From Eledone cirrhosa (lineage: Eukaryota): a DNA stretch of 64,000 nt. A program made the position numbers and the translations under genes. Position 1 is the stretch's first letter. The number at the start of each line of letters is the position of its first letter. This document shows positions 1 through 64,000 of this stretch, in pieces. The notes under the pieces are model-generated. The model was not told the origin of the DNA, did no database searches, and was given only the letters and a program-made list of their open reading frames with translations. The DNA lies in contig OZ024749.1 in assembly GCA_964016885.1 (NCBI GenBank), positions 6,200,001-6,264,000 on the forward strand. The letters are read 5' to 3'.

Positions 1-279
1 GCGTAGATTTACTTCCCTTGCTTTTATCGAGAATCTAATTGTAATACGTGACGTATTCTATTCTATAGCGATTAGGTCTTCAAAATGTTTATTATAAACA
101 TACAGAATATTTTCGAATATTCTATGTCTATATTCATATATATATATATATATACATATACATATCTGTGTTTATCTCTCTTTTATATTCAATTATATTA
201 CAAGGCCCGAAAACATTTCTTTCCTTGAACTATTTAATTGTGAGAGACTATTTTGAGTATCTAACTCTATATATGCCTT

Positions 280-328
<49 letters not shown>

Positions 329-472
329 CCACACAGATATATGCATAACTCATACATTTTCATATTTAACACAATAAAACTTTAAAACACACATTTAAAC
401 ATACACATACACTCACACAAAATATTGACATTAATACACACACTTCACTATGTGTTCCTATATCGTTACCAT

Positions 473-866
473 GCAGGCGCATGGCTTAGTGGTTAGAGTA
501 TTGGGCTTGCAATCGAAAGGTTGTGAGTTCAATTCTCAGACCGGGTGATGTGTTGTTTTCTTGAGCAAGACATTTTATTTCACATTGCTCCAGTTTACTC
601 AGCTATAGAAATGAGATGATAGGGACTGGGGTCCCTATCATTCCACTGCAAAGTGGTCGTGGAGGTGCCACGGCAAAAAAAAAAGCAATTAGAACACATG
701 TATACTTATATCGGTGTTCATCCCTCTCATATATCCACTTATATTACATGGCTCGGAAGGATTCCTTGTGTGGAAGGGCATCCAGCTGTAGAAATCAAGC
801 CAGAATCAGTTCCCAACCCACCCTTGCTAGCAGGGAAAAGCAGGCGTAAAATGATGATGATGATGG
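473..866 (+). mobile_element. SINE family A (tRNA head, CORE-like centre, RTE-like tail), interrupted at ~687-770
   Basis: A box tggcttagtgg, B box gagttcaattc, cttgagcaagaca, tail ggaagggcatccagctgtagaaa...(GAT)n. Confidence 0.88.
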
Positions 867-1078
867 CTACCTAACAGTTTGTCTTCATTATTCTTTTTAT
901 TTTCGGTTGTTTTTTTACTTGGACTACCTTTTATTTTCTGTATCTATCTTTTGTGATCCTGTCTCTATGTCTGTACTCCTGAAGCAGGTCTAAAACCAGA
1001 CATGCTGAACTTTCTTTCCCCATTTCCATATAAAGCGTGAAACTAAGACTTTTTGTACCTCTGTTTGTTGTCTCTTTG

Positions 1079-1116
<38 letters not shown>

Positions 1117-1126
1117 GTCTAATTCA

Positions 1127-1779
1127 CCATCATTTTACGTCCACTTTTTCCCTGCTTGCAAGGGTGGGACGGGAACTGATGCTGGCTTGATTTCTACAGC
1201 TGGATGCCCTTCCTAACACCAACATCGTTTACAGTGAGTGCTGGGTGCTTTTTTGCCGTGGCACCTCCACGACCACTTTGCAGTGGAATGATAGGGACCC
1301 CAGTCCCTATCATCTTATTTCTACAGCTGAGTAAACTGGAGCAATGTGAAACAACACATCTCCCGGTCTGAGAATTGAACTCACAACCTTTCGATTGCAA
1401 GCCCAATGCTCTAACCACTAAGTCATGTGCCTGGAGCAACGTGAAATAAAGTCTATTGCTCAAGGAAACAACACATCACCCAGTTCGAGAATTGAACTCA
1501 CAACCTTTCGATTGCAAGGCCAATGCTCTAACCACTAAGTCATGTGCCTGGAGCAACGTGAAATAAAGTCTATTGCTCAAGGAAACAACACATCACCCAG
1601 TTCGAGAATTGAACTCACAACCTTTCGATTGCAAGCCCAGTGCTCTAACCACTAAGTCATGTGCCTGGAGCAACGTGAAATAAAGTCTATTGCTCAAGGA
1701 AACAACACATCACCCAGTTCGAGAATTGAACTCACAACCTTTCGATTGCAAGGCCAATGCTCTAACAATATGTGCCTCC
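1127..1779 (-). mobile_element. SINE A with three extra tandem 117-bp copies of its tRNA head
   Basis: Unit ctggagcaacgtgaaataaag... starts at 1431, 1548 and 1665. Confidence 0.9.
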
Positions 1780-1997
1780 ATTTAAATATATACATATGTA
1801 CCTGAGTGTGTAAGAAATCAATAAGAAATACTTATCTTTAAACTTCAAAGCAATGTTTCAACACGACAACAACAACAACCATAATGAGATAAGTGTTTCA
1901 AATGTTCTTCTGTATCATAGTAATTTAATGAGGAACTTTCAACCTGAATAATTACCCTTTCGGTTTGATTGTGTATATATTTATGTAAGTATGTATG

Positions 1998-2028
<31 letters not shown>

Positions 2029-2029
2029 G

Positions 2030-2300
2030 TCAGGTCACCAGTTGGTGCTACTGGTAACATGTATCCCAGTACAACCTGTCCCATGGTCGGGTCGTTGGCG
2101 ACTAAACTGGCAACCCCACCAAGGTTTCTTGGTGTGGAGGGTGACTTTGGACATCCTGCAGGACTAAAAACAAAACCTGTCAAAGGGCAAAGGAGCTCTT
2201 AAGAGTCAATGGCCATCCAAAATCACCGGGAGAGATGACCCCTTAGCCTTTGTCAAGGCAGAATTCTAGGAGAAGGAAAACTCTGATATCACACCTGCAA
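2030..2300 (+). mobile_element. Probable LINE (RTE-type) 5' UTR fragment
   Basis: GC-richer segment with ...ggagaaggaaaactctga..., reminiscent of RTE/BovB-like 5' regions. No ORF support. Confidence 0.35.
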
Positions 2301-2507
2301 CCCTGATGATATCCAATGATGTTGACTTGTTCTTCTTTTTGGTAAATATCATCTTGGTTAAGAGAGTGGGACTGGCTTTGTGCAGTGCCTTTGTTCACTA
2401 TAAAAACTTCACGGCACAGGCATTGCTTTATATCTGGAGATCTCTCTGCACTTGTCGTCACATGGTACCATGGGCCCAGCACTATGTGTCAAATTGTCAC
2501 ATGTGTA

Positions 2508-3203
2508 GTGAACGGCAAAGCATAAACGAACTAAGGAAAAAATTAGAGATAAGAGGGATCAGATGTTGTTTACTCGAGAGAAGGCTACGTTGGTATGGAC
2601 ACGTGATGCGCATGAAAGTCGATAGCTGTATAACAAAGTGCAGGGCAATAAAGATAGACGGTAGTCACGGAATAGGCAGACCTAGAAAAACCTGGGACGA
2701 GCTGATAAACTCCGACATCACACACTTACACCTCTCCAAGACAATGTCACTGGACCGAGACCTTTGGCGGTACTCAGTAACAGAGAAGACCCGCCTTACC
2801 TAAATATATAGTAAAACCTACTCCAGCCAGTAGGCATCTCTAACAAAATACACCCCGTCCCACCACCACCACCCCCACCCGATCCACACCACCCCGTTCT
2901 ATGTAAAGTTATGTTGGTGCCGCGCCATCGAGGCCGAAACAAATGAGATCGTGTAGGTGTCACGACAAAAAAACACACAGTCCACGCTGTAATGTGGCCG
3001 TGTAGGCAACACGGTAAAAACCTCCCAGACCCACACTGTAAATGTGGTTGGTGTTAGGAAGGGCATCCAACTGTAGAAAACCTGCCAGACAGTCCTATGC
3101 GAGCAAGACAATCACTCTTGCCTCAAGTGGGACTACCCCCGTCCAAACCCATGCAAGCGTGGAACACGGACGTTAAACGTTGATGATGATGATGATGATG
3201 ATG
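2508..3203 (+). mobile_element. RTE LINE 3' fragment
   Basis: Near-identical to 15429-16035 ([16 protein letters not shown]...EKTRL), with full 3' UTR and (GAT)n tail. Confidence 0.95.
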
Positions 3204-3330
3204 TAGTGTTTGTACCAAAGTTTTCAAGTTGCTGGCCGGACTGAAAAGTCACACTCGTTCAGCGCATCGGTAGGGGTCCTCCTACATGGATATAAAGTAG
3301 TGGCCGTACTCGAAAACGAGTTGGCAGCCA

Positions 3331-3368
<38 letters not shown>

Positions 3369-3375
<7 letters not shown>

Positions 3376-3743
3376 TTAAAACAATGAAATTAAACACAAA
3401 ACTGTTAATTCATAGTAAAACACATTATTTTACGATCGTTTCTGGGGGGTAGTTCCCTGGATGTTCATTCAATTATTAATCTATGTAAAACATATTACAA
3501 AATATCATAGTGAGAAAAAAATACATACGTCTTTACTACCCGCCGTCTTCAGAAATAATCTAAAGACGGCGGGTAGTAAAGACGTATGTATCTTTTTCTC
3601 ACTATGATATTTTGTAATATGTTTTACATAGATCAATAATTGAATGAACATACACGGAACTACCCCCAAGAAACGATTGTAAAATAATGTGTTTTACTAT
3701 GAATTAACAGTTTTGTGTTTAATTTCATTGTTTTAATATTTCT
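3369..3743. repeat. Near-perfect 375-bp palindrome between (TA)n tracts
   Basis: Arms 3369-3549 and 3563-3743 are reverse complements with a few mismatches; 13-nt loop. Confidence 0.95.
3424..3559 (-). ncRNA. Type I hammerhead-like motif with ~100-nt helix II domain
   Basis: Minus strand: attattt-CTGAAGA-cggcgggtagt...(~80 nt)...actacccccca-GAAA-cgatcg-TA-aaataat. 7-bp helix I and palindromic helix III. Confidence 0.7.
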
Positions 3744-3765
3744 ATATATATATATATATATATAC

Positions 3766-3849
<84 letters not shown>

Positions 3850-3870
3850 GTACACATATATCTACACATA

Positions 3871-3992
<122 letters not shown>

Positions 3993-4289
3993 TCCACTCA
4001 TATATATATATATATGTATTAACATATTTTCAGCAGAAAATGCAAATAGCTACATTAGACCAACAGATAGCTGCCTCTATACCTGATGAGTGTGCAAGTT
4101 TAGACATTAAGGTGTAATGTCAGTTTGTGTAACATTAAAGAACCACCCTGTGTTAAGAGTCAGGTTAGACGGGAACACGGAAGGGAATCAAGGTAAAACA
4201 GATGTAAAATGTACACCACATTAATGCTGGAAAAGTAATTGAAAAAATCTAGAATTATGTCTAAATAACGTGGTGTGTGTGTATATATA

Positions 4290-4708
4290 TATTTATTAAA
4301 ATAACAGATTAAAGTTTAAGAAAATAATCGCTGCTTTCACCCTTGACGGGATCTTCTGAAACTAAAAATAAAATCATTCTGTGAACGCAGAAGTAAATAT
4401 TTCGAAAAGCGTTGCAACCGGAAAAAAAACAGGATGGTGATACTTTGGTTCGTGAAGACGTTCCCTGGCAATGAACTGAAAAAAAGCGAGCATAATAAGT
4501 CGTTATGTGGAGCGGTTGCAACATTTTTCGAAATATTTACTTCTTTGTTCACAGATTGATATTTTTAGTTTCAGAAGATCCCGTTAAGGGTGAGAGCAGC
4601 GATTCTTTGCTTAAACTTTAATCTGTCATTTTAATAAATATTTGCACTAGGGTTATATTTTTTATATATGTTTATCCTTATCGAGCCCTCTTTGGATTTT
4701 ATTATTAT

Positions 4709-4712
<4 letters not shown>
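4290..4712 (+). mobile_element. Fold-back pLTR-like insert (arms 4290-4420 and 4513-4641, plus unique tail)
   Basis: Inverted arms of ~130 bp with a ~92-nt spacer. The tail recurs at 7794-7890 (minus) and ~16620-16662. Confidence 0.8.
4567..4617 (+). ncRNA. Variant hammerhead-like motif (core CAGAAGA)
   Basis: agttt-CAGAAGA-tccc gttaa gggt-GAGA-gca..tgc-TT-aaact. The mirror copy keeps GAAA; a further copy lies at 19567-19612. Confidence 0.55.
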
Positions 4713-4760
<48 letters not shown>

Positions 4761-5137
4761 ATTGTTCTATCTTCAAAAACCATTAACTTGCAGACCACTG
4801 CAAGTGGATTTTGTTGATTTTGGATTTGCAGAAACCTAGCGGAGATATTGTGGATTATATGAGATGTATATTATATGCTATATGTTATATGTATTACGTG
4901 TTATGTATGATGTCGACGCGATGGTCGAGGTTAGTCAATTTTTTCCTGAGTTCAGTCTGTTTTGTGGCTATGGTCACTGCGGCCCGTCTATCGGTCGCTG
5001 TCTTCATTTTGCAAAGCTGTCTAAACGTAATGTTATAACTCTAGGGTTATATACCCTATCGAATGCTTAGCTGCACACCGAAACTGCATTCGTTAGCTTG
5101 GCTGCAACCATGGCTTCGTTGATGCTGTACTAAATGT

Positions 5138-5167
<30 letters not shown>

Positions 5168-5172
<5 letters not shown>

Positions 5173-5850
5173 AAATATATGTAGAATAGAAATGGCTGTG
5201 TAGTTGCTTTTAAGGTAACTTAAATTGGAGTGGGAATAGGAAGAAAGCAAGAACAGGGTGGGGGGGGGTCCTCATCAGTTGTCTACTGGGAGTCTCGGAT
5301 ATTTCTACACTTTAAAGACAAGATATCTAACGCCGAGGGTGTTCAATAACTGGGTAAGTTATTGGGAAAACGGAAGAAGGAGCAAATTGGAAGAAAAGAG
5401 AAAACAGTAACAAAACAGTGAAAAAAACAACAAACAGAGCAATATGCGAGCAACTATAGGTAGGAAATCCAAGACAATCATAGGTAGGAAATCGATAAGA
5501 GAACTAAGTTCAAGACTGGCTGGTCGAGAGGAAGGAGAGAGACACACATCCGATCGCACCAGTTGTAAGTGAGAAGAGAACTGCTAAACGGTCAGGCAAG
5601 GGGGTGAAAGTGAGAGGGAGAAAGTGAAAGGAAGAAAGTGGGGTAAGAGTAGATAGGGAGAAGAGGAGGGGAAGAAAGAGGGGCGAGAGTAAAAAAGGGG
5701 GGAGAGATAAATATGTAGGGGTCGGAGAAACGCTATATGTATTCTTCAAACCACTCACTCCCGTTTCTCCGACCCCTACATATCTATCTCTCTGCCTCTC
5801 TCCCGCACCCCTTCTTTCTCTCTTCCCTTTTCTACTCTATCTTCACCAAT
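5168..5850 (-). mobile_element. Probable PLE 3' non-coding fragment with short inverted repeat
   Basis: Pyrimidine-rich minus strand similar in character to the PLE 3' region at 53.1-53.3 kb. CTGATGA at 5272-5278 (minus). Inverted repeat 5703-5732 / 5762-5791. Confidence 0.45.
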
Positions 5851-6049
5851 AACTTCCTTTAAGAAATACAAGGGTATTTACATTTTAACCATTCTGTTCT
5901 GAGGATACGGTACAAGAAGCAGCATTTGAAAATTGAGTATCTGCAAATAAATAACTACCTATTTGCACATAACATGACTAGGCTGTATAACTACTGTAGA
6001 AACATTTGTAAGCATTCAGAATAAATTACCTTTTTATGATGTCTACCAT

Positions 6050-6390
6050 GGAGGCACATGGCTTAGTGGTGAGAGCATTGGGCTTGCAATCTAAAGGTTG
6101 TGACTTCAATTCTCAGACCGGGTGATGTGTTGTTTCCTTGAGCAAGACACTTTATTTCACATTGCTCCAGTTTACTCAGCTGTAGAAATGAGATGATAGG
6201 ACTGGGGTCTATATCATTCCACTGCAAAGTGGTCGTGGAGGTGCCACGACAAAAAAGCACCCAGCACTCACTGTAAATGAGGTTGGTGTTAGGAAGGGCA
6301 TCCAGCTGTAGAAATCAAGCCAGAATCAGTTCCCGTCCCACCCTTGCAAGCAGGGAAATGCGGACGTAAAATGATGATGATGATGATGAT
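6050..6390 (+). mobile_element. SINE A, full length
   Basis: ggaggcacatggcttagtgg ... cggacgtaaaa(tga)n. Confidence 0.92.
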
Positions 6391-6583
6391 ATATATATAT
6401 ATAATATGAAAGTAATGGAGATCGCTGGTGTACACACACACATATATATATATAATGGATTTCCAACTTGAGTTGAAAATTCATTTAGATGAAACACGTC
6501 TCCACGAAGATGCTTTGTTATTATGTTGTGGAACTAAATTTAAATATATATACATACACACACACACATAAATATATATTAAC

Positions 6584-6909
6584 AAAACTACACCCCCACC
6601 CCATCCACACCACCCCTTTCAATGTGGATGTTGTACCACAACAACCAGTGCGAAATAAATGAGGTCGTGTAGGTGTCACGAAAAAAACACACAGTCCACG
6701 CTGTAATGTGGCCGTGTAGGCAACACGGTAAAAACTTCCCAGTCCACACTGTAAATGTGGTTGGTGTTAGGAAGGGTATCCAGCCATAGAAAACCCGCCA
6801 GACAGTCCTATGCGAGCAAGACAACCACTCTTGCCTCAAGTGGGAAAACTCCTGTCCAAACCCATGCAAGCGTGGAAGATGGACGTTAAACGATGATGAT
6901 GATGATGAT
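6584..6909 (+). mobile_element. RTE LINE 3' UTR fragment
   Basis: Matches the 3' UTR at 2842-3203 and ends in (GAT)n. Confidence 0.9.
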
Positions 6910-6998
6910 ATATATATACACACACACACATATATATATAAATATATATATATATATATGTTTATTTAATTATGCGTGTGTGTATATATATATATATA

Positions 6999-7096
6999 CA
7001 GGGTGTCCCCCAAAATGTATACATATTTCAAAAGTATTCTAATAAATATTAGCTGTAATGGAATCAAAGTGTGTATACATTTTTTAGGACACCCTA
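6999..7096. mobile_element. Tc1/mariner-type MITE
   Basis: TIRs cagggtgtcccccaaaatgtataca / tgtatacattttttaggacaccct in a TA context. Confidence 0.75.
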
Positions 7097-7443
7097 CATA
7101 TATAGACATATATTCAAACATACATACATGAAAAATACATATATAAATATATATATATAGATATATACACTATATCCACCCTATATGGAGGCAGTGCTGG
7201 AGTTATAATAAAATACAGTACATCATGATAAAGTGGTGGACATTAGGAAGAAGACAAAGCCAGATAAATCATGAGAAAATGAAACATATGAGCAATGCAC
7301 ATATGACCTCTCTAGCATCAAATTGTGACAACCCATCTATCATGAAATGGCGATTAAGATTATATATATATATATATATAGATAGATAAATATAGATAAA
7401 TATATAGATATAGATATATAGATATATATGTGTGTGTGTGTAG

Positions 7444-7501
<58 letters not shown>

Positions 7502-7592
7502 ATATATATATATGCATATATATATATATGTGTGTGTGTGTGTGTATATATATATATGCATATATATATATATATGTGTGTGTATATATGCC

Positions 7593-7664
<72 letters not shown>

Positions 7665-7677
7665 CATACATATATGA

Positions 7678-7735
<58 letters not shown>

Positions 7736-7750
7736 ATATATATGTATATT

Positions 7751-7794
<44 letters not shown>

Positions 7795-7885
7795 GTAATA
7801 ATAATACATTTGAAGACTAAAATCCAAAGAGGGCTCGATAAGGATAAATATATATCAAATATATAAGAACCGTAGAGCAAATATT

Positions 7886-7960
<75 letters not shown>

Positions 7961-8623
7961 ATATTTATACATTTATACACACATTTATACATAGAGTGAG
8001 AGTCATGTATGATTATTTTTCAGTTCACATATGAAGTTCTGTTAATTGAAAACCAATGGTGTCTTTTCTGCTGTCTTCGATGATAACAGGAAGTTAAAAA
8101 AAGAACTCCAAACTCTCCCAAAAAAACAAACATTATCAATTTACTTCCGATAGTATCCAGCGCACATCACAGCAATTATCTATATATTTAATTAAATAAA
8201 TAAAAAAATCATCTATAAAAACAATATAGAATAAACATAAAAAATTATATCAAACGAAAATACTAATATTCATAATGATGATGATGATGATAATAATAAT
8301 AATAGTAATAATAATAATAGTAATAATAATAATAATAATAATAATATAGGGGATTCTGACAAGTACTTCATCATAGCCTCTATCCACTGGCTGTCCAAAA
8401 ATTTCTAAAAACGATCAAACACACCATAATATATATATGTATATATATGTGTGTATATATATATATATATACACATATATATGTATATATATACATGTAT
8501 ATATATATATACACATATATATGTATATATATACATGTATATATATATATATATACACACATATATATATATACTTGTATATATATACATATATATACTT
8601 GTACATATAATCATATATATACG

Positions 8624-8729
<106 letters not shown>

Positions 8730-8749
8730 CATATATTTATATTTATATA

Positions 8750-8788
<39 letters not shown>

Positions 8789-9179
8789 TTTATTTCATTG
8801 ATTTTTTTTGCCCTCCTATTTTGATTCATTTATTTATATATTTATATATTTATTTTTGTCATGTTGTTGTCCATTTCTGTTGCAGCAGATAGGTTTGACT
8901 GATTAGAGCTTGTTTGGCACATCAATAAGGCCAATCAAATCATTATTGATCTGTTCATACATATCACACAGAAATTACTCATGTGTGTATGTGTGTCTTT
9001 TGCTTTTCGTTGTCACTCTTTATATTTTTAGTTATATTTTTTTCTTATCTCCATCTTCTTTTGTACATTTCAATGTGTGATTTATTATAAAAGACAATTG
9101 TTGTTAGCTTGAAAACGAAAGTGAAAGTACAAAACTAATAAACATACAAAACCATGTAAATTAACACACACACACACAC

Positions 9180-9266
<87 letters not shown>

Positions 9267-9303
9267 TATATGTGTATGTGTGTATATATATATGAGTGTG
9301 TGA

Positions 9304-9341
<38 letters not shown>

Positions 9342-9386
9342 GTTTATATATATATATATGGGTTTATATATGTATATATATATATG

Positions 9387-9513
<127 letters not shown>

Positions 9514-9863
9514 GTATATATATATGATAAAGAAAAAAGGTAGTATAAGAGAGAGAGAGAGGGGGTGAATGAGAAGAGAAAGGAAAGATGGAACAGAGTG
9601 AGAGAGAGACAGAACAGAGTGAGAGAGAGAGAGGAGAAGATTGAGAAATGAGAGGAAAGAAAATTATATTTTATCTGTCTTTGTAAAATTAGCTTATTGA
9701 GATAGTATAATTTGATTGTGACTATATCTTACACAGTTGGAATCACCAATGGCATATATATGTAGAATTACTATGTCATTAACAACTCTTTCATTCACAG
9801 AAATTATTCTCATAAGTAGCAATGTTCCTTGACTTTGTTTCTTTTTTTACCACAAAAAAATGT

Positions 9864-9971
<108 letters not shown>

Positions 9972-10179
9972 GAATAATCGAGTATCGAAAAATCGGCGCA
10001 CGAGTTCACGATAAACAAAATTCGAAATGAGCGGCAGAGGGCTCAATAATTCAGATAAATCAGAGCTATAACTATCGTTAAAATACCGTCACACATAGAA
10101 CAAGTCTATAATCAACCATACGACCGAAAAATTGTGATCTGAAAGATTCGGGACACTCAGATAAAATATCAATAAATCA

Positions 10180-10220
<41 letters not shown>

Positions 10221-10383
10221 GAGACAGAGAGAGATAGTTAGGTATTAAATTATTTATGTAATATATATATATATAATACGTTTAGATATACAACATACAC
10301 AAATATGTAGAGATTTATATATATATATATGTATATAAACATTTAGATAAATAGATATATATGTATATATATATATATATGTA

Positions 10384-10452
<69 letters not shown>

Positions 10453-10938
10453 ATATATATATATTTGTACGTATATACATTTATATTTTTTATATATACA
10501 TACACACACACACATATATATGTGTATCGATATATATATATATATATGTGTGTGTGTATGTATATATAACAAATATAAATGTATATACGTACAAATATAT
10601 ATATGTACACACACACACACACATATATGTGTATCGATATAGATATATAGATATATGTGTGTGTGTATGTATGTATATATAAATTGTAGGTTTTCACATG
10701 CTTCCTTTCTCTCAAATTATATGGCTAATCACAAACAGGAAGACACTGATTTATCACCATTTTAGATTTTAGTAAGAATGGAAATAGTTCCATGTGGAAC
10801 TCTCTAGAATACACATATATGTATACATACACAAACATATATGTATACATACCCACATATATGTATATATATATACACAAACATATATATATATATATGT
10901 GTGTGTGTGTATATAAATATATATATATACATATATAG

Positions 10939-11036
<98 letters not shown>

Positions 11037-11037
11037 A

Positions 11038-11077
<40 letters not shown>

Positions 11078-11183
11078 TAAATATAAATATACATATATAT
11101 ATATAACACATATATATATATATCTACATATATACATAGATACATATATATATACATATATATATACATATTCATACATATGT

Positions 11184-11224
<41 letters not shown>

Positions 11225-11671
11225 CATGTATATATATACATATATATAAATAAATATATATATATATAGATATATACATAAACATGTATACAAAAATATA
11301 TATATACATATGTATATATATACACAAATGTATATATATATTTAGAATACATATATATACAATATATATACATATACATAGATGATGTCCTCCATTTGTG
11401 TGTGTGATATCCATGTAAAGTTGAAATGTAATGGTGATGCCAAGGACAAAGGTGAGAAGGAAGTAAACAGTTGATTAGACAAATTAATAGGGAGTCGGAA
11501 ATATATTTACTTTTCTTGTATTACAACTCATTAGCTACCTGTTAAGACACTCTTACACAAATAATGACCGCGAACATATATGAACGGGAAAAAACATGTG
11601 AAAAGGGCCCACATACACACACATACATATATATATGTAAATATGTATGTATATATATTTATATATCTATC

Positions 11672-11705
<34 letters not shown>

Positions 11706-11775
11706 CACACACATATATATATATATACATATATATATACTCACACACACACATACATATATATATGTAAATATG

Positions 11776-11865
<90 letters not shown>

Positions 11866-11873
11866 TATATACT

Positions 11874-11954
<81 letters not shown>

Positions 11955-12261
11955 TACATATATATATATATACATATACATACACACACACAGACAGACA
12001 CATATATACATATATATACACACGCACAAACACACACACATATATGTATACATATATATAAACACACACATATATATATACATATATACACACAAACCCA
12101 CACACCACATATATATATATATACATATATAAACATACACACATATAAACACAAACCCACATACACACACACACACATATATATATACATATCATCATCA
12201 TCATCATTTTATGTCCGCTTTTCCCTGCTTGCATATATATATATATATACTTATATACATG

Positions 12262-12315
<54 letters not shown>

Positions 12316-12354
12316 TAAACATACACACATATAAACACAAACCCACACACACAC

Positions 12355-12425
<71 letters not shown>

Positions 12426-12489
12426 TAAACATACACACACACACAATTCCAAAGCCGAAATACGATTCTCGGTAATTTATATTTGTATA

Positions 12490-12647
<158 letters not shown>

Positions 12648-12662
12648 GTATATATATATATT

Positions 12663-12724
<62 letters not shown>

Positions 12725-12970
12725 AACATACACACACATATATACGTATCTATATATATATATATACGTATATATCTATGTCTGTCTGTGTGATTATGTT
12801 TATACATGTGTGAGGTTGTAGAAGTAGGTGGTGAATCTACCTGTACACCTTAATGATAATGATAAATATAGTACAGGTGTTCTGACAGAGAGACATGGAC
12901 CAACGACCAAACTGTAATTACTACAAGAAGAGGATATTTCTAGCTTTCCCAACACCTACATATATATATG

Positions 12971-13031
<61 letters not shown>

Positions 13032-13036
13032 ATATT

Positions 13037-13067
<31 letters not shown>

Positions 13068-13183
13068 TTATATATACATATATATATGTATATATTTATA
13101 TATACATATATATCAAGCGTTAACCAAATATATACTTTCCATATACTGTACCGATTGTGTTGTTATTTCTGTTTATCTTTTAC

Positions 13184-13261
<78 letters not shown>

Positions 13262-13353
13262 TATACATATATATATACACATATATATATATACACATAT
13301 GTATGCATATACATATAGATATATGTACATACATATGTATATACATATACACA

Positions 13354-13392
<39 letters not shown>

Positions 13393-13400
<8 letters not shown>

Positions 13401-13630
13401 TTTTATTTTATAGAAGGAGCTTCTACAGGACTTGTACTGTTTCATTCAGATGAAATCTTCAGGAAGCTGGGTGTCACTTAATATGACACCCAGCTTCCTG
13501 AAGATTTCATCTGAATGAAACAGTACTAGTCCTGTAGAAGCTCCTTCTATAAAATAAAAAAATTTTACTCTGCCATGTATTGAGTACCTTACTTACTGTG
13601 GTTATCCCCGACTCAACCCGGGACCTACGT
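13393..13630 (+). mobile_element. Fold-back HHR-bearing insert in (TA)n
   Basis: Arms 13393-13476 and 13484-13562, 7-nt loop, then a unique 3' tail. Confidence 0.88.
13492..13542 (+). ncRNA. Type I hammerhead ribozyme inside a fold-back insert (mirror copy on minus strand, 13418-13468)
   Basis: agcttc-CTGAAGA-tttc atct gaat-GAAA-cag tactagtc ctg-TA-gaagct. Confidence 0.82.
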
Positions 13631-13666
13631 ATATATATATATATATATATATACTTATACACACAC

Positions 13667-13702
<36 letters not shown>

Positions 13703-13854
13703 GTATATATATATAGTATGTATATACTTATATACATATACATATATACACATATATATGTATATAGATACTTATATACATATACACTATATATATATGT
13801 ATATACATATACATATTTAATATACATATATATATATATATATGTATATATGTG

Positions 13855-13920
<66 letters not shown>

Positions 13921-13921
<1 letters not shown>

Positions 13922-15735
13922 TTAACGATGATGGCATACTTGCCATCACCGACACTGATAAGAAGGTAGCTTGGAAGTGTCACTATGAAAGGCTACTAAA
14001 TGAGGAGAATAAATGGGAGAAAGACAGTCTCCCCCATATCGACCCGATAGAGGGACCAGCAGTGTTAGTCGAGGGGAGTATAATAAGTAAGGCAATCAAG
14101 GATATGAAGACTGGTAAGGCGGCTGGGCCTTCGGAAATAGTTGCTGAGATGCTGAAGGCATCTGGCACGGTGGGACACACCATGGTCACCCGCATAGTTA
14201 ACCAAGTCGTACAGAATGGGGTTGTTCCGAAGGACTGGCATAGCAGCATCATCGTTAACTGTTATAAGGGTAAAGGAGACGCCCTAGATAGGAGTAACTA
14301 TAGAGGCATTAAATTAATCGACCAGGTCATGAAGGTCACGGAAAAAGTAATAGCGCAACTAATCAGAGAGAGAATTGATCTAGATGAAATGCAGTTCGGG
14401 TTTGTGTCAGGCAAAAGCACCACAGACGCTCTTTTCATAGTACGACAACTACAGGAGAAGTACCTAGCTAAAGGTAAACCCCTCTACTTAGCTTTTGTCG
14501 ACCTGGAGAAAGCCTTCGACAGAGTCCCCCGCTCCATTATCTGGTGGGCTCTTAGAAAACTAGGCGTTGACGAATGGCTTGTGAGGGCTATACAAGCCAT
14601 GTATAAAGAAACAGTCAGCAAGGTTAGAATTAACAACGAATATAGTGAAGAGTTTAGCGTAAAAGTTGGCGTCCATCAGGGCTCTGTTCTCAGCCCCCTA
14701 CTATTTATTATTGCCCTTCAGGCTATAACAGAGGAGTTCAAGACAGGCTGCCCATGGGAACTCCTATACGCAGACGACCTGACACTCATAGCGGAATCAA
14801 TGGCCGAGCTAGAGAAGAAATTCCAAACATGGAAGCACGGCCTAGAGTCAAAAGGACTTAAAATTAACCTGGCTAAGACCAAAGTTCTAGTTTGTAGGAA
14901 AGAAAACAAGGCGGCGGTCCCTTCTGGGAAATGGTCGTGCTCGGTATGTAGGAAAGGCGTAGGTAGAAACTCCATCTTATGTCCTAAATGCAAAGTATGG
15001 GTGCATAAAAGATGTAGTGGGATCACAGGTAAGCTAACTAAGAACATAGACTTTACATGTGGCCGGTGTTCTGGTGCAATAAGTAGCAGCAAGTGCCCAC
15101 AAAATACTAGCTCTTTCAATTGCGCAGAGGGTTTTATAGAAATAGTGGACAGCTTCCGTTACCTGGGCGATAAAATCAGCAGTGGGGGAGGGTGCTCTGA
15201 AAGTACTGTAGCTAGAGTCAGAACTGGTTGGAAAAAGTTCAGAGAGCTTATACCACTATTAGCTGCTAAAGGGTTCTCCCTAAAAATGAAAGGCAGGTTG
15301 TACGATGCCTGCATACGAACAGCAATGTTGCATGGTAGTGAGACCTGGGCATTGTGTGCAGAGGATATACGCAGACTAGAGAGGAACGAAGCTTGCATGC
15401 TCCGCTGGATGTGTAACAGTAATATACGTGAACGGCAAAGCATAAACGAACTAAGGAAAAAATTAGAGATAAGAGGGATCAGATGTTGTTTACTCGAGAG
15501 AAGGCTGCGTTGGTATGGACACGTGATGCGCATGAAAGTCGATAGCTGTATTACAAAGTGCAGGGCAATAAAGATAGACGGTAGCCACGGAATAGGCAGA
15601 CCTAGAAAAACATGGGATGAGCTGATAAACTCCGACCTCACACACTTACACCTCTCCAAGACAATGTCACTGGACCGTGACCTTTGGCGGTACTCAGTAA
15701 CAGAGAAGACCCGCCTTGCCAGTAGGCATCTCTAA
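13921..15735 (+). CDS. RTE LINE ORF fragment: reverse transcriptase with inserted PHD-like finger (APE endonuclease lost by 5' truncation)
   Basis: About 604 uninterrupted codons. The first 23 aa of the track ORF (13852) are translated TA repeat. Confidence 0.9.
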
Positions 15736-16035
15736 CAAAATACACCCCTCCCGCCGCCACCCCCACCCCATCCACACCACCCCGTTCTATGTAAAGTTAT
15801 GTTGGTGCCGCGCCATCCAGGCCGAAACAAATGAGATCGTGTAGGTGTCACGACAAAAAAACACACAGTCCACGCTGTAATGTGGCCATGTAGGCAACAC
15901 GGTAAAAACCTCCCAGACAGTCCTATGCGAGCAAGACAATCACTCTTGCCTCAAGTGGGACTACCCCCGTCCAAACCCATGCAAGCGTGGAACACGGACG
16001 TTAAACGTTGATGATGATGATGATGATGATGATGA
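13921..16035 (+). mobile_element. 5'-truncated RTE-clade LINE with 3' UTR and (GAT)n tail, inserted in (TA)n
   Basis: Open frame 13921-15735 with RT motifs ([48 protein letters not shown]) and RTE C-terminus [11 protein letters not shown]...GRPRKTW. 3' UTR ends in tgatgatgat. Confidence 0.95.
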
Positions 16036-16386
16036 TATATATACACCTTTATAAATACATATATATATACATATATATATACCTACATATATATAAATGA
16101 AAGGTATAGACAATATATACCTACATATATATATATATATAAATATATATATACCTACACACACACATATATATATATATATACAGATTATATGTGTGTG
16201 TGTGTAATCAAATAATTAAATTTAGTAAAACAATAGAAACCAAACAAGAAATGTTTTGAGCAAAAATTAAACAGAAATAGAAAAGTTTGCCCAGTTTGGT
16301 GATAGAAGTCACTGGCCAAAGATTAGAATATATAATCAAGATATTTAATAAATAAGCCACCTATCTATTGATTTTTCAATCTTTTG

Positions 16387-16418
<32 letters not shown>

Positions 16419-16544
16419 ACATATATTTGTGTACATATATATATATATATATATATACATATATTTGTGTACATTTATATATATATATATATATACATAT
16501 ATTTGTGTACATTTATATATATATATATATATATATTTGTGTAC

Positions 16545-16587
<43 letters not shown>

Positions 16588-16721
16588 AATATGTGTATGA
16601 TTATGTACATATATATTTATTTAGTCTTGGATTTTAGTCTTCAAATTTATTATTATTACTATATTTATTTATATATATAATTATATGAATATTTTTGTAT
16701 GTGAGTGTATGTATATGTATT

Positions 16722-16764
<43 letters not shown>

Positions 16765-16820
16765 TACATGCATACATAAATATACATACACACATATATA
16801 TCTTTCTCTCTCTCTCTCTA

Positions 16821-17468
16821 TCATCATCATCATCATCTGACGTCCATCTTCCACGCTTGCATGGGCTTGGATGGGAGTTTTCCCCCTTGAGGCAAGAGTG
16901 GTTGTCTTGCTCATATAGGACTGTCTGGCGGGTTTTCTACAGCTGGATGCCCTTCCTAACATTAACCACGTTTACAGTGTGGAACTGGAAGGTTTTTCCC
17001 GTGTTACCTACACGGCCACATTACAGCGTGGACTGTGTGTTTTTTTGTTGTGACACCTACACGACCTCATTTGTTTCAGACTGGATGTTGTGGTACCAAC
17101 ATAACTTTACATTGAAAGGGGCGGTGTGGATGGGGTGGGGGTAGTGGGACGGGGGTGTATTTTGTTAGAGGTGCCTACTGGCTGTAGTAGGTTTTACTTT
17201 GTATTTAGGTAAGACGGGTCTTCTCTATTACTGAATACCGCCAAAGATCTCGGTCCAGTAACATTGCCTTGGAGAGGTGTAAGTGTGTGGGTCGGAATTT
17301 ATCAAGTCGTCCCAGGTTTTTCTGGGTCTGGCTACTCCGTGGCTACCGTCTATTTTTATTGCCCTGCACTTTTTTATACAGCTGTCGTCTTTCATGCGCA
17401 TCACGTGACCATACCAACGTTGTCTTCTCTTGAGTAAACAACATCTGATCCCTCTTATTTCTAATTTT
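16821..17468 (-). mobile_element. RTE LINE 3' fragment
   Basis: Reverse complement of the RTE C-terminus ([12 protein letters not shown]...WYGHVMR) plus 3' UTR and tail. Confidence 0.92.
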
Positions 17469-17482
17469 TCTCTCTCTCTCTC

Positions 17483-17518
<36 letters not shown>

Positions 17519-18304
17519 AATATATATATATAAATATGTGTATGTATATGTACATATATATATATATTTATTTATATATATAATTATATGAATATTTATG
17601 TATGTGAGTGTATGTATATATATATATATATATATATAGGTAGATGCATACATATATATACATACACACATATCTATATATATATGTTTATATCTATATG
17701 TACATGCATACATACACACATATATATATATGTACATACACACTGACACACACTCAGTTTGATATCCCAAACGTATTATCATGATTATATCAATATCAAT
17801 GCTAGAATTATAAAGAAAGCCAGTATTATATGAAAAAGGAAATTACTCTTGAAAAATATATTTTGATAGAAAAAAAATTAAAATTACGGCTATTATCATT
17901 ATTACTATTACCAATGTTACTATTATCCTAATTATCTCAATTATTATTAATATTATCAGTTAAAAAATATATTAACCTCCATACAAATGAGATCAAGGCC
18001 TGGTTAATGTCACTTTTTTTTTTTTTTACCAGCAACTAGCAGTGATATGTAGAAGCAAAGGAAAGTGACATGTAAAAAAGATAATGTCCATCGTTTCTTA
18101 ACTGATGTTCAATTAAGTCTTATTGTCCTGTACCACATGAAACCTCGTTGGCAAGAGATTCTTTAAACATAAAACAAAACTGTGATTGAATCACTTAAAA
18201 AATAAAATTATTTACTGTAGCTTATTTGAAATATTTACAATATACTGTCAATTAGTAAAGATATAATAAAGATTTTAATCACCAAACCATTTGAAATCTC
18301 ATTA

Positions 18305-18808
18305 ATCATCATCATCATCATCCAGTTTTTGATTATACACGAACAATCCCTAAGAAGGGGTGTGTTCTTTCTGACAGCGCTCCTTAGTGTCTCACTCCAT
18401 CTGTTTCTGTCCGCTGGTCTCACTAGGGCCAGACCAAACCAAGCTTCATCCCAACAGACATCCTCCATCCAAGTCCTTCTTGGTCTTCCTGGCTCTCTAC
18501 TGCTTCCTGGATCAACATTCATCCCTTTGTTGATCAAGTCCCCACTGCACTTGACATGACCATACCAGCATCTTCCTGGGTTTCTAATGCTTCTTAGATT
18601 GACATCACTTTGTTGATCCAGACCCCACTGCACTCGACATGGCCATACAAGTTCATGTATCTCGTGTGAAGCACATCCTCGATCAGCAGTCTTTTCAGGA
18701 TCTCAGTTGAGCTGACATCATCCTCAGTGGTCACACCACGCATCTAGTGGATCATAGTTCTGACATCCATTCTGAGCTGATTCAGACAGTTGGATGACAG
18801 GGCCCAGA
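18305..18808 (-). mobile_element. Decayed RTE-clade LINE 3' fragment, different subfamily
   Basis: WYGHVKCS...PGRPRRTWMEDV...DRNRW followed by a (GAT)n tail. Confidence 0.8.
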
Positions 18809-19099
18809 TATTTTTTAAAAGTACAAAACAACACTGTCTACTCATAAAAATACATTAAACATTTGTATTTAGAAGCCACATAAAACCACATTCGCAAGAC
18901 ATTCTTCGAAAGTACAAAACATCCCTCAAACTTGGTGTTTTTAGTTGAGTTGAATTTAGGGCATACCTTGAAAAGGATGTGATCTGCCAGGTTTAATTCT
19001 CCAAATGGCATGCCCACATCTCTATTGGTAGGTAAGAGTCCATGCACATAATCTAATTTAAGTACTCAGACCTACTCTCTGGTCGGAGTATAATTCATT

Positions 19100-19290
19100 G
19101 GTGGATGGCAGTATCGGTAGAGGGTCGGACGCCATGCTTTGCAGCAAAGAGTTACGGCCCTTGCCATTCTGAGTTCAATCCCGTCGAGGTTAACTTTGCC
19201 TTTCATCCTTACGGGGTCGATAAAATAAAGTACCAGTAATACACTGGGATAATTGCTGGCCTTGTGCCAAAAAAAGTAGAAACAATTATA
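19100..19290 (+). mobile_element. SINE family B (tRNA-like head, central gcctttcatccttacggggtcgataaaataaagtaccag)
   Basis: A/B-box-like motifs tggcagtatcgg and gagttcaatccc; multiple copies in the window. Confidence 0.82.
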
Positions 19291-19664
19291 TCTTCTTACA
19301 CTGTTTTCTACTGCAGTAACACTTGATTACATTTTACCTTCTACTCAGTCTATATTATAATCTATTTAGAGTTGTTTGTTCGTCTGTCACACATGAATGT
19401 TGGAAGCTCACAAATTCATTTTAAAATGTTTATTTAGAATTTAGTAAAAGCAAGTTGAGAAAGGTGGCTGCATTTGCGTCAAATATTCTAAAATCTTTGC
19501 ATTCCTGATACCAGTAATGTCCGACTGTCACTGGGTCTCTTTCAAGAAATACATATATGTATATATAGTTTCAGAAGATCCCGTTAAGAGTAAAAGCAGC
19601 GATTCTTTGCTTATATATACATATATATATTTGTTGATATATATATTTAAATGATCTAATATAT

Positions 19665-19875
19665 GAAAATAGTCAGGACCCCAATTGGCTGAGCTCTGAC
19701 CATTTTGACAGCTAGATTCGAACTAAAGGCTTTAGTTCAGATCTAGCTGTTGTAACGGCCAGAGATCAGCCATTGCGGTCCTGACTATTTTCCTATTACC
19801 CACTCTACTACCCTAAGTATTGAGTACTTTGGAGGATTATGGTCTAGCTGGTTTTTACTTTTTACCACACCCTAT
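19665..19875 (+). mobile_element. Fold-back insert, half-hammerhead family
   Basis: Arms 19665-19728 and 19730-19792, then tail cctattacccactctactaccctaagtattgagta... Confidence 0.8.
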
Positions 19876-19882
19876 AAAATAA

Positions 19883-19954
<72 letters not shown>

Positions 19955-19956
<2 letters not shown>

Positions 19957-20343
19957 GCACATGGCTTAGTGGTTAGAGCATTGGGCTTGCAATCGAAAGG
20001 TTATGAGTTCAATTCTCAGACCGGGTGATGTGTTGTTTCCTTGTGCAAGACACTTTATTTCACATTGCTCCAGTTTACTCAGCTGTAGAAATGAGATGAT
20101 AGAGACTGGGGTCCATATCATTCCACTGCAAAGTGGTCGTGGAGGTGCCATGGCAAAAAAGCACCCAGCCCACACTGTAAAGTGGACGTGGAGGTGCCAC
20201 GGAAAAAAAGCACCCAGCACTCACTGTAAATGAGGTTGGTGTTAGGAAGGGCATCCAGCTGTAGAAATCAAGCCAGAATCAGTTCCCGTCCAACCTTTGC
20301 AAGCAGGGAAAAGCGGACATAAAATGATGATGATGATGATGAT
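19955..20343 (+). mobile_element. SINE A (two internal ~41-bp units)
   Basis: Family consensus match. Confidence 0.92.
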
Positions 20344-20542
20344 ATATACACACATACACTGTAAATGTGGTTGATGTTAAGAAGGGCAACCAGCAGTAAA
20401 AAAACCTGCCAGAAACACTTCTGTATGAGCGAGACACAGTCTCCTAACCATTCCCGCTTCAAATGGAACAAAACCGTCTAACCCATGCTAGCGTGGAAGA
20501 TGGATGTTAAACGATGATCACGGTGATATATATATATATATA

Positions 20543-20731
20543 TCAGGATGGATTCAGTTTGAACCTGGTTAGTCCATTACTAAACTGAGTACTCAATACG
20601 TAGGGCAGTAGAGTATGGTAATATTATAAAAAGTCGGGACCCCGTCGGCTGAGCTCTTGTCTTTTTAAAGTTTGGAACTGTCTGTTGAAATGGGAAGAGC
20701 TCAGCTTTCAGGATCCCCACACTTTATAATA
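20543..20731 (-). mobile_element. Fold-back insert, half-hammerhead family (diverged)
   Basis: Tail motif tactcaata..gg(c)agtagagt..gtaata and inverted gctgagctct/agagctcagc arms. Confidence 0.65.
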
Positions 20732-20749
20732 TATATATATATATATAAT

Positions 20750-21094
20750 GGAGGCATATGGCTTACTGGTTAGAGCATTGGCCTTGATCGAAAGGTTGTG
20801 AGTTCAATTCTCAGACCGGGTGATGTGTTGTTTCCGTGAGCAAGACACTTTATTTCACATTGCTCCAGTTTACTCAGCTGTAGAAATGAGATGATAGGGA
20901 CTGGGGTCCATATCATTCCACTGCAAAGTGGTCGTGGAGGTGCAACGGCAAAAAAGCACCCAGCACTCACTGTAAATGAGGTTGGTGTTAGGAAGCGCAT
21001 CCAACTGTAGAAATCAAGCCAGAATCAGTTCCCGTCCCACCCTTGCAAGCAGGGAAAAAGCAGGCATAAAATGAAATGATGATGAGGATGATGA
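20750..21094 (+). mobile_element. SINE A
   Basis: Family consensus match. Confidence 0.92.
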
Positions 21095-21096
21095 TA

Positions 21097-22150
21097 TGGT
21101 GTACCTTAGGGGTCTGTTCTTGGTCCCCTTTTGGTTTTTGAATATATTAATGACATAGATGCCAACTTAAAGAATGCAGATGCAACTGAAATATGCAGAT
21201 GACATCAAACTGTAACTTGAGATAAAAAAAAGACAGATCCTGAACACTACAGATCTTGTCTGCAATCAGATCTGGACACAATGCAGCAATGGATCACAGA
21301 CTTGCAACACTGTGGACAAGTGTACCCCCATGCATTTTGGGAGGAAAAACCCAGCATCCACACACTCCCTCCACAACACTAATATCAAGAAATCTTCTTG
21401 TGAACTTGAGCTGGGCATTACTGTCAGCAGCGATTTGCGTTAGACGAAGCACGTCTCTAAAATTGTCAAGAAGGCCGGGGGTGTCTTAACATCACTCAGC
21501 AAAACTTTTGTCAGCTGCTCTCCAACTGTCTATTTAAAGCTGTATAAAGCTAAGGTGTGTCCACACTTAGAATTTGCATCACCAATCTCGTACCCCTGTC
21601 TTGCTCAGAACATTGACCTTCTGAAAAATGTTCAGAGACGTGCAACCGAGCGAATCCCCTCCATCAGGCATCTACATTACTCTGAACGTCTTGCTTCCCT
21701 GGGTATGGATACTTTGAAGCTCTGACGTCTGGCAACTGACTTGGTAAACACCATAAAATTACTAACCATCTTGTCAACAACAACCCTGTGAACCTTTTTG
21801 ATCTCCATGTGTCTAACACACGTAGACATGCTTATAAAATCAGAAAACAGCACAACTCCCATGACTTTCGGAAACATTTTTTCACACTCAGAGTTGCTGA
21901 AGCATGGAACAAACTACCCGCATCAGTTGTTACCTGCCAAAACACTGCATCCTTTAAAACCTCCATGCTTCTTGAAATTCGCCAACACTACACCTGATAT
22001 CCCCCCCTACATACACACGCATACATGTATATCATGACTCATACACTGTTTATTTTCCTGACATTTGTACATTATTCTATGTACTATAAATGCACCTTTG
22101 GTGAGTTGTAGTGCACCTGCGCACTGTACACAATAATTTCATTATTATTC
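21097..22150 (+). mobile_element. Decayed CR1-clade LINE 3' portion
   Basis: GVP*GSVLGPLL...YINDI, KYADDIKL, ENVQRRAT and TRRHAYKI...RKHFFTLRVAEAWNKLP; ATT-repeat tail; stops and frameshifts. Confidence 0.88.
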
Positions 22151-22376
22151 ATTATTACATATATACAAAGAAAGAGAGTGATGAGTAAACACGAGAAAGA
22201 CAGAGAAGGTTTCAGGCAAGTAAACACAATATTTACTTAATCCAACAAACACCTGAAGATGGCAGGTAAATACAACAGGTGAAACCTTGTGATACAACAG
22301 CCCTGATGAGGATGCAAGTTGGAATAACTTGCATTCATTTATAATGAATGAAAGTAGTTATTTGATAGAAACTTAC

Positions 22377-22536
22377 AGTTATCTTCAACCCGATTGAATG
22401 ACTTTCGGTAACTTTCATTGCTAGAGTTCAGTAACTTGATAGTATTATCAAGAGCGCGGTTTTCTTTCTCAGCTTTTTGTATTTTGGCATCTAGCTCATC
22501 TCCAATTACTTGCAGTTCCTCTTTCTCTTGGGCAGC
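22377..22536 (-). CDS. CCDC39: Internal coding exon of coiled-coil domain-containing protein 39 (axonemal 96-nm ruler protein)
   Basis: Minus strand reads ttttgtttttcAG|160 nt|GTaagt and translates as [53 protein letters not shown]. This closely resembles human CCDC39 [50 protein letters not shown] (from memory). Phase 0 start, phase 1 end. Missed by the ORF track. Confidence 0.93.
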
Positions 22537-22955
22537 CTGAAAAACAAAAGTCGATACATAAATAAAAATAACAAGAAAAGCAATTTAAAATAATATCGTA
22601 GTCAGAAGATTTCATTTAATATTTCATCAACAAATATATCTATATCTCTCTTATCAGTTCACACAAATTATCAAGATGGATTTTTTTTCTTTTTCAATAC
22701 CAAAATCTTTATTGAACCTATATATATATGTGCATACACATATATATATATATATATATATGCATATATATATTTATACATATATATATGCATACATATA
22801 TACATATATATTCATATATATATATTGTATATTGTATATATATATACATGCGTGTGTGTGTGTATATATATATATATATGCACATATATATACACACACA
22901 CACATATATATATACAATATACAATATATATATATATATATGCATATATATATAT

Positions 22956-22989
<34 letters not shown>

Positions 22990-23442
22990 GTGCATATATA
23001 TATATATATACACATATATTGCTATGTTTGACATTTCAGAGTTATTTGCGATTAGACTGGGCTGGTTTGATTTTAGGTTTTGTTGTCAATTTCTTCTTTT
23101 CTTTTTTTGTCCCCTTTGAAAGATATTGATTTATTTTTTCTATCTTTTTTTCTTTAATTCAAAAAAAACAAAAAAACAAATATGAAACAGACAAAAATTA
23201 ATCAGTGAAACGAAGAGATGGTTATTAAGATTTTTGTCTTATTGGGTAAAATCGAAGATAAAAAAGAAGAGAAAAAGAGATGAAGATAAATAGCAATGAG
23301 TAAGAAGATAATTTCCAAATGGCTTTCTGGTTTTCCCTCATCTTCAACTGTATACTGTGTGCGACCTACACAGTACTTGTTGCACAAATCTCTCTAGACT
23401 GACAGTGGACATTAGATAAGAAATATACAATTAGAGATATAT

Positions 23443-23505
<63 letters not shown>

Positions 23506-23522
23506 GTATATATATATGAAAA

Positions 23523-23578
<56 letters not shown>

Positions 23579-23589
23579 CATATATTTTC

Positions 23590-23626
<37 letters not shown>

Positions 23627-23727
23627 AATATATGTATATATATGTATGTATATATATATATATATATATGTATAATATTATTCAAAATGTTAACAAATGA
23701 AAAATATTCGGATAATCAAAATATATA

Positions 23728-23789
23728 CTTTATTATATATATTTCAAAGGTACTGTGTTGTTTTTTCAGTACGTCCTCATCAGACAAAA
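23728..23789 (-). ncRNA. Type I minimal hammerhead ribozyme
   Basis: Minus strand: ttttgt-CTGATGA-ggac gtactg..cagtac cttt-GAAA-tatata-TA-ataaag. Confidence 0.7.
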
Positions 23790-24007
23790 TATATGATTTG
23801 ATATATGACATACCGCTACGGTCTTGATTATTCAATTCCAGTATTGGAATCAGATATTTTGTCTAATCTATTGTAAAACTGTATTCATTGAATAATCAAT
23901 GAACCATATTAATCTTTGGACATGGCAGCGATAATGAGGGACAGAGACCGCTGGAGAGAACTCGTCCATGGATCTCGGGAATTTTACCCGCCTTAGATAT
24001 ATATATA

Positions 24008-24348
24008 TCATTCATTTCATTTCATTTTACGTCCGCTTATTCCCTGCTTGCAAGGGTGGGACGGGAACTGATTCTGGCTTGATTTCTACAGCTGGATGCC
24101 CTTCCTAACACCAACCTCATTTACAGTGAGTGCTGGGTGCTTTTTTGCTGTGGCACCTCCACGACCACTTTGCAGTGGAATGATATGGACCCCAATCCCT
24201 ATCATCTCATTTCTACAGCTGAGTAAACTGGAGCAAAGTGAAATAAAGTGTCTTGTTCAAGGAAACAACACATCACCCGGTCTGAGAATTGAACTCACAA
24301 CCTTTCGATTGCAAGGCCAATGCTCTAACCACTAAGCCATGTGCCTCC
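24008..24348 (-). mobile_element. SINE A
   Basis: Family consensus match, reverse strand. Confidence 0.92.
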
Positions 24349-24387
24349 ATCTATATATATGTGTATATATATATATATATATATGTA

Positions 24388-24952
24388 TATCATCATCATC
24401 ATCGTTTAACGTCCGTATTCCACGCTTGCATGGGTTTGGATGGGAGCTTTCCCACTTGAGGCAAGAGTGGTTGTCTTGCTCGCATAGGACTGTCTGGCGG
24501 GTTTTCTACGGCTGGATGCCCTTCCTAACACCAACCACATTTACATTGTGGAACTGGGAGGTTTTTACCGTGTTACCTACACGGCCAAATTACAGCGTGG
24601 ACTGTGTGTTTTTTTGTCGTGACACCTACACGACCTCATTTGTTTCGGCCTGGATGTTGTGGTACCAACATAACTTTACATTGAAAGGGGTGGTGTGGAT
24701 GGGGTGGGGTAGTGGGACGGTGGTGTATTTTGTTAGAGATGCCTACTGACTGTAGTAGGTTTTACTTTGTATTTAGGGAAGGCGGGTCTTCTCTATTACT
24801 GAGGACCGCCAAAGATCTCGGTCCAGTGACATTGTCTTGGAGAGGTGTAAGTGTGTGAGATCGGAATTTATCAAGTCGTCCCAGGTTTTTCTGGGTCTGC
24901 CTACTCCGTGGCTACCGTCTATTTTTATTGCCCTGCACTTTTTTATACAGCT
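24388..24952 (-). mobile_element. RTE LINE 3' fragment
   Basis: Reverse complement of the RTE C-terminal coding region plus 3' UTR. Confidence 0.92.
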
Positions 24953-25027
24953 ATATATATATATATATATATATATGTATCATCATCATCATCATTTAAC
25001 ATCCATCTTCCACGCTAGCATGGGTTA

Positions 25028-25070
<43 letters not shown>

Positions 25071-25072
<2 letters not shown>

Positions 25073-25306
25073 TAAGTGTCTTGAAACAGTGAGCAGGTTT
25101 GAAATTAGAAAATAGAATAGCTTTCACCGTATTTTTGACTAAAGAAATTTTAGCCTGATAATGGTGTTTAGAACCCTCAGATATATGGAAAAAGATGAGT
25201 ATTCATGTGTACGGCAATACTCATCTTTTTCCATTTATCTGAGGGTTCTAAACCCCATTATCAGGCTAAACTTTCTTTAGTCAAAAATACGGTGAAAGCT
25301 ATTCTT

Positions 25307-25315
<9 letters not shown>
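25071..25315. repeat. Fold-back insert between (TA)n tracts
   Basis: Arms 25104-25203 and 25216-25315, plus a one-sided extension. Confidence 0.88.
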
Positions 25316-25337
<22 letters not shown>

Positions 25338-25535
25338 CGTATTAAGGATACTATTTATGGTTATGTATATACTAAAACTTTTTATAGTTATATATATATT
25401 TTAAACCCTAAATAGTGATAGACAGTAATATATTACTACCTTATTACCAGTAAGATAAATAGCTCAATATAACAACATCAGTTGTTCTACAGAACAGTTA
25501 TATAGAAATTACATGAATCAATATATATATATATA

Positions 25536-26423
25536 TCTGTTTATATATAAAATTAAGTATGTGTGTGTCTGTGTATTACCTATAGGGGCCTACATCTTAC
25601 GACCGATTTTCATGAAACTTTACAGGCTCATAGATTAGTCATCGGGGAGTGTTTTCTATAAACAGCGTATCGTTTTTTCATTCCGGAGTCATTCTGCAGA
25701 TAAAAATCGATAGGAGGGTCCCCTTTTTTTAGCTATTGAAAAATAAGATCTTTGGCTCTAGCTCACATATTTTGCCACCGATTTCGTTCAAATTTTAAAG
25801 CAAAATAGAATTTATCATTGCACATCATGTAATGGCTTTATATTTGGCCTTTGTTCTTCAGGGACGGGGTGGTAGCTGCTTCAATATTCAAAAATACCAC
25901 TTTTAGTCTCAAATTTCCACTTTTTCCGCTCTAGCTCCAACATTAATCAACCTACATTGTTCAAATTTTACGCTACGCTAGATCTGATTATTTCACGTCT
26001 TAAAGTGGCTTTACATTTTGTATTTTTTGTTCAGGAACGGCGTAGCAGCCGCTTAAATATTCGAAAATACCACCTTTTCGCTCAAATTTCTGCCTTTTTG
26101 GCTCTAGCTCCCAGATGGTCAAAGGCAAAGCGATCGCCACTGATGTCGTCTGAGCTTTTATTTTTTATTTTGAGAATTCATCGGTTTTCAATCAAGTAGC
26201 ATGAAGAAATTTGGCTTAGTGTTAGAGGTCATTAACTCCATCCCCCAGCATGCCCCTTCGTCAGTCACCTGCGTTTCTCAGTGATAGAGGTTATTACCTC
26301 CCTCCACCGCATGTCTGTGTGAGGCCTCCCATGAGTCATCGAGAAGCAGTCGCTAAGATCAACACCTTTTCATCAAAGCAGATATTATTTTACCTACCCA
26401 GGTAACGCTGGGTACTGCTGCTA

Positions 26424-26424
<1 letters not shown>
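25536..26424 (+). mobile_element. Non-autonomous Helitron
   Basis: A|TC...tatatataaaa 5' end, subterminal hairpin tacccag gtaacg ctgggta, terminal CTAG|T. Confidence 0.82.
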
Positions 26425-26508
<84 letters not shown>

Positions 26509-26592
26509 AAGATAAATGTATATATATTTATAACTTATATTATATATAAATATAATATATAAGTAAATATATTTATAATATTATTATGTATA

Positions 26593-26650
<58 letters not shown>

Positions 26651-27033
26651 TTCTATAATATATTTATTCAGATTCAGTTGGGAAAAAACATAACAACAAT
26701 ACAGTTTACAATATTACAATATGATTGATCGAATATGTTTCATTTATTATATTTATTTTTGTTTACTCTTTGGAGTTTGATCTAAATATTTCTTGCAAAA
26801 CAAAGTCAGAAATATTTTTCAAAAGTTATATATATAGTGAATTCAATTACTCGAAAAAAGTTTAAAATACAAACTAAGTTTGCATCAAAATAAAACCGTG
26901 ACATACTCTCAATCTTTGACTAAAGCTATTATCATTAATGGAATAAATAGACACCACACCACCTCCAACAGTTTTGACAATAAGTGGTCATGTTCTCCAA
27001 TTAAGGAAACAGCCTACTTGTTAAATTCTTTAA

Positions 27034-27249
27034 CCCTCTAGCATTTACATTAATCTATATATACTATTGTATTTTCACAAAAAGGGCTTTATCACATAAT
27101 TATCTCGCATAATATCGAATCTACAAGATTTTGATATTTATTTTGAAGACAATACCTTAACAGTGGTATGAGTGGCTTGTTACAACCAGTTTGAACAGAA
27201 AGAGGAGAGAAAATTCTGGCTAGATATCACCGGTTTAAATGCTGAAGGG
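27034..27249. mobile_element. piggyBac-type MITE, copy 1
   Basis: TTAA|ccctctagcattta ... taaatgctgaaggg|TTAA. Confidence 0.85.
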
Positions 27250-27289
27250 TTAAGTGGATAAGTTGTTCCAGTGACATATGAACCTTTAA

Positions 27290-27510
27290 CCCTTTAGCAT
27301 TTACATTATTCTATATTTACTGTTGTATTTTCACAGTAAAGGCTTTATCTTACATAATTATCTCATGTAGTATTGAATCTACAAGATTTTGACATTATTT
27401 ATTTTGAGAACAATACCTTAATGTAGGTATGAGCAACCAGTTACAGCCGGTTTGAACAGAAAGAGGTGAGAAAATTCTGGCCGGATATGGCTGGTTTAAA
27501 TGCTAAAGGG
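27290..27510. mobile_element. piggyBac-type MITE, copy 2
   Basis: TTAA|ccctttagcattta ... taaatgctaaaggg|TTAA. Confidence 0.88.
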
Positions 27511-27949
27511 TTAACATAATTCTTTTTGAGATTCAATTTGATGCAGGGTATTTAACAAGCCTGTGCCTTTTCAATTGCAATAACATTCTACCACGGGATT
27601 CTGATAATCTGCACCAATACAGTTTCACTCATTGAGACATCAAACAGTGACTACCAAGCACATACAGAGTATATTCACTATCTAACCATATAACACCACT
27701 CACATTTCACATAGCCTACACAATAGAACAAACACTAAACATAACACAAGAAACAGCAATATACACTTCTATAACAAAACAAGACTGATGCGGTACTCTA
27801 ACAGGTGGCTAGGATATATAACACGCGTAGTAGAATTAAACCCACTACCTCATGATTGTAAACCAACTTCTTTACCACATGGCCATGCTGCCTCCATTAT
27901 CTTCATTACATCTGAAATACTAACACTGGTTAAAGAAAAAGAAACTGAC

Positions 27950-28273
27950 CATCATCATCATCATTTTATGTCCGCTTTTCCCTGCTTGCAAGGGTGGGAC
28001 GGGAACTGATTCTGGCTTGAATTCTACAGCTGGATGCCCTTCCTAACACCAACCTCATTTACAGTGAGTGCTGGGTGCTTTTTTGCCGTGGCACCTCCAC
28101 GACCACTTTGCAGTGAAATGATAGGGACCCCAGTCCCTATCATCTCATTTCTACAGCTGAGTAAACTGAAGCAATGTGAAATAAAGTGTCTTGCTCAAGG
28201 AAACAACACATCACCCGGTCTGAGAATTGAACTCACAACCTTTCGATTGCAAGCCCAATGCTCTAACCCCTAA

Positions 28274-28278
<5 letters not shown>
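27950..28278 (-). mobile_element. SINE A
   Basis: Family consensus match, reverse strand. Confidence 0.92.
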
Positions 28279-28316
<38 letters not shown>

Positions 28317-28345
28317 GATGCAAACTTGTTTATTCTAACTCTTAA

Positions 28346-28557
28346 CCATTTAGCATTTATGTTACTCTATATCTACTATTGTATTTTCACAGTAAACACT
28401 TTATCTCACATAATTATTTCACATAATATCGAATCTATGGGATTTTGATATCATTTATTTTGAGAATAATACCTTAACGTCAGTACAAGCGGCTGGTTAT
28501 GACCAGTTTGAACAGAAAGAGGTGAGAGAACTCTTTGCCGGTTTAAATGCTAAAGAG
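28346..28557. mobile_element. piggyBac-type MITE, copy 3
   Basis: TTAA|ccatttagcattta ... taaatgctaaagag|TTAA; internal homology to copies 1 and 2. Confidence 0.82.
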
Positions 28558-29039
28558 TTAATACCCTATAATAATGATTTAGCAGAAAATACCTGACAAC
28601 AGGTTTGTTAATTCCAATGTTTATTATATCTTTACTTGTGTACAGATTATTGAACAATTGCAGTATCAAAGAAAGGTCTGTCACTTTTAATGTGGTACAA
28701 TCATGTTGCGTGTTTTGTAATTTTCAAGAATGTGTTGCTACTGAAATTTCCTGCAACACAAGAGGCTATACATTATTTAAAGTCTATTTAAAATCCATTT
28801 AAAATCCATTAAGTTTTGCTCGAAACACCTGTTTAATTATTACTAGGTTGGCACACTAAATTCTTCATTATTTTCAAAATTAGTTGAAAATAACAGGCAA
28901 TGTCATTTAGTAGAGATATGGTAACAAAATGGTTAGAGTAATTATGTGAATTAGTGAATTATTTTGAGAAAATGAAAGCATATTTTCCAAGATAATAAAA
29001 TCAAGAGTAAAACATTATTTTATGTCACATATTTGTACA

Positions 29040-29228
29040 ATAATTGTTTCTTCTTTTAGCACAAGGCCAGCAATTATCCCAGTGCATTACTGGTACTTTA
29101 TTTTATCGAACCTGCAAGGATGAAAGGCAAAGTTAACCTTGACGGGATTTGAACTTAGACCGTAAAGGGCCGTAACTCTGTGCTGCAAAGCATGGCGTCC
29201 GACCTTCTACCTATACTGCCAATCCACA
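29040..29228 (-). mobile_element. SINE B
   Basis: Reverse complement of the 19.1-kb copy. Confidence 0.82.
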
Positions 29229-29278
29229 TAATAATATGTTGTAGTTTGCTTGAAGCATTGTAATACATAATGTTGACA

Positions 29279-29444
29279 ATAAGATGACGGTAACGAAATA
29301 GTAAGTTATCTGGTAATCTTTGTTATTTTTTTTTGTTGTCATTTTTTTTTAGCTGTTGTTTCATCCTAGGATGAAAGAAACAACAGCAACAAAAAACAAA
29401 CCAAAGATTACCAGGTAACTACATTTTTTGTTACCTCATCTTAT
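29279..29444. repeat. Diverged fold-back palindrome
   Basis: Centre tttcatcctaggatgaaa; arms tggtaatctttg / caaagattacca and ataagatga / tcatcttat. Confidence 0.75.
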
Positions 29445-29658
29445 CATCGATTTTGCATTGTTTAGCCATATATCACTTTCCACATTATATATTTGTATGT
29501 TCGTAGTTTTGTACAATCTTAACAAACTTCTGGATGGCTTGAATGCAACAGTTTACTGAGAATCAATGTATCATAACCAAGTAAACTCTCCAAATAATTG
29601 TTTCTACATGTTGGCACAAGGCCAGCAATAACCCAGTGCATTACTGGTACTTTATTTT

Positions 29659-32600
29659 ACCTAATACCCACAACCACTGATTCACTCTACCTCATGTCCA
29701 CCACCACTGATTCACTCCACCTAATGTCCACCACCACTGATTCACTCTACCTAATGTCCACCACCACTGATTCACTCCATCTAATGTCCACCACACCACC
29801 ACTGATTCACTCCACCTAATGTCCACCACACCACCACTGATTCACTCCACCTAATGTCCACCACACTACCACTGATTCACTCCACCTAATGTCCACCACA
29901 CCTCCACTGATTCACTCCACCTAATGTCCACCACACCACCACTGATTCACTCCACCTAATGTCCACCACACCTCCACTGATTCACTCCACTTAATGTCCA
30001 CCACACCACCACTGATTCACTCCACCTAATGTCCACCACCACTGATTCACTCCACCTAATGTCCACCACCACTGATTCACTCCACCTAATGTCCACCACC
30101 ACTGATTCACTCCACCTAATCTCCACCACACCACCACTGATTCACTTTACCTAATGTCCACCACACCACCACTGATTCACTCCCCCTAATGTCCACCACA
30201 CCACCACTGATTCACTCTACCTAATGACCACCACACAAACACTGATTCACTCTACCTAATGACCACCACACCACCACTGATTCACTCCACCTAATGTCCA
30301 CCACACCACCACTGATTCACTCCACCTAATGACCACCACACCACCACTGATTCACTCTACCTAATGACCACCACACCACCACTGATTCACTCCACCTAAT
30401 GTCCACCACACCACCACTGATTCACTCCACTTAATGTCCACCACACCACCACTGATTCACTCCACCTAATGTCCACCACACCACCACTGATTCACTCCAC
30501 CTAATGTCCACCACCACTGATTCCCTCCACCTAATGTCCACCACCACTGATTCACTCCACCTAATGTCCACCACCACTGATTCACTCCACCTAATGTCCA
30601 CCACCACTGATTCACTCCACCTAATGTCCACCACACCACCACTGATTCACTCCACCTAATCTCCACCACCACTGATTCACTCCACCTAATGTCCACCACC
30701 ACTGATTCACTCCACCTAATGTCCACCACACCACCACTGATTCACTCCACCTAATGTCCACCACACCACCACTGATTCACTCCACCTAATGTCCACCACA
30801 CCACCACTGATTCACTCCACCTAATGTCCACCACCACTGATTCACTCCACCTAATGTCCACCACCACTGATTCACTCCACCTAATGTCCACCACCACTGA
30901 TTCACTCCACCTAATGTCCACCACACAACCACTGATTCACTCCACCTAATCTCCACCACCACTGATTCACTCCACCTAATGTCCACCACACCACCACTGA
31001 TTCACTCCACCTAATGTCCACCACCACTGATTCACTCCACCTAATGTCCACCACCACTGATTCACTCCACCTAATGTCCACCACACCACCACTGATTCAC
31101 TCCACCTAATCTCCACCACCACTGATTCACTCCACCTAATGTCCACCACACCACCACTGATTCACTCCACCTAATGTCCACCACCACTGATTCACTCCAC
31201 CTAATGTCCACCACACCACCACTGATTCACTCCACCTAATGTCCACCACACCACCACTGATTCACTCCACCTAATGTCCACCACACCACCACTGATTCAC
31301 TCTACCTAATGACCACCACACCACCACTGATTCACTCCACCTAATGTCCACCACACCACCACTGATTCACTCCACCTAATGTCCACCACACCACCACTGA
31401 TTCACTCTACCTAATGACCACCACACCACCACTGATTCACTCCACCTAATGTCCACCACACCACCACTGATTCACTCTACCTAATGACCACCACACCACC
31501 ACTGATTCACTCCCCCTAATGTCCACCACACCACCACTGATTCACTCCACCTAATGTCCACCACACCACCACTGATTCACTCTACCTAATGACCACCACA
31601 CCACCACTGATTCACTCCCCCTAATGTCCACCACACCACCACTGATTCACTCCACCTAATGTCCACCACCACTGATTCACTCCACCTAATGTCCACCACA
31701 CCACCACTGATTCACTCTACCTCATGTCCACCACCACTGATTCCCTCCACCTAATGTCCACCACCACTGATTCACTCCACCTAATGTCCACCACACCACC
31801 ACTGATTCACTCCACCTAATGTCCACCACACCACCACTGATTCACTCCACCTAATGTCCACCACACCACCACTGATTCACTCCACCTAATGTCCACCACA
31901 CCACCACTGATTCACTCCACCTAATGTCCACCACACCACCACTGATTCACTCCACCTAATGTCCACCACACCACCACTGATTCACTCCACCTAATGTCCA
32001 CCACACCACCACTGATTCACTCTACCTAATGACCACCACACCACCACTGATTCACTCTACCTAATGACCACCACACCACCACTGATTCACTCCACCTAAT
32101 GACCACCACACCACCACTGATTCACTCCACCTAATGTCCACCACACCACCACTGATTCACTTTACCTAATGTCCACCACACCACCACTGATTCACTCTAC
32201 CTAATGTCCACCACACCACCACTGATTCACTCTACCTAATGACCACCACACCACCACTGATTCACTCCACCTAATGTCCACCACACCACCACTGATTCAC
32301 TCTACCTAATGACCACCACACCACCACTGATTCACTCCACCTAATGTCCACCACACCACCACTGATTCACTCTACCTAATGACCACCACACCACCACTGA
32401 TTCACTCCACCTAATGTCCACCACACCACCACTGAGTCACTCTACCTAATGTCCACCACACCACCACTGATTCCCTCCACCTAATGTCCACCACCACTGA
32501 TTCACTCCACCTAATGTCCACCACACCACCACTGATCCACTCCACCTAATGTCCACCACACCACCACTGATTCACTCTACCTAATGACCACCACACCACC

Positions 32601-35600
32601 ACTGATTCACTCCACCTAATGTCCACCACACCACCACTGAGTCACTCTACCTAATGTCCACCACACCACCACTGATTCCCTCCACCTAATGTCCACCACC
32701 ACTGATTCACTCCACCTAATGTCCACCACACCACCACTGATTCACTCTACCTAATGACCACCACACCACCACTGATTCACTCCACCTAATGTCCACCACA
32801 CCACCACTGATTCACTCCACCTAATGTCCACCACACCACCACTGATTCACTCCACCTAATGTCCACCACACCACCACTGATTCACTTTACCTAATGAGCA
32901 CCACACCACCACTGATTCACTCCACCTAATGTCCACCACACCACCACTGATTCACTCCACCTAATGTCCACCACCACTGATTCACTCTACCTAATGACCA
33001 CCACACCACCACTGATTCACTCCACCTAATGTCCACCACACCACCACTGATTCACTTTACCTAATGTCCACCACACCACCACTGATTCCCTCCACCTAAT
33101 GTCCACCACACCACCACTGATTCACTCCACCTAATGTCCACCACACCACCACTGATTCACTCCACCTAATGTCCACCACACCACCACTGATTCACTCCAC
33201 CTAATGTCCACCACACCACCACTGATTCACTCCACCTAATGTCCACCACACCACCACTGATTCACTCCACCTAATGTCCACCACACCACCACTGATTCAC
33301 TTTACCTAATGACCACCACACCACCACTGATTCACTCCACCTAATGTCCACCACACCACCACTGATTCACTCCACCTAATGTCCACCACACCACCACTGA
33401 GTCACTCTACCTAATGTCCACCACACCACCACTGATTCACTCCACCTAATGTCCACCACACCACCACTGATTCACTTTACCTAATGACCACCACACCACC
33501 ACTGATTCACTCCACCTAATGTCCACCACACCACCACTGATTCACTCCACCTAATGTCCACCACACCACCACTGATTCACTCCACCTAATGTCCACCACA
33601 CCACCACTGATTCACTCCACCTAATGTCCACCACACCACCACTGATTCACTCCACCTAATGTCCACCACACCACCACTGATTCACTCCACCTAATGTCCA
33701 CCACACCACCACTGATTCACTCCACCTAATGTCCACCACACCACCACTGATTCACTCCACCTAATGTCCACCACACCACCACTGATTCACTCCACCTAAT
33801 GTCCACCACACCACCACTGATTCACTTTACCTAATGACCACCACACCACCACTGATTCACTCCACCTAATGTCCACCACACCACCACTGATTCACTCCAC
33901 CTAATGTCCACCACACCACCACTGAGTCACTCTACCTAATGTCCACCACACCACCACTGATTCCCTCCACCTAATGTCCACCACCACTGATTCACTCCAC
34001 CTAATGTCCACCACACCACCACTGATTCACTCCACCTAATGTCCACCACACCACCACTGATTCACTCCACCTAATGTCCACCACACCACCACTGATTCAC
34101 TCCACCTAATGTCCACCACCACTGATTCACTCCACCTAATGTCCACCACACCACCACTGATTCACTCTACCTAATGACCACCACACCACCACTGATTCAC
34201 TCCACCTAATGTCCACCACACCACCACTGATTCACTCCACCTAATGTCCACCACACCACCACTGATTCACTCCACCTAATGTCCACCACACCACCACTGA
34301 TTCACTCCACCTAATGTCCACCACACCACCACTGATTCACTCCACCTAATGTCCACCACCACTGATTCACTCCACCTAATGTCCACCACACCACCACTGA
34401 TTCACTCTACCTAATGACCACCACACCACCACTGATTCACTCCACCTAATGACCACCACACCACCACTGATTCACTCCACCTAATGTCCACCACCACTGA
34501 TTCACTCCACCTAATGTCCACCACACCACCACTGATTCACTCTACCTAATGACCACCACACCACCACTGATTCACTCCACCTAATGTTCACCACACCACC
34601 ACTGATTCACTCCACCTAATGTCCACCACACCACCACTGATTCCCTCCACCTAATGTCCACCACCACTGATTCACTCCACCTAATGTCCACCACACCACC
34701 ACTGATTCACTCCACCTAATGTCCACCACACCACCACTGATTCCCTCCACCTAATGTCCACCACCACTGATTCACACCACCTAATGTCCACCACACCACC
34801 ACTGATTCACTCCACCTAATGTCCACCACACCACCACTGATTCCCTCCACCTAATGTCCACCACCACTGATTCACTCCACCTAATGTCCACCACACCACC
34901 ACTGATTCACTCCACCTAATGACCACCACACCACCACTGATTCCCTCCACCTAATGTCCACCACCACTGATTCACACCACCTAATGTCCACCACACCACC
35001 ACTGATTCACTCCACCTAATGACCACCACACCACCACTGATTCCCTCCAACTAATGTCCACCACCACTGATTCACTCCACCTAATGTCCACCACACCACC
35101 ACTGATTCACTCCACCTAATGTCCACCACACCACCACTGATTCCCTCCACCTAATGTCCACCACCACTGATTCACTCCACCTAATGTCCACCACACCACC
35201 ACTGATTCACTCCACCTAATGTCCACCACCACTGATTCACTCCACCTAATGTCCACCACACCACCACTGATTCACTCCACCTAATGTCCACCACACCACC
35301 ACTGATTCCCTCCACCTAATGTCCACCACCACTGATTCACTCCACCTAATGTCCACCACACCACCACTGATTCACTCCACCTAATGTCCACCACCACTGA
35401 TTCACCCCACCTAATGTCCACCACACCACCACTGATTCACTCCACCTAATGTCCACCACACCACCACTGATTCACTCCACCTAATGTCTACCACACCACC
35501 ACTGATTCACTCTACCTAATGACCACCACACCACCACTGATTCACTCAACCTAATGTCCACCACACCACCACTGATTCACTCAACCTAATGTCCACCACA

Positions 35601-38600
35601 CCACCACTGATTCACTCCACCTAATGTCCACCACACCACCACTGATTCACTCAACCTAATGTCCACCACACCACCACAGATTCACTCCACCTAATGTCCA
35701 CCACCACTGATTCACTCCACCTAATGTCCACCACACCACCACTGATTCACTCTACCTAATGTCCACCACCACTGATTCACCCCACCTAATGTCCACCACA
35801 CCTCCACTGATCCACTCCACCCAATGTCCACCACCACTGATTCACTCCACCTAATGTCCACCACACCACCACTGATCCACTCCACCTAATGTCCACCACC
35901 ACTGATTCACCCCATCTAATGTCCACCACACCACCACTGATTCACTCCACCTAATGTCCACCACCACTGATTCACTCCACCTAATGTCCACCACCACTGA
36001 TTCACTCCACCTAATGTCCACCACACCACCACTGATTCACTCCACCTAATGTCCACCACCACTGATTCACCCCACCTAATGTCCACCACACCACCACTGA
36101 TTCACTCCACCTAATGTCCACCACCACTGATTCACTCCACCTAATGTCCACCACCACTGATTCACTCCACCTAATGTCCACCACCACTGATTCACTCCAC
36201 CTAATGTCCACCACACCACCACTGATTCACTCCACCTAATGTCCACCACACCACCACTGATTCACTCCACCTAATGTCCACCACACCACCACTGATTCAC
36301 TCCACCTAATGTCCACCACACCACCACTGATTCACTCCACCTAATGTCCACCACCACTGATTCACTCCACCTAATGTCCACCACCACTGATTCACTCCAC
36401 CTAATGTCCACCACCACTGATTCACTCCACCTAATGTCCACCACACAACCACTGATTCACTCCACCTAATCTCCACCACCACTGATTCACTCCACCTAAT
36501 GTCCACCACACCACCACTGATTCACTCCACCTAATGTCCACCACCACTGATTCACTCCACCTAATGTCCACCACCACTGATTCACTCCACCTAATGTCCA
36601 CCACACCACCACTGATTCACTCCACCTAATCTCCACCACCACTGATTCACTCCACCTAATGTCCACCACACCACCACTGATTCACTCCACCTAATGTCCA
36701 CCACCACTGATTCACTCCACCTAATGTCCACCACACCACCACTGATTCACTCCACCTAATGTCCACCACACCACCACTGATTCACTCCACCTAATGTCCA
36801 CCACACCACCACTGATTCACTCTACCTAATGACCACCACACCACCACTGATTCACTCCACCTAATGTCCACCACACCACCACTGATTCACTCCACCTAAT
36901 GTCCACCACACCACCACTGATTCACTCTACCTAATGACCACCACACCACCACTGATTCACTCCACCTAATGTCCACCACACCACCACTGATTCACTCTAC
37001 CTAATGACCACCACACCACCACTGATTCACTCCCCCTAATGTCCACCACACCACCACTGATTCACTCCACCTAATGTCCACCACACCACCACTGATTCAC
37101 TCTACCTAATGACCACCACACCACCACTGATTCACTCCCCCTAATGTCCACCACACCACCACTGATTCACTCCACCTAATGTCCACCACCACTGATTCAC
37201 TCCACCTAATGTCCACCACACCACCACTGATTCACTCTACCTCATGTCCACCACCACTGATTCCCTCCACCTAATGTCCACCACCACTGATTCACTCCAC
37301 CTAATGTCCACCACACCACCACTGATTCACTCCACCTAATGTCCACCACACCACCACTGATTCACTCCACCTAATGTCCACCACACCACCACTGATTCAC
37401 TCCACCTAATGTCCACCACACCACCACTGATTCACTCCACCTAATGTCCACCACACCACCACTGATTCACTCCACCTAATGTCCACCACACCACCACTGA
37501 TTCACTCCACCTAATGTCCACCACACCACCACTGATTCACTCTACCTAATGACCACCACACCACCACTGATTCACTCTACCTAATGACCACCACACCACC
37601 ACTGATTCACTCCACCTAATGACCACCACACCACCACTGATTCACTCCACCTAATGTCCACCACACCACCACTGATTCACTTTACCTAATGTCCACCACA
37701 CCACCACTGATTCACTCTACCTAATGTCCACCACACCACCACTGATTCACTCTACCTAATGACCACCACACCACCACTGATTCACTCCACCTAATGTCCA
37801 CCACACCACCACTGATTCACTTTACCTAATGACCACCACACCACCACTGATTCACTCCACCTAATGTCCACCACACCACCACTGATTCACTCCACCTAAT
37901 GTCCACCACACCACCACTGATTCACTCTACCTAATGTCCACCACACCACCACTGATTCACTCTACCTAATGACCACCACACCACCACTGATTCACTCCAC
38001 CTAATGTCCACCACACCACCACTGATTCACTCTACCTAATGACCACCACACCACCACTGATTCACTCCACCTAATGTCCACCACACCACCACTGATTCAC
38101 TCTACCTAATGACCACCCCACCACCACTGATTCACTCCACCTAATGTCCACCACACCACCACTGAGTCACTCTACCTAATGTCCACCACACCACCACTGA
38201 TTCCCTCCACCTAATGTCCACCACCACTGATTCACTCCACCTAATGTCCACCACACCACCACTGATTCACTCTACCTAATGACCACCACACCACCACTGA
38301 TTCACTCCACCTAATGTCCACCACACCACCACTGAGTCACTCTACCTAATGTCCACCACACCACCACTGATTCCCTCCACCTAATGTCCACCACCACTGA
38401 TTCACTCCACCTACTGTCCACCACACCACCACTGATTCACTCTACCTAATGACCACCACACCACCACTGATTCACTCCACCTAATGTCCACCACACCACC
38501 ACTGATTCACTCCACCTAATGTCCACCACACCACCACTGATTCACTCCACCTAATGTCCACCACACCACCACTGATTCACTTTACCTAATGAGCACCACA

Positions 38601-41600
38601 CCACCACTGATTCACTCCACCTAATGTCCACCACACCACCACTGATTCACTCCACCTAATGTCCACCACCACTGATTCACTCTACCTAATGACCACCACA
38701 CCACCACTGATTCACTCCACCTAATGTCCACCACACCACCACTGATTCACTTTACCTAATGTCCACCACACCACCACTGATTCCCTCCACCTAATGTCCA
38801 CCACACCACCACCGATTCACTCCACCTAATGTCCACCAGACCACCACTGATTCACTCCACCTAATGTCCACCACACCACCACTGATTCACTCCACCTAAT
38901 GTCCACCACACCACCACTGATTCACTCCACCTAATGTCCACCACACCACCACTGATTCACTCCACCTAATGTCCACCACACCACCACTGATTCACTTTAC
39001 CTAATGACCACCACACCACCACTGATTCACTCCACCTAATGTCCACCACACCACCACTGATTCACTCCACCTAATGTCCACCACACCACCACTGAGTCAC
39101 TCTACCTAATGTCCACCACACCACCACTGATTCACTCCACCTAATGTCCACCACACCACCACTGATTCACTTTACCTAATGACCACCACACCACCACTGA
39201 TTCACTCCACCTAATGTCCACCACACCACCACTGATTCACTCCACCTAATGTCCACCACACCACCACTGATTCACTCCACCTAATGTCCACCACACCACC
39301 ACTGATTCACTCCACCTAATGTCCACCACACCACCACTGATTCACTCCACCTAATGTCCACCACACCACCACTGATTCACTCCACCTAATGTCCACCACA
39401 CCACCACTGATTCACTCCACCTAATGTCCACCACACCACCACTGATTCACTCCACCTAATGTCCACCACACCACCACTGATTCACTCCACCTAATGTCCA
39501 CCACACCACCACTGATTCACTTTACCTAATGACCACCACACCACCACTGATTCACTCCACCTAATGTCCACCACACCACCACTGATTCACTCCACCTAAT
39601 GTCCACCACACCACCACTGAGTCACTCTACCTAATGTCCACCACACCACCACTGATTCCCTCCACCTAATGTCCACCACCACTGATTCACTCCACCTAAT
39701 GTCCACCACACCACCACTGATTCACTCCACCTAATGTCCACCACACCACCACTGATTCACTCCACCTAATGTCCACCACACCACCACTGATTCACTCCAC
39801 CTAATGTCCACCACACCACCACTGATTCACTCCACCTAATGTCCACCACCACTGATTCACTCCACCTAATGTCCACCACACCACCACTGATTCACTCTAC
39901 CTAATGACCACCACACCACCACTGATTCACTCCACCTAATGTCCACCACACCACCACTGATTCACTCCACCTAATGTCCACCACACCACCACTGATTCAC
40001 TCCACCTAATGTCCACCACACCACCACTGATTCACTCCACCTAATGTCCACCACCACTGATTCACTCCACCTAATGTCCACCACACCACCACTGATTCAC
40101 TCTACCTAATGACCACCACACCACCACTGATTCACTCCACCTAATGACCACCACACCACCACTGATTCACTCCACCTAATGTCCACCACCACTGATTCAC
40201 TCCACCTAATGTCCACCACACCACCACTGATTCACTCTACCTAATGACCACCACACCACCACTGATTCACTCCACCTAATGTCCACCACACCACCACTGA
40301 TTCACTCCACCTAATGTCCACCACACCACCACTGATTCCCTCCACCTAATGTCCACCACCACTGATTCACTCCACCTAATGTCCACCACACCACCACTGA
40401 TTCACTCCACCTAATGTCCACCACACCACCACTGATTCCCTCCACCTAATGTCCACCACCACTGATTCACACCACCTAATGTCCACCACACCACCACTGA
40501 TTCACTCCACCTAATGTCCACCACACCACCACTGATTCACTCCACCTAATGTCCACCACACCACCACTGATTCCCTCCACCTAATGTCCACCACCACTGA
40601 TTCACTCCACCTAATCTCCACCACACCACCACTGATTCACTCCACCTAATGTCCACCACACCACCACTGATTCCCTCCACCTAATGTCCACCACCACTGA
40701 TTCACTCCACCTAATGTCCACCACACCACCACTGATTCACTCCACCTAATGTCCACCACCACTGATTCACCCCACCTAATGTCCACCACACCACCACTGA
40801 TTCACTCCACCTAATGTCCACCACACCACCACTGATTCACTCCACCTAATGTCCACCACACCACCACTGATTCACTCTACCTAATGACCACCACACCACC
40901 ACTGATTCACTCAACCTAATGTCCACCACACCACCACTGATTCACTCAACCTAATGTCCACCACACCACCACTGATTCACTCCACCTAATGTCCACCACA
41001 CCACCACTGATTCACTCAACCTAATGTCCACCACACCACCACAGATTCACTCCACCTAATGTCCACCACCACTGATTCACTCCACCTAATGTCCACCACA
41101 CCACCACTGATTCACTCTACCTAATGTCCACCACCACTGATTCACCCCACCTAATGTCCACCACACCTCCACTGATCCACTCCACCCAATGTCCACCACC
41201 ACTGATTCACTCCACCTAATGTCCACCACACCACCACTGATCCACTCCACCTAATGTCCACCACCACTGATTCACCCCATCTAATGTCCACCACACCACC
41301 ACTGATTCACTCCACCTAATGTCCACCACCACTGATTCACTCCACCTAATGTCCACCACCACTGATTCACTCCACCTAATGTCCACCACACCACCACTGA
41401 TTCACTCCACCTAATGTCCACCACCACTGATTCACCCCACCTAATGTCCACCACACCACCACTGATTCACTCCACCTAATGTCCACCACCACTGATTCAC
41501 TCCACCTAATGTCCACCACCACTGATTCACTCCACCTAATGTCCACCACACCACCACTGATCCACTCCACCTAATGTCCACCACCACTGATTCACCCCAC

Positions 41601-44562
41601 CTAATGTCCACCACACCACCACTGATTCACTCCACCTAATGTCCACCACCACTGATTCACTCCACCTAATGTCCACCACCACTGATTCACTCCACCTAAT
41701 GTCCACCACACCACCACTGATCCACTCCACCTAATGTCCACCACCACTGATTCACTCCACCTAATGTCCACCACCACTGATTCACTCCACCTAATGTCCA
41801 CCACACCACCACTGATTCACTCCACCTAATGTCCACCACACCACCACTGATTCACTCCACCTAATGTCCACCACACCACCACTGATTCACTGCACCTAAT
41901 GTCCACCACCACTGATTCACTCCACCTAATGTCCACCACCACTGATTCACTCCACCTAATGTCCACCACCACTGATTCACTCCACCTAATGTCCACCACC
42001 ACTGATTCACTCCACCTAATGTCCACCACACCACCACTGATTCACTCCACCTAATGTCCACCACCACTGATTCACTCCACCTAATGTCCACCACACCACC
42101 ACTGATTCACTCCACCTAATGTCCACCACCACTGATTCACTCCACCTAATGTCCACCACCACTGATTCACTCCACCTAATGTCCACCACACCACCACAGA
42201 TTCACTCCACCTAATGTCCACCACACCACCACTGATCCACTCCACCTAATGTCCACCACACCACCACTGATTCACTGCACCTAATGTCCACCACACCACC
42301 ACTGATTCACTCCACCTAATGTCCACCACACCACCACAGATTCACTCCACCTAATGTCCACCACACCACCACAGATTCACTCCACCTAATGTCCACCACA
42401 CCACCACTGATCCACTCCACCTAATGTCCACCACACCACCACTGATTCACTCCACCTAATGTCCACCACACCACCACTGATCCACTCCACCTAATGTCCA
42501 CCACACCACCACTGATTCACTCCACCTAATGTCCACCACACCAACACTGATTCACTCCACCTAATGTCCACCACACCACCACTGACCCACTCCACCTAAT
42601 GTCCACCACACCACCACTGATTCACTCCACCTAATGTCCACCACACCAACACTGATTCACTCCACCTAATGTCCACCACACCACCACTGACCCACTCCAC
42701 CTAATGTCCACCACACCACCACTGATTCACTCCACCTAATGTCCACCACACCACCACTGACCCACTCCACCTAATGTCCACCACACCACCACTGATTCAC
42801 TCCACCTAATGTCCACCACACCACCACTGACTCACTCCACCTAATGTCCACCACCACTGATTCACTCCACCTAATGTCCACCACACCACCACTGATTCAC
42901 TCCACCTAATGTCCACCACACCACCACTGACCCACTCCACCTAATGTCCACCACACCACCACTGATTCACTCCACCTAATGTCCACCACACCACCACTGA
43001 TCCACTCCACCTAATGTCCACCACCACTGATTCACCCCACCTAATGTCCACCACACCACCACTGATTCACTCCACCTAATGTCCACCACCACTGATTCAC
43101 TCCACCTAATGTCCACCACCACTGATTCACTCCACCTAATGTCCACCACCACTGATTCACTCCACCTAATGTCCACCACACCACCACTGATTCACTCCAC
43201 CTAATGTCCACCACACCACCACTGATTCACTCCACCTAATGTCCACCACCACTGATTCACTCCACCTAATGTCCACCACCACTGATTCACTCCACCTAAT
43301 GTCCACCACCACTGATTCACTCCACCTAATGTCCACCACCACTGATTCACTCCACCTAATGTCCACCACCACTGATTCACTCCACCTAATGTCCACCACA
43401 CCACCACTGATTCACTCCACCTAATGTCCACCACACCACCACTGATCCACTCCAACTAATGTCCACCACCACTGATTCACCCCACCTAATGTCCACCACA
43501 CCACCACTGATTCACTCCACCTAATGTCCACCACCACTGATCCACTCCACCTAATGTCCACCACCACTGATTCACCCCACCTAATGTCCACCACACCACC
43601 ACTGATTCACTCCACCTAATGTCCACCACCACTGATTCACCCCACCTAATGTCCACCACACCACCACTGATTCACTCCACCTAATGTCCACCACCACTGA
43701 TTCACTCCACCTAATGTCCACCACCACTGATTCACTCCACCTAATGTCCACCACCACTGATTCACTCCACCTAATGTCCACCACACCACCACTGATTCAC
43801 TCCACCTAATGTCCACCACACCACCACTGATTCACTCCACCTAATGTCCACCACCACTGATTCACTCCACCTAATGTCCACCACCACTGATTCACTCCAC
43901 CTAATGTCCACCACCACTGATTCACTCCACCTAATGTCCACCACCACTGATTCACCCCACCTAATGTCCACCACACCACCACTGATTCACTCCACCTAAT
44001 GTCCACCACCACTGATTCACTCCACCTAATGTCCACCACCACTGATTCACTCCACCTAATGTCCACCACCACTGATTCACTGCACCTAATGTCCACCACC
44101 ACTGATTCACTGCACCTAATGCCCACCACCACTGATTCACTCCACCTAATGTCCACCACACCACCACTGATTCACTCCACCTAATGTCCACCACACCACC
44201 ACTGATTCACTCAACCTAATGTCCACCACACCACCACTGATTCACTCTACCTAATGTCCACCACACCACCACTGATTCACTCCACCTAATGTCCACCACA
44301 CCACCACTGATTAACACCACCTAATGTCCACCACACCACCACTGATTCACTCCACCTAATGTCCACCACACCACCACTGATTCACTCCACCTAATGTCCA
44401 CCACACCACCACTGATTCACTCCACCTAATGTCCACCACCACTGATTCACTCCACCTAATGTCCACCACCACTGATTCACTCCACCTAATGTCCACCACA
44501 CCACCACTGATTAACACCACCTAATGTCCACCACACCACCACTGATTCACTCTACCAAATGT
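29659..44562. repeat. 14.9-kb satellite of mixed 30-bp and 35-bp units, CCACCACTGATTCACTCCACCTAATGTCCA(CCACA)
   Basis: Continuous tandem array of roughly 440-450 units with recurring point variants. Confidence 0.99.
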
Positions 44563-44640
44563 TTTGACAGCAAAAACAAAATTAAAGATTCATCCCTTAC
44601 CCAGGGCTCTGCACATCATTTCCACTCACACAACACAAAA

Positions 44641-44862
44641 ATAATGGTTTCTTATATAGGCACAAGGCCAGCAATTTTGGGGGAGGAGAAAGTCGATTAA
44701 ATTGACTGCAGTGCATGACTGGTACTTTATTTAATCGACCCTGTAAGGATGAAAGGCAAAGTTAACCTCAGAGGGATTTGAGCTCAGATCATAAAGGGCC
44801 GTAACTCTATGCTGCAAAGCATGGTGTCCAACCCTCTACCGATACTGCCAATCCACCACCCT
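44641..44862 (-). mobile_element. SINE B (long variant)
   Basis: Reverse-strand family match. Confidence 0.82.
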
Positions 44863-45253
44863 TAATAATAACAATAATAATAATAACAATACAGTTCTGA
44901 AACATTTCTACCCAATCCCACCACTCCCACATATAAAATAAAACACAAAATACTGAGAGCTGATTTGACCCAATGGACATCAAAACACTGCCTTGAAGGG
45001 ACAATTGTCTCAGTCAGTGTACTGCCTTCACTCCATCAATGGTGACCCCACATCTCTGATTTGTGAAACCGACAGCTTTTTGGCTGTTATGTATTTTTAA
45101 AGATTTTTAAAACAATTTTTCCAACGATGTCTTAAATTGAATAAACACTGTTTTTTCCATTACTTCATTCACCTGTGGTTAATACAAATTATTTTTAAGT
45201 ATAGTCAACACTCGAGATTAAATTTTAGCTTGTGTCATTTTCCATAATTATTC

Positions 45254-45375
45254 TTTTACGGCCATATGACGCTGAAAACATCGGTTCTTGTCCGATCACC
45301 GAAGTTAAGCAAAGTCGAGCCTAGTTAGTACTTAGATGGGTGGCCGCTTGGGAACCCTAGGTGCCGTAAGCATTT
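45254..45375 (+). pseudogene. 5S rRNA retrocopy, essentially full length with several substitutions
   Basis: tacggccata..acgctgaaaaca.cggttct.gtccgatcaccgaagttaagca...gttagtactt.gatgggtg.ccgcttgggaa...gtgccgtaagcattt matches animal 5S; solitary copy. Confidence 0.92.
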
Positions 45376-45381
45376 ACTCAT

Positions 45382-45763
45382 GGAGGCACACGGCTTAGTG
45401 GCTTGCAATAGAAAGTTTGTGAGTTCAATTCTCAGACTGGGTAATGTGTTGTTTCCTTGAGCAAGACACTTTATTTCACATTGTTCCAGTTTACTCAGCT
45501 GTAGAAATGAGATGATAGGGACTGGGGTCCCTATCATCCCACTGCAAAGTGGTCGTGGAGGTGCCACGGCAAAAAAGCACCCAGCCCACCTATAAAGTGG
45601 ATGTGTAGGCGCCACGGAAAAAAAAGCACCCAGCACTCACTGTAAATGAGGTTGGTGTTAGGAAGGGCATTCAGCTGTAGAAATCAAGCCAGAATCAGTT
45701 CCCGTCCCACCCTTGCAAACAGGGAAAAGCGGACGTAAAAATGATGATGATGATGATGATGAT
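45382..45763 (+). mobile_element. SINE A fused behind a 5S rRNA copy
   Basis: Family match with a small head deletion; two internal units. Confidence 0.9.
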
Positions 45764-45929
45764 TCTTTTATGGCCTTCATCGGGCCTGCTATCCGTCATT
45801 AATACTCGATCTGGCCCGTGGAGGCAAAGACGCAAATGACCCCTGGTTTAAGTGATCAAACAAATTTCATATACCAAATAGATTGACATTGAAAATAATC
45901 TTTAAAATAATTCAGCCACAAACCAAACC

Positions 45930-46175
45930 ACTGCAGCACATATCGCAGACAAGAGGAGGAAGATAGCTAAATACAGGGACTTGACTGAATGCTCCCTATT
46001 TGTGTCAGTCACTATCAAGGCCTGTGGTCTCCTCATCCCTCAGTACTAGTACTCAGTACTAAAATTTTCTGCTACAAAATTGAGAGGAATGCATCCATCC
46101 TGAGGAAGGAGGCATGTGAGGTGAAGTGGCTGATGTAGTGTGTATCACTGGCTGTTCACCATGGCAATACTTTCA
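45930..46175 (+). mobile_element. Degenerate restriction-like endonuclease C-terminus of a CRE-like non-LTR element
   Basis: TAAHIADKRRKIAKYRDLTECSLFVSVTIKACG ... VKWLM*CVSLAVHHGN resembles the K..KY..L....F.P...ET.G ... ISLAV.RGNA motif. Confidence 0.6.
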
Positions 46176-46439
46176 CCAACTTCTCAGTGGGTCATAGCTC
46201 AGCTATACGTCTGGATTACAGCATAGAGCCTGTCACTCTTTCCCCTTACTTCCACCATTTAAGTTTTTCTTCTCCCTATTTTTCCAGATGTAAACATTAT
46301 ATCATCCATTTACGTTAAGGTTCAGTAAAACAACAAACAAAAGTAAATTGAATTTGTTGGCAATGTTGTGATTCAGCCAAAATACAGTGAATACTAGGGA
46401 TGGTAATTATTACATCTACTAGATGATCCATACTATCAA

Positions 46440-47120
46440 TAATGGTTTCTGATTGAGGAACAAGACCAATAATTTGAGGGAGGGGAAGTCAATTTGAGGG
46501 AAGGATAAGTCAATTTGAGGGAGGGGAAGTCAATTTAATTGACCCCAGTATGCTACTGGTACTTTATTTTATCGACCCCGTAAGGATGGAAAGTAAAGCT
46601 AACCTCAGCGGGATTTGAACTCAGAATTCAAAGGGACATAACTATATACCACAAAGCTCTACCAATACTGCCAATCCACCACCCTATATGACAGTGGTGT
46701 CGTTGAACATATTTAGGTTAGATGTGTCAATAAAATAAAGTACCAGTAATTCACTGGGATCAATTTAATCAATTTTCCTCTCCACCAAAATTGTTGGCCA
46801 TGCACCTTAATTAGAAATCATTATTGGGCGCCGAAGTTAACTTTGCCTTTCATCCTTACGGGGTCGATAAAATAAAGTACCAGTAATGTACTGGGTTTTT
46901 CTGGCCTTGTGCCAAAAGTAGAAACAATTATTGGATTGGCAGTATCGGTAGAGGGTCGCACACCATGCTTTGCAGCATATAGTTACGGCCCTTTATGGTC
47001 TGAGTTCAAATCCCGCCAAGTTAACTTTGCCTTTCATCCTTACGGGGTCGATAAAATAAAGCTCCAGTAATACACTGGGGGTAATTGCTGGCCTTGTGCC
47101 AAAAAGTAGAAACAATTATT
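46440..47120. mobile_element. Cluster of four full or partial SINE B copies in both orientations
   Basis: 46440-46685 (-), 46728-46825 (+), 46835-46932 (+), 46933-47120 (+). Confidence 0.8.
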
Positions 47121-47902
47121 AGGGTTAATTAATAAAGTGAAGCTTGATGAAAGTTGAACTCAGAACTGAAAGAGATTGAAGAAATAACAAAAGGAATGTT
47201 ACTCAATTCTCCAATAATCTCACCAGTTCGTAGCCTGAGACAGATGGAAGGGATCAACTTTGGAAGGGGTAAGTGGCAAAGTTGAAGTTGACCTTGACAA
47301 GATTTGAACCTGGAATGTAAAGAAGCAAAACCAATGCTCAAGTAGCTGGTCAAATAAATAGACTCAAGAACTGACTGTCTGGCAATTTAGTTAAGATGTT
47401 TCAAAAGTGATGTTGATTATATTCCTTTTTCTCCACCAATTAACAACCAATTGTATCAATAATATGGATGGTATTGATAGTATACACCCTGATACAAAGA
47501 ACTGTGAAGTGTGGGGAGGGGGGAGAGCGTGGAGGGGGAAAGGGAGGAGGAGGAAGGAGAAAGGAAATGAGACTGGTGAATGGAAATAAGTAAGCAACCA
47601 TATTTCAGTATATCTTTATTGATTATTGGAAATTGCTACGTTTGCTGTCTTCAGACATCAAACTCCTTCAGGTACCCTCATTGACACGTTCAATAGTATT
47701 GATTTCTTTCATTGAAGAAAAAAAAAAGAAGAAAAAAAAGAAGAAAAAAAAGAAAAAAAAAGAAAGAAAATAAGAAATCAAATTTTTCTTGTTTAGCCTC
47801 ACGTCAGCTTTGATTGAGAAGACATAATCAAAAGCATTATTCCAAGCATGACCTTCCTGACTCATTATGCACACATATAAATTGTTGGTATTATAAAGAC
47901 AA

Positions 47903-48093
47903 TGGTGGATTGGTAGTATCGGTAGAAGGTCGGACGCCATGCTTTGCAGCATAGAGTAACGGCCCTTTGTGGTCTGAGTTCAAATCCCACCAAGGTTAAC
48001 TTTGCCGTTCATCCTTACGGGGGTCGATAAAATAAAGTACCAGTAATGCACTGGGGGTAATTGCTGGCCTTGTGCCAAAAGTAGAAACAATTA
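47903..48093 (+). mobile_element. SINE B
   Basis: Family match. Confidence 0.82.
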
Positions 48094-49043
48094 TGAAGAG
48101 AATATGGCTATAGAAACCATACCAAATACTAGGGTATATGTCAATGTAATGTGGTTCTTGGCCCATTGAAGAGTTCAATTCTCATACAGGATAGAGGTGC
48201 AGTGTGTCCTTGAGCAAGACACTTTATTTCATGGTGACCCAGTACACCCACCTAAAGAAATGAATTGCAACATTACTGGTGCCAAGGTGAATCAAGTCTT
48301 TGCCTTCCTTCTTGCACAGCATCAGTGGTATAAAGAAGGGTTGAAAGGCAGGGCTTGGCAACTGCTGGTCTGGTCTTCCACACAAAACACCTTAGCCAGG
48401 CTTGTGCATGAGGGGGAGTGGGGGAGCATTTTTAGGTGTAAAACCCATGGTCATTCATGACCAAAGGAGGTATTTACCATTTATTTTATTTACATTCATA
48501 TATAGCTGCAGCTGCAGCTGCATAAAAAGGTTCAGAGCACGAGAAGTGGATGGAAGCTGCAGGATGGGGAGACCCAAGAAGACCTGGAAAGAGGTGATAA
48601 AGGCCGACCTTACCCAATTACACATCTCAAGCAAGAGCAATGACACATGACCGTAATCTCTGGCGTCCCGCAGTAATACAGAAGACCCGACCCCCCCCCC
48701 CCCCCACACACACACAGGAACAAGCCGAAGCTGAAGCATATAGACAATATGCCCCCACACCCTCCCACTGCAAAGTGGTCGTGGAGGTGCCACGGCAAAA
48801 AAGCACCCAGCACTAACTGTAAAGTGGACATGGAGGTGCCACGGCAAAAAAGCACCCAGCACTCACTGTAAATGAGGCTGGTGTTAGGAAGGGCATCCAG
48901 CTGTAGAAATCAAGCCAGTGTCAGTTCCTGTAATTGCAAGACAAGGTCAGCCGACTGGACACTGCTCACAACAGAACAACCTGTCTAACCCATGCTAGCG
49001 TGGAAGAACGGATGTAAAACGATGATGATGATGATGATGATGA

Positions 49044-49880
49044 TATTGGGTTGGCAAGAAATTTCGGATTTTTAGTGTGAAATAAATGTCAGTTTTGTTC
49101 ATACAAAGAATCAACTTTAACCAATTATATATTTTCCATTTTGTTCGATGACCTTTTGCCATCTTTCTGGCAACTTCATGATCCCACGCTCATAGAACTT
49201 CTGGCCCTTATCAGCCAAAAACTGAAGCAAGTGCGATTTCAGGTCATCATCATTAGTGAAAGTTTTACCATTCAAAGAATTTTGCAAACATCTAAATAAA
49301 TGGTAATCTGATGATGCCAGGTCAGAGCTATATGGTGGATGTGACATCACTTCCCAACCAAGCTTCAATAAGTTTTCATGAGTTAGCAAAGACGTGTGGA
49401 GGCACATGGCTTAGTGGATAGAGCATTGGCCTTGCAATCGAAAGGTTGTGAGTTCAATTCTCAGACCGGGTGATGTGTTGTTTCCTTGAGCAAGACACTT
49501 TATTTCACATTGCTCCAGTTTACTCAGCTGTAGAAATGAGATGATAGGGCCTGGGGTCCATATCATTCCACTGCAAAGTGGTCGTGGAGGTGCCACGGCA
49601 AAAAAGCACCAAGCCCACACTGTAAAGTGGACATGTAGGTGCCACGGCAAAAAAGCACCCAGCACTCACTGTGAAGTGGTCATGGAGGTGCCATATCAAA
49701 AACGCATCCAGCACTCACTGTAAATGAGGTTGGTGTTAGGAAGGGCATCCAGCTGTAGAAATCAAGCCAGAATCAGTTCCCGTCCGACCCTTGCAAACAG
49801 GGAAAAGCGGACGTATAATGATGATGATATGTGTGGTCTAGTGTTGTCATGGTGAACATGATTCCTTTACAATTTACCAA
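49044..49880 (-). mobile_element. Mariner (DD34D) transposon 3' fragment with TIR, split by SINE A
   Basis: HDNTRPH|TSLLT...GWEVMSHPPYSSDLASSDYHLF...FYERGIMKLPERWQKVIEQNGKYI; terminal TA-ttgggttggcaagaaa. Confidence 0.92.
49398..49828 (+). mobile_element. SINE A (four internal units) nested in a mariner transposase
   Basis: Flanked by a(c/t)gtgtgg TSD; the transposase frame continues on both sides. Confidence 0.9.
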
Positions 49881-50749
49881 TATATAAAACACGGAGACGA
49901 TAAGGATTTCAAGTAGATCAATGATGAGAAGGACTGAATTTTCCACTGGCTTCGCCTTGACTAGACACACACACATGTACAGGCACACACACACACATGT
50001 ACATACACACACACACGTGTACATGCAACCACACACGCATATACATACACACACACACACATATGTACAGACACACACACACATGTTCAGACCCACACAC
50101 ACATGTACACACACACACACCGAGACACACACACAAACATACACACACGCGCACAGACACACACACACATACACATATGTACATACACACACACAGACAT
50201 ACACATACACACAGACACACATGCACAGACACACACACACGCAGACACACACACACATATACACACACACATACATACACACATGTACATACACATACAC
50301 ATAGAAACATACATACACACACACAAACAAACACACATGCACATGCACAGCCACACACACACATACACACGCACACACACGCAGATACACACACACAGAC
50401 ACGCACATATACACACACATGCACACACAGACACACACAAATGCACAGACATACACACACACAGACACACACACAAATGCATATGCACACTCAGACACAC
50501 ACGCACACGTACACACACACACGCACAGACACACAAATGCACATATATATATATATATATGTAGGAGGTGAGTTTTATTGTAGTACAATAAAGCAATGCA
50601 GATATCGGATAAGAAGCACTCTACAGTTTGTAGGACTGGAGTATTCATAATATATAAGATCAAAAGATGGTTAAAAGAGTTCCATGTATTTTATTATGCG
50701 CATTTCAAAAACAAATATCATCATGCAATAATATTTGTGTTTTCATCAG

Positions 50750-52430
50750 ATATCCTAAAGGAACTTAGGAAAAAATATCGTAAAACCAACCATGATAATT
50801 TAGAATCCATAAACTTTGAAGCTCCTGAGATTATGTCAAAACTTGGCATCGGAAAAAAGACCGAACCATTCCTCCCAAGAACTCCGAGGATAAATCTCAA
50901 GGATCACAAAAACAATTTTCGTACTGAACTACCTGTTAGATTAATCGCCCCCTCTAAATCAGATCTGGGCGTTGTTAGTAAAGCCATCTTGGATAGAATT
51001 ATCCCACAGGTTCGTTCTAATTGTTCTTCTTTGAACTTAAATTTATGGTTTGGTACTTCTGAAGTGATTGGCTGGTTCAACAAATTGAATAATAAAAACA
51101 AACTAAAATTTGTTCAATTTGATATTGCCAGCTACTATTCTTCTATTTCGCCTTCACTTCTCAACAATGCTCTATCTTTCGCACTTACATATTCTGACAT
51201 CACCACAGATGAACTTCACATCATTCTCACCGCACGTAAAACCATCCTAGAATTCAACAATGAATATTGGACCAGAGCTGATACCTCTAACAACTAAACA
51301 TCACAATGGGAGCATCCGATTCATCCCAATTGACATATTTAATTGGTATCTTTATTTTGAACTCTTTGATTCGGAAAATTCCTCAACTTCGCGGTGAAAT
51401 TTATCGTGACAATGGACTCTTTACTATCTTAAATTGCAACTTAGTTAACCTTAATATTATTAAGAACAATATACGTAATCTCTTTAACCAACATAACTTA
51501 AAAATTGAATTTGATAACAGCATCAAACTAGCTAATTTCTTGGATGTATCTCTTAATCTTGACACTGGCCTACATGAGGGAGGGAAGCATTTATTTAAGG
51601 CACTAAAGAATAATATTCCTAAATTATTCTTTAGTGCCTTAAATAAATGATTCCCTCCCTCACATATCTATAGTAAAATATTTAACAAACACACTATAAA
51701 CTTTTCCTATTCGACATCCTCCAACATTTCCAACATTATCTCTAAACACAACAATAAAATACTAAATACTAAATCTCTTCCTTCCAACACTGAATATCAT
51801 AATAATAGTAATAGTACTCCCGACGTCATTGTAAACCCTAGGCTAACTTCTGCAAACCCAAATACAACGTCAAACACAACTTCGGTAAATGTTCTTAATC
51901 CCATTCTAAATCAAGAAACTATTATTCCTATCGCAAATAACTTCTCCAATCCAATTCCTTCTATAGATAACACTAGGTCACTCGTTAATAATCTCTCTAA
52001 TCGCAATTGCCCTGTTAAAAATAAATGTCCTCTCAACAACCATTGTCTTGATAAAAACTTAATCTACGAATGTAAAGTTATAACTGACACCAATTCCTTC
52101 ACCTATTTTGGCTCCACTTCAACCTCCTTTAAAGCTCGTCTTTATAATCATCATTCGTCTTTTAAATACCAACTTAAAAGAACCAACACGGCTCTCTCAG
52201 AACTCATATGGTCCTTGAAAGACAAAAATATTAAATATAACATCTCTTGGAAAAAGGTTTGTTCTGCTTCTTCACCCTTGAACAGTTCTCTATCCAAGAC
52301 TTGCAATCTCTGTCTAAATGAAAAATTTACCATTATATCTAATTTAGATTCTATAATAAATAGACGCACTGACTTGTTTTCTCTCTGCTTGCATAAATTC
52401 CACAGAACATTCCACAAAGTATACAGCTAA
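50750..52430 (+). pseudogene. PLE RT/GIY-YIG ORF (5'-truncated, stop plus frameshift near 51295, in-frame TGA at 51648, deletion in thumb)
   Basis: Track ORFs 50596-51297, 51306-51650 and 52215-52430. The last two are in one frame, interrupted only by TGA 51648-51650. Confidence 0.85.
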
Positions 52431-52865
52431 TATCCAATACTTTATCAATTTAGAATCCTTTTCTCAAAGGCACATATATAGATATATATACTTCTTTAAA
52501 AATATACCCATCTTTCTACCTTATTTCAAAGTTATTTATTATACATTATATAATACTTGTTACTCATTCTATATCACTCCTATTTATCACTTCCCTTTCT
52601 TCCTTTTCCTTTTCTCTTCTTTTTCTTTTAATTTCTAACCCCTAATCTGTACCTTTTCTCACTGTGCCTAACATAGAAACAATTATTACACAATACAATA
52701 TATTCTTACCTTATATCACCTTAAAAAAATTCTTCGTAAACATAAACACATTTTTTTGACGTTAGATTATTCATCCTCAATTCATTATTTTTTTCTCCCT
52801 TTCATCTAACTTATTCATGCTCATCTCACAATATATCCTTACTTACATTACTTTTGTTTTTTTTA

Positions 52866-53040
52866 ATAATACATATCAACATTTTCTTTCCATCGCACAT
52901 ATTATTAAACCCTTCAATATTATTCTTAATACATATTAACATTTTCTTTCCATCGCACATATTATTAAACCCTTAAATATTATTCTTAATACATATTAAC
53001 ATTTTCTTTTCATCGCACATATTATTAAACCCTTCAATAT
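52866..53040. repeat. 60-bp tandem repeat, 3 copies, within the PLE 3' region
   Basis: taatacatattaacattttctttccatcgcacatattattaaacccttcaatat... at 60-bp period. Confidence 0.92.
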
Positions 53041-53397
53041 ACAAACCTTAACTTTACATTATTATTTTTCTCTTCGTTAATTTTCAAATTCTTTTAATTT
53101 ATACATTATCTTCCAACGGTTTTTCAACCTCTCTATGTAAAACAATAAATTTTTCTCAGTTATAAAAGCTATCTCTCTCTCTCTATCACCCATCTCTCCT
53201 CCTATCTCATCCTTCCTCATTACACTCCTCCCCCTCCACCTTTTACTCTCATCGCCTCCTCTTTTTCATCCTTTCCAACCTCCCCCCTAAAAACAAATTT
53301 TTCACAATATAACACATCAATCTAAAACTACTTTTCATATGTTGATTCAAAACTGCACTATTCACAAGTGTTTTTTAACCTTCATATCTTGTCTTCC

Positions 53398-53468
53398 TAT
53401 TTTATCTGATGAAAACACAAATATTATTGCATGATGATATTTGTTTTTGAAATGCGCATAATAAAATA
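53398..53468 (+). ncRNA. Type I minimal hammerhead ribozyme in the PLE pLTR
   Basis: tattttat-CTGATGA-helix II (acaaatatta/tgatatttgt)-GAAA-tgcgca-TA-ataaaata. 8-bp helix I and palindromic helix III, typical of dimeric PLE HHRs. Inverted partial copy at 50687-50752. Confidence 0.85.
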
Positions 53469-53497
53469 CATGGAACTCTTTTAACTATTTTTGATCT

Positions 53498-53552
<55 letters not shown>

Positions 53553-53556
<4 letters not shown>

Positions 53557-53721
53557 GTAAGTTACCAGTTGGACCATAACGTACTCGATACTGGGTAGTA
53601 GAGTGGGTAATAGGATAAGAGTCAGTACCCCGACGGGTGAGCTCCGGCCATTTCGATAACTAGGTCTGAACGTTCAGAGCTAGCTGTCAAAACGGCCAGA
53701 GCTCACCTGACTCGTTTCCTA
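53553..53721 (-). mobile_element. Fold-back insert, half-hammerhead family
   Basis: Same tail as the 19.7-kb and 54.2-kb copies; palindrome centred on ctgaacgttcag. Confidence 0.78.
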
Positions 53722-53737
53722 TATTTATATATATATA

Positions 53738-54069
53738 TCATCATCATCATCATTTTACGTCCGCTTTTCCCTGCTTGCAAGGGTTGGACGACAACTGATT
53801 CTGGCTTGATTTCTACAGCTGGATGCCCTTCCTAACACCAACCTCATTTACAGTCAGTGCTGGGTGCTTTTTTTTCCGTGGCACCTCCACGACAACTTTG
53901 CAGTGGAATGATATGGACCCCAGTCCCTATCATCTCATTTCTACAGCTGAGTAAACTGGAGCAATGTGAAATAAAGTGTCTTGCTCAAGGAAACAACACA
54001 TCACCCAGTCTGAGAATTGAACTCACAACCTTTCGATTGCAAGGCCAATGCACTAAGCCATGTGCCTCC
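53738..54069 (-). mobile_element. SINE A
   Basis: Family consensus match, reverse strand. Confidence 0.92.
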
Positions 54070-54108
54070 ATACCTAGTTTCCTTCTATCCACTGTGTATA
54101 TATATATA

Positions 54109-54308
54109 ACAAAGGAATTGTGGTAAGGAACCAGATGGACCATAACGCACCAGATTACTCAATATTTAGGGTAGTAGAGTGGGTAATAGGAAAAGGTATG
54201 ACCCCGACGGCAGAGCTCAAGCCGTTTTGATGGCTATTTCTGGACTAGAAATAGTCCAGAAATAGCCGTCGAAACGGCTTGAGCTCTGCCGTCGGGGTCA
54301 TACCTTTT

Positions 54309-54313
<5 letters not shown>
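54109..54313 (-). mobile_element. Fold-back insert, half-hammerhead family (best-preserved copy)
   Basis: 62-bp arms 54186-54247 and 54252-54313 with a GAAA loop; contains GAAA-cggc ttgagctct gccg-TC-gggg. Confidence 0.85.
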
Positions 54314-54365
<52 letters not shown>

Positions 54366-54597
54366 GGTAGGTAGAAGGTAACTCCCTATTTAAAATTGCT
54401 AATAATTATTGATTATTGGTTGATTTTCGTAAAACATGTTTTATTTAGAACTGTTGCCTATGAGGAATTCTAACATCATACGGTACTTCAGTACAGTGTT
54501 ATAATTCTACTTAGGCAGCAGTGTTGTCCATCAGTGTTTATAATTGTCTGGCTATATACTTGACTGGTCATCAGGAACTCAGGCAGTATGTTGGTCA

Positions 54598-54634
<37 letters not shown>

Positions 54635-54877
54635 ATTAGTACTGATTAAAGTTTAAGCAAATAATTTCTGCTTTTAACCTATTACTCTATATATACACAC
54701 AAATGCACCCACACACTCACCACACCTGCTCAGCTTTGATCTGCAATCACATCTCTGACATTTATAATTGAGTACCATATAGGAAATGCTATTGATTTAT
54801 TAGGTCAATAATTAATTGCTACCATTCAATTATGATGAAACCCTCCAACAGTCTGATGATACTGATGATAGTGATAG

Positions 54878-55300
54878 CATTTGTGTGTGTAGAAGAAAGG
54901 GTGGCCAATAGTTGTTTGTGGTGTGATTATAGTGATGGAAGTGATGATAGAGATTGTCTCTGTGTGTGTACAGGAAAGGGTGGCCAATAGTTGTTTGTGC
55001 TGTGATTATAGTGATGGCAGTGATGATAGTGATGGTCTCTGTGTGTGTAGAGGAAAGGGTGGCCAATAGTTGTTTGTGCTGTGATTATAGTGATGGCAGT
55101 GATGATAGTGATGGTCTCTGTGTGTGTAGAGGAAAGGGTGGCCAATAGTTGTTTGTGCTGTGATTATAGTGATGGCAGTGATGATAGTGATGGTCTCTGT
55201 GTGTGTAGAGGAAAGGGTGGCCAATAGTTGTTTGTGCTGTGATTATAGTGATGGCAGTGAAGATAGTGATGGTCTCTGTGTGTGTAGTGGAAAGGGTGGC
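54878..55300. repeat. 79-bp minisatellite, ~5 copies
   Basis: gtgtgtgtagaggaaagggtggccaatagttgtttgtgctgtgattatagtgatggcagtgatgatagtgatggtctct repeated. Confidence 0.95.
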
Positions 55301-56008
55301 TAGCAGCTATTTGTGTTCAGATTATTAAATATTGCTTTCATCATTTCCATGCTAGATCAATTAACTCTTAGTATCCTGTACCACATGAAAGCATATTAGC
55401 AAGACATTCTTGAAAAGTAGAAGACCGCTCTGTAACAGTATCACATTAATACTTGAAGTTTTTACTCTAATACTGCAGATAGTTAGAACAGTCAGCCAGG
55501 AAATATACCATAAACATTGAAATTATCAAACAGGTTTCAGATTTTTCTGCTAAATTATTACATGATGTTAAAAGTTAAGTAAGATTGGAATGTGCAAATG
55601 GGGATTTCTCAAACAATAATAATGATGATGATGATGATAGCAATACCACCACAACCACCACCACTCAAAACGTAAAGGGCCATAACTCTATACTGTGAAG
55701 CACAAGAACAGCAATTTAGATTGAGAAATAAATTAATTATGTCAACCCCAGTATTCAACTGGTATTTTAATGACTCCAATGCTGTAACATCTCTGCAAAA
55801 TCAACCATATTTACTTTGCCTATTTATTCCCTGATGGGTCATTAGGGGCAGAGTGTCTAGACATCATCCAGAGGGTCTTAGAAGACACAACCATCTTCAA
55901 CTGAGACCAGCCAAGCTCATGCTCATGGATGTTGGCCAACAATTCAGCCAGGTTAAGAAAAAGAAAGAATGTGATTGGAGAGAAGATGGGAGATTGGGCA
56001 GTAGCAGA

Positions 56009-56530
56009 TTCTCTTCTTCTTCACCCACTTATTCCTGAGAGTGCCGTGGGGCCTGAGTCCTCAAACGTTCCCTCCAGTGCATCCTATCTGAAGCAACCAT
56101 CTCCAACTGACCCAACTTGATCCCCAAGCATGACCAGCCAAGTTCATGGATGTTATCCAACCATCTTGCTCGGAGTCTGCAGCATTCGGTAACCAGAAGA
56201 AGGGAGGTAGGCATAAAAGCTAAACTTGCTGTCTTCAAATCGGTTTCATGCCAACCCTTACCTATGGTCATGAATCTTGGGTAATGACCGAAAGAATACA
56301 ATCATGAGTACAAGCCACCAAAATGGGGTTCCTCCTCAGAGTCTTTGAAGTAATGTTACTCGATAAAGTGCATAACTCAGAGACCAGTGAGTCACTCCTG
56401 GTAGAGCCGCTACTTCTCCGAATTGAGAGATCACAACTCCGATACTATGGGCATGTGGTTAGAATGTCTAGGGAGATATTTTATGGACAAAACCAGCTGG
56501 CAAGAGACCCAGGGGTAGACCCAGAGCAAA
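56009..56530 (-). mobile_element. RTE-clade LINE copy with 5' inversion and long target-site duplication
   Basis: Minus 56009-56175 encodes the C-terminus (RARWLDNI...DRMHWRERL) and a GAA tail. Plus 56200-56529 encodes the preceding part (PTLTYGHESW...QLRYYGHVVRM...RPRGRP). Flanking direct repeat at 55939-56001 and 56545-56607. Confidence 0.85.
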
Positions 56531-56889
56531 GAAAGAAAGAAGAGACAATTCAGCCAAAATTAAAAAAAGAAAGAATATGATTTGAGAGAAGATGGGAGAT
56601 TTGGCAGGTATTTCTAGCAATATTTGGCAGCTATTTCTACCACATAGAAGGGCCATATCCTATCCTCGGTTGCCTCATTCAACAGTAGTTTGCTGAAGCA
56701 GGGGTTTTGAATGTTAAATAATGTGATGCATTACACAACTATAAAAGTAAGTTTGATTACACACTACTTGTAGAAGACCTCCTCAGAGATATATAACTTT
56801 GGTTGAACTTATATTATCTTGGTTTTAACTTCATGTTTTACAGATAGACAAGAACAACCATCAATCATGACCATATAAGAGAATATATT

Positions 56890-58640
56890 GTGGAGGAGGA
56901 GGAGGAGTGGAAGAGTAGGTGGAGGGGGATGAGAAGAAGAAGAAAAGAAGAAGAAGAAGAAGAAGAAGAAGAAGAGGAAGAATAAGAGAAGAAGAGGGAG
57001 AACAAGAACAAGAAAAAGGAGAAGAAGAAGTAGAAGAACAAGAACAAGAAAAAGAAGAAAAAGAAGAAAAAGAAGAAAAAGAAAAAGAAGAAAAAGAAGA
57101 AAAAGAAGAAGAAGAATAAGAAGAGAAGAAGAGGAAGAAGAAGAGAAGAAGAGGAAGAAAAAGGACAAGAAAAAGAAGAAGGAGAAGAAGTAGAAGAAGA
57201 ACAAGAACAAGAAAAAGAAGAAAAAGAAGAAAAAAGAAGAAAAAAGAAGAAAAAAGAAGAAGAACAACAACAACGAGAAGAAGAAGAAGAAGAGGAAGAA
57301 ACGTGTGAATGTGCTAAACAGATACATCCCCCAGCCTCGTATTTCAACAAATGAAAAAAAAAGAAGAAAACAAGAAACAAATATATAGTAATAACAGGGA
57401 TGATGATGATGATGGTGTTGGTGTTTGGGGTTAGTGGTGGTGGGGATAATAATAGTGGTGATGGAGGTGTTGATGATGGTGGCAGTGGTGGAGGGGGGGG
57501 GGACAACATAAATGTATCATCTTTGATGAAAAATCCAGAATAAATATCGCTAACAGCAACTTTATATATTTTAGTTTTTTACCTTGTTTTTAATTTTTAT
57601 ATTTTCTTTTAGTCTTACACCACCATCATCATCATCAACCATAGTATGACCATCACCATCATCACCATCATCACCACCATCATCATCATCACCTCCACCA
57701 TCACCACCACCTCCACTGTCACCACCTCCACCATCACCATCATCATCACCACCCCCATCACTGTCACCTTCACCACAATCATCACCACCATCACCACCAC
57801 CACCACCGTCATTATCACCACCACCACCATCACTATCACTGTCACCACCATCACCATCACCACCACCACCATCACCACCACCTCCACCATCACCACCACC
57901 ATCATCCCCAACATATTTATTTTGCTGTTGTTGTTGTTGTTGAGCAAACTTTAGAATCACTTTCAACCACAACATTGAAATGTACACCTACACACATACT
58001 ACACTACACAATACACACACACATACTACACAACACACACACACATACTACACATACACACAGATATACACAGAAACACATAGACACACATACACTACAC
58101 ACATACACTACACACATAAACTCACACACATACATTCACACACACATACACTACACACATTCACATACATTCACACATACACTCACACATACATTCACAC
58201 ATACACTCACACACACACACACACACTCACAAAATCACACATACACACACACATACACATACACACACATACACTCACACACATACACACACACATACAC
58301 TACACACATTCACATACATTCACACATACACTCACACACATACACTCACATAAACTCACACATACACATACACACACACATACACACACACATACACTCA
58401 CACGCATAAACTCACACATATACATTCACACACACATACACTACACACATTCACATACATTCACACACACACACACACTCACACACACACACACTCACAC
58501 ACACAAACTCACTCATACACACACACACATACACATACACACACATACACACACATATACACACATACATACATACGCATACACACACATACATACTCAC
58601 ACATAAACACATACACAGCCCCACCCACACACACACACTG
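56890..58640. repeat. Low-complexity block: (GAA)n, (CAC/CAT)n and degenerate (CA)n
   Basis: Direct inspection. Confidence 0.9.
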
Positions 58641-59039
58641 AGATAAATCAATCTTTTATAATAAATACTGGACTGTTGAAGCTCAGTTTTATTTCATATT
58701 TTTGGTGAGTTTTTTCTTTGTTTTTCTTCAACCAATAATCCATTCTTATTGATCCTTTTCTCTCCTTCTCCCCCTCTTCTATCCCCCTTCTCCTCTTCTC
58801 TCCTTTTATCCCCCTTCTTTCCATTTCCCCACCCCTCCCCGTTTCTACCCACTCCCCGCTTCCCTCCCCCCTACCCCATGTTCGAAATAAAATAATCAAA
58901 TATAAATAAATATATAATAAATATTTAAATATTGTAAATAAATAAGTAAATAAATAAATAATTAAATAAATATATAAATAATTAAGCACATAAATAAATA
59001 AGTAAATAAATAATTATGAATAAATAAATATATAAATAA

Positions 59040-59963
59040 CTAGCAGTGGTACCCGGCGTTGCACGGGATAAGGTATTTTGGAATGCAGGCCGCCAACAGA
59101 CCTAATCGTGGATAAACTGCATGCCTGGACAATATGTAAAGAAAATAAACCGAATACCCTGATGGCTGGATAATTTTAAAGATTTTCCTTGTTGAAGAAG
59201 GAAAAATGCAGGTTTTCACTTAATGCGGGCCCTAGGGGATCAAGAAAATGAAGTTTTTTATGTACATAATATGCTTTGAAATTTCGGGAAAATCGGCTAG
59301 ACGTAACGCCTCCAAAAAGCCCTGAAAAGCTGAAAAAATGAAGTTTTTCACCTAATGCGGGCCCTAGGCCATACAAAAGTTGGACTTTCTTTGTTCACGG
59401 TATGAAGAAGAGACTGACTAATACATAGTTACAATTTCAAGGAAATCGGTCTCACGTAACGCTTCAAATAACCCCTAAAAACCTGAAAAAACGCAGTTTT
59501 CTACCTAATGTGAGCCCTAGGATATAAAAAAATCGAATTGTTTTAGGAGCATAACACTCCCTGAAAAATAAGTAATACACATGTAAAGATTGAAAAGAAT
59601 CGGTTGGGTACTTCTCGCGTTTTAGGGATTCAAACTCACAGACACACACACACATACAGAGATTCACAGGGAAGTGACGTAATGCAGACAGCCAGACATA
59701 CAGACAGATATTATAAGGGTGCGACGTTATATGTATGTATCTATCTAAAATGAGAAAGACTAAGAATTATAGAGAGAGATCGTTAAATAGCCAAATGTGG
59801 TCCCTAGGACATTGAACATTTGAAATTGTTTTGGCTCAGAACACTCCCTGAAACATAAGTATTACATGTGTAAAGTTTGAAAATAGTCGGTTGGGTGGTT
59901 CTCTAGTTTTAGGGTTTCAAACTCACACACAGACAGACATCCTTAGTTTTATATATATATAGA
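59040..59963 (-). mobile_element. Non-autonomous Helitron with internal direct repeats
   Basis: Minus strand: A|TCtatatatatataaaac ... cccgtgcaacgccgggtaccactgCTAG|T. Internal duplication ~59505-59655 vs ~59800-59935. Confidence 0.85.
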
Positions 59964-60582
59964 TTAAGCATATAAATAAATATGTAAATGAATAATCATA
60001 AATAAATAAATAAATAAATAATTAAATAAATATATAAATACATAAATATATATAAATATAAATAAATAAATATAAATACATATATATATATATGAGTAAA
60101 TAAATATTATAAATAATTAGATAAATAAATAATTAAACAAAAATAAATATCATAAATAAATAAAATAAATAAATATATAAATAAATATATAGAATAAAAA
60201 AATATATAGAATAAATAATTATTATAAATACATGAATAAATAATTAATATAAGTAAAAAAAAAAAAAACATTAAATATTGTAAATAAGTAAAACTTCATC
60301 TGTTGTTATTAACACATTTTTGACAAAAAATTATTAAAAATTATTGATGCCAAGCCAGTCTAAGTAGAGAATGATAATCAATGGAGTTCTCTTATATATA
60401 TAAGTCTGCATATATATCATCATCATCATCATCATCATCTTCGTTTAACGTCCATCTTCCACGCTAACATGGGTTATATATATATATATATATATATACG
60501 TTATTCCGGGTTGAATCGGAGGTAACCACAGTAAGTAAGGTACTCAATACATAGCAGAGTATAACAGTTTTAATATAGATGA

Positions 60583-60631
60583 GATTCTACAGGACTAGAA
60601 CTGTTTCATTCATTAGAAATCATCAGGAATC
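60583..60631 (-). ncRNA. Type I hammerhead ribozyme, same family as the 13.5-kb copy
   Basis: Minus strand: gattc-CTGATGA-tttc taat gaat-GAAA-cag ttctagtc ctg-TA-gaatc. Shares the downstream tail (gtattgagtaccttacttactgtggtta) to 60499. Confidence 0.82.
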
Positions 60632-60633
60632 GC

Positions 60634-60664
<31 letters not shown>

Positions 60665-61329
60665 TATGCACATAAACACACACACACATGTAGCATATGC
60701 AGAGAAATGCATAGACATGTAGCACATGCACAGAAACACACACACACACACACACATGTATCATATGCACATAAACACACACAGACACATGTATCATGTG
60801 CATAGAAACAGGTACACATGTAGCATGTGCACAGAACCACACACGTGGCATATGCACAGAAACACATGTGCGCATGTAGTACATGAACAAAATGCATGCA
60901 CATGTAGCATACACACAGAGGCACGCACACACGTGATACATGCACATAAAGACACACACAAGCACACATGTGGCATATGCATAGAGACACACATAACCAA
61001 GCACACATGTAACACATGAACAGAGATGCACGCCCATGTAGCATATGTACGGGAGCACACATGTAGCACATGTACAGAAACATACACTCATGTAGCATAT
61101 GCACAGAAACACACACGTGTCACATGCACACATGTGGCATATAGTCATAAATACAGACACATGTATCACATGCACAGGAGCACAAGTACATACCCACATG
61201 TAACCATATGGATAGAAACACGGACACATGTAGCATATACACAGAAACACACACATGCAGACATATTAGTTAAACATATGTATCCTTGCATGAATGCAAA
61301 TGTGTCATGATATGTCTACATGTGTGTGT

Positions 61330-62240
61330 ACATGTGTATAAGTACATGTGTGTAAGACCATGTGTGAAAGTGCATGTGTGTAAGACCATGTGTGTAAGTG
61401 CATGTGTGTAAGTGCATGTGTGTAATTGCATGTGTGTAATTGCATGTGTATAAGTACATGTGTGTAAGTGCATGTGTGTAAGACCATGTGTGAAAGTGCA
61501 TGTGTGTAAGTGCATGTGTTTAAGTGCATGTGTGTAAGTGCATATGCGTAAGTGCATGTGTGTAAGTGCATGTGTGTAAGTGCATGTGTGTAAGACCATG
61601 TGTGTAAGTGCATGTGTGTAAGACCACGTGTGTAAGACCATGTGTGTAAGACCATGTGTGTAAGACAATGTGAGTAAGATCATGTGTGTAAGACCATGTG
61701 TGTAAGTGAATGTGTGTAAGACCATATGTGTAAGACCATGTGTGTAAGATCATGTGTGAAAGTGCATGTGTGTAAGACCATGTGTGAATGTGCATGTGTG
61801 TAAGACCATGTGTGTAAGACCATGTGTGAATGTGCATGTGTGTAAGACCATGTGTGTAAGTCCATGTGTGTAAGTACATGTGTGTAAGACCATGTGTGTA
61901 AGTCCATGTGTGTAAGACCATATGTGTAAGTCCATGTGTGTAAGACCATATGTGTAAGCACATGTGCATACGTGCATGTGTGTAAGTGCATGTGTGTAAG
62001 TACATGTGCATATGTGAATGTGCATAAGTGCATGTGTGTAAGTACATGTGTGTAAGTGCATGTGTGTAAGTGCATGTGTGTAAGTACATGTGCGTAAGAC
62101 CATGTGTGTAAGTGCATGTGCATAAGTGCATGTGTGTAAGTACATGTGTGTAAGTGAATGTGTGTAAGTACATGTGCATAAGTACATGTGTGTAAGTGAA
62201 TGTGTGTAAGTACATGTGCATAAGTACATGTGTGTAAGTG
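61330..62240. repeat. 14-bp minisatellite CATGTGTGTAAG(TG/AC/TA)
   Basis: Direct inspection. Confidence 0.9.
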
Positions 62241-62322
62241 TATGTGTTTCTATACATACTTATGTTTGTCTCGCTGTCGGAATGTGCGCATTTATGCATA
62301 TATTTTCTTATGCATATATATG

Positions 62323-62411
<89 letters not shown>

Positions 62412-62474
62412 GAAGTATTTCCGTAGGAAAGGTACAGGAAGAGGGAGTGCTCTATGTAGGCTACAGAGCTTATT

Positions 62475-62600
62475 AGTTATGTGATAAACAACATAAGATA
62501 ATTATTATTCATTCTGACGACTGAAGACAGATATAAATATTTGTCTTCAAGAAACCACTGGTAAATTAAATGATTATCTTATGTTGTTTATTATATAACT
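62475..62600 (+). ncRNA. Type I hammerhead ribozyme whose helix I is extended into a long hairpin
   Basis: att-CTGACGA-c tgaagaca..tgtcttca a-GAAA-ccactgg-TA-aat. Flanks agttatgtgataaacaacataagataat / attatcttatgttgtttattatataact are complementary. Confidence 0.78.
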
Positions 62601-62805
62601 ATATATATATATATATATATATCATCATCATCTTCGTTTAATGTCCATCTTCCATGCTAGTATGGGTTAGACAGGAGTTATCCCACTTGCGGCAAGGTTG
62701 GTCGGGTGACCGTGTCTCGCTTATATAGGACTATCTGGCAGGTTTTCTACAGCTGGATGCCCTTCCTAACACCAACCACATTTATATATATATATATATA
62801 GATAT

Positions 62806-63150
62806 GAAGGCACATGGCTTAGTGGTTAGAGAATTGGCCTTGCAATCGAAAGGTTGTGAGTTCAATTCTCAGACCAGGTGATGTGTTGTTTCCTTGAGCA
62901 AGACACTTTATTTCACATTGCTTCAGTTTACTCAGCTGTAGAAATGAGATGATAGGGACTGGGGTCCCTAACATTCCACTGCAAAATGGTTTCGCGGGTG
63001 TCACGGCAAAAAAGCACCCAGCACTCACTGTAAATGAGGTTGGTGTTAGGAAGGGCATCCAGCTGTAGAAATCAGGCCAGAATCAGTTCCCGTGTCACCC
63101 TTGCAAGTAGGGAAAAGCGGACATAAAATGATGATGATGATGATGATGAT
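62806..63150 (+). mobile_element. SINE A
   Basis: Family consensus match. Confidence 0.92.
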
Positions 63151-63164
63151 AGATAGATAGATAA

Positions 63165-63195
<31 letters not shown>

Positions 63196-63216
63196 TATAA
63201 ATGTTGAGGGTTTGTG

Positions 63217-63263
<47 letters not shown>

Positions 63264-63264
<1 letters not shown>

Positions 63265-63551
63265 TAGAAAGTGAGGTTTTTTTTACAAAATGAAAAATAA
63301 CCGAGGTGTCCTACTCGAGTGAAAGTATAAAGAAAAAGAGATGAAATCGAAAATGCAACTGAAGTCTTATTTTTTTTTAAAATATATATATTTATTTGGT
63401 TCCTTTATATATATTTATTTGGTTCCATCTCAACTCACCTTTTGAAAAGCAGAAGAACTGCGAAACCGGTAAAGGAACCAAATAAATATATATATATTTT
63501 TTTTAAATAAGACTCCAATTGCATTTTCGATTTCATCTCTTTTTCTTTATA
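63264..63551. repeat. Fold-back insert between (TA)n tracts
   Basis: Arms 63326-63407 and 63470-63551; the loop contains the degenerate HHR. Confidence 0.85.
63438..63475 (+). ncRNA. Degenerate minimal hammerhead (core TTGAAAA) in the loop of a fold-back insert
   Basis: cctt-TTGAAAA-gcag aagaa ctgc-GAAA-ccgg-TA-aagg; two core substitutions. Confidence 0.6.
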
Positions 63552-63775
63552 TATATATATATATATGTGTGTGTATACATACATACATGTGTTTGCTCCT
63601 GTACACAGTCATTTATGCGTTTATTAAGTTCCATTGTTTAGTTAAGTACAATAGCAATTTCCAGTGCCATTCATTCGTGAGGTACAATATAAACATATAT
63701 AATACACCAAACACAATTGAAAATATAGTTTAAACAACGTACAAATCACATACATATACAACATTAATAATAAAC

Positions 63776-63821
<46 letters not shown>

Positions 63822-63897
63822 ATGTATATAGTGTATGTATATATATATATATATATATATGTGTATGTATATATATATATATATGTGTATGTATATA

Positions 63898-63955
<58 letters not shown>

Positions 63956-64000
63956 GTTTCATCATCATTTTACGTCTGCTACAAAGTATATATATATGTG

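What the first reader, a model, noticed from the sequence alone, without database searches (positions are those of the whole stretch)
54109..54313. Half-hammerhead hairpins: four independent copies fold back in the position of helix II
Seen: copies at 19665-19875, 20543-20731, 53553-53721 and 54109-54313 share a tail. The best copy carries GAAA-cggc/gccg-TC-gggg (helix III, GUC cleavage triplet, 3' strand of helix I). None has CUGANGA; instead the palindrome axis lies just 5' of GAAA, where helix II would be, and the axis sequence differs among copies. Inference: the cDNA self-primed on the helix II hairpin, repeatedly deleting the catalytic strand and producing a mirror arm. This would be a structure-templated origin for PLE inversions. 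Such RNAs might also act as trans substrates.
Basis: partly seen in the sequence, partly recalled or inferred. Interest (0 to 1): 0.75.

Follow-up and report, generated by a model that had tools for sequence, protein, structure and literature searches.

The report
Twin-primed Penelope hairpins split a hammerhead
These hairpins are four of more than 16,000 short mirror-image scraps of a Penelope-type jumping gene whose long copies carry a complete hammerhead ribozyme motif; they likely form when two DNA copies run off the start of the RNA, which appears to lie inside the ribozyme, and are joined head to head, rather than by fold-back on a ribozyme stem.

Summary
The four hairpins are real. They belong to a family of at least 16,236 head-to-head insertions in (TA)n, derived from an autonomous Hydra-type Penelope-like retrotransposon (3,531-bp unit, 784-aa open frame). 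Self-priming on helix II is not supported: its predicted product has 0 exact matches, arm ends pile up against one edge inside loop II, the tail-less arm is often the longer, some partners are other families, and long inversions fold kilobases away. Best model: two target-primed cDNAs start at fixed sites (+61, +141), run off the RNA 5' end and are end-joined. That end is likely a capped transcription start within loop II (conserved TYAGT, excess non-templated G at -1), leaving the 5' copy of the RNA with half a ribozyme. No RNA data confirm this start. Inverted Penelope ends with a one-sided tail are known, and this scan noted similar palindromes in other genomes; the start-inside-ribozyme reading was not found in my searches.

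The parts
54109..54313 (-). Copy A: short head-to-head insertion of a Hydra-type PLE in (TA)n
   Evidence: 40 of 40 scored genome candidates match it at 94-100%; matches the autonomous unit +1..+144 and +1..+61
54106..54185 (-). Tail, unit +62..+141: the stretch between the short and the long reverse-transcription start; in tandem units it runs on into the open frame
   Evidence: loose ends followed by (AT)n at both sites in public contigs
54186..54246 (-). Tail-bearing arm, unit +1..+61; GAAA decayed to AAAA
   Evidence: (87.5% to the young unit)
54247..54252 (+). Junction filler AGAAAT, a likely templated copy of the adjacent arm
   Evidence: sequence; fillers at 17 of 50 junctions
54253..54313 (+). 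Tail-less mirror arm, unit +1..+61, starting at the A of AGTCC (inferred RNA start) and ending at CCTAT (short start site)
   Evidence: 88.5%
54261..54297 (+). 3' half of the hammerhead: helix II 3' strand, GAAA 54271-54274, helix III with palindromic GAGCTC loop, GUC 54291-54293, helix I 3' strand GGGG
   Evidence: alignment to read-through copies and pair counts; fold
19661..19875 (+). Copy B, older B/C-type subfamily; +1 at 19734, axis about 19725-19733
53553..53721 (-). Copy C, B/C type; loop-less join GAAC|GTTC at 53671/53672; 11-nt deletion in the mirror arm
20543..20731 (-). Copy D, most divergent subfamily (read-through relatives have canonical CUGAUGA); junction partly deleted

Best explanation
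The hairpins are short insertions of an autonomous Hydra-type Penelope-like retrotransposon, likely made by two target-primed cDNAs that run off the 5' end of the element's RNA and are joined head to head, with that 5' end predicted to be a transcription start inside loop II of the element's hammerhead. Shown: the arms and tail are the first 141 nt of a 3,531-bp tandem unit that encodes RT plus GIY-YIG; insertion ends fall at two fixed sites (+61 CCTAT, +141 GTTAT), usually one of each, in (TA)n; inner ends pile up against an edge at +1; read-through copies carry the whole hammerhead motif. Inferred: the endonuclease cuts both strands of (TA)n; each 3' end primes RT, one at +61 and one at +141, usually on the same RNA or RNP; when priming is on the repeat copy at the RNA's 5' end the cDNAs are only about 60 and 140 nt long and end at the cap; their 3' ends are joined by microhomology, bluntly or with templated or A-rich filler. 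Priming on the downstream repeat copy gives the long head-to-head insertions with axes anywhere in the unit. Consequence (inferred): the 5' copy of the RNA lacks UUGAnAA and cannot self-cleave in cis; only the downstream read-through copy holds a complete ribozyme. Odds by step: PLE origin 0.98; two cDNAs rather than fold-back 0.8; edge is a capped transcription start 0.65-0.7.
For: Parent: 784-aa open frames in tandem units 3,531 bp apart; arm and tail sit 230 nt upstream of the first Met and run into the frame. Two ends: 48 of 50 palindromes have the tail on one side only; young long insertions end at 61 on one side and 144 on the other (L432/L433, L434) with inner junctions at 3389/1634, 2570/2986, 2281/318. 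Edge: of 100 arms in the first 50 listed palindromes 86 end at or downstream of +1, 13 at -1..-3, 1 at -7; in 90 copies picked by tail alone, 66 of 121 arm ends lie at -4..+8, 2 further upstream, 53 downstream, and 9 copies read through (10 copies dropped, tail arm deleted). A full-length unit (L431/L314) ends at +1 and is joined to a mirror arm +1..+61. Two cDNAs: tail-less arm longer in 18, tail arm in 23, equal in 9 of 50, 25 vs 13 vs 12 of 50; tail-less arm longer by kilobases in L247, L249, L250, L253 of 14 long loci; 4 joins to another hammerhead family at that family's own AGTT start and 2 to endonuclease-coding pieces among 30 loci; 22 microhomology, 11 blunt, 17 filler junctions; A-runs facing T-runs in many long junctions. 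Start site: TYAGT conserved at 95-100% per column in an otherwise variable loop; base at -1 in 17,544 AATT-type arms is T 11,236, G 2,929, C 2,812, A 567, and after removing contexts explained by the partner arm or template G 1,704, C 803, A at most 567; locally G 15, C 9, A 2, T 53 of 79 non-abutting arms against 6% G at -2..-6, and 0 G in 57 read-through arms. Extra G marks capped 5' ends in L1 (PMC11702581, passage). A PLE protein cuts and extends both strands and starts at two internal sites in vitro (PMC11167929, parts 1-2 of 4 read).
Against: No RNA data: the one RNA run offered holds 7% of the words and all runs are contigs, so the start site and capping are inferred only. The two arms are usually of one haplotype (28 of 50 identical against 6.5 by chance; only 2 discordant for common haplotypes), as fold-back also predicts. 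The G excess is modest (2-3 fold over C or A), arms starting at +2 show G too (8 of 25), and arms of one insertion are not independent. About a third of arm ends lie downstream of GAAA, so much trimming must be assumed. TYAG also reads as a 3' splice site. One of 50 long junctions resembles a helix II snap-back (C1:154641499). The heterologous joins were picked by a CTGANGA pattern, so their frequency is unknown. In D. virilis Penelope the start lies upstream of the hammerhead (PMC2377424 section 15 and passages; PMC4209133 part 2), so this layout is not general. Automatic arm-end calls contain some visible errors.
Confidence: 0.65

Rival explanations
1. Two cDNAs are joined as above, but the edge at +1 is not a transcription start: RT stalls in the helix II structure, or the RNA is cut or spliced there.
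For: The edge lies inside a long predicted stem-loop; about one copy in eight reads through, as a leaky roadblock allows; TYAG fits a splice acceptor.
Against: Most arms cross the whole 9-bp lower stem before ending; the edge sits at the same motif although the local fold differs between subfamilies (inside the upper stem in A types, unpaired in B/C); excess G at -1; no constant exon sequence in the fillers and T, not G, follows AG.
Confidence: 0.14
2. One cDNA primed at the tail end runs to the RNA 5' end, snaps back on itself by microhomology and is resolved by the endonuclease at +61 (self-priming and endonuclease-resolution ideas of Arkhipova 2013 and Craig 2021).
For: Arms share haplotype far above chance; microhomology and templated fillers fit snap-back; proposed in PMC3846280 (Discussion passage) and PMC8557442 (passages).
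Against: It predicts that the tail arm always reaches further 5'; it does not. It cannot give loop-less joins with both arms ending at +2 (L215; window copy C), foreign partners, or long pairs whose inner ends differ by kilobases.
Confidence: 0.12
3. One reading: the cDNA crosses loop II and self-primes on the helix II hairpin, deleting the catalytic strand.
For: Helix II is real and long; the axis lies in it; 1 of 50 long junctions looks like such a product after CpG decay.
Against: 0 exact matches to the predicted lower-stem product (AAAT-type subfamilies only); almost no arm enters the loop apex; palindromes of other hammerhead families at 6 loci fold 55-76 or 209 nt upstream of an intact core.
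Confidence: 0.06
4. The palindrome is itself a small mobile element copied as a unit, with the centre mutated later by palindrome centre-breaks.
For: Top hits match the whole 205 nt incl. similar loops.
Against: Those hits were ranked by likeness to the query; unselected junctions vary widely, arm variants track the autonomous subfamilies, and long and short insertions share the same ends.
Confidence: 0.03

Closest known systems
Hydra-clade Penelope-like elements (Craig et al. 2021, PMC8557442; section 11 and passages read, supplements not opened)
   Same: Single ORF with RT and C-terminal GIY-YIG; RWR/DKT, CxCx5C linker, no CCHH, CxxC and CxH; (TA)n targets; hammerhead in the repeat; tandem and inverted 5'-truncated copies with a one-sided tail.
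   Different: Unit 3.5 kb (most Hydra under 3 kb); tail 80 nt instead of 30-40; core mostly U3-A8; helix II about 50 nt with an internal loop and helix III of 5 bp.
Inverted pLTR plus tail insertions of Adineta vaga Penelopes (Arkhipova et al. 2013, PMC3846280; passages read)
   Same: Head-to-head inverted repeat with the tail on one arm; TATA/Inr-like motifs in the pLTR; self-priming proposed.
   Different: Here thousands of junctions allow a test, and they favour two cDNAs over self-priming; solo short palindromes are the commonest product.
PAc Poseidon internal initiation (Frangieh et al. 2024, PMC11167929; parts 1-2 of 4 read)
   Same: Two internal RT start sites bounding the tail, both target strands cut and extended, AT-rich target, hammerhead upstream of the start sites.
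   Different: Other clade; the parts read do not tie the two sites to inversions; there priming has no homology to the target, here both sites end in TAT.
PLE hammerheads incl. the U3-A8 variant of Schistosoma Cercyon (Cervera and de la Pena 2014, PMC4209133; parts 1-2 of 4 read)
   Same: Type I hammerhead in the pLTR, palindromic loop 3, U3-A8 core covariation, motifs in opposite strands close together.
   Different: Not minimal: helix III of 5 bp; C3-G8 and U3-A8 occur in one family; most genomic copies hold only the 3' half.
L1 twin priming (as described in PMC11702581, passages read)
   Same: Second target end primes a second cDNA; inner ends joined by NHEJ/MMEJ; extra G at full-length 5' ends.
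   Different: In L1 the two cDNAs copy adjacent parts of the RNA; here they copy the same part from two fixed sites, which gives a palindrome.

Membership tests
EN+ Penelope-like element | One ORF with RT and GIY-YIG endonuclease | tested here: met
   784-aa frame with YRDD and VIY...YIG. Pfam gave no hit for the fragments tried; 1,103 unnamed relatives of about 700 aa.
EN+ Penelope-like element | Tandem or partial-tandem units forming pseudo-LTRs; inverted 5'-truncated copies; one-sided tail | tested here: met
   tail on one side in 48 of 50
Hydra clade | RWK-like and DKT motifs; CxCx5C linker; no CCHH; CxxC and CxH around E and N | tested here: met
   RWR 104, DKT 184, CNCPDRSIC 639, one Cys between VIY and YIG, CNLC 737, CKH 765 against section 11 of PMC8557442
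Hydra clade | (TA)n insertion | tested here: met
Hydra clade | Falls within Hydra on an RT tree | not tested
   no named reference set was fetched
Neptune/Nematis clades | CX2-5CxxC linker and CCHH motif | tested here: not met
Type I hammerhead ribozyme (read-through copies) | Core YUGAnRA ... GAAA ... NUH with the 3-8 pair kept | tested here: met
   71 distinct copies: 64 U3-A8, 5 C3-G8, 2 mixed; pair kept in 41 of 43
Type I hammerhead ribozyme (read-through copies) | Helices I-III with compensatory changes | tested here: met
   94.6% of cells paired, 5 pairs with two-sided changes, covariation 0.201 against 0.112 shuffled and at most 0.077 slid (related sequences inflate this); three-way junction is the predicted fold for 3 of 4 copies, not for the D-type copy, and only 2 of 4 beat shuffles
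Type I hammerhead ribozyme (read-through copies) | Self-cleavage after GUC | not testable with these tools
   needs an assay; no clear excess of arm ends at the cut site (9 of 121 at +39..+44)
Type I hammerhead ribozyme (the four window copies) | Catalytic 5' strand present | tested here: not met
Non-LTR retrozyme | Short non-coding head-to-tail tandem units, each with a whole hammerhead | tested here: not met
   short copies are head-to-head half motifs; the tandem unit is coding; definition from 10.64898/2026.07.22.740005 part 1

The most novel reading that the evidence does not exclude
This retrotransposon uses its transcription start as a ribozyme switch: Pol II starts inside loop II of its own hammerhead, so the 5' end of the RNA carries a disarmed half-ribozyme while the downstream copy is whole; and the 16,000+ palindromes are strong-stop run-off products showing that every Penelope insertion is made by two RTs priming both target ends at two fixed sites, which explains inversions and the one-sided tail across PLEs.
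Probability: 0.4. Interest if true: 0.7.

Novelty: new variant of a known kind. Interest (0 to 1): 0.47.

Why it matters
How Penelope-like elements make their inverted ends and one-sided tail is an open question named in the papers read. This family gives thousands of junctions that separate the models and point to two-ended priming with run-off at the RNA start. If the start lies inside the hammerhead, it also suggests why a self-cutting motif can sit at the front of an mRNA that must stay whole. The family has young intact copies, so both points can be tested directly.

Tried and rejected
Rfam scan found no hammerhead in the window among the 150 of 410 listed matches. A search for CUGANGA upstream of the A/B-type arm gave 48 matches; none of the 30 read was an intact ribozyme of this family (junction filler, foreign partners or chance), because the core is UUGAnAA. 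Similarity-ranked hits suggested a constant loop; this was ascertainment bias (vs 23). An ATG in the tail looked like the ORF start but is out of frame. I first took the parent for Neptune; motifs say Hydra. A TATA-like box at about -30 is present in A types but not B/C types, so it is not used as support. Public runs could not show RNA starts: one RNA run with a small share, the rest contigs of unknown library. No peak of arm ends at the ribozyme cut site. Pfam did not recognise the RT fragments. Paper searches found no report of a PLE start site inside the hammerhead or of junction statistics like these; the library lacks most subscription papers and no supplements were opened. In the plant retrozyme NbRZ1 the mapped start lies upstream of the ribozyme (PMC12029980, passages).

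Full report
Observation. Each reads (TA)n - mirror arm - junction - arm - tail - (TA)n, and they are 70-80% alike. In the 54109 copy the + strand carries GAAA (54271-54274), CGGC/GCCG around a GAGCTC loop, GUC (54291-54293) and GGGG. None has CUGANGA. The window lies in a 3.0-Gb genome (G000); each copy retrieves 2,200-3,800 candidate places, of which 40 were scored per query. An exact palindrome pattern has 16,236 matches with 4-34 nt between the anchors and 1,349 with 35-65 nt, against 0 for reversed controls.

The intact ribozyme. A CUGANGA search gave 48 matches, and none of the 30 read was an intact motif of this family. Copies picked by their tail alone then showed a sense-strand continuation upstream of the arm: CCCC UUGA(C/A)AA G, a 9-nt strand pairing with AAAUAGCCG, a long loop II, then the arm. 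That core has 1,893 exact matches; the older types have 232 matches to a looser pattern, some with canonical CUGAnGA. Among 71 distinct read-through copies 64 are U3-A8, 5 C3-G8 and 2 mixed. On 43 aligned copies 94.6% of cells pair, and the 3-8 pair and three helix II pairs change on both sides (relatedness inflates these measures). The three-way junction is the predicted fold in 3 of 4 copies tested, though only 2 beat shuffles. U3-A8 is a described PLE variant (PMC4209133). So the arms are the 3' half of a real hammerhead motif, and the axis is in loop II. Cleavage is untested.

The parent. Read-through copies lead upstream into a 3' UTR and an endonuclease domain. A protein search returned many 784-aa open frames, often in tandem at 3,531 bp. 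With the A of AGTCC as +1, GUC ends at +41, the short insertion end (CCTAT) is +61, the long one (GTTAT) +141 and the first Met +232. The protein has RWR, DKT, YRDD, CxCx5C, VIY...YIG without CCHH, CxxC and CxH, the features listed for the Hydra clade (PMC8557442 section 11). No tree was built.

Where the arms end. In the first 50 listed palindromes, 86 of 100 arms end at or downstream of +1, 13 at -1 to -3 and one at -7 (the pattern forces at least 8 nt of arm). Junctions show microhomology (22), blunt joins (11) or filler (17). In 90 copies chosen by tail sequence only, 10 could not be scored, 9 read through, and of 121 arm ends 66 lie at -4..+8, 11 at +9..+18, 42 further downstream and 2 upstream (a second method gave 62 mirror, 16 no mirror, 11 read-through, 1 no arm; both contain some miscalls). 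So there is a hard upstream edge with a trimmed tail behind it. A full-length unit ends at the same +1 and is joined to a mirror arm +1..+61 (L314/L431).

Test of helix II self-priming. The cDNA would have to cross loop II and the 5' strand and then copy itself. The exact product has 0 matches for the finding's own subfamily type. Of 50 long junctions listed, most hold local duplications or A/T runs; one (C1:154641499) resembles a decayed snap-back. Palindromes of other hammerhead families at 6 loci fold 55-76 or 209 nt upstream of an intact core, and long inversions of this element have their axis anywhere in the unit. Helix II is therefore not what sets the axis.

One cDNA or two. Fold-back of a tail-primed cDNA makes the tail arm always the longer. 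The tail-less arm was longer in 18 of 50 (tail arm 23, equal 9) and in 25 of 50 (tail arm 13, within 2 nt 12), and by kilobases in 4 of 14 long loci. Among the 30 loci, four join the arm head to head to another hammerhead family at that family's AGTT start and two to endonuclease-coding pieces. Young arrays end at 61 on one side and 144 on the other; 48 of 50 short copies have one tail. Against this, the arms usually share a haplotype (28 of 50, 6.5 by chance, 2 discordant), so both cDNAs mostly come from one RNA or one source. A PLE protein cuts and extends both strands from two internal sites in vitro and is predicted to be a dimer (PMC11167929).

What the edge is. TYAGT is 95-100% conserved per column in a variable loop and fits an initiator TCAKTY (consensus recalled). 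The base before +1 in 17,544 AATT-type arms is T 11,236 (4,017 plainly read-through), G 2,929, C 2,812, A 567; removing contexts explained by the partner arm or template leaves G 1,704, C 803, A at most 567. Locally G stands at -1 in 15 of 79 non-abutting arms, against 6% at -2..-6 and 0 of 57 read-through arms. An extra G marks capped 5' ends of full-length L1 insertions (PMC11702581). This is indirect; the public runs could not show RNA starts. A structural stall, a cut or a splice boundary remain possible.

Comparison and novelty. Inverted truncated copies, a one-sided tail and (TA)n targeting are known for PLEs (PMC8557442); self-priming at palindromes was proposed in 2013 (PMC3846280); Penelope starts within its pLTR from an internal promoter, upstream of its hammerhead (PMC2377424; PMC4209133). 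This scan noted similar palindromes and a short-end/long-end rule in other genomes. New here, as far as reach: junction statistics that favour two cDNAs over fold-back, and a likely RNA start inside loop II that leaves the 5' copy with half a ribozyme. Supplements of these papers were not opened and may list this family.

Verdict. Interest 0.47.

Noticed in passing
window 50752-52412 (+): Fragment of another Hydra-like PLE, 28-48% identical to the parent protein.
   Followed up: no
window 29669-44562: 15-kb satellite, 443 copies of a 35-bp C-rich unit, 91% matches.
   Followed up: no
window 45254-45372 (+): 5S rRNA copy, 89.9 bits, next to the satellite.
   Followed up: no
window 13768-15735 (+): 655-aa frame with RVT_1 followed by a PHD finger, a LINE fragment.
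   Followed up: no
window about 19958-20330, 20750-21080, 53735-54070: A 300-370-nt dispersed repeat, SINE-like, lies beside three of the four hairpins.
   Followed up: no
L005, L014, L087, L102, L118, L157; family X in L106, L115, L127, L134, L154: Several other families with intact canonical hammerheads form the same head-to-head insertions; family X also begins at an AGTT motif about 110 nt upstream of its core.
   Followed up: partly
L291, L295, L391, L402, L421, L423: Junction fillers of A-runs facing T-runs, as if both cDNA ends were A-tailed or slipped on a U-run before joining.
   Followed up: partly
L321:1200-1340: The short start site (+61) lies directly 3' of the extended helix I in the predicted fold, so the ribozyme fold may position priming.
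   Followed up: no
L107, L118, L126: Three-part insertions: a palindrome of another family broken inside its hammerhead and continued by this family's arm, suggesting template jumps between families.
   Followed up: no
G000:C2:338339386-338471421: Four identical read-through copies 43-45 kb apart, probably a large tandem duplication.
   Followed up: no
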